A stretch of DNA of 33,121 nt. It comes from Candidatus Caenarcanales bacterium (lineage in GTDB: Bacteria > Cyanobacteriota > Vampirovibrionia > Caenarcaniphilales > Caenarcanaceae). The translations under genes were made by a program, and so were the position numbers. The first letter of the stretch is position 1. Each line of letters opens with the position of its first letter. Location: positions 1-33,121 of the forward strand of contig JANRMG010000072.1 in the NCBI GenBank assembly GCA_033761855.1, written 5' to 3'. Positions 1 to 33,121 of the stretch are shown here, piece after piece. The notes beneath the pieces are model-generated. The model made no database searches. It was not told where the DNA came from and saw nothing but the letters and a program-made list of their open reading frames with translations.

Positions 1-300
1 AAAGAAGAGACAAGCAAATTAAAAAAAAGCTTTGTTAAAATTAATGGAAAAGCTGGCTTCATAATACGAGCAAGCACTCCTTCGGGTAAAAGTTTTGAAA
101 TTGATTATTATCAAGATTCAGCTGATAGAAGCTTCTACCCATTGAAGACAATTCCAGAAAAAGAATTAAGTAATGGAAAATTTCTCGCAAGTACCAAGCG
201 GATGAGGCTTCAACCGCCCCAAATAATTAATCAGTCTAAAAGCTCTGAGATTAACGCTGATGCGAGCAATTCCTTTGTGATTTACGAGGCAAAGCACTAA
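1..300 (+). CDS. 3' end of an unidentified protein gene (partial, runs off left edge)
   Basis: Frame 1 is open from base 1 to TAA at 298-300 (...NSFVIYEAKH*). It is absent from the ORF track because no start codon lies in the window. No motif recognised. Confidence 0.4.
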   Translation, partial: KEETSKLKKSFVKINGKAGFIIRASTPSGKSFEIDYYQDSADRSFYPLKTIPEKELSNGKFLASTKRMRLQPPQIINQSKSSEINADASNSFVIYEAKH

Positions 301-314
301 ATGAGCGAAACCAA

Positions 315-974
315 ATGATGGATTTAAATAAAATTATTTTGGCAAGTACCAACAATGGTAAAAAGAAAGAATTTGAACTTGCTCTTAAAGGTCTTCCAAT
401 CGTCCTTGAAAATATAAGTGACAACTTTAATTGTTCCGAAGACGGAAACTCTTTTTTTGAAAACGCTCTTCAAAAGGCACAAACGGCCGCAAGAATTACA
501 AATTCCCCTTCACTTGCTGATGATTCCGGTTTGTGTGTGGAAAGTCTCAATGGAAGGCCTGGTCTTCACTCTGCCAGATATTTTGGCAAAGGGGAAGGAA
601 TAAACAAACTACTTGAAGAACTAAAAAATATAAAGAACCGAAAAGCATTTTTTGTTTGTTGCCTAGTTTTGGTTTCCCCTACCGGAGAGGTTATTTGGCA
701 TACCGAAGAAAAATGGCAAGGAACAATTGCCTTGAAAGTCAATGGAGAGAAAGGATTTGGCTTTGATCCGATTTTTATTCCGATTGAAAGAGAGGAGCAA
801 ACAGCCGCAGAACTAGAAGCTAAAGATAAAGAGTCTATAAGTCATCGAGGGAAAGCAATTGCAAAATTTAAAGAATTTCTTAAAATACAATTGCTTAATA
901 ATCAGAACGAAGCACATTTAACTCCTCTCTCAGAGAGCCAGACAGAGCAAACTACACTCAGCAAGCACTTTTAG
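315..974 (+). CDS. rdgB: dITP/XTP pyrophosphatase (RdgB/HAM1 family)
   Basis: Motifs ILASTNNGKKKEF, ADDSGLCVESLNGRPGLHSARY, GFGFDPIF and SHRGKA are typical of RdgB/HAM1. Has a short non-conserved C-terminal tail. Confidence 0.9.
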   Translation: MMDLNKIILASTNNGKKKEFELALKGLPIVLENISDNFNCSEDGNSFFENALQKAQTAARITNSPSLADDSGLCVESLNGRPGLHSARYFGKGEGINKLLEELKNIKNRKAFFVCCLVLVSPTGEVIWHTEEKWQGTIALKVNGEKGFGFDPIFIPIEREEQTAAELEAKDKESISHRGKAIAKFKEFLKIQLLNNQNEAHLTPLSESQTEQTTLSKHF

Positions 975-977
975 CTT

Positions 978-2078
978 ATGGAAAGTATTCTTCACAAGCT
1001 AATAAAGGAGCTGCCAAGTAAAGAAAATCATGGCTTAATAAAAAGAATTTTTGGCCATTTTTACTATGTATCAGCCTTTGATGGGAGCTTAGAAGAACTT
1101 ACACCTCTCACACTGCCAACACGGCTACAAAAACAAGGCACTGATTGTTTAGTGGGAGATGTTGTTGAGTTTGATGCACAGAATAAAGTTATCAAAGCCG
1201 TTATTCAGCGCAAATCTCAGCTGCTGAGGCCTAAAGTGGCAAATGTTGACAGGGCTTTAATTGTTGTATCCACAACTCAACCACAGCTAGAAGCTGATTA
1301 TTTGGACAGACTTCTTTGCCAAGCAACTTTGTCTTTGCCGCAAAAACCAATTGTTTGTCTTACGAAAATAGATTTACAGCACGAACCAGACTGGTTAAGC
1401 ATTTACAAAGATTTAGGAATAGAACTAGTTCAAATTTCAAATCCCAAAGGTATTGGATTGGATGAATTAAAGAGCAAACTTTTAAGTTACACCTCTGTAC
1501 TTGCTGGACAATCGGGTGTTGGCAAATCCAGTCTCTTGCAATCGCTCTTCCCGACAAAGGAATTCAAGGTCGGAGAGGTAAGCCAAAAAATCAATCGTGG
1601 TACTCATACAACCAGGCACATAGAAATTTTTGAGGGGCGTTTTCATGAACAAAGTTTTTATATACTAGATGCACCTGGCTTTAGTCGACTAGAAGCGAAT
1701 TTTACTCCTCTTGAATTGGCACGGTCAAATGGATTCCCCGAAATAGAGAGAAAGAAAGAAGATTGTAAATTCCTAGACTGTTTGCATTTAGATGAAGAAG
1801 GTTGCGCCGTCCAGTTCTGCGATTCCAGAAAAAAAAGTTACCGAAAAATTATGGAAGAAGCCGAAAAATATGAAAAGTCAGAACAGGAGACAAATACAAA
1901 AGAAAGAAGAGAATCCAATAAAACCGATGCCGAGATGACTCTTCCTAAGCTCAGAGCTTCACAGAGAGCAATTTCCCGCAAACGCCGAAAGCAAGACTAT
2001 AATCTCAAAGATGAATTAGAGAATGATTTAGAGGACGATTTGGGAGATGATCTAGAAAGCGATGATGAACAGAATTAA
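978..2078 (+). CDS. rsgA: ribosome small-subunit biogenesis GTPase RsgA with long charged C-terminal extension
   Basis: Circularly permuted GTPase motifs TKIDL (G4), GQSGVGKSS (G1), DAPG (G3), and a zinc knuckle CKFLDCLHLDEEGCAV. Starts 4 nt after the rdgB stop. Confidence 0.9.
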   Translation: MESILHKLIKELPSKENHGLIKRIFGHFYYVSAFDGSLEELTPLTLPTRLQKQGTDCLVGDVVEFDAQNKVIKAVIQRKSQLLRPKVANVDRALIVVSTTQPQLEADYLDRLLCQATLSLPQKPIVCLTKIDLQHEPDWLSIYKDLGIELVQISNPKGIGLDELKSKLLSYTSVLAGQSGVGKSSLLQSLFPTKEFKVGEVSQKINRGTHTTRHIEIFEGRFHEQSFYILDAPGFSRLEANFTPLELARSNGFPEIERKKEDCKFLDCLHLDEEGCAVQFCDSRKKSYRKIMEEAEKYEKSEQETNTKERRESNKTDAEMTLPKLRASQRAISRKRRKQDYNLKDELENDLEDDLGDDLESDDEQN

Positions 2079-3628
2079 TTTTTGGTTTTTGCTTTAGCTT
2101 TAAGCTTTGGCTCTTCGCCGTTTATCTCTGCTCTTAGTTCTTCTCCTAAAATAATAGTTATATCGGCAAGCGGAAAACCCATACTAGATCCTATAACCTG
2201 AACCGAAGAGCTTAGACCAAGTTTTTTATGAATCAATTTAGCATCTTCCAGATTTCCTTTTTGAGCGTAAATGCTTGAAGGCAAGACCTTCTTTGAGTTG
2301 CTTATATCAACTATACTGAAACCAGCCTTCCTAAGCTGTGAAGAAAGTTTAGCTGAGGCATTACGGTCACCAGAAATGTTTTCGATGGCCACTTTAATTG
2401 AATGAGGATCAATGGTTTCCTCCTCCGAAAGAGTTTCATCGTATTTAAAGAGTTTAGCTACAACTTTTTTTATCTCGGCTTCATTGGCTATCCAATAGCT
2501 CACAAAGGGAGCCTGCACAGTAATTACTTTTTCTCTAAGAATCGGCTCTCCTGAACCTTCCAAAGTATCACCTCCCAAGTCCCCTGCAGTGCCAGTTGAA
2601 GAAGTTCCAGGTGACGGCTGAGCAGATGAAGAATCTTGCCCTTGATCTGGAGCCACCGGATAAACTTCTTCATAAACCCCTTTAGTTTGCATCTCTGGCA
2701 TTGAGAAATCACCTGGCAAAGTGGCAAAAACGTGATCATCAGAGAGAACCGAACGAACAAAATTGGCAAACTGCAGAAGTTCGGAAATTTTCAGATCGGT
2801 TTTAATATTTTCTAAAGCAATGTTAGTGAGCTTTGGAAGCTTTGTTACCATGTATGGGTCTGAGAGTTTTTTCTTAGCCGCTCTCAAAAAGATTTGTTGC
2901 CTTTGAATACGTCCAATGTCTCCGAGATTATCATGTCTAAAACGTAAAAAACCTATTGTTTGTTTACCGCTTAAAACTTGCTTGCCCGGCTGCAAATCAA
3001 TGTTTAGTCCATCAGTCTTATCGACATATTTCATTCTTTTGTCGACTTCGACTTCGACTCCGCCTGCCTCATCAATGATTTGCTCAATACCTTTGGTATT
3101 CACCAAAACATAGTGGTCAATTTTTATATCCAAGAGACTTTCCACAACTTGCTTTAAGTACTCTGGGCCTTTGATTACATTTACTGAATTTATTTTGTCA
3201 GCAGTTTTTCCGTTTAAATATATTTTTGTATCGCGAGGAATATTCAAAGCTGACAATCTTTTTTGTATTGGATCAAATTTGAAAACAACGATTGTATCGG
3301 TACGCCCTTTGAATTTATTTTGTGTTTTATAAGCGTAACCATCTTTGGCAATTTTGTACTCTTGATCGGTTCCGGCTACTAGAAGAGTAACTGGCTCTTT
3401 AAGAGAATAAAAACTAAAAGTGTTTATAAAATTAAAATTATCTTTTTGCCCATGAATACTGGTTTTGTTCAAATAAGTAAGACCAAAAATCAAGAACACA
3501 ACTAAAAAGAAAACTATCAGTTCCAAAGCCAAGCTTCGATTGGTATTTGAGCTATTTCTTTTTGAATCGGTCATTTTAGTTATTGGTATAATAGGTCTGG
3601 AAGCCAATTTAGAAGAATTCATATTCAT
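2075..3628 (-). CDS. LytR-CpsA-Psr (LCP) family cell-envelope phosphotransferase with C-terminal LytR_C-like domain
   Basis: N-terminal TM helix, then GRTDTIVVFKFDP...LSALNIPRDT (LCP core). A Ser/Gly/Thr-rich linker precedes a C-terminal domain resembling LytR_C. Confidence 0.85.
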   Translation of the reverse strand: MNMNSSKLASRPIIPITKMTDSKRNSSNTNRSLALELIVFFLVVFLIFGLTYLNKTSIHGQKDNFNFINTFSFYSLKEPVTLLVAGTDQEYKIAKDGYAYKTQNKFKGRTDTIVVFKFDPIQKRLSALNIPRDTKIYLNGKTADKINSVNVIKGPEYLKQVVESLLDIKIDHYVLVNTKGIEQIIDEAGGVEVEVDKRMKYVDKTDGLNIDLQPGKQVLSGKQTIGFLRFRHDNLGDIGRIQRQQIFLRAAKKKLSDPYMVTKLPKLTNIALENIKTDLKISELLQFANFVRSVLSDDHVFATLPGDFSMPEMQTKGVYEEVYPVAPDQGQDSSSAQPSPGTSSTGTAGDLGGDTLEGSGEPILREKVITVQAPFVSYWIANEAEIKKVVAKLFKYDETLSEEETIDPHSIKVAIENISGDRNASAKLSSQLRKAGFSIVDISNSKKVLPSSIYAQKGNLEDAKLIHKKLGLSSSVQVIGSSMGFPLADITIILGEELRAEINGEEPKLKAKAKTKN

Positions 3629-3843
3629 AGGTTAAGCTTATAAAATAAAAGTTTAGATAGCTTAAGAATCATAATCAAAAACTACCGTTTAAATGCCAAA
3701 AAGTAATTTAGTAGTATAAAATTTAATTTTTCTAGTAAATTTTTTGGCAAATTCAATCATAGAGTTCACTCGAAAAATCTACTTATTGAATTTATTTTGC
3801 AAAAGCTTTAGCTGGATGTTTTAAGAAGGATAATTTTATAGTC

Positions 3844-4653
3844 ATGGATTCAAAGAAAGCAACTAGCCCAAACCGCTCAGATATCGATACAGATCTGGTT
3901 CACTCACTGCTCGCAGAGTACAGAGTGAGTAAAAAAGCAGCCTTAAAAGAAAAAATAATTAAACATTGTATGGGTTTGGTTAAGAGAATTGCCAATGGAC
4001 TTGCAAGAAGAAGCACAGACTCAATCGACGACTTAGTTCAGGTTGGTTGCATAGGTTTAATTAAGGCAATCGAAAACTTTGACCCGGACGCTGGAGCCAA
4101 GTGCACAACTTATTTTACGCACTTAATTGCCGGTGAAATGCGCCACTATTGCCGAGACAAAGCAATGTTGTTCCGTGCGCCCCGCGAATTGGTAGAACTT
4201 AACTTCCGCATCAGCCGTATTGTACAGGCCCTAACCTACGAATTTGGGCGCGAACCCACCGACTATGAGCTTGCAGAAGCTTTAGACGTTGATTCCAAAA
4301 AAATCCAAGAAGCTTTTGAAGTTGAAAGAAGAAGAACTCTCATTTCGCTTGACCAGACTCTATCATCGGATAATTCTGATGACCAAGTATTTTTAGACAC
4401 GCTTGTAGACACCAAATACCAAGCTTTTACTTATTTACAGGAACATCGTTTGGTCTTGCAGGATGCGCTCAAAAACATTAGTTCGCAAGCCCAAGAGATT
4501 ATTGAAGAAATCTTTCTCAACGAACAAACTCAAGCAAGTTACGCGAAGCGCCATAAGATTTCTCAGATGCAAACCTCGCGGCGGTTACGCTCGGCTTTGG
4601 CGGAGTTAAGACGTTATTTCCATAAGATTGGTCAGCATCAGGCTTCAGTTTAG
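3844..4653 (+). CDS. RNA polymerase sigma-70 family factor, group 3 (SigB/SigF/SigG-like)
   Basis: Region 2 reads DDLVQVGCIGLIKAIENFDP...YFTHLIAGEMRHYCRD. Region 3 and a region 4.2 HTH (QASYAKRHKISQMQTSRRLRSALAELR) are present. About 270 aa with no region 1.1. Confidence 0.85.
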   Translation: MDSKKATSPNRSDIDTDLVHSLLAEYRVSKKAALKEKIIKHCMGLVKRIANGLARRSTDSIDDLVQVGCIGLIKAIENFDPDAGAKCTTYFTHLIAGEMRHYCRDKAMLFRAPRELVELNFRISRIVQALTYEFGREPTDYELAEALDVDSKKIQEAFEVERRRTLISLDQTLSSDNSDDQVFLDTLVDTKYQAFTYLQEHRLVLQDALKNISSQAQEIIEEIFLNEQTQASYAKRHKISQMQTSRRLRSALAELRRYFHKIGQHQASV

Positions 4654-4656
4654 ATT
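4581..4656 (+). repeat. Direct repeat copy 1 (functional 3' end of sigma gene, last 23 codons + stop + 3 nt)
   Basis: 69/76 identical to 5258-5333 with no indels, by hand alignment. Confidence 0.9.
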
Positions 4657-4977
4657 AGTTTGAAAAAGCTCTATTAGTTTTAAGTTCAACTGATGAGTAT
4701 CTTCTTGAGTTATTTCTCCAATGAGCGCTTCTACTAAGTCTCTATCAAGACTCGTTAACTTATCAAGTTTAACGATTGAAGTTTTCTTAAGACCATTTTG
4801 AGAGCTTGCTAAGAGGGTTAAATCAAACTGACTTTTAATTTCTATTTTTGTACTTATGAAGGCCAAAACAACATTTAAAGAATCTAAATTATTTACCAAA
4901 ATTAGCGCAGGCCGCTTTTTATAACCTTTAAGATCCGTGAATGGAAAAGGAACCAGAACAATGTCTCCCTTTTTCAT
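4645..4977 (-). CDS. type II toxin, PemK/MazF-family mRNA interferase
   Basis: N-terminus KKGDIVLVPFPFTDLKGYKKRPALIL matches the PemK/MazF signature. ATGA start/stop overlap with the upstream antitoxin ORF. The 3' end overlaps the sigma ORF by 9 nt. Confidence 0.85.
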   Translation of the reverse strand: MKKGDIVLVPFPFTDLKGYKKRPALILVNNLDSLNVVLAFISTKIEIKSQFDLTLLASSQNGLKKTSIVKLDKLTSLDRDLVEALIGEITQEDTHQLNLKLIELFQTNLN

Positions 4978-5237
4978 TTATAGATTTCCTTTGCATCTTC
5001 TAAGGTGTAAAGCTCTTCTTCATCATTTAAAAAATCAAAACACTGAGATTTGGATGTAATTTCTTGAATTACATTTATTAATGATGTTTCTTCTTTTGCT
5101 TTGGAAGAGCCAAGGTAATAAGCAAAATCGACAACTTTTTGCTTGATTTCTTCAGGAAATCCCTCAAATTCTTCGAAAAAAAGTTTTTTATTATAAGTCA
5201 TTGATTTTATGAATATTGATATTGAAATTATACACAA
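4974..5237 (-). CDS. putative antitoxin (DUF2281-like); real start probably ATG at 5201 (75 aa)
   Basis: Small acidic protein directly upstream of, and overlapping (ATGA), the toxin. MTYNKKLFFEEFEGFPEEIKQKVVDFAYYL resembles DUF2281-type antitoxins. The track start at 5237 is a TTG giving an implausible N-terminus. Confidence 0.6.
   Translation of the reverse strand: MCIISISIFIKSMTYNKKLFFEEFEGFPEEIKQKVVDFAYYLGSSKAKEETSLINVIQEITSKSQCFDFLNDEEELYTLEDAKEIYK
5213..5232 (-). promoter_or_regulatory. candidate TA promoter -10 (TATAAT, complement of 5227-5232) and tandem CAATAT/CAATAT operator-like repeat (5213-5224)
   Basis: A perfect TATAAT on the minus strand lies 26 nt upstream of the ATG at 5201. 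Tandem hexamers ATATTG ATATTG (plus strand) lie between it and the start. Confidence 0.35.
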
Positions 5238-5257
5238 ATAAACAGATAGTCCTCTAA

Positions 5258-5333
5258 GCGGTTACGCTCCGCTTTGGCTGAACTAAGACGTTATTTTCAT
5301 AAGATTGGGCAGCATCAGGCTTCGGTTTAGATT
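5258..5333 (+). repeat. Direct repeat copy 2 (orphan copy of sigma-gene 3' end)
   Basis: Translates in frame to RLRSALAELRRYFHKIGQHQASV*, identical to the sigma C-terminus. It has 7 nucleotide differences, all synonymous. Confidence 0.9.
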
Positions 5334-5608
5334 CCCTGAGAAGAACCTTCTGCAATTTGCCTAATTCTTTGGTTTTGACTGTCTGTAAATTCTTTTGCTT
5401 GTCCATCAGTTGGTTTAAATCCAGTGCCAGTACTTGCGGACTTTAAAGATGATGAGTTAAATGTGTCAGTTTGAGGTACTGACTCGAAGCCATCGGGGAT
5501 AACAGGAGTAGTTGTTTTTGGAAAAAGCTGACTTGGAATATTCTTTGTAATAGCTTCTAAACTTTTGCCAAAAAGTTGTTATTGAAAATTGAAGTTTCAC
5601 TACCCATT
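5327..5608 (-). pseudogene. frameshifted ORF for a small Ser/Thr-rich protein (pseudogene, homopolymer error or -1 frameshift)
   Basis: AAGGAAA SD then ATG (5608) gives MGSETSIFNNNFLAKV*. The -1 frame stays open for about 77 more codons (LEAITKNIPSQLFPKTTTPVIPDGFES...SSQGI*) and ends at 5327 inside repeat copy 2. The two frames overlap across cttttt and caaaag runs. Confidence 0.3.
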
Positions 5609-5615
5609 GTTTATT

Positions 5616-5667
5616 TTCCTTAATTAACCCTATTGAAACCAATTTAACATTGATTAATTAAGAGGAA
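5616..5667. promoter_or_regulatory. imperfect inverted repeat in divergent promoter region
   Basis: TTCCTTAATTAA (5616-5627) and TTAATTAAGAGGAA (5654-5667) are complementary apart from a bulge. The left arm contains the SD of the minus-strand ORF. ATTGA recurs three times nearby. Confidence 0.25.
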
Positions 5668-5773
5668 ATTATTGATTAGCTCATAGTTTTCCTGTTATCC
5701 AAACCTCAATAAAACAACAATAAAAATTTAATTTGATTTAGATAAAGTTGTTCTTAGGGAAAGGTTAAGCAAG

Positions 5774-6427
5774 ATGACTACATTAACAACAATTCCTGAT
5801 TCAGATATGATCAGGGTGGCTCAACAAGCACAGAGACTTACAAGCCCAACAACTTTACAAAACCCACCATCAGCAGCTTCAACCGGCGATTCTTTTGTAA
5901 ATAGTAGCTCTACTTTACAAAAACCAATTCAACTTGGTTTTAATCCTAAGACTCAAGAGAGCACATCTCCCATTGACACAAGCAATATTGCAAACACAAA
6001 CGTTAAACAATTTAGACCCATTGATCCAGCCCAACTGGACAGTAAATTAGAAGGGGTATTAAAAGGGCAAGGTGCGAATTTTGTCTCGATTGGACAAAAA
6101 TATAATATAGATCCAGCTTTTCTTGCAGCCATAGCCATGCTTGAAAGTGGAAATGGTTCTTCAAGAGCAGCTAAAGAAGCCAACAACGTAATGGGAGTCA
6201 TGACCGGTTCTGGCGCCAGCCAAATAAAAGATTTTGCAAGAGTTGAAGATAGTGTTGAATATATGGCCAAAGAGTTAACAGATCCGCAAGGCTATTATTC
6301 CAAAGCAAACACTATTGCGGAAATTCACCAGATATACGCTCCTGAAGGTGCTAATAATGACCCTAACGGTACTAACGGAGGTTGGGGACAGAACGTAGCT
6401 AAGTTTTATCAAGAATTTTTAGCTTAA
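5774..6427 (+). CDS. glucosaminidase-domain (FlgJ/LytD-like, GH73) peptidoglycan hydrolase with disordered N-terminus, no signal peptide
   Basis: C-terminal half reads NIDPAFLAAIAMLESGNGSSRAAKEANNVMGV, resembling the mannosyl-glycoprotein endo-beta-N-acetylglucosaminidase motif. The N-terminal ~90 aa are Ser/Thr/Pro/Gln-rich with no hydrophobic leader. Confidence 0.7.
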   Translation: MTTLTTIPDSDMIRVAQQAQRLTSPTTLQNPPSAASTGDSFVNSSSTLQKPIQLGFNPKTQESTSPIDTSNIANTNVKQFRPIDPAQLDSKLEGVLKGQGANFVSIGQKYNIDPAFLAAIAMLESGNGSSRAAKEANNVMGVMTGSGASQIKDFARVEDSVEYMAKELTDPQGYYSKANTIAEIHQIYAPEGANNDPNGTNGGWGQNVAKFYQEFLA

Positions 6428-6450
6428 GTTTTTATTCTAGGCTTTCTGAG

Positions 6451-6475
6451 AGGCTAATCTAGCCTTAATTTTATT
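6451..6475 (+). terminator. weak hairpin after glucosaminidase gene
   Basis: AGGCTA atc TAGCCT (6451-6465) followed by taattttatt. Short stem and 3-nt loop. Confidence 0.25.
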
Positions 6476-6524
6476 AGGGTAATCTTGGTGTTAGAGGGAT
6501 AAGAATTTTAGAGGGTAAGAAAAT

Positions 6525-7280
6525 ATGAGTGATCCCAGAGTAATTTCTCCAAGTGTTTCAACACAATCGCTAGCACAAGGTACAACAGATAAACAGATGC
6601 TAGATTTGCATGCAAAAGCACCTTCATTACAGGAGTTGACAGGTAATGAGAATGCTACTTTTGGAAACCAGTTCAAAGAACAAAATTTTAATCAATTTAA
6701 TTCAGGATACAATAGTTTAACGGGTTCATTGGGTTCTACTCCTCTTACGGACGCACAAGCTGTTGAAAAACTTAATGCAAGTTTTGGGTCTAAAATTCAA
6801 AGAGGTTTCCAAGAAGGTGGACAAGATACTTCTAAAGTCAAGGAATTTATTCAAGAAGCCATAAACATCGGTAAACAATTTAATTACCCAAATCCAGCTA
6901 TGTTTGCTGGTGGCCTACTTAAACTTATGGAGCTTGAATGTGGATTTAATCCAGTGAAAACCAATTCACTAGGATATAAAGGTCTTATTCAGTTTTCACC
7001 TGAGAATCAAAGAAAATATAATCCTGTCGCTGATCCAATACAGCAGATGAGGGGCGCTGTAACAAACTATTTAAAAGATAATAGAAATAGCCTCAACTCA
7101 AGTGTAAGGGCTGCTGATGTTCAAGAAAATGGTAAAAGGCTTTTAGTATCTGTTTTCACTGGCCCAGGTAGCTCATCCTTGCACAATCCTGATGCCTCAA
7201 AGACTGCTGATGCTTATGGAACCTCGGTTTCCAAATATGCAAGTAATATTGAGCAGGGACAAACTCTTGCAGTTGCTTAA
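6525..7280 (+). CDS. SLT-like lytic transglycosylase-domain protein with disordered N-terminus, no signal peptide
   Basis: LMELECGFNPVKTNSLGYKGLIQFS fits the SLT pattern (catalytic Glu ... G-L-x-Q). GAGGG SD upstream. The N-terminal ~110 aa are low complexity. Confidence 0.55.
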   Translation: MSDPRVISPSVSTQSLAQGTTDKQMLDLHAKAPSLQELTGNENATFGNQFKEQNFNQFNSGYNSLTGSLGSTPLTDAQAVEKLNASFGSKIQRGFQEGGQDTSKVKEFIQEAINIGKQFNYPNPAMFAGGLLKLMELECGFNPVKTNSLGYKGLIQFSPENQRKYNPVADPIQQMRGAVTNYLKDNRNSLNSSVRAADVQENGKRLLVSVFTGPGSSSLHNPDASKTADAYGTSVSKYASNIEQGQTLAVA

Positions 7281-7293
7281 CTAATTTTACAAT

Positions 7294-7845
7294 CTATTGC
7301 CCTCCAACCAAACTCCAAGCGGCAAGAGTCTTAGCATCATGAATCTCAAAGTTTTTAATCTTTTGGGCCAATTCCTCTTTGCTCATTAAAACTGGTTTTA
7401 CAAACTCGTCCTCGTCCGGGTTTTGCTCTCCCTCTTCTAGTCCTTTTGCCACATACATGTATAATTTTTCGCTGCAAAAGCCAGGAGCAGTATAAATAAA
7501 CCCAAGAGGCTCAATTGAAGCAGCGCGATAACCCGTTTCTTCAGCCAGCTCACGATAAGCAGCTTTTAGTGGATCCTCGCCCGGATTTAGCCTTCCAGCA
7601 GGGAATTCCAAAAGTAAAGTTTCAATCGGGTAGCGGTATTGTTCTACCAAAACAAAGTGGCCCTCTTTGGTAATAGGCACTATAACAATGCCTCCAGCAT
7701 GTAGTATCACTTCTCGCTTGGCGCTTTTACCGTTCGGAAGAATGATTTCATCGACGACGGTTTCAACCACACTTCCCTTATGAATCGAGCGACGGGAGAT
7801 TTGTTTTTCGGTGAGGTCAGTTAGATTATGCATTTGCTTCCCCAA
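7294..7845 (-). CDS. NUDIX hydrolase, ADP-ribose pyrophosphatase-like
   Basis: Nudix box GRLNPGEDPLKAAYRELAEETGY. Overall layout resembles NudF/ADPRase. Confidence 0.85.
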   Translation of the reverse strand: MGKQMHNLTDLTEKQISRRSIHKGSVVETVVDEIILPNGKSAKREVILHAGGIVIVPITKEGHFVLVEQYRYPIETLLLEFPAGRLNPGEDPLKAAYRELAEETGYRAASIEPLGFIYTAPGFCSEKLYMYVAKGLEEGEQNPDEDEFVKPVLMSKEELAQKIKNFEIHDAKTLAAWSLVGGQ

Positions 7846-8101
7846 GAAACTGTTCTATTAGTTTAATTGCTTCCCAAGATAGATTGCCGGAAGAACAAAC
7901 AAAGTGATACTCACTGTCTTTTTTAACCGAACAACTACCACTAGAATACCAGTGAACCTGGACTCCATTTTGTTCTAAAAAGTATTTTTCTCTAACAGTA
8001 TTAATTAGCCTTTTAAACAATTCTTCAGATTTCAAAAACTTCTTTTTTGTTGAATTATAAAAAATTCTTGACCTACTAATAAAAGAAACTTGAGAAAGCA
8101 T
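7826..8101 (-). CDS. hypothetical small protein (91 aa) between fmt and the NUDIX gene
   Basis: Only an ORF in operon position, overlapping the NUDIX start. No motif recognised. Confidence 0.4.
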   Translation of the reverse strand: MLSQVSFISRSRIFYNSTKKKFLKSEELFKRLINTVREKYFLEQNGVQVHWYSSGSCSVKKDSEYHFVCSSGNLSWEAIKLIEQFLGEANA

Positions 8102-8180
8102 AATTTAATAATATTGATATACTAAAAATTTACCTTAAAAGTTAATTGATATTACAAATTTTTAAAATATTTATTAATTT

Positions 8181-9179
8181 TTATTCAAATCTTAAATCTT
8201 CCGGTTTAACTTTCAATCCTCTCAACCAATCTGCCGCCCGCATCTTTGATTTATTTGGCGGCTGTACCGCTCCGATTGAAATTGATCCGTTTTTGAGTTC
8301 AAGGAAAATCTTTCCACTTTGATTGTCAGAGTATAAAGCCTCACCCCCGGCCCCTCTCCAATTTGGAGAAGGGAGGGAGCGACTATCAGGAGCGGGAGGG
8401 GAGAGGCCTACCTCAAAAATCTTCAGGGCCTGCCCCGTTGTACTTTCATAAACACTAAGTCCGGGCCAAGGGCTCAAGGCTTTTTCTTTTCTAATTAATT
8501 CTTCAGGATCTTTAATTTCCGAAAATTTTATTTGGCCCATTTCCTTGGTGATTTTGGAAGCGTAAGTTGCAAGACTATCATCTTGATTTTGTGGAGTTAA
8601 TTTAGCTTGTTTTTTTAGTTCTATAGTTTCAAGCAACAAATCCGCTCCGACCTCAGAGAGCTTAACTAATAAAGTCTCTGCATTGTCTTCTTCAAGAATT
8701 GGGATTGAACGTTTAGTTAAAATTGGGCCTGTGTCCAAACCTTTTTCGGTCATCATAATGGTGATTCCGGTTTCTTTATCACCTTCCAATAAAGCCCACT
8801 GTATCGGAGCGGCGCCTCTCCACCGAGGTAAGAGTGAAGCGTGAATATTCCAGATTCCCCATTTAGGAATATCAATAATTTCCTGGCTCAAAATTTGCCC
8901 AAAAGCAGCCGTGATCATTAAATCTGGTTTAATTTCCTTTAATAGTTCTAGAGCTTCCTGGTCTTTACTAATTTTTTCGGGCTGTTTTATTGTTAAATTT
9001 TTTTCCAGAGCTAACTTTTTGACTGGACATTCAATTGTCTTATGTCCCCGTCCCGATGGTCTATCCGGCTGAGTAACAACCAAAGGTATTTTAAAGCCAT
9101 TTTCAATTAATTTCTTTAGCGGCAAGACCGCGAAATCGGGAGTTCCAAGAAAAACAATTTTAAGATCGGAATTTTTCAT
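8181..9179 (-). CDS. fmt: methionyl-tRNA formyltransferase
   Basis: IVFLGTPDFAV, QPDRPSGRG, WNIHASLLPRWRGAAPIQ and TGITIM are canonical Fmt motifs. The C-terminal domain carries a GC-rich insert. Confidence 0.95.
   Translation of the reverse strand: MKNSDLKIVFLGTPDFAVLPLKKLIENGFKIPLVVTQPDRPSGRGHKTIECPVKKLALEKNLTIKQPEKISKDQEALELLKEIKPDLMITAAFGQILSQEIIDIPKWGIWNIHASLLPRWRGAAPIQWALLEGDKETGITIMMTEKGLDTGPILTKRSIPILEEDNAETLLVKLSEVGADLLLETIELKKQAKLTPQNQDDSLATYASKITKEMGQIKFSEIKDPEELIRKEKALSPWPGLSVYESTTGQALKIFEVGLSPPAPDSRSLPSPNWRGAGGEALYSDNQSGKIFLELKNGSISIGAVQPPNKSKMRAADWLRGLKVKPEDLRFE
8339..8412. repeat. GC-rich nested imperfect palindrome embedded in frame in fmt
   Basis: 49 of 74 nt are G+C by my count, in an AT-rich gene. 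The left half is C-rich and the right half G-rich. Inner hairpin CCCTCTCC aattt GGAGAAGGG; outer arms CCTCACCCC / GGGGAGAGG. Encodes GLSPPAPDSRSLPSPNWRGAGGEA. Confidence 0.6.
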
Positions 9180-9276
9180 AATTGTTATGTCAATCTTTTG
9201 TCCTAGTTTCGAAATTTTTTATAAAATTAGAAGAGCACTTGAGAGGCAATTAATTTAATACCAAATTAATACGTTT

Positions 9277-10218
9277 TTGTCTTTTGTGTGTTTTGTTCAT
9301 TTTTCAATTAACTCTGAGGAATCATTAATGACAAATAACTTTCTTAAGTCTGTCGCTTTGATTTCCTGTTTTTGTCTTTTGCTTGGTGGTTTTAGCCATC
9401 AAGCCGAAGCAAAGGCAGAAAATTCAAAACCTACTAAAGCTTCTGCACAAGCTACAAATTCTAACGATGCCGAATACGTAAAGTGCCTGAAAGAAAAAGG
9501 CATAACAATGTATGGAACCAGCTGGTGCCCGCATTGTAACCACCAAAAAGAAATTTTTGGAGAATTATTTAGTTATGTTAACTATGTTGATTGCGATGAG
9601 CAATCCGAAATCTGCACCCAAAAAGGAATTACCGGTTACCCAACCTGGTTACTACCAGATGGTAAAGAAATTGCCGCTGGAAGCATTCAAAAAGTTGCTC
9701 AAGCTTCTGGTTGTTCTATAGAAGGTACTTCTACTTCAACAATAAATAGCTCTGAGAATATCCCTGCTCAAGCTCCAACTGCTAAAGCACAATACAAAAA
9801 AGCTCAAGTAAAGAATAAAGCTGAACAGCAAGCACAACCCATTGCTGCCGATCCAGAAAAACAAGCAATTAGAGAAGCTTATGCTAAATGCTTAAAAGAT
9901 AAGAATGTAAAAATGTATGGCTTAAGTCACTGCCCTCACTGCAAAGCCCAGAAAAAAGAGTTTGGTGATTTATTCCAATATGTAAACTACATTGAGTGCG
10001 ATAAGCCTGTAGAAAGATGTTTGGAAGCCAGTAAAAAAGGTAAAGGCTATCCAACTTGGTTAACAGAAGATGGCAAAAAGATTGAACCAGGTTCAGTTGA
10101 AGAAGTTGCTATCGATGCTGGCTGTAAAGTTGATGCTTCCAACGTGATTCCTGCTAAAAATAATTCTTCAAACGATGATGTTTTAAAGGATATCGATAAC
10201 GTTCAAAGTCCATACTAA
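9277..10218 (+). CDS. secreted protein with two tandem VKOR-type thioredoxin-like domains (CPHC); real start probably ATG 9328
   Basis: GAGGA SD 7 nt before ATG 9328, then a signal peptide (MTNNFLKSVALISCFCLLLGGFSHQAEA). Two ~80-aa repeats each carry MYG..(W/H)CPHC...FG.LF.YVNY(V/I)(D/E)CD...GYPTWL and a C-terminal GC. Confidence 0.75.
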   Translation: MSFVCFVHFSINSEESLMTNNFLKSVALISCFCLLLGGFSHQAEAKAENSKPTKASAQATNSNDAEYVKCLKEKGITMYGTSWCPHCNHQKEIFGELFSYVNYVDCDEQSEICTQKGITGYPTWLLPDGKEIAAGSIQKVAQASGCSIEGTSTSTINSSENIPAQAPTAKAQYKKAQVKNKAEQQAQPIAADPEKQAIREAYAKCLKDKNVKMYGLSHCPHCKAQKKEFGDLFQYVNYIECDKPVERCLEASKKGKGYPTWLTEDGKKIEPGSVEEVAIDAGCKVDASNVIPAKNNSSNDDVLKDIDNVQSPY

Positions 10219-10241
10219 GACCTTCTTGTCCGCCTTTTAGG

Positions 10242-10267
10242 CTTCTTTCTCCTGCAAAAGAAAGAAG
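10242..10267 (+). terminator. hairpin downstream of the thioredoxin-like gene
   Basis: CTTCTTTCT cctgcaaa AGAAAGAAG, a perfect 9-bp stem, but no U-tract directly after it. Confidence 0.3.
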
Positions 10268-10277
10268 AAAAATAAGT

Positions 10278-10316
10278 AAAAAAAGACTCCTTCGGAAAAT
10301 CGTTGGAGTCTTTTTT
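10278..10316. terminator. bidirectional rho-independent terminator between convergent genes
   Basis: AAAAAAAGACTCC ttcggaaaatcgtt GGAGTCTTTTTT: an A-run, a GC-containing stem, then a T-run. Confidence 0.7.
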
Positions 10317-10331
10317 ATTATTAAATTAAAA

Positions 10332-10370
10332 TCCCTTTGTTTCCTTGTGGGAGAAGGGTTGGGAACGAGG
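10332..10370 (+). repeat. possible degenerate relative of the fmt GC-rich element
   Basis: GGAGAAGGGTTGGGAACGAGG (10350-10370) matches the reverse complement of 8339-8359 at 15/21 positions without gaps. Preceded by a weak hairpin. Confidence 0.25.
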
Positions 10371-10373
10371 TAC

Positions 10374-11057
10374 TTACTTACTAGGAGTTATTTGAGTTGC
10401 TTTGGTAAATTTAAGAAGTAAAGTGTCGCCAGAGTTAATTACAACATCATCGCCTTTGCTTAAACCAGCACCGATTAAACCAACACCAGCGCCAATTCCA
10501 GCACCGATAGCAGTTGCTTTGCCACTAGCTCTTCCACCAATAGAGGAACCAATCAAACCACCAAGCGCACCAGTTGCAGCACCAGCAGCGGTCTTACCAG
10601 CAGCTTTGGCAACACGCTTTTTGTTAGCTTCGCCAACCAGAACTGTTCCTTCGCCATTTCTACTAATAAAGGCTTCGCCGGTCAAAGGAGTGGTTGAGCC
10701 ATCTGGATAAATAATGTTTACAGCTTTAAGCTGCATGGTTCCAGGCTTATCAAATCTTCTTTTAGGTTCGGTTACGCTAGAAACCACAAACTCAACTTTG
10801 GAACCAGCAGGAATTCCTTGAAGATTTTGATTTAAAGTTAAAATTCCGCGATCACCAACTCTTGAAGTTGAAGAGGTAAAACTACGATCAATTTTTCCGG
10901 GAGCAGATGCACCAGCTGAAATGTGAATGACTTCACCAGAGAGAACTTGTGTTCCAACGGGTTGGCTTTGTAATTGACCCTCAACAGAATAGGCGGCCAA
11001 ATTACAGGCAACAAGCACACAAAGTGTTAAAGAAGTAAAAAATTTTTTGTTTTTCAT
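10374..11057 (-). CDS. secreted protein with C-terminal glycine-zipper region
   Basis: Signal peptide MKNKKFFTSLTLCVLVACNLAAYS. The C-terminal Gly/Ala-rich stretch GALGGLIGSSIGG...AIGAGIGAGVGLIGAGL looks like a glycine zipper. Confidence 0.6.
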   Translation of the reverse strand: MKNKKFFTSLTLCVLVACNLAAYSVEGQLQSQPVGTQVLSGEVIHISAGASAPGKIDRSFTSSTSRVGDRGILTLNQNLQGIPAGSKVEFVVSSVTEPKRRFDKPGTMQLKAVNIIYPDGSTTPLTGEAFISRNGEGTVLVGEANKKRVAKAAGKTAAGAATGALGGLIGSSIGGRASGKATAIGAGIGAGVGLIGAGLSKGDDVVINSGDTLLLKFTKATQITPSK

Positions 11058-11250
11058 AACTGTAAAGATAGTCAGTTTGAGCTTTCAATAACCTAATTTA
11101 CCAGCAAAATTATTTTCTTGCTGATTGCTCAGCCGATTAGTTCTATCTAAACTTTGACTTAGTCTTAGTTAACTTAAAGAACTACCTTTTTGAAAGATAG
11201 ACTTTTAAACTAAATGCTTACACTTTTGATAATATATTTATCTGCTTAAT

Positions 11251-11326
11251 GCGTCCTTAGTTCAGTTGGTAGAACGCAGGTCTCCAAAACCTGATGTCGA
11301 GGGTTCGAGTCCTTCAGGGCGCGCCA
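11251..11326 (+). tRNA. trnW: tRNA-Trp (anticodon CCA), 3' CCA encoded
   Basis: Hand-folded cloverleaf: acceptor GCGTCCT/AGGGCGC, D arm GTTC-AGTTGGTA-GAAC, anticodon arm CAGGT-CTCCAAA-ACCTG, T arm GAGGG-TTCGAGT-CCTTC, discriminator G, CCA. Confidence 0.95.
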
Positions 11327-11339
11327 TATTTTATAATTT

Positions 11340-12122
11340 ATGAAAATTCCAATCTACCAAATTGATAACTTTACCGACAAAGTGTTTGGTGGAAATCCAG
11401 CGGCAGTTTGTCCTTTGGAACAATGGCTGCCTTCGGATTTAATGCAAAAAATTGCCGCCGAAAATAATTTATCTGAAACGGCTTTTTTTGTAAAAGAAGG
11501 TTCCAGCTATCGCATACGCTGGTTCACTCCAACTCAAGAGATTGACCTTTGCGGACACGCCACACTAGCTGCAGGATTCGTAATTTTTACTTTTTTAAAC
11601 CCATCTTTAAAAGAAGTTACTTTTCAGTCCCAAAGCGGACCTTTGCATGTTCTTAAACAAGAACAATTTTTATTCTTGGATTTCCCGAGCCGGGAAGGAA
11701 AACCAGTTGAGCCTCCGGAGGCTTTAATTGTTGGTTTAGGGAAAAAACCTTTGGAGACTTTTCTTTCTCGCGATTACTTGGTGATTTATTCTTCCGAAGC
11801 AGAAGTCAAAGAATTAAAACCTGACTTTAGAGCTTTAGCAGAAATCAAAGATTGTTTAGGAATAATTGCTTCTGCACCGGGAGGCAATTGTGATTTTGTA
11901 TCTCGTTTCTTCGCTCCCAATGCTGGAGTGGACGAAGACCCCGTCACTGGTTCGGCGCATTGTACTTTAATTCCTTATTGGTCGAAGAGGCTAAACAAAA
12001 AACAATTGTCGGCACAGCAGGTCTCTTTGCGGGGCGGTAACTTGGTCTGCGAAGATTTAAGCGAGCGGTTAAAAATCGGCGGTTCTTGTATCTGCTATTT
12101 GAGAGGGGAGATTGAGGTTTAG
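11340..12122 (+). CDS. PhzF-family isomerase/epimerase-like protein
   Basis: IYQIDNFTDKVFGGNPAAV, NLSETAFF, RWFTP..EIDLCGHATLA and DPVTGSAHC are typical PhzF-family motifs. Confidence 0.9.
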   Translation: MKIPIYQIDNFTDKVFGGNPAAVCPLEQWLPSDLMQKIAAENNLSETAFFVKEGSSYRIRWFTPTQEIDLCGHATLAAGFVIFTFLNPSLKEVTFQSQSGPLHVLKQEQFLFLDFPSREGKPVEPPEALIVGLGKKPLETFLSRDYLVIYSSEAEVKELKPDFRALAEIKDCLGIIASAPGGNCDFVSRFFAPNAGVDEDPVTGSAHCTLIPYWSKRLNKKQLSAQQVSLRGGNLVCEDLSERLKIGGSCICYLRGEIEV

Positions 12123-12136
12123 ACTAATACATTTTA

Positions 12137-12511
12137 TTAACTAAGCATGACTTGCTCTATACAATTAACTATGTATGAATTAATACTTTTACTCTGTTCC
12201 TTTGCTCTTTTGTAGATGAGTGCATGCTGAGCAGGGTTCAATCTTAAATTTAGTCGCCCGGAAAAATCACCGGGGCTTTCTAAAGCTTCTAAATAAAGAT
12301 GAAGATTTAATGAAAGACATTTAATGGCTTCTTCTGGAGACTTACCATGGCCGATAACATCGATATCATCTTCTTCAATTTCTGCATACCAAGTTTTATC
12401 TTCTTCATCAAAACTAAGTTTTATGTGGTACTTACTTAAGACCGAGTCTTTTGAGAACTTTGCCGACATACCCTTTTTTAACATATCGTTCCTTTCCATG
12501 CGGCTTAACAA
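12137..12511 (-). CDS. hicB: HicB-family antitoxin with C-terminal ribbon-helix-helix; likely true start ATG at 12469
   Basis: HicB-like N-domain (YHIKLSFDEEDKTWYAEI...GHGKSPEEAI) plus an RHH-like tail (GRLNLRLNPAQHALIYKRAKEQSKSINSYIV). The N-terminal 14 codons of the track ORF overlap the hicA remnant. Confidence 0.8.
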   Translation of the reverse strand: MLSRMERNDMLKKGMSAKFSKDSVLSKYHIKLSFDEEDKTWYAEIEEDDIDVIGHGKSPEEAIKCLSLNLHLYLEALESPGDFSGRLNLRLNPAQHALIYKRAKEQSKSINSYIVNCIEQVMLS

Positions 12512-12671
12512 TTACTAACGGTAAACAGCCTTGCTTTTTAAATGTGTAATGGCCACCTACTCTATTAAATATTTCAAAGCCTTAACTAAATAAAACTTTT
12601 TGCAAATCATCAAAACGCACTTGGCGAGGATTATCAATGATTTTGCTTAAAGCCTTATCTCTTTGATTCAT
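12432..12671 (-). pseudogene. hicA: HicA-family toxin gene interrupted by one in-frame TAA (codon 30)
   Basis: Hand translation: MNQRDKALSKIIDNPRQVRFDDLQKVLFS*GFEIFNRVGGHYTFKKQGCLPLVIVKPHGKERYVKKGYVGKVLKRLGLK*. The stop is at 12582-12584. Both halves stay in one frame and together resemble HicA. Confidence 0.7.
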
Positions 12672-12785
12672 ATTTTTATAGTACCACAATTGATGTTTTT
12701 AGTACCATTATCCACATAAAATCTCCTAAGGAACCTTTACATTTTAATGAATTCCCTCTTGATATAATCCCAATGAATAAAAACA

Positions 12786-13577
12786 TTGGAAAAAGCCAAA
12801 ACAATTAAGCCCGTGAGCGAAAAAATTTTTTTAGTTGCAACCTTCTATAAATTTACTACCCTCGATGATTATGAGCAACTAGCGCCAAAACTCAAAGATT
12901 TTATGCTGACCTACGATATTAAAGGCACCATCCTTTTGGCCTCCGAAGGCATTAACTCTACGGTTTCGGGAAGCAAAGAAGCAATTTATGCTTTGCTAGG
13001 GTTATTGCGGAAGGATTCTCGTCTCGCTGATATGCCCCACAAAGAGGCTTTCTACAATAAACAAGTTTTTAAAAGAAGCAAAGTAAAGCTAAAGAAAGAA
13101 ATTGTTACTCTTGGACAAAATGCGGCTGGACGCAAAATTGATCCAAAATCTAAAGTTGGAAAATACGTTAAACCACAAGACTGGAACACACTTTTAGAGG
13201 ACCCGGATGTTTTAGTGATTGATACGAGAAACAACTTTGAAGTCAAAATGGGAAGCTTCAAAAACGCCATTAATCCTCACACCAAAAAGTTTAAAGAGAT
13301 TGCAAATTTTACCGAAGATATACTTAAGCCTGCGGTGCTTAAAAACAAAGCTTCCAAAAAAATTGCCATGTTTTGTACCGGAGGCATACGCTGCGAAAAA
13401 TACTCTTCTTACCTTTTAGAAAATTTTGAAAAAGAGGGCTTCGATGAAATTTATCATCTTGAAGGAGGAATTCTAAAGTATCTTGAAGAAGTGCCTCAAG
13501 AAGAAAGCCTATGGAAGGGCGATTGCTTTGTTTTTGATGAAAGAGAGAAAGTGAATCACAGAGATTATCAGTATTAA
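12786..13577 (+). CDS. trhO: rhodanese-domain tRNA U34 hydroxylase TrhO (YceA/UPF0176 family)
   Basis: N-terminal VATFYKF and a rhodanese active-site loop FCTGGIRCEK. TTG start. Confidence 0.85.
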   Translation: MEKAKTIKPVSEKIFLVATFYKFTTLDDYEQLAPKLKDFMLTYDIKGTILLASEGINSTVSGSKEAIYALLGLLRKDSRLADMPHKEAFYNKQVFKRSKVKLKKEIVTLGQNAAGRKIDPKSKVGKYVKPQDWNTLLEDPDVLVIDTRNNFEVKMGSFKNAINPHTKKFKEIANFTEDILKPAVLKNKASKKIAMFCTGGIRCEKYSSYLLENFEKEGFDEIYHLEGGILKYLEEVPQEESLWKGDCFVFDEREKVNHRDYQY

Positions 13578-13617
13578 AATTCAAATCCAAAATTAATCTT
13601 ATTCTCTGGTTATCATT

Positions 13618-16323
13618 TTAAGCTCTATCTTGCTGCCGACTGATTACAAGCCACTTTGTTAACATTCTTTCAAGTTCGTCTAATCTTATGGGTTTAGAAA
13701 GATAGTCATCCATGCCCGCCTCTAAACATTTCTCTTTATCTCCTTGCATTGCATGAGCTGTTAGAGCAATGATTGGGACACTATCTTTGTTATTTTCCAA
13801 CTGTCTTATTCTTCGGGTAACCTCAAAACCATCCATTTCAGGCATTTGACAATCCATAAAAATCATGTCAAATTTTCTAATTTTTAAAATTGCTAAAGCT
13901 TCTATACCGCTGCTTACAACAGTTGATTGATAGCCCATATTTTCGAGTAATTTAGTTGTAACTCTCTGATTAATTAGGTTATCTTCGACTAACAAAATAT
14001 TACCGAGCAATTTCTTCGGTAAATTTCTCTGGAACTCAGACTTTAAGTTACCAATTTGTTCGTTCTTGGAAGATGCAAAAAAGGAATCCCAGATATTTAT
14101 TAAAGTATCCATTAAAGCCGAAGAGGTAATTGGCCTAATTAAGTAACTATCAAACAAAAATTTGTTAGATGAATTATGAAGCTTGTATTCATCTTTAGAG
14201 CCAAAGAAAACCAAAACTATATCCTTGAAGAGGGGATTTTGTTTTATTTGGCTGGCCAAATCAACCGTTTCGATTTCAGTTGAATCTCCTAAAATCAAAA
14301 TATCGTAGGGCGATCCATTATTTTTCGCATCGCTGAGCATTTTTATAGTTTCGTCATTGCTCTGAGCAGTCTCAAAGGAGTATTTCCAGCTATTGAAAAT
14401 CCTTATTATTTGATGACTGCTTAAATTATTACCAATAGCAATTAAAATTTTCAGATCTTCAAGATCTTTTCTTTTAAACTGCTCTTCCATAGATGGCTCA
14501 GCCAATTCCAACTTAAGACTAAACCAAAAAATAGAACCTTCTTTTTCTCTGCTCTCAATGCCAAGTTTGCCTCCCATCAAACCAACAAGTTTCTTGCATA
14601 TATTTAGTCCTAGTCCCTGTTGATGAGATTCCAATGATTGTTCTTTATTTTCAGGCTGAAGGAGATTATTGAGTTTCTCCTCAGAAATACCGATTCCAGT
14701 GTCGATTATAGAAATTTTCACATAATAATCTTTTTCCGAATCTTGAGGACTTTCACCCAAAAAGCCTTCTACTTTAATTTTGATTTCACCTTCATTCGTA
14801 AATTTAATGGCATTAGCCAAGAGATTAAGCATTATCTGTCTAACTTTAAATTCATCACCCACTAAATGGCTCGACAAATCCGGCGAAAAATCAATACTGA
14901 GTTCAATGCTTTTCCTTTGAACTTCCACCATGAACAAATCAACAATTTCATTTATGGCTTTTGATAAATCAAATGGCAATTTCTTTACAGGTAAACGCTT
15001 TCCTTCATGAGTAGAGAAATCCAAGATGTTTTCGATAATATTTAAAAGCTCATTTGAACAATTCTGAATTGTATAAAGGCATTCAGCTTGCTTTTCATCA
15101 AGATCAGAACTGCTTAGCAAAGAAGTCATGCCAAAAATACTATTTAATGGCGTTCTAATTTCGTGACTGATATCGGTCAAAAACTCGCTTTTTAATTTAC
15201 TGGATTCTTTGGCTTCTTTCATTAGCCTTTTTAATTCTTCTTCTGCATGCTTACGCTTACTAAGATTTTGAGTTGTACCTGTGATTCGAAGAGGCTCTCC
15301 GTGAGAAGAAAATTTTGAAATTCTCCCTTTTTCTAAAACCCAAATCCACTCTCCATATTTTTGCTGAATACGATATTCCACCTCGTAAGAAGGTGCTACT
15401 TTATTTAAGTGTGCTTTTATAGCCTCTTCAACCTTGAGTTTATCGTCTCTGTGAATCGGTCTATCGAGAATCGATCGGGAAAGTCCAAAAGTTGATAAAT
15501 CACAACCTAAGTTTGTTGCCCAAGCTTCATCGTAATAAATAATGTTTTTGGCAATATCCCACTCCCAGAGAGCCAGATCGGAATTTTCTAGTGCTGAATG
15601 CAATCTTGTTTCGTTAGTCTGAACCTGCTCTTGAGTATTTTCTATCTCCTGAGATTTTTGACTAACAATTTCTTCTATATTCTGGTTTAGCACTTCTAGC
15701 TCTGCATAACGAGAAGTAGCATTTTGCATTTCTTTATTACTTTGCCTAACTGTAATTATTAAAAAAAGGCTTTCCAAGCCAATCCAAAATATATACTCAA
15801 ACAAAAACGGGTTGGCCGAAGGAGAGGGCCTCGAAGAGACTTGGCGAGAGAAAATCTCGTAGGTGAAATGATTAAGCAGAGATACAAAACAGGCAAGTGC
15901 AATCACTCTCCATTCTCGGTACAAAGCAAGAGCAGCTAAAGAAACAAAGATATAAAATTGAGTCTCAAAATGGCTTCCAGAAAGGTAAAAAAAGAGTACA
16001 CCATAAATCATCTGAGCCATCGAAACAATATATTTTGATAGGCTCTCTTCTGGCTTGCAGAAAGTTAGATAGACAGGTAGAGAAATAATAACAAACCCCA
16101 AAAGAGTAGCCGCCAACAATGGAATATAGTTAACAAGCTCTCCAGCAGAGCTTTGATTAACTTTTATGATGGCAATTACAATTCCAGTCAGCCATTCACA
16201 CAATAAAATGAGACAAAATATCTTGTTTGTTTTATTTGTCTGCTCCTGAAAGTGCTGGCCAAAAAGTGCTTGCTTTCGGCTCTCTAATTCATCAAGGGTT
16301 TCACTTTGAATGAAAGTATTCAT
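13618..16323 (-). CDS. hybrid sensor histidine kinase (6-TM sensor, PAS, HisKA, HATPase_c, degenerate receiver, receiver)
   Basis: Six predicted TM helices in aa 35-192. PAS-like LALWEWD...YRIQQKYGEWIWV, H-box FLTDISHEIRTPLN, G-boxes DTGIGI/GLGLNICK. C-terminal REC reads LLVEDNLINQ...FMDCQMPEMDG...LTAHA...KP. Confidence 0.9.
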   Translation of the reverse strand: MNTFIQSETLDELESRKQALFGQHFQEQTNKTNKIFCLILLCEWLTGIVIAIIKVNQSSAGELVNYIPLLAATLLGFVIISLPVYLTFCKPEESLSKYIVSMAQMIYGVLFFYLSGSHFETQFYIFVSLAALALYREWRVIALACFVSLLNHFTYEIFSRQVSSRPSPSANPFLFEYIFWIGLESLFLIITVRQSNKEMQNATSRYAELEVLNQNIEEIVSQKSQEIENTQEQVQTNETRLHSALENSDLALWEWDIAKNIIYYDEAWATNLGCDLSTFGLSRSILDRPIHRDDKLKVEEAIKAHLNKVAPSYEVEYRIQQKYGEWIWVLEKGRISKFSSHGEPLRITGTTQNLSKRKHAEEELKRLMKEAKESSKLKSEFLTDISHEIRTPLNSIFGMTSLLSSSDLDEKQAECLYTIQNCSNELLNIIENILDFSTHEGKRLPVKKLPFDLSKAINEIVDLFMVEVQRKSIELSIDFSPDLSSHLVGDEFKVRQIMLNLLANAIKFTNEGEIKIKVEGFLGESPQDSEKDYYVKISIIDTGIGISEEKLNNLLQPENKEQSLESHQQGLGLNICKKLVGLMGGKLGIESREKEGSIFWFSLKLELAEPSMEEQFKRKDLEDLKILIAIGNNLSSHQIIRIFNSWKYSFETAQSNDETIKMLSDAKNNGSPYDILILGDSTEIETVDLASQIKQNPLFKDIVLVFFGSKDEYKLHNSSNKFLFDSYLIRPITSSALMDTLINIWDSFFASSKNEQIGNLKSEFQRNLPKKLLGNILLVEDNLINQRVTTKLLENMGYQSTVVSSGIEALAILKIRKFDMIFMDCQMPEMDGFEVTRRIRQLENNKDSVPIIALTAHAMQGDKEKCLEAGMDDYLSKPIRLDELERMLTKWLVISRQQDRA

Positions 16324-16925
16324 TTTTCTTTGTCTCCTTTTTTGGATTCATTGAATAGAGAACACCCAATCACTTTTGTTGTTGATTGTGAAACTATATT
16401 TTTTAAGACCAGACTTTGTATTTGCTCTTTTGCAATTCCGCTTTCCTTGTGGTTACGAGGAAGACCCAAACCCCCAACAAAACGCAAACTTCCCTCTGAA
16501 TCGTAAGCTAAAATTTGTCCTGAATTTTGAGCACCAAAGACTCTGGCCTCTTGCCCTTTTGAATCGGGCTGAACAATAATATCTGGAATTTTAATGAGTT
16601 TATTAATTAAAGGACTATCTTCATTTACATTTTTTGGTGAGACCAAAACAATAAAGACTTTAGATTGGTCACCAACTTTAGCCATTATTTTTTCCAGCTC
16701 TTTTACAGAAGCATGGCTCGATTTACAATAAGGCTGAATGAAAGCAATGAGAGTTGGCTCCGAATAAGATCTTTTGAGAGCACTTTGTTTAGGCCAATAA
16801 TTTGGCGCAGCCATAGACTTAACATTGTTGGTCTGCATCTTCCAAAGAGAAAAAGCTCCTCCAGCCATTGATATCAGCCAGAGGAGAATGAGAATAACCA
16901 AGAAAAAATCTTTTTTGGGTACCAA
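16320..16925 (-). CDS. membrane-anchored thioredoxin-fold protein (CxxS variant), translationally coupled to the kinase
   Basis: N-terminal TM helix, then LIAFIQPYCKSSHASVKEL where a thioredoxin-like CxxC would sit. Also GGLGLPRNHKESG and C-terminal VIGCSLF. Its stop overlaps the kinase ATG (ATGA), and AAGGAG lies 10 nt upstream of that ATG. Confidence 0.55.
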   Translation of the reverse strand: MVPKKDFFLVILILLWLISMAGGAFSLWKMQTNNVKSMAAPNYWPKQSALKRSYSEPTLIAFIQPYCKSSHASVKELEKIMAKVGDQSKVFIVLVSPKNVNEDSPLINKLIKIPDIIVQPDSKGQEARVFGAQNSGQILAYDSEGSLRFVGGLGLPRNHKESGIAKEQIQSLVLKNIVSQSTTKVIGCSLFNESKKGDKEK

Positions 16926-17028
16926 AACTCGTTGATTAAAAACGTTTAATTAAAGTTTTTATTCCCGATTTAAGCTCTTTTTTACAAATACGCCATTTAA
17001 CCTATTTTTTTTGTTGGTTTTAAAGGAC

Positions 17029-17060
17029 AAAAAAAGCCCTTCTAGATATTTAGAAGAGCT
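17029..17060 (-). terminator. rho-independent terminator of glnA
   Basis: On the minus strand: AGCTCTTCTA aatatc TAGAAGGGCT followed by TTTTTTT. 9 of 10 stem pairs. Lies about 55 nt past the glnA stop. Confidence 0.75.
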
Positions 17061-17114
17061 TTTAAATAAAGAGAAAAAGGGAGAGTTCACTTCTTTCTGA
17101 ACCCGACTTCGAAA

Positions 17115-18476
17115 TTAAACAACCTCGAGATACTTGTCTGTTTCCCAAGCTGAGACATAAGTTCTGTATTCATCCCATTCACGAGTCTTTGTTTTAACAA
17201 ATTCATTGAAGATGTGCTCTCCAAGAGCTTCTTTTGCAATCTTACTATTCTTGAAATTTTGTAAAGCCTCGAACAAGCTACCTGGCAAACTTGGAATTAA
17301 ATGCTCGGCTCTAGCGGCTTCATCCATGTGGTAGATATTGAGCTGCGTTGGAGCTGGCGGTTTGATTTTGTTTTCAACTCCATCGAGGCCAGCAGTTAAC
17401 ATAGCGGCAAAAGCCAAATATGGGTTACAGCTTGGATCTGGTGAGCGGAGCTCAACACGGGTGGATTTGCCTCTCTTGGCAGGAATACGAATAAGAGCAC
17501 TACGGTTAGAAGGAGACCAAGCAATATAAACTGGTGCTTCGTAACCTGGAACAAGTCTTTTGTAACTGTTAACCAAAGGATTAGTAACAACTGCAATTTC
17601 TGGAATGTGCTTAAGAAGCCCGCCAATATAGAACAAACATTTTTCGCTCAATTGGTATTCAGCTTTTTCATCAAGGAAGTAGTTATTTCCATCAGCATCG
17701 GCCAGGGATTGGTTACAGTGCATACCGGAACCATTAATACCGTAGATTGGCTTTGGCATGAAGGTTGCATGCAAACCGTATTCCGAAGCAATTTTGCGGG
17801 TTACAATTTTAAAGTTGATAACGTTATCTGCGGTGGTTAAAGCATCACCGTACTGGAAGTCGATTTCGTGCTGTCCAGCTGCCACTTCGTGGTGAGAAGC
17901 TTCGATGTTAAAACCGAGGCTTTCAAGGGTCTCAACAATTCTGCTTCTTACGTCTTCAGCCAAATCATCGGGGGCGAGGTCATAGTAACCTGCAGCATCA
18001 TGAGTATCCATGGTCACTTTGCCATTTGGATCTTTTTTGAAAAGAAAGAACTCAAGCTCTGGACCAACGTTATAGGTGTAGCCAAGTTTAGCTGCTCTTT
18101 CGAGTACGCGCTTTAGGTTGTTGCGGGGGCAACCATCAAAAGGGGTTCCATCCGGATTATAGATGTCACACATTAAACGACCAACGGTTTTACCACCTTG
18201 AGTCCAAGGCATAATTTGGAAAGTAGATTTATCTGGGTAGAAAAACATATCTGAGGTTTCAATCGATCTAAAGCCTGCGATTGAAGAACCATCCAACATG
18301 ATTTCGTTGTTTAAAGCTTTATCCAACATATCAACGTGGACTGTCATTTGCTTGGGTCTGCCGTGTAAATCGACAAACTGAAGCTGAATTAACTTAACGC
18401 CTTTCTCTCTAGAAAGCTCCATGATTTGTGAGTCGCTTAATTGTTTACGCATAGTTGATTTGCTGGCGATTGTCAT
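17115..18476 (-). CDS. glnA: glutamine synthetase type I
   Basis: Full-length GSI motifs: FVDLHG, DGSSIAGF, GPELEFFLF, NGSGMHCNQS, RVELRSPD. NIYHMDEA replaces the adenylylation-type NLYDLP, suggesting the GSI-alpha type. Confidence 0.95.
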   Translation of the reverse strand: MTIASKSTMRKQLSDSQIMELSREKGVKLIQLQFVDLHGRPKQMTVHVDMLDKALNNEIMLDGSSIAGFRSIETSDMFFYPDKSTFQIMPWTQGGKTVGRLMCDIYNPDGTPFDGCPRNNLKRVLERAAKLGYTYNVGPELEFFLFKKDPNGKVTMDTHDAAGYYDLAPDDLAEDVRSRIVETLESLGFNIEASHHEVAAGQHEIDFQYGDALTTADNVINFKIVTRKIASEYGLHATFMPKPIYGINGSGMHCNQSLADADGNNYFLDEKAEYQLSEKCLFYIGGLLKHIPEIAVVTNPLVNSYKRLVPGYEAPVYIAWSPSNRSALIRIPAKRGKSTRVELRSPDPSCNPYLAFAAMLTAGLDGVENKIKPPAPTQLNIYHMDEAARAEHLIPSLPGSLFEALQNFKNSKIAKEALGEHIFNEFVKTKTREWDEYRTYVSAWETDKYLEVV

Positions 18477-18598
18477 AATTTGAGTAGTTTTTAGAATTGA
18501 ACTAATTTAAGATTATAAATGATGAAATTAAACCCGTGTTTACCAATGGGCTTACTTTGTATTTAATTATTATTTTCTAATTTCGGAGTAATTTATAA

Positions 18599-19006
18599 AT
18601 GGATATAACCGCTCCAGCCGTACTTCTTTCGACAATTTCTTTATTAATGCTTGCCTTTACAAATCGCTTTTTAACGACTGCTTCGGTGGCGAGGAACTTG
18701 CATGAAAAATATTTGGCCAACCCACAAAAGTTTTTATTACCTCAAATTCACAACCTAAAACTTCGAATTAAATTAATTCGAGACATGCAAACCATAGGCG
18801 TATCGAGCTTATTTTTGTTTGTTTTAAGTATGTTCTTAATCTTTACTAAGCATCAGGCAATGGCAAAAATTATGTTTGGCTCTGGCTTAGTGCTTTTAAT
18901 GGTCTCTTTAATTTATTCGACAATTGAAATTTATATTTCCACCCAAGCCATTGATATTCAGCTTCGAAACCTAGAAGAGATGGATCAATCAAAAGCAGAA
19001 CATTGA
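18599..19006 (+). CDS. small 3-TM membrane protein, DUF2721-like
   Basis: N-terminal TM ending ...LMLAFTNRF, then an amphipathic segment and two further TM helices. The family assignment is from memory. Confidence 0.5.
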   Translation: MDITAPAVLLSTISLLMLAFTNRFLTTASVARNLHEKYLANPQKFLLPQIHNLKLRIKLIRDMQTIGVSSLFLFVLSMFLIFTKHQAMAKIMFGSGLVLLMVSLIYSTIEIYISTQAIDIQLRNLEEMDQSKAEH

Positions 19007-19076
19007 AGCTTCCAAGAATTAATGAAAATAAAAGCTCTGTACCTTTTTACAAAAATAAACTTCAGGTATTAATTTT

Positions 19077-20318
19077 TTATTTCAAATTTAATTTTAGTAA
19101 TTCACCCTCCAAAAAGCTCTTCAGAAACGGTTCTTTGGTGAGTACTATTGCTTTTAGGTAAGCATGCTTTGCTTCTAAATGCCTTCCTAAGCTTTTTAGC
19201 AAGTTGGCCTTTACGGCCCAATAAGGCTGGTAATCACTAACTTCAGCTTCAGGAATCTCTTCAAGTCGTTTTAAACCTTCTTGAGGTCCTTTAAATTGGC
19301 CTTCGGCAGAGGCACAGGCAACAAAAGCTCCAGTAAAAGGAGCAAATTGAAGCAGCGCTTCGTATAAATTGAGTAAAACCCTTTCATTAATTTTGCCAGT
19401 TTTATAACGCTCTGAATGGACAGACTGAATGGCTGCTTCGAGTTGAAAATGGCCAATTTGCTTTTTTTCAGCGGCTGCTTTTAATATTTGTTCAGCTTCT
19501 TCGATTAAACTCTTTTGCCACAAGTTTGTATCTTGCTCTGAGAGGGGGATATAAACACCTTTATCAGAAATTCTTGCTTTGTACCTTGATTCACAAAACA
19601 AAATCAAAGCCAACAATCCCTGAGCTTCTGCTTGATTGGGCAACAGTTTTGCGCATAAACGAGCTAACCAAATTGCTTCTTCACGGAAATTTGCACTTTT
19701 TTCATCAACACCAGAAAAATCATGCCATCCATGATTATAAGCCGCATATATTGCTTCAAGGACTGAATCTAGTCTTTCGGGTAATTCTTTTTCTTCGGGG
19801 ATTTCAAATCGTATGCCAGAGCTTTGTATTTTGCTCTTTGCTCTAACCAATCTCTGGCTGATGCTAACTGGCGAAACCAAAAAGGCTTCTGCAATTTGTT
19901 TTGCATTAAAACCCAAAATTGTTTGGAGCATCAAAGGAGTTCTAACATTTGGATCAATTGCTGGATGAGCACAAACAAAAAGTAGTTTCAACCTATGATC
20001 GGGGAAATGGCTTTGAATCATCACATCTTGCTCTTGAATTTGTGAAGTTAAAAACTTAAGTGTCTCTTCAGTTGCTTCGTGAACTTTACTGCGCCTATAA
20101 CCGTCTATGAGCTTCCGCCTGGCCGTAACTAACAACCAAGCTTCTGGGTTTGGCGGAACACCCTTTTTGGGCCAAGTCTCCAACGCGGCCATCAAAGAGT
20201 CAGAAAGAGCATCTTCAATCATTGCCAAATCTAAAGACTGAGCCTTTAAATAAGCCAGCAAACGACCGTAAGAAGCTCTTACTGTAAGTTCAAGTGTTTT
20301 TTGAGTTTGTTGAATCAA
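19077..20318 (-). CDS. ECF sigma factor with long C-terminal (TPR-like) extension, ECF42-like
   Basis: N-terminal RASYGRLLAYL...EDALSDSLMAALETWPKKGVPPNPEAWLLVTARRKLIDGYRR, then a region 4 (AKQIAEAFLVSPVSISQRLVRAK) and a ~200-aa helical extension. TTGA overlap with the upstream YCII gene. Confidence 0.8.
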   Translation of the reverse strand: MIQQTQKTLELTVRASYGRLLAYLKAQSLDLAMIEDALSDSLMAALETWPKKGVPPNPEAWLLVTARRKLIDGYRRSKVHEATEETLKFLTSQIQEQDVMIQSHFPDHRLKLLFVCAHPAIDPNVRTPLMLQTILGFNAKQIAEAFLVSPVSISQRLVRAKSKIQSSGIRFEIPEEKELPERLDSVLEAIYAAYNHGWHDFSGVDEKSANFREEAIWLARLCAKLLPNQAEAQGLLALILFCESRYKARISDKGVYIPLSEQDTNLWQKSLIEEAEQILKAAAEKKQIGHFQLEAAIQSVHSERYKTGKINERVLLNLYEALLQFAPFTGAFVACASAEGQFKGPQEGLKRLEEIPEAEVSDYQPYWAVKANLLKSLGRHLEAKHAYLKAIVLTKEPFLKSFLEGELLKLNLK

Positions 20319-20668
20319 TTCATTGAGAGTACTGGCCTGACTTCAACAATACCATTCAAGGCTGCCGGACAACGTGCAGCCCAATCCAACGCCGCATCTA
20401 AATCGGGAACATCAATAACAAAATAACCACCAAGTTGTTCTTTAGTATCAGCAAAAGGCCCATCCTGAACTTGACGTTTTCCATTCTTTACACTAACGCT
20501 TGTAGCGGCAAAAGGCGGCAATAAAGCGTTCCCACCTACCATTATTCCAGCCTCAACTACAGCTTTATTGTAGGCCATATAAGCTCCCCAGTAGGCCTCT
20601 TTCTTGTTTTCATCGGTGCGATTTTCAAACTGAGCGTTGTTTTCGTAGATTAAAAGTGTGTATTGCAT
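20315..20668 (-). CDS. YCII-related (DGPF-motif) protein
   Basis: MQYTLLIYE..., VQDGPFADTKEQLGGYFVIDVPDLDAALDWAARCP: the classic YCII/DGPF pattern. Confidence 0.85.
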   Translation of the reverse strand: MQYTLLIYENNAQFENRTDENKKEAYWGAYMAYNKAVVEAGIMVGGNALLPPFAATSVSVKNGKRQVQDGPFADTKEQLGGYFVIDVPDLDAALDWAARCPAALNGIVEVRPVLSMN

Positions 20669-20781
20669 TGGACTTCTTTCTTTTATTTGTTAAACGTTTC
20701 AGTCAGCTTATTAACTAATAAATTTATCAATTAATTACTGCTCATCTACATAACGCTTAAAACTTACTCGTTTCGACAGTC

Positions 20782-20813
20782 AAAAAAAATACTTAAATTA
20801 AAAGTTTTTAAGT
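20782..20813 (-). terminator. possible AT-rich terminator after gpsA
   Basis: Minus strand: ACTTAAA aacttttaa TTTAAGT a TTTTTTTT. The stem is only A/T pairs. Confidence 0.35.
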
Positions 20814-20825
20814 TTCCGTCTTATT

Positions 20826-21821
20826 TTAAACCAACTCTGTAAGCAATTCTTCGAGCCTATACTTTCCTTCTTTGGAAGACAAATCCAGTTCTATCATTGT
20901 TTTGGCAGCCTCGCAGACCTTGAAGTCAGCTTTGTATTTAATTGCCAAATCGTGAATCAAAGGAGTTGTCCAAAAGCCCTCTGCGACCTGGCCTTTTAGT
21001 TCTTGGTTTATTTCTTGCAGTGCTTTGCCCTTGCCGAGCATAAAGCCCGCTCTGTAGTTTCGGCTTAGAGAGCTGCTACAAGTTATATACATATCTCCAA
21101 TTCCAGCTACGGAGTATGCACTTTGTCTTTGGCCGCCCATCAATTCAACCAAGGCAGCAATTTCATTCATCGCGCGGGTCAGCATTGCTCCTTTGCCACT
21201 AGTTCCCAAATCCAAGCCATCCCAAGCTCCGGCCACGAGAGCAATTACGTTTTTGGTAGCACCAGCAATTTCGGTTCCAATCACATCTGCGCTTGTTTCT
21301 ATTTTAAGATGGCGAACCTGGAAGAGTTTACCCATTTGTTGGGTGAACTCCAAATTATTAGAGGCAATTATGGTTCGCATTGGTTTAGCGAGAGCCGCTT
21401 CGGCCGAAAGGTTTGGCCCCGAAAGAACAGCCACTTCGCAATCAAAGTTTTCTTTCCAAAGTTGGCTTATCCGCTTTGAAGTGCTTTGTTCCAAACCCTT
21501 TGTGGTGCTTAGGATTTTTTTTGGTTTTAATTCCAACTCTTTGAGTTTTTGGATTGTTTCTGGAATGGCCTCCGAAGGCAAAGCACAAAGCAAGATTTCG
21601 GAGTCTTTAATAGCCAAATTTAGATTGTCGGTTAAGAAAATAGATTCTGGAAGACTTAACTCAATTGGACGAGTAAAGCGACCAGTTTGTTTTACGTGTT
21701 CCACAAAGCGCTTGGAGCGGGTCCAGAGCTTTATTTGGTGTCCACTCGAACAAAGCATATGCGCCAAGACTGTTCCCCAGCTACCGGCGCCCAAAACCGT
21801 TATTGTTTTTGATGAATGCAA
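20826..21821 (-). CDS. gpsA: NAD(P)H-dependent glycerol-3-phosphate dehydrogenase
   Basis: ITVLGAGSWGT Rossmann motif, LSGPNLSAE, GATKNVIALVAG, RNYRAGFMLG. Confidence 0.95.
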   Translation of the reverse strand: MHSSKTITVLGAGSWGTVLAHMLCSSGHQIKLWTRSKRFVEHVKQTGRFTRPIELSLPESIFLTDNLNLAIKDSEILLCALPSEAIPETIQKLKELELKPKKILSTTKGLEQSTSKRISQLWKENFDCEVAVLSGPNLSAEAALAKPMRTIIASNNLEFTQQMGKLFQVRHLKIETSADVIGTEIAGATKNVIALVAGAWDGLDLGTSGKGAMLTRAMNEIAALVELMGGQRQSAYSVAGIGDMYITCSSSLSRNYRAGFMLGKGKALQEINQELKGQVAEGFWTTPLIHDLAIKYKADFKVCEAAKTMIELDLSSKEGKYRLEELLTELV

Positions 21822-21974
21822 ATGAGTAAAACCTACTATTGAAAAACGAAACTATCTTCAGTAACCTCCTCAATCCCACTTATCAGGGGGAAGCCAAAAA
21901 TATTTTTGCAGAAAGTTTAAAAACTAATTTTGGCTTCGGCGGTAAACTTTATCTAAAACTTATAGCTCAAAATC

Positions 21975-22367
21975 ATGAAAGAAACAATCGAAGAGTTTAT
22001 TAACCAGAGAGTTTGGACTGTTTTAGGGGTTTCTAACAACACAAACAAATTTGGCTATAAGGTATTTAAGGCGCTGCTCGACTCGGGTTACAAAGTTTAT
22101 CCCGTAAACCCAAACTGCGAGGAAATCGATGGTCACAAATGTTATCCGGATTTAACCTCTTTACCGGAAAAGCCAGAAGTAGTTAATTTAGTAATTCCAC
22201 CCTCTGTATCGGAGCGGATTGTTGGTGAATGTGCCAAACTAAAAATCGCCCGGGTATGGTTTCAGCCGGGAGCTGAGAGCCAAGAAGCCACAGAACTCGC
22301 TGAACGGAGCGGGATAAAGGTGATTTATAATGAATGCGCTATTGTGGAGCGGAAGTTTTGGGGTTAG
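21975..22367 (+). CDS. CoA-binding domain protein (YneT/YccU-like)
   Basis: WTVLGVSNNTNKFGYKV...GYKVYPVNPN...CYPDL..LPEKPEVVNLVIPP...VWFQPGAES. Confidence 0.85.
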   Translation: MKETIEEFINQRVWTVLGVSNNTNKFGYKVFKALLDSGYKVYPVNPNCEEIDGHKCYPDLTSLPEKPEVVNLVIPPSVSERIVGECAKLKIARVWFQPGAESQEATELAERSGIKVIYNECAIVERKFWG

Positions 22368-22397
22368 GTTAAAAATTATTAAAGTTTTACTGTTAAA

Positions 22398-22426
22398 TTC
22401 TCAAGTAATCAAATTAAGGATACAAT
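22398..22426 (+). promoter_or_regulatory. candidate sigma-70 promoter (TTCTCA - 17 nt - TACAAT)
   Basis: Hexamers at 22398-22403 and 22421-22426 with a 17-nt spacer, about 30 nt upstream of the 22457 ORF. Confidence 0.3.
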
Positions 22427-22453
22427 TACGTATTTACGTCAACCCTTTTACGT
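22426..22453 (+). promoter_or_regulatory. three TTACGT repeats (last within palindrome TTACGTAA) overlapping the -10 and leader
   Basis: TTACGT at 22426-22431, 22434-22439 and 22448-22453. Position fits an operator or iteron for the downstream winged-helix protein. Confidence 0.3.
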
Positions 22454-22456
22454 AAA

Positions 22457-23623
22457 TTGATCATAAATTCAATAAAATCTAATTTTTTGAAGCAAAGAAC
22501 TTTCAACTCGTCTGCACATCATAAAAGTTTTAATAACAAAGCAATAATTAAAAGTCGAAGTTTCTTTCATTCAAAACATGAAAGTTCAAAACTAATTTCA
22601 ATAGATGCTTTTCCTTCAAAAGAACATTTTGAAGCTTTACATACAGATCAGCAAACTGCATTATGGATAACAATTAGGAAGTGGGTTATTGATAATTTAA
22701 ACAACGGTACTTTTTCTCAAGGAGACTACTTTCCAAAGGATCAAGAAATTGCCAATAACTTCGGAGTTTCATTAAAAGCAATCGAAAGTTGTCTCAATAT
22801 GCTTATTTTGACGGATGGTCTTTTGCAGCGCTGTAAAGGCCAACCAACCGTTTTAATGAAGCCTACAACCTTACAAGAAATAAAAAAAATAGAATTTCTG
22901 TCTGAAACTAGTGACATTCCTCTTGAATTTAGACTTTATACAACCTATCACAGAGCGGTTTATGCTTGGTCAAAATATATAGCTCAAAACAATATAAGTG
23001 GAGAGATTAAACTCAAAGATCTAATTCCGCAAATTAAAGAAGCTTTTAAATTGCCGGATTATGGGAGCTTATCGGGAGCAGACAGTGTTTTAATTTGGCC
23101 CGTAATAAAGTTTTTTTCTCTACCAGTTGTTAACTCTATAGAGAGTACCGAAGGGAAAAGAGGATTTTATTCAATTCATAATATGCCAAAACTTGATCCT
23201 AATTTAATCTCATTAGTTCCTCCTAGTAGAACACCTGCTGATGTTATTTTATGTGAATTTCTTGTTCCCTTGATCAGATCAATGATTCAACAAGGTAAAA
23301 GCGGAAATCCACTGCCTACAACTAGAGAATTAGAAAAACAAATATCTGAAAAATTAGTTCCTTTTGGTTATGGGGTCAGTAAAACCCTCACTGGAACTGT
23401 TTATAGAAGACTTGAAGATTTAAAAATAATAGAGCCCACATATACAACTACAATCCATGGAGGAGAACCAAGATTTCACATTCGCAAAGACTTGGATAAA
23501 TCTAATTTAAGAAATCTCCTGTCTAATATCTCCCCTTGGCCTTTTCAATCATGGACAATAAAACTACTCAATCCAAGACCTGAAACACAGCAATTTATTA
23601 ATGAAACACTAATAAAAATGTAA
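22457..23623 (+). CDS. hypothetical protein built from two or three GntR-like winged-helix domains; start uncertain
   Basis: IRKWVIDNLNNGTFSQGDYFPKDQEIANNFGVSLKAIESCLNMLILTDGLLQRCKGQPTVL and LIRSMIQQGKSGNPLPTTRELEKQISEKL...VSKTLTGTVYRRLEDLKIIEP both look like GntR-type wHTH. No effector domain. TTG start without SD, and no in-frame ATG for >100 codons. Confidence 0.5.
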   Translation: MIINSIKSNFLKQRTFNSSAHHKSFNNKAIIKSRSFFHSKHESSKLISIDAFPSKEHFEALHTDQQTALWITIRKWVIDNLNNGTFSQGDYFPKDQEIANNFGVSLKAIESCLNMLILTDGLLQRCKGQPTVLMKPTTLQEIKKIEFLSETSDIPLEFRLYTTYHRAVYAWSKYIAQNNISGEIKLKDLIPQIKEAFKLPDYGSLSGADSVLIWPVIKFFSLPVVNSIESTEGKRGFYSIHNMPKLDPNLISLVPPSRTPADVILCEFLVPLIRSMIQQGKSGNPLPTTRELEKQISEKLVPFGYGVSKTLTGTVYRRLEDLKIIEPTYTTTIHGGEPRFHIRKDLDKSNLRNLLSNISPWPFQSWTIKLLNPRPETQQFINETLIKM

Positions 23624-23629
23624 TAAAAC

Positions 23630-24190
23630 CTAAACCCCATCCAAAGCCTTACCCACACGCTTTAAATCTTTCTTAGCACCGAATTTGGTATAAATCATTT
23701 GGGCTTTAAACAAATGCTCCAAGGCATTCTCGCGATTACCGAGTTTTTTATAAATATTGCCCAAATCTTCCTCCGTATGAGGGTTGGCAGGATTGAGAGT
23801 TAAAGCTTTTTCGTAATCAACGATGGCTGCTTCGTAATTTTTTTGTTTGTATTTGCATAAACCGCGCAAATCGTAGGCTCTGTCGTTCTTTGGATTGACT
23901 TTAATTGCCTGTGTTAAAACCTCTATGGCTGAATCGAATTCATTGAGGTGATACTTACAATGACCAAGAGCCGCTAAAGAAGCATCATCTTTTGGATTTT
24001 GTTTAACAAGCTGCGTAAACAAACGGTCACATTCAGAATACTTTTTTGTTTTTTCTGCTTTAAGAGCTTGAAACCGAAGGATGGATTCAGGAATGTGAAT
24101 TTGACTACAACCGCAAAACATAGCTGCCAAAGCGACCACAAGAGCTGCAAATTGTAGCTTTAAAGAAACGAAATTTTTGCTTATTTTCAC
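23630..24190 (-). CDS. TPR-repeat lipoprotein
   Basis: Lipobox AAMFCGC after a hydrophobic leader, followed by 3-4 TPR-like repeats (AL..LG.CKY.L.EFD.AIE...QAI..NPKN etc.). Confidence 0.8.
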   Translation of the reverse strand: MKISKNFVSLKLQFAALVVALAAMFCGCSQIHIPESILRFQALKAEKTKKYSECDRLFTQLVKQNPKDDASLAALGHCKYHLNEFDSAIEVLTQAIKVNPKNDRAYDLRGLCKYKQKNYEAAIVDYEKALTLNPANPHTEEDLGNIYKKLGNRENALEHLFKAQMIYTKFGAKKDLKRVGKALDGV

Positions 24191-24656
24191 AAACTCAAGT
24201 TTAAATCAACAACTTAAACTAACACAAAAGAATTGCAAAGATAAACAAAATTCTTAATTAGCAAACCTATATCAAATTTTCTTAATCAAAGAGTCTATTC
24301 AAGCGGTCAAGCTTTTCATGCATATCAATACTTGCTTCGATTTCTTGCTCTTCATCATCCTGCCTTATAAGTTCTTCGTCTAATGTGGTTTCTTCTTCCA
24401 ATAAGAAAGGAGCAGGGACCCCATTATAAAGCAATGTCCCAAATCGAAGCCCAAATGCTCATCTTCCGTAGCAATATTTTTTCTCTTTTCATGATTGTTT
24501 TCATTATTAATCTATTTATTTATGATACCTTCGGGACTGAAAACCTTCATCTGAATAGTGTAAGCAAATAGTAATGAATTGTAACCATAAAACTGATTAC
24601 AATAAAGAAAGTGTTTGTGCAACTCCCTAATCACTCTCAGCGAGGAATTTAACCCT

Positions 24657-25184
24657 TTAGAGATTATTTTTGATGCTTTCTAAATCTGTATCTGGGATTT
24701 CATTTGCAGAATTTTCTAGGCTTTTAAATAAATCTTCCAAGCTGTTTTCAATATGTTTAATTATTTCCTCTTGGTTTGTGTAACTAAAAGCCGAAGAAAC
24801 CGACCAAGTGAGGCTAGAAAAATTCTCTAACTGTTTGAAACCTTCTCTGTCTGCTTCATAAGACATTTTGAGTTTAGCTAATTTATCTTGTGTTTCTAAA
24901 GTTACTTTTAGTGATGAATCTTTAGAGGTTTTGCTTTTTTTGAGTTTTGTGCTTAAAAAAGTTTTTAATTCGTTGGAGATTACTTTTCGCTCTTCTTGAG
25001 ACATATCGCCGCTTATTTTTAAATTGAGATTAATTTTTTGGATTTCCTCTTCAATCACCGCCTCCAAGGGCTGCTCCCGAACCGCATTTGTTTTTATAAT
25101 GCCTTCGGCAAAACCACCATTAAAAGCAAGAACACAAATTAAAAAAGAGATAGAAAATGAAAAGGCTAATTTTTTGTTGTTCAT
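24657..25184 (-). CDS. secreted hypothetical protein
   Basis: Signal peptide MNNKKLAFSFSISFLICVLAFNGGFAEG. Starts 13 nt downstream of the glucosidase gene on the same strand. No motif recognised. Confidence 0.5.
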   Translation of the reverse strand: MNNKKLAFSFSISFLICVLAFNGGFAEGIIKTNAVREQPLEAVIEEEIQKINLNLKISGDMSQEERKVISNELKTFLSTKLKKSKTSKDSSLKVTLETQDKLAKLKMSYEADREGFKQLENFSSLTWSVSSAFSYTNQEEIIKHIENSLEDLFKSLENSANEIPDTDLESIKNNL

Positions 25185-25196
25185 GATTTTGGGAGA

Positions 25197-27224
25197 TTAT
25201 GAAGTTTTTTCAAAAATTAATTTGTAAGCCCTTAGGATTTCCGCCACTGAACGGGCAGAAGCATAACATCCTTGGGGTTTATTATGTTCTTTAGCATTTT
25301 CACAGCCCGGGAAATACAACTCAGAAAGATTACCAATGGCACAGTCCTGAACCATCTTTCCGAGATTGTCAAAAATTTTAATGGTAGCTTTCTTGTCCAA
25401 AAAGACTTTGTAATGAGCGATTGCAAAATGTCCGAGCAACCATGGCCAAATGCTTTCAGTATAAATATTGTTTTCTAGGTTTTTTTCAGCTTTAACTCCG
25501 CAGGGCCTTAGAAGATGTTTCTCGACGGTTAGAACAATTGCTCTTTGCTCGCTCAACAGGATTGGTGAATAAGGCAATGAAACCGCAAAAATTTGATTTG
25601 CTCTAATCGAAGCATCCATCGAACCATCGGGACAATCAATTACATCGAAGAGACAGTTTTTATTTATATTCCAAAAGCGTAAAAAGTTTCTTCTAATTTT
25701 GCGGGCATTTTCCAGGTAGTATTCCTGGTTAGCTTTTATATCTAACTTCTCTGACCAATCAGCCATTAGCTTTAAGGCGTTGTACCAAAGAGCATTTATT
25801 TCAACGGCTTTACCTGCTCTTTTAACCTCTTTGGAAGCCAATCCTTTGTTTTCTGGGTTTCTATTCATCCAGGTTAAGGAGGTTTTTTCGTCTCCGGCTC
25901 TCAATAAGCCATCCAGAGGGTCAACTTTGATTCCGTTTAAAGTACCTAGTACAAAGTAATGAATAACTTCATCAAGTTGAATGAACAAATCACGAATGAA
26001 TTCAAGGTCAGAAGTTCTTTGGAAATAATCATTGAGCGCGATAAAAAACAATAGAGAGCAATCAACGTTGCCGAAGCTTTCCTCTGTAATCGGTGAATTT
26101 GGGTTACAAGGCAAAAGACCGTTTTTAAATTTGCAGCACAAGTTTAAAAGAAGTTTTTTTGCTTCTCTGGGATTGTTGATTGTAAGGCCCGAAAGACTTA
26201 TGAGAGTATCACGAGTCGATTCACCCTCATAAGGATAACCCGCAATTACCGAGAGAGTAGAAGAGTTATTATGTGTAACTAAAAATTCCTGAGAGGCAAG
26301 ATCCAGATAGCGAAGCCAGCTTGGATAATCATAATTATGTGTCCAGCTTTTTTCTAAATAATTGATCTCACGGTCTAGTTTTTGTCTGTAAGCTTTTATG
26401 CCATCGAGTTCTGGGTCAGGCCTGCAAGAAAGTACAAGAGTACAGACCTCTTTGGGAGCCAAAGTTTTTCTTAAAGTTACAGCTTTAAAGTGGTCTTCAA
26501 GACAGTTCGTCTTTTTATTTTCTTCAATCTTTAATTTATAACCTTTGTACCAATGCTGTTCAAGAGCGGTCTCACTGTTTTTCATTTGTGCATAAAACTT
26601 AAAAGCGTTTTGGCTATTAGCACTGAAACTGCATCCGTAAACTGTTTTTTCTGATCGAAAGTCTAGATTTGGAGCGAATAAATGGTGATGATTGCGGAAA
26701 TTTACAAAAACGTCAATTGCAAGATCAACCGTTGATTCTTCCCCAGAGAGATAGTAGCTAACGAAAGTAGTGTTTTCTTTTTCTTCCATCCAAAGGCGTT
26801 TTTCTAGGATTGAATCCCCAATTTGGTAAATCCAAACCGGAGTACTTCCTTCGAGCCTAAATTCTTTTAAAAATTTATAACCTTTGGGTACTATCGCTCC
26901 ATCGGCCCAACGGTCGGTGGACAAAGGGAAGCAGGTATCATCAACGGTAATATTTTCACTAATTTTAGGAAAGAGTAAAAACCGTTCATCTAGCTCACCA
27001 GAGTTAGAACACACCAATAATCCGTGGTGTCTGCGAGTTAATATTCCAGAGATAGTACCTGAGGCATAGCTTCCAATGCCATTTGTAACTAGCCACTCTT
27101 TTTCTTCAAGAAGTGAGATATCTGTTAATTCATTACCCTCAACGAGCATTGATTGTTTAGACATTGAGCAGATCCTTTTACCTAAATCTTCTTTTGACTC
27201 TTGAGATGAATATCTTAGTTGCAA
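25197..27224 (-). CDS. glycogen debranching enzyme-type amylo-alpha-1,6-glucosidase (GDE_N + GDE_C); likely true start ATG 27164
   Basis: EWLVTNGIGSYASGTISGILTRRHHGLLV (bacterial/archaeal GDE N-domain), then an (alpha/alpha)6-type C-domain. AAAGGA SD 8-9 nt before ATG 27164, whereas 27224 is a TTG with no SD. Confidence 0.85.
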   Translation of the reverse strand: MQLRYSSQESKEDLGKRICSMSKQSMLVEGNELTDISLLEEKEWLVTNGIGSYASGTISGILTRRHHGLLVCSNSGELDERFLLFPKISENITVDDTCFPLSTDRWADGAIVPKGYKFLKEFRLEGSTPVWIYQIGDSILEKRLWMEEKENTTFVSYYLSGEESTVDLAIDVFVNFRNHHHLFAPNLDFRSEKTVYGCSFSANSQNAFKFYAQMKNSETALEQHWYKGYKLKIEENKKTNCLEDHFKAVTLRKTLAPKEVCTLVLSCRPDPELDGIKAYRQKLDREINYLEKSWTHNYDYPSWLRYLDLASQEFLVTHNNSSTLSVIAGYPYEGESTRDTLISLSGLTINNPREAKKLLLNLCCKFKNGLLPCNPNSPITEESFGNVDCSLLFFIALNDYFQRTSDLEFIRDLFIQLDEVIHYFVLGTLNGIKVDPLDGLLRAGDEKTSLTWMNRNPENKGLASKEVKRAGKAVEINALWYNALKLMADWSEKLDIKANQEYYLENARKIRRNFLRFWNINKNCLFDVIDCPDGSMDASIRANQIFAVSLPYSPILLSEQRAIVLTVEKHLLRPCGVKAEKNLENNIYTESIWPWLLGHFAIAHYKVFLDKKATIKIFDNLGKMVQDCAIGNLSELYFPGCENAKEHNKPQGCYASARSVAEILRAYKLIFEKTS

Positions 27225-27350
27225 AAATATTACTGTATTAGCTCAATAATTAGGAATAGCTACTAAGAAGAAGGAGTAGCAATAAGAGCTAAATTATGGG
27301 AATATGCCTTTTAGGTTTTTTGGGGTTTATGAATTAATTTGTGAATCAAC

Positions 27351-29687
27351 ATGAATGAAGAAAGTAACTTTCGTAAAGATTTAGCAGAGCTAAAAAGCTC
27401 AATCAATCAACTAAATCATAAAATTTTAGACCTTGAAAAACGTTATGAAGAATCTTCGTTTCCAGAGAAGTTTGGAACAGAAGAAACAGAAAAAAACAAA
27501 TCGAGCAAAACTGAAAACCTCTTTGAAAAACTTGAAAATGGCAGTGCCTCGATACCAAATATCATTCAGAATTTAAAAAACAAAGATTTACAAAAAACAG
27601 ATTCAACAAAAATTGGAAAGTCAGGTAAGCCTTTCTCAAAGCTTAAAGTCCCCAAAATTAGTTTTATAAATCTGTTCGGAGCAATCACCGTTGTGATTGC
27701 AATAGTTATATTTTTTAAACTTGCAATTGATAAAGGCTGGTTGGTCGCAACAGCGCGCGTTGCTATTGGTTATATTTTCGGTTTAGCTTCATTGGCTTTG
27801 GGAGAGTATTGCCAAAAGAAAAATTACAATTCGGCTTCAATTGGCTTTTTAGGACTGGGGCAAATGGTTCTTTTCCTCACAACTTGGTTTTCGGAGCGGT
27901 ACTTTAATTTAATTACTTGGCCTGTCGCTTTTGCTTGTTATTTAGCAATCACCGCTTTGGTTGCAGCTCAGTCTTTGCGTTATAATTCGCAAGCTGTTGC
28001 AACTTTTGGACTTTTGGGTGGTTTTTTGGTTCCGTTTTTAGTGACTTTTGGCTCTCAGTCTTCAAGAGGCAACTTGGTGTTTGTAGCCGCTTATTATTTG
28101 GTTTTGGCCGCTGGTGTTTTATTTATTGCTTACAAAAAATCCTGGAATGTTCTTAAATGGCTATCTTTTTTGGTTAATTTTCTTTTTCTCTTTGTCTGGG
28201 CTTTTTCAGTTGCCTTTTCTCAAGAGGCAGACAAATTAACAAATATAGATTTACAACTCAATTACTATTTGCCTTTTCTCTTTGCTTTCTTTGTGCTTTA
28301 TTTGGCTATTGCTTGCTACCGCAGCTTGTCTCTCAAAACACCATTAGACAGCTTCGATTTAGGTTTAGTGATTTGTGTTGGAGCTTTTAGTGTCATCGAT
28401 GCTTTAATCGCTTTAGAGGGCAAGCACCAAGTTTACGTTGGTTTAGCGTGTATTTTAGTGTCTTTTGTTTATGCTTTTATTTGTGGAGAGCAGCTTAAAC
28501 GCGGCATTAAGAGTAAAAAAGACTTTAATACTTTTTTAACGGTAGCAGTTTTCTTTATTACAATTGCAATTCGTCTCATTGTTCCAATTAAGTTAGTTAG
28601 CATTGCTTGGGCTCTTCAGGCCATGGCTTTGGCTTATTTATCAAGCAAAAAAGATTTGGAGTTTTTAAAAACAAATTATTTGTTAATTCTTTTAATCATT
28701 GTCTTTAGGCTTTTGCTGGTGGATGAGCTATTTTCTTCGGCTATAGTAATTAATACAGCTGGTACTATCAAAAAGTATACCCCTTTCACTTTGCCGACCA
28801 TATCAGGTTTGTTGTCGGTTGTCTCTTTCTTTTACTGTCTTGGGCAATACGAAAAATCTCTGCAGGAATCAACAAGTGAGTTAGAAAAATCAAAACCAAA
28901 AAACCATTCGCTTATTGCTTTTCTACTTTGGGCCGGAGTTTTGTTTGGTTCCTTATTTTGCTTTTCGCGAGAATTTAATGGTCTTGCCAATTATTTTTTC
29001 TCTTCCAGCGCGGCTCAAGGCTTCAACCAATTTTTGATCATTATTTTTGTAACAGGCATTATTTGGACTTTTTGCACAACACAACTTCAAACTTACAACC
29101 GCAGTAAAACCTGGCTCATAAATATTTTTTGTGGTGTCGTTGTTCTGGAGAGTCTAAACACCTTTTACAATTTGGGAACTTATAATCATTCCGAAATTTT
29201 AATTTCACAAATCAGTTCTCTAGGGCTTTTATTACTGCTAATTTCTATTTTTATATTGGCAAAATATTTACCAGAATCTTCATCCAGAGAGAATTTAAAA
29301 ACATTTATGTTTGCCCTTGGAATTTTGTTGCTTATGCTGTTTATTCGACGAGAGGCTTATTTGGCAACTTATTTTATTAAAAACAAAGATATTTACCAAA
29401 TTATTCTTTCGATTTCTTACTCACTTTTGGCTCTGGCGGTTTATGTTTGGGGTTTATTAAAACAACAAAAATCCAAAATCTGGATTTCTTACATTTTGTT
29501 TCTTTTTGTTGGGTTTAAAGTTTACTTTAACGACTTGGCAGATTTAGAGCAAATTTACCGTGGATTAAGCTTGTTGGGTTTTGGCTCTATACTTTTGCTA
29601 TGCTCTTTCTTAGAACAAAAAATAAATCAACAAAGGGATGCTCTATTGGAAGCTCAGTCCCAAAGAGATTCTCAAGAGGATAATTAA
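27351..29687 (+). CDS. polytopic membrane protein, DUF2339-like (N-terminal coiled coil + >15 TM helices)
   Basis: An N-terminal coiled-coil/charged ~100 aa precedes many repeated hydrophobic helices. The architecture matches my memory of DUF2339. Confidence 0.6.
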   Translation: MNEESNFRKDLAELKSSINQLNHKILDLEKRYEESSFPEKFGTEETEKNKSSKTENLFEKLENGSASIPNIIQNLKNKDLQKTDSTKIGKSGKPFSKLKVPKISFINLFGAITVVIAIVIFFKLAIDKGWLVATARVAIGYIFGLASLALGEYCQKKNYNSASIGFLGLGQMVLFLTTWFSERYFNLITWPVAFACYLAITALVAAQSLRYNSQAVATFGLLGGFLVPFLVTFGSQSSRGNLVFVAAYYLVLAAGVLFIAYKKSWNVLKWLSFLVNFLFLFVWAFSVAFSQEADKLTNIDLQLNYYLPFLFAFFVLYLAIACYRSLSLKTPLDSFDLGLVICVGAFSVIDALIALEGKHQVYVGLACILVSFVYAFICGEQLKRGIKSKKDFNTFLTVAVFFITIAIRLIVPIKLVSIAWALQAMALAYLSSKKDLEFLKTNYLLILLIIVFRLLLVDELFSSAIVINTAGTIKKYTPFTLPTISGLLSVVSFFYCLGQYEKSLQESTSELEKSKPKNHSLIAFLLWAGVLFGSLFCFSREFNGLANYFFSSSAAQGFNQFLIIIFVTGIIWTFCTTQLQTYNRSKTWLINIFCGVVVLESLNTFYNLGTYNHSEILISQISSLGLLLLLISIFILAKYLPESSSRENLKTFMFALGILLLMLFIRREAYLATYFIKNKDIYQIILSISYSLLALAVYVWGLLKQQKSKIWISYILFLFVGFKVYFNDLADLEQIYRGLSLLGFGSILLLCSFLEQKINQQRDALLEAQSQRDSQEDN

Positions 29688-31011
29688 ATTTATGAAAACA
29701 AATATTACTTTTTCGGTTTTTCTTTTTTCTTTTATTTTTACTTTGTTTTCTTGTTTTCCCTCTTTGGGTAAGGTCAAGAAAACTCAATATCAAAGAAAAG
29801 CCAATCTTGCAATCGAGAATCCTAATCCTAAAACCGCTTACAAAGCCGAAATTCCTTTAGATTTGCTCGAAGGCAGTATTGATGGCGATCTAAGAATAGT
29901 TGATAAAAACAATAAAGAATTACCCTTTGTCTTTGAATCTGCTAGTGATGATTGGACGAGCGAAGCGAAGTCTTTAAAGATTTATAATCAATCTGTACTT
30001 GAAAACAAAGAACAGAGTTTAGAATTGGATTTGAAAGACGCCCCTGAACTTAATGAACTGGAGCTGGATATCAAAGATACAAACTTTGACCGGAGCGTAT
30101 CGGTTTATGGTCGAGACAATAAAAGCGATGATTGGAAACTCATTAAAAAGGATTTAAAAATCATAGCAAGCCAACTACCTGATCAGAAGATTGATTTCAA
30201 GCATACATCTTTAAAATTCCCCGAGACAAGATATAAATTTCTTAAACTAAAAATCACTCTAAATAACCCGGAGAAGAATTCAGTAAAGCCTTTAGAAATT
30301 CTTTCTGTGAAATCTCGATTTATAAAAAAATCTTTAGATCATGTTTTCAATTCAATTGATTTGCCTCTTCGAGAGCTCTTCATAACTAAACAAAATAAAA
30401 AATCTTCGCTATGGATTTTAGATACCCAGGATAAAGATTATAATTTCGAAAAAATTAATCTTGAATTTTCCGAGAATTCTTTTTCCCGAGACACTTTACT
30501 TTACTGCTCTGCTAAGCCAAAGCCAACATTCTTAGACGATCCAGAAATTAGTTTAATAACTTCAACGAATTTATATAAATTTAAAGATATACAGAATCTA
30601 TCAATTATCGGGCTATCTGGTAAATGTAGATATTTTATTGTGGAAATCCTTCAGGGTGATAATCTACCTATAAAGCCCTACAAAGCCAAGGGTGAAATTC
30701 GGAGAAAATTCTTAAAGTTTATTTTTGAACCTCCCTTTGAATTACCTCTTACAATCTACGCCAAGAGTACATCTAAAGATCTAGAGTTCCCTTCTTATGA
30801 CCTTGAAGTCAGAATAGCAAAGGAGAAAATAAATAATTTTCAGGTGGCACGAATTAACGAGGTTTCTCCTAATCCTGAATTTCAAGGACAATCGATCTCT
30901 AAAGAAAATAAGTATGAGGCTTTAATTCCCTATGCAGGAGCGGTTTTTCTAATAGCATTTGTTACATTTTATATTTTTTCGCTGGCAAAAAAGAATAACT
31001 TTAATTCTTAA
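29638..31011 (+). CDS. secreted, C-terminally anchored protein, DUF3999-like; likely true start ATG 29692
   Basis: AGGA 11 nt before ATG 29692, giving signal peptide MKTNITFSVFLFSFIFTLFSCFPSLG. Single C-terminal TM (ALIPYAGAVFLIAFVTFYIFSLA). Size and partner gene fit DUF3999. Confidence 0.5.
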   Translation: MLYWKLSPKEILKRIIKFMKTNITFSVFLFSFIFTLFSCFPSLGKVKKTQYQRKANLAIENPNPKTAYKAEIPLDLLEGSIDGDLRIVDKNNKELPFVFESASDDWTSEAKSLKIYNQSVLENKEQSLELDLKDAPELNELELDIKDTNFDRSVSVYGRDNKSDDWKLIKKDLKIIASQLPDQKIDFKHTSLKFPETRYKFLKLKITLNNPEKNSVKPLEILSVKSRFIKKSLDHVFNSIDLPLRELFITKQNKKSSLWILDTQDKDYNFEKINLEFSENSFSRDTLLYCSAKPKPTFLDDPEISLITSTNLYKFKDIQNLSIIGLSGKCRYFIVEILQGDNLPIKPYKAKGEIRRKFLKFIFEPPFELPLTIYAKSTSKDLEFPSYDLEVRIAKEKINNFQVARINEVSPNPEFQGQSISKENKYEALIPYAGAVFLIAFVTFYIFSLAKKNNFNS

Positions 31012-31083
31012 AATCATCGTTGAATTCTTTGTTGTAAAATGTTTTTTTATTTTTTAGCGTCTTAATTTATTAAATTCGTATTT

Positions 31084-31584
31084 ATGAAAAATCCGCTTAG
31101 ATTTTGGAATGAAAGAAGATTACAACTTAAAGATAATCTTGATTCAAAACGCTTGCCATGCTGCGTTGCAATCCCTGAATCTAAATTTGTTGAGAATGTT
31201 GGCGGGATAATCCGCACTGCCAACGCTTTTTTAATTCAAGAGGTTGTTCTTGACCAAAAAGTTTATAACAAAGCTGCAACCGCTGGAACAGCCAAATGGG
31301 AGAACATAAACGTTGTAGAAGATGTTATGAAATTCATCAAAGAAAAAGGTTATGTAAGCATAGCTTTGGAACAGCATGAAAGGAGCATACCCCTTTGGGA
31401 CTTTGAGTTTCCCCAGAACTCGGCAATTGTAATTGGTCACGAAGTGGAAGGCATGAAGGACGAAATGGTTGAACAGTGTGACTTTGTAATTGAAATCCCT
31501 CAATTTGGTTTGGTGGAGAGTCTCAATGTCTCAACCGCAACTAGCATCGCTCTCTATGAGTATTCTCGACAGCATAGAAAATAA
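31084..31584 (+). CDS. SpoU/TrmH-family RNA 2'-O-methyltransferase
   Basis: NVGGIIRTANAF, IVIGHEVEGM, IEIPQFGLVESLNVSTATSIALYEY. Confidence 0.8.
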   Translation: MKNPLRFWNERRLQLKDNLDSKRLPCCVAIPESKFVENVGGIIRTANAFLIQEVVLDQKVYNKAATAGTAKWENINVVEDVMKFIKEKGYVSIALEQHERSIPLWDFEFPQNSAIVIGHEVEGMKDEMVEQCDFVIEIPQFGLVESLNVSTATSIALYEYSRQHRK

Positions 31585-31585
31585 A

Positions 31586-32515
31586 TTATTTCTTTAAAAA
31601 CTTTTCCGGGTTTACCGGAATTCCGTTAATGTGGATTTCAAAATGCAAATGTGGACCCGTCACTCGATAGCCAGTACTTCCAACATAACCGATCAAATCG
31701 CTAACTTTAAGCTTTTGGCCTTGTTTAACCTTTATCTCAGACAAATGCATGTAAACAGTCTCAAAGTTTTCGGAGTGACGAACTGTAACTTTTCTGCCAC
31801 CCCCTGAATTGAGCGAATTAACTGTCCGGACAACTACTCCGGGGAAAGGGGCGATGATGGGATTACCCGTCCAAGCTGGGAAATCTATACCAGCGTGAAA
31901 CTGCTTACGACCGGGATTGATAGGGTCAACTCTAAAGCCGAACTTAGATTCAATTGGAAAAAATCTCCCTAAAATCATTTTAGAGTTAAAGCCATTGGCC
32001 TTCAAAACGTTGACTGGGATTCGGGATTCATCCATTAAAAATTCAAGAATGTAATTGTATAAAGCGGCTTTGTCTTGCAGAGAACTTATATCTTTGCTGG
32101 CTATTAAACCTTCAGCTGAGAGAGCCTCCTTAGTGCAAATCTCTTTTTTTAAGGCTTCCAATCGGATGGTGAGTTTCTCTTTGAGAGATTTTTCGTAAGA
32201 ATTTGTGTATGGATTTTTTATAATGAATTCAAATTGTTCTAACTCGGCAAGTTCTTCTTTAAAAGGGCCCGCTTCCTGCAAGGTTACTAAACCATTTTTA
32301 TATAATTCGTTAAAATCAGAAATTTTGTCTTTAAGCTCTTGTTCACGGTTTTGGATTAGTTCTAAAACTTTATCCTGTTTGATTGCCTCTTTCTTGCTTT
32401 CTTTTTTGCTCGTAGGTTTTGAGGTTTCTTTGTCTTTGGCAAAAGCCGGTTGTACTGCAAGAAGACACAACAGAAAAAATAAATAGATTTTATAAAACGA
32501 GGGATTCAAATTCAT
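31586..32515 (-). CDS. M23-family metallopeptidase with N-terminal coiled coil
   Basis: Signal peptide, then FHAGIDFPA...GYVGSTGYRVTGPHLHFEIHINGIPVNP (HxxxD and HxH motifs). Confidence 0.85.
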   Translation of the reverse strand: MNLNPSFYKIYLFFLLCLLAVQPAFAKDKETSKPTSKKESKKEAIKQDKVLELIQNREQELKDKISDFNELYKNGLVTLQEAGPFKEELAELEQFEFIIKNPYTNSYEKSLKEKLTIRLEALKKEICTKEALSAEGLIASKDISSLQDKAALYNYILEFLMDESRIPVNVLKANGFNSKMILGRFFPIESKFGFRVDPINPGRKQFHAGIDFPAWTGNPIIAPFPGVVVRTVNSLNSGGGRKVTVRHSENFETVYMHLSEIKVKQGQKLKVSDLIGYVGSTGYRVTGPHLHFEIHINGIPVNPEKFLKK

Positions 32516-32564
32516 AATTTTTATGAATATAACATCTTATATAAATCTTGAACACTTTAAACAA

Positions 32565-32640
32565 GGTAGCCCCGACAACAAATATCCTGTAGGTGTTTGG
32601 CATACCGGGCTTGCCTGAACTGGTATGTGTTTGGACTACC
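32565..32640 (+). ncRNA. candidate structured RNA element (unclassified)
   Basis: GGTAGCCC (32565-32572) pairs with GGACTACC (32633-32640) at 7 of 8 positions. This encloses hairpin CATACCGG (32601-32608) / CTGGTATG (32620-32627) and duplicated GTGTTTGG. No known family recognised. Confidence 0.2.
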
Positions 32641-32665
32641 TGATTTATTTTACTCCTGTAAATTT

Positions 32666-32708
32666 GTGCCCACACTTTTTTAATAAGTTTGTGGGCATAT
32701 TTATTTTA
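32666..32708 (+). terminator. plus-strand hairpin + U-rich tail in an intergenic region with no upstream plus-strand gene
   Basis: GTGCCCACA (32666-32674), a 15-nt loop, TGTGGGCAT (32690-32698), then ATTTATTTTA. Confidence 0.4.
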
Positions 32709-32765
32709 GAAGCCAATTCAGTAAATCCCCTTTAGAGGCTCTTCGCAAACTCAATGCTTTCTCCG

Positions 32766-32778
32766 ATTCAGACTGAAT
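32766..32778. promoter_or_regulatory. perfect 6-1-6 palindrome ATTCAG-a-CTGAAT upstream of the nuclease gene
   Basis: Read directly. A further AATTCAG half-site lies at 32716-32722. Confidence 0.25.
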
Positions 32779-32888
32779 TCTTAACTTGGAAAAGACCTTT
32801 AGGCCTTTGAGTTAAACTAGAACACTAGAGTTTTCTTCTTCTATTGATGAAGAAATTGCTAAAATCTATAAAAATAAATTAAATCGTT

Positions 32889-33121
32889 ATGCTTGAATTT
32901 AAAGTAACCGGTATAGGCATAGACACTAGGACAGACAATCCCCTGGTGATATTACATAGCAAGGAGACTGAAAGTGACCTTATCCTCCCAATTTGGATTG
33001 GTCGTTTAGAAGCCCAATCAATTGCAATTGCTTTACAGGAAGAAAAACTAGAAAGGCCCCTTACCCATGATTTAATGGTTAACACCATTGACACTTTGGA
33101 TTATTCAATTGACCGGATCCT
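32889..33121 (+). CDS. bifunctional nuclease (DUF151/BFN) family protein, 5' part (runs off right edge)
   Basis: ATG at 32889; MLEFKVTGIGIDTRTDNPLVILHSKETESDLILPIWIGRLEAQSIAIALQEEKLERPLTHDLMVNTI matches the LPIWIG..EA..I and RP.THDL signatures. Missing from the ORF track because it is truncated. Confidence 0.8.
   Translation, partial: MLEFKVTGIGIDTRTDNPLVILHSKETESDLILPIWIGRLEAQSIAIALQEEKLERPLTHDLMVNTIDTLDYSIDRI

What the first reader, a model, noticed from the sequence alone, without database searches (positions are those of the whole stretch)
4581..5333. Toxin-antitoxin mini-island inserted in the 3' end of a sigma-factor gene, flanked by 76-bp repeats that differ only at synonymous sites
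4581-4656 (the last 23 codons, stop and 3 nt of the group-3 sigma gene) recurs at 5258-5333, with 69/76 identities and no indels. Translated in the sigma frame, both copies give RLRSALAELRRYFHKIGQHQASV*. All 7 differences are synonymous: tcg/tcc, gcg/gct, gag/gaa, tta/cta, ttc/ttt, ggt/ggg, tca/tcg. A recent local duplication would be identical, and a decaying non-coding copy would not mutate only at silent sites. The pattern therefore implies that the two copies evolved as coding sequence in two different lineages. This is the signature of an integrative element that brings a replacement 3' end for its target gene, or of recombination with a diverged allele. The 601 bp between the repeats holds only a PemK/MazF toxin, its antitoxin and their putative promoter. 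It is either a very small cargo-only cassette or the addictive remnant of a larger island. No integrase is present.
Basis: seen in the sequence. Interest (0 to 1): 0.7.

Follow-up and report, generated by a model that had tools for sequence, protein, structure and literature searches.

The report
Recombination scar beside a toxin-antitoxin pair
A stray second copy of the last 75 bases of a sigma-factor gene sits behind a toxin-antitoxin pair, and it is most likely a recent scar from recombination between two diverged versions of a variable chromosomal spot, not the footprint of a self-integrating mobile element.

Summary
4581-4656 recurs at 5258-5333 with 69/76 identities and no indels. All 7 differences are synonymous in the sigma frame (chance about 1e-4). 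The repeat is unique in the window.

The genome is a Caenarcaniphilales (Melainabacteria) MAG. Its closest available relative, R2 (Logan contigs L006 and L007), has the same PemK/MazF pair directly after the same sigma gene but no second copy. R2's antitoxin-upstream intergenic region is homologous to the window's 5608-5740, which lies upstream of the small minus-strand gene that follows copy 2. So the toxin-antitoxin pair and that small gene are alternative occupants of one slot, and the window carries both in tandem.

At 6 of the 7 variable sites, copy 2 matches R2's functional gene. Copy 2 has at most 1 private change, where about 26 would be expected had it been non-coding as long as copy 1 took to gain its six. 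It was therefore coding in another lineage until recently.

No recombinase lies anywhere in the 33 kb. The cassette is absent from plasmids, phages and viral contigs.

Best reading: an illegitimate crossover (HFIR-like) joined a TA-bearing haplotype and a TA-less haplotype. Interest is modest.

The parts
3844..4653 (+). Group-3 (SigB/SigF-type) sigma factor gene, 269 aa, intact
   Evidence: Pfam Sigma70 r2, r3 and r4. NCBIfam best hits are SigF and SigBFG, both below cutoff. Orthologues lie next to a LytR-family gene in all Caenarcaniphilales relatives.
4581..4656 (+). Copy 1: the working 3' end of the sigma gene (last 23 codons, stop, 3 nt)
   Evidence: It carries 6 of the 7 differences as private synonymous changes relative to copy 2 and R2.
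4645..4977 (-). PemK/MazF-family toxin gene, 110 aa; its last 4 codons (NLN*) lie inside copy 1, convergent with sigma
   Evidence: Pfam PF02452, 1.1e-14, full-length. 80.6% aa identity to R2, dN/dS about 0.16. The TGA stop is created by the copy-1-specific TCG>TCA change.
4974..5201 (-). Putative antitoxin gene, 75 aa, ATGA overlap with the toxin start
   Evidence: Position and overlap. Conserved in R2 at 72% aa identity, dN/dS about 0.15. Only a weak VapB-like N-terminal hit, E 1e-3, below cutoff. No Pfam hit.
5202..5233 (-). TA upstream region shared with R2; contains TATAAT (5232-5227 on the minus strand)
   Evidence: The BLAST alignment with R2 ends at 5233. Sequence. Promoter function is inferred, not shown; the consensus scan did not call it.
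5234..5257 (.). Junction stretch of unresolved origin. It contains TAG (5247-5249), in frame with copy 2, and partial similarity to sigma (CCTC..., 5251-5257): the probable illegitimate-join microhomology
   Evidence: Its similarity to R2's intergenic region is not significant (927 of 1000 shuffles score as well).
5258..5333 (+). Copy 2: orphan 3' end of a sigma allele from another lineage. It has no start codon and is not part of any ORF
   Evidence: It agrees with R2's functional gene at 6 of the 7 sites that differ from copy 1, and it has no indel and no non-synonymous change.
5327..5607 (-). Small minus-strand gene ('frag', about 93 aa if repaired), frameshifted. Its TAA stop overlaps copy 2's TAG stop. 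No homologues found
   Evidence: No Pfam or NCBIfam hit. Absent from all 132 fetched loci.
5608..5740 (.). Intergenic region homologous to R2's antitoxin-to-geneY intergenic region; the right-hand border of the slot
   Evidence: Global alignment score 47 against shuffles at 26.7 +/- 5.7, 0 of 1000 as good; two control intergenic regions are not significant. Collinear local matches at 5657-5675 and 5717-5734.
5774..6427 (+). geneX, a glucosaminidase-domain protein of 217 aa, unique to this genome
   Evidence: Pfam PF01832, 1e-12. Only one remote homologue (37% identity) in 5.8 billion proteins.
6464..6517 (+). Conserved 54-nt element upstream of geneY, where homology with R2 resumes
   Evidence: 80% identity to R2. 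Three TTAG(A)GGGWAA repeats.

Best explanation
The arrangement is a scar of illegitimate (unequal) recombination between two diverged haplotypes of a hypervariable chromosomal slot. The slot lies between the conserved sigma gene and the next intergenic region. One haplotype ('D', the kind seen in R2) reads sigma - toxin/antitoxin - intergenic. The other ('E', inferred) reads sigma - small minus-strand gene (frag) - intergenic - geneX. DNA of one haplotype entered a cell of the other. It recombined homologously on one side and joined illegitimately on the other, as in homology-facilitated illegitimate recombination. The illegitimate join fell just upstream of the antitoxin gene in D (about 5234-5257) and at about codon 246-247 of sigma in E. 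The product is sigma_D (complete, including copy 1) - TA - sigma_E 3' end (copy 2, orphan) - frag - intergenic - geneX. The copies differ only at silent sites because each was under protein-level selection in its own lineage until the join. The join is recent relative to the allele divergence, so copy 2 has not yet decayed. Shown: the repeat and its statistics; the shared position of the TA pair in R2; the homology of the intergenic border; the absence of recombinases; the near-unchanged state of copy 2. Inferred: the existence of haplotype E; the direction of transfer (which haplotype was the recipient cannot be told); the use of microhomology at the join.
For: (1) All 7 differences are synonymous, P about 1e-4. 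(2) In the three-way comparison with R2, the private changes are 6 for copy 1, 1 for copy 2 and 5 for R2, all synonymous. A neutral copy 2 of the same age as copy 1's branch should have about 26 changes (P 1e-10). So copy 2 was orphaned recently, and the copies did not arise by local duplication. (3) The c1-c2 silent divergence (pS 0.43) is of the same order as the window-R2 orthologue divergence (sigma 0.60), which indicates inter-lineage alleles. (4) R2 carries the orthologous TA pair (80% nt identity, dN/dS about 0.15) starting 3 nt after the sigma stop, exactly as in the window, and has no second copy. (5) R2's antitoxin-upstream intergenic region is homologous to the window's 5608-5740, upstream of frag (0 of 1000 shuffles; controls negative). 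TA and frag therefore fill the same slot. (6) The sigma-to-NUDIX interval holds non-homologous genes in the window, R2 and L005, and synteny downstream of sigma is lost in more distant relatives, which marks a gene-turnover hotspot. (7) There is no recombinase or transposase in the 33 kb, and no trace of the cassette in plasmids, phages or viral contigs. (8) HFIR is an established route that needs homology at one end only (PMC3240628, abstract).
Against: Haplotype E (sigma directly followed by frag and geneX) was not found in any genome or metagenome searched; frag and geneX have no close homologues at all. Only one close relative (R2) exists, and it is itself far away (sigma dS about 1.2), so neither the polarity of the changes nor the direction of transfer can be fixed. 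Copy 2's lower distance to R2 (pS 0.34) is not significant: 7% of 24-codon windows along sigma are as low. The homology of 5234-5257 to R2's intergenic region is not significant, so the exact join and its microhomology remain inference. The window is a single MAG contig, and the 5249/5250 junction cannot be checked against reads here.
Confidence: 0.55

Rival explanations
1. Decayed integrative element of the e14/icd type. An element with an integrase inserted into the 3' end of the sigma gene, bringing its own replacement 3' end (copy 1) and displacing the native one (copy 2). Later deletions removed everything except the addictive TA pair.
For: The geometry matches: a working gene with a substituted 3' end, cargo, then an orphan 3' end with silent differences. 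E. coli icd / e14 / icdC is a documented case of this layout (PMC13626634). The TA region has lower GC (0.30-0.33) than the neighbouring core genes (0.40-0.44). TA silent divergence from R2 (pS 0.49) is slightly lower than that of the host genes (0.60-0.70), a weak hint of later horizontal movement.
Against: No recombinase in the insert or anywhere in the 33 kb. R2 has the TA pair at the same site without an orphan copy. The sequence to the right of R2's TA pair is host intergenic DNA homologous to the window's 5608-5740, so no element boundary is visible. A single old insertion shared with R2 is incompatible with the undecayed copy 2; independent insertions plus loss of both integrases and of R2's orphan copy need several extra events. 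The cassette was not found in any mobile-element collection. The pS difference is confounded by the AT-rich codon use of the TA genes.
Confidence: 0.17
2. Assembly artefact. The contig is a chimera of two co-occurring related populations, one with sigma-TA and one with sigma-frag-geneX, wrongly joined at 5249/5250.
For: The window is a single metagenome-assembled contig with no identical proteins elsewhere in the collections. The two copies differ at the level expected of two related populations. The frag gene carries a frameshift near homopolymer runs, which could indicate imperfect consensus quality.
Against: The copies share no exact run longer than 14 nt, so graph collapse between them is unlikely at the k-mer sizes assemblers usually use (my own knowledge, not tested here). 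There are no Ns at the junction. Copy 2 is not preceded by further sigma sequence, as a contig starting at a graph branch point would be. A false join between an antitoxin promoter region and the interior of a sigma gene has no shared sequence to cause it.
Confidence: 0.1
3. Integrase-free 'homology-handle' cassette. A small circle made of the TA pair plus one sigma 3' end is formed by recombination between the two repeats in a donor, and re-integrates by RecA-dependent single crossover into the ultra-conserved sigma 3' end of a new host, regenerating two diverged copies.
For: The structure is exactly what a single crossover of such a circle would give. The last 23 residues of sigma are nearly invariant across the order, which gives a conserved landing pad. 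The TA pair sits at the same sigma end in two lineages.
Against: No second example has two copies. The longest exact identity between the copies is 14 nt, which I judge too short for efficient RecA-mediated exchange (my own knowledge, not tested here). R2's TA pair continues directly into host intergenic DNA. No circular or extrachromosomal form and no other target were found.
Confidence: 0.08
4. Local tandem duplication or a long target-site duplication within this lineage, with the copies diverging afterwards in place.
For: It is a direct repeat flanking an insert.
Against: The copies would start identical. Afterwards the non-coding copy should change faster and at all codon positions. Instead it has at most 1 change against 6 in the coding copy (P 2.5e-4 for that split given the target sizes; about 26 changes expected), and no indel or non-synonymous change.
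Confidence: 0.04

Closest known systems
E. coli K-12 icd / cryptic prophage e14 / icdC pseudogene
   Same: A working gene whose 3' end is one copy, then cargo, then an orphan C-terminal fragment of the same gene that differs mostly at silent sites. Recombination between the copies would give a chimeric but functional gene (PMC13626634).
   Different: e14 is a 15-kb prophage that excises by site-specific recombination (PMC13626634); that it encodes its own integrase is my own knowledge. Here the cargo is 601 bp with no recombinase, none lies within 33 kb, and the right-hand neighbour of the cargo in the relative R2 is host intergenic DNA.
Homology-facilitated illegitimate recombination (HFIR) scars after uptake of diverged DNA
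   Same: A homologous crossover on one side and an illegitimate join on the other, with no dedicated recombinase needed (PMC3240628, abstract). This explains a junction between an intergenic region and the interior of a gene, and allelic divergence of the retained fragment. That such joins typically use a few bases of microhomology is my own knowledge.
   Different: HFIR has been shown experimentally in a few competent bacteria and in E. coli conjugation. Nothing is known about competence in Caenarcaniphilales. The parental haplotype E has not been observed, and the microhomology here is only suggestive.
Chromosomal type II PemK/MazF toxin-antitoxin modules in variable genomic islets
   Same: A two-gene operon with the antitoxin first and overlapping the toxin, a full-length PemK fold, lower GC than the core genome, patchy distribution (only two lineages; the next relatives are about 50% identical, in Bacteroidota and Balneolales), and a location in a gene-turnover hotspot.
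   Different: The antitoxin matches no curated family above threshold. The toxin's last codons and stop overlap the convergent sigma gene.

Membership tests
Type II toxin-antitoxin system, PemK/MazF toxin family | Toxin with the PemK/MazF domain over its full length | tested here: met
   PF02452, E 1.1e-14, residues 2-105 on profile 1-109/109; 875 homologues, all PF02452.
Type II toxin-antitoxin system, PemK/MazF toxin family | Small antitoxin gene immediately upstream, co-oriented and overlapping or abutting the toxin | tested here: met
   4974-5201(-) overlaps the toxin start by ATGA. The pair is conserved in R2, with dN/dS about 0.15 for both genes.
Type II toxin-antitoxin system, PemK/MazF toxin family | Antitoxin belongs to a recognised antitoxin family (MazE/PemI/AbrB, RHH, etc.) | tested here: inconclusive
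   No Pfam hit. Only a VapB-type NCBIfam hit, E 1e-3, 19.5 bits against a cutoff of 60.
Type II toxin-antitoxin system, PemK/MazF toxin family | Toxin is an mRNA interferase neutralised by the antitoxin | not testable with these tools
   Needs expression and rescue assays.
Integrative element with replacement 3' end (e14/icd type; phage, ICE or genomic island in a gene's 3' end) | Direct repeats made of the target gene's 3' end flank the inserted DNA | tested here: met
Integrative element with replacement 3' end (e14/icd type; phage, ICE or genomic island in a gene's 3' end) | Element-encoded tyrosine or serine recombinase, or a recognisable remnant | tested here: not met
   Nothing in the 601 bp besides the TA pair. 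No recombinase or transposase Pfam domain in any ORF of 100 aa or more in the 33-kb window.
Integrative element with replacement 3' end (e14/icd type; phage, ICE or genomic island in a gene's 3' end) | Empty sites in relatives: the target gene directly followed by the sequence right of the second repeat | tested here: not met
   None of 18 orthologous loci has sigma followed by frag or geneX. Sampling is thin, so absence is weak evidence.
Integrative element with replacement 3' end (e14/icd type; phage, ICE or genomic island in a gene's 3' end) | Other occupied sites show the same two-repeat structure and discrete element ends | tested here: not met
   R2 has the TA pair at the same site with one copy only, and the TA pair runs into host intergenic DNA homologous to window 5608-5740.
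Integrative element with replacement 3' end (e14/icd type; phage, ICE or genomic island in a gene's 3' end) | Identical core (crossover) sequence shared by both repeats | tested here: inconclusive
   The longest identical runs are 14, 13 and 12 nt. This is compatible with a core but equally expected from 91% identity.
HFIR / illegitimate-recombination scar between diverged haplotypes | The retained fragment shows allelic (coding-type) divergence from the resident copy and is otherwise undecayed | tested here: met
   7 of 7 differences synonymous, no indels, at most 1 private change in copy 2.
HFIR / illegitimate-recombination scar between diverged haplotypes | Both parental haplotypes exist in nature | tested here: inconclusive
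   The TA-bearing haplotype exists (R2). The sigma-frag-geneX haplotype was not found. The shared intergenic border shows that TA and frag fill one slot.
HFIR / illegitimate-recombination scar between diverged haplotypes | The join lies between non-homologous sequences at a short microhomology | tested here: inconclusive
   5251-5257 (CCTCTAA) resembles sigma CCTCGCG (copy 1) and CTTCTAG (R2). The origin of 5234-5257 is statistically unresolved.
Transposon or IS target-site duplication | Short (2-14 bp) identical duplications flanking an element with terminal inverted repeats and a transposase | tested here: not met
   The repeat is 76 nt and 9% diverged. No transposase is present, and no terminal inverted repeats were reported for the insert.

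The most novel reading that the evidence does not exclude
The TA pair plus one copy of the ultra-conserved sigma 3' end is a minimal, recombinase-free mobile cassette. It loops out by recombination between its two flanking sigma ends and re-enters new hosts by host RecA-dependent single crossover into the same conserved gene end. It carries its own replacement 3' end, so the sigma gene stays intact, and its addiction module stabilises the insert.
Probability: 0.08. Interest if true: 0.7.

Novelty: new member of a known kind. Interest (0 to 1): 0.33.

Why it matters
The orphan fragment gives a relative date to a recombination event. It shows that two alleles of a conserved sigma gene, diverged at about 40% of silent sites, were brought into one chromosome recently, and that a toxin-antitoxin pair and an unrelated small gene are interchangeable fillings of one slot. 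This is a clean natural example of how accessory cassettes can be stacked next to core genes without a dedicated recombinase, in a poorly sampled non-photosynthetic cyanobacterial lineage. It is also a caution: gene-end duplications with silent-site differences look like att sites of integrative elements but can arise from illegitimate recombination between haplotypes. It does not reveal a new kind of element or mechanism.

Tried and rejected
1. Exact look-ups of the window's sigma and toxin proteins found no other contig. The 90%-identity clusters of the window's proteins (sigma, antitoxin, geneY, formyltransferase) add no closer relative.
2. A homologue search with geneX, meant to find a sigma-frag-geneX 'empty site', returned only one remote hit at 37% identity. 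This used the last search of its kind and was a dead end.
3. Scans of genome and metagenome collections with sigma gave 18 orthologous loci. Apart from R2, none has the TA pair, frag, geneX or a second sigma end.
4. Polarising the 7 differences with more distant orthologues (L004, L005, L011) failed, because silent sites are saturated.
5. I tried to infer the direction of transfer from silent-site distances to R2 (c2 0.34, c1 0.67, sigma body 0.59, NUDIX 0.64, TA 0.49). The segments are too short and the window-to-window scatter too large (range 0.21-1.0).
6. I tested whether 5234-5257 is diverged intergenic DNA like R2's. The result was not significant.
7. I looked for RNA structure or a terminator in either copy on either strand. 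All z-scores were within +/-0.7. The consensus promoter/terminator scan found no more sites than in shuffles and did not call the TA promoter.
8. A SigB-type promoter pattern (GTTTWW-N12-16-GGGTAW) had no match in the window.
9. Plasmid, phage and viral-contig searches for the cassette were all negative.
Full report
**What is in the sequence**

The window is a 33-kb, 37% GC chromosomal stretch of housekeeping genes. Sigma homologues named Candidatus Caenarcaniphilales / Melainabacteria place it in the non-photosynthetic cyanobacterial lineage.

The local gene order is as follows:
- a LytR-family gene at 2075-3628(-);
- a group-3 SigB/SigF-type sigma gene at 3844-4653(+);
- a PemK/MazF toxin gene at 4645-4977(-);
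- a 75-aa putative antitoxin gene at 4974-5201(-), overlapping the toxin start by ATGA;
- then the repeat copy.

The repeat finder gives one long direct repeat, 4574-4656 and 5251-5333. Every one of the seven differences is synonymous in the sigma frame. The chance of that for random substitutions of the same types is about 1e-4. The sequence occurs nowhere else in the window.

- The minus-strand ORF after copy 2 is broken. An ATG with a good ribosome-binding site at 5605-5607 opens only 16 codons. The 84-codon frame that ends at TAA 5327-5329, overlapping copy 2's TAG, is shifted by one base.
- Copy 2 is preceded by an in-frame TAG at 5247-5249 and has no start codon, so it is an orphan.

**Relatives**

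Eighteen orthologous loci were recovered. Most of those with enough upstream sequence keep LytR next to sigma. Downstream of sigma, synteny is lost or the genes are non-homologous:
- L001 has an amidohydrolase.
- L004 has UbiB.
- L005 has two unrelated small genes followed by NUDIX and the formyltransferase, as in the window.

None of these has the TA pair.

The exception is the closest relative, here called R2. It is the merge of Logan contigs L006 and L007, which share an identical 466-nt overlap. Compared with the window:
- R2's sigma is 98% identical in protein but only 85.6% in DNA (99 synonymous and 5 non-synonymous codon differences; dS about 1.2).
- R2 has the orthologous TA pair (80% nt identity, dN/dS about 0.15) starting 3 nt after the sigma stop, exactly as in the window.
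- R2 has no second copy of the sigma end. No other locus has one either.

Outside R2, the toxin's best relatives are about 50% identical; the named ones are from Bacteroidota and Balneolales. The 781-bp repeat-plus-TA region (4560-5340) has no match in plasmids or phages, and neither the repeat nor the toxin has a match in viral contigs.

**The slot**

Homology between the window and R2 runs from LytR through sigma and the TA pair and stops at 5233, just past a TATAAT upstream of the antitoxin. It resumes at 6464-6517, in front of geneY.

A more sensitive comparison shows that R2's antitoxin-to-geneY intergenic region is homologous to the window's 5608-5740. That is the intergenic region upstream of the broken small gene 'frag' and of geneX.
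- Two collinear local matches have the same spacing in both genomes.
- The global score is 47, against 26.7 +/- 5.7 for shuffles, with 0 of 1000 as good.
- Two control intergenic regions score at chance.

So in R2 the TA pair lies between 'sigma stop + 3 nt' and this intergenic region. In the window, frag lies between 'copy 2 stop + 3 nt' and the same intergenic region. The TA pair and frag are therefore alternative fillings of one slot, and the window carries both in tandem, each preceded by its own sigma 3' end.

**Age and origin of the copies**

With R2's functional gene as a third sequence, the 76-mers differ by 12 substitutions, all synonymous:

| Sequence | Private changes |
|---|---|
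| Copy 1 | 6 |
| Copy 2 | 1 |
| R2 | 5 |

At six of the seven copy-1/copy-2 differences, R2 agrees with the orphan copy 2.

Suppose the repeat had arisen by duplication in place. The non-coding copy would then have had about four times more mutable sites than the coding one. About 26 changes would be expected in copy 2 over the time copy 1 gained six. One is seen (P about 1e-10). A 6:1 split has P = 2.5e-4 given the target sizes.

Copy 2 therefore spent almost all of its history under protein-level selection, in a complete sigma gene of another lineage, and was orphaned recently. Silent divergence between the copies (pS 0.43) is of the same order as between the window and R2 (sigma 0.60). The two alleles thus come from clearly separate lineages.

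**Mechanism**

An integrative element is not supported, for these reasons:
- There is no recombinase in the insert or in any ORF of 100 aa or more across the 33 kb.
- The only other occupied site has one copy.
- What lies to the right of the TA pair in R2 is host intergenic DNA, not an element end.
- A single insertion ancestral to both genomes would make copy 2 far too old to be intact.

The simplest account is one illegitimate join between two haplotypes: D (sigma-TA-intergenic, as in R2) and E (sigma-frag-intergenic-geneX). The join falls between the antitoxin-upstream region of D and about codon 246-247 of sigma in E. A homologous crossover on the other side completes the exchange. This is the pattern of homology-facilitated illegitimate recombination (PMC3240628).

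The few bases of extra similarity at 5251-5257 (CCTCTAA in copy 2, CCTCGCG in copy 1, CTTCTAG in R2) would be the microhomology at the join. This is inference, since the origin of 5234-5257 could not be resolved statistically. Which haplotype was the recipient cannot be decided. Distances to R2 for the short segments scatter too much (24-codon windows in sigma range from 0.21 to 1.0).

**Weaknesses**

- Haplotype E has not been seen. Frag and geneX have essentially no homologues.
- Only one close relative is available, and it is itself distant.
- The contig is a MAG, and the junction cannot be checked against reads. A chimeric assembly is unlikely: no shared run exceeds 14 nt, there are no Ns, and there is no sigma sequence upstream of copy 2. 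It is not excluded.

**Comparison with known systems**

The layout is closest to icd/e14/icdC in E. coli, where a prophage substitutes the 3' end of icd and leaves an orphan C-terminal fragment (PMC13626634). The defining recombinase and discrete element ends are absent here. I therefore do not file this as an integrative element.

The TA pair itself is an ordinary chromosomal PemK/MazF module, with an antitoxin that no curated family recognises above threshold.

**Verdict**

This is a real and statistically solid feature. Its most likely meaning is a recent recombination scar in a gene-turnover hotspot, a new example of a known kind of event. Interest is modest (0.33). The most novel reading that remains open is a recombinase-free TA cassette that uses a carried sigma 3' end as a homology handle. 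It has no positive support beyond the geometry, and I put it at about 8%.

Noticed in passing
L006 110-433 (+) in locus coordinates (merged R2 2550-2800, minus strand): R2's orthologous toxin has a premature TAG after codon 84, replacing Leu85 of the window's toxin. Its antitoxin is intact. This may be a toxin on its way to inactivation.
   Followed up: partly
window 5327-5607 (-): A small gene with a good RBS and an ATG at 5605-5607 is interrupted. Sixteen codons are followed by a stop, and an 84-codon frame shifted by one base runs to TAA 5327-5329. A 1-nt indel near the T5/A4 runs would restore a protein of about 93 aa rich in S/T/Q/G. It is either a pseudogene or a consensus error. No homologues were found.
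   Followed up: partly
window 4645-4647: The copy-1-specific silent change TCG>TCA in sigma Ser267 creates the toxin's TGA stop on the opposite strand. With G, as in copy 2 and R2, the toxin would run 13 codons further into the sigma gene. The sigma and toxin genes overlap convergently by 9 nt.
   Followed up: partly
window 6464-6517 (and R2 3153-3208): A 54-nt element in front of geneY is 80% conserved with R2, although the surrounding sequence and most of the geneY proteins are unalignable. It holds three direct repeats, TTAG(A)GGGWAA, spaced 17 nt apart (6474, 6491, 6508). This may be a regulator binding site, or a promoter for the adjacent SigB/F-type sigma factor.
   Followed up: partly
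window 5774-7280; L005 5071-6580; R2 3214-3843: The genes between sigma and the NUDIX gene are mutually non-homologous small proteins in the three syntenic genomes (a glucosaminidase-domain protein and a 251-aa protein here; 237 and 225 aa in L005; 209 aa in R2). Only about 35 N-terminal residues of geneY look similar by eye between the window and R2 (not tested statistically). This looks like a fast-turnover islet of possibly cell-wall-active proteins.
   Followed up: partly
window 12137-12511 (-): A HicB-family antitoxin-like ORF (PF05534, 1.2e-8) has no co-oriented partner ORF of 40 aa or more next to it that could be HicA. It may be a second, solitary or degraded TA locus in the window.
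   Followed up: no
window 4657-5249 versus flanks: The TA region has GC of 0.30-0.33, against 0.40-0.44 in sigma and the other core genes. Its silent divergence from R2 (pS 0.49) is lower than that of sigma (0.60), LytR (0.70) or the NUDIX end (0.64). This is a weak hint that the TA pair moved between lineages after they split, but it is confounded by AT-rich codon use.
   Followed up: partly
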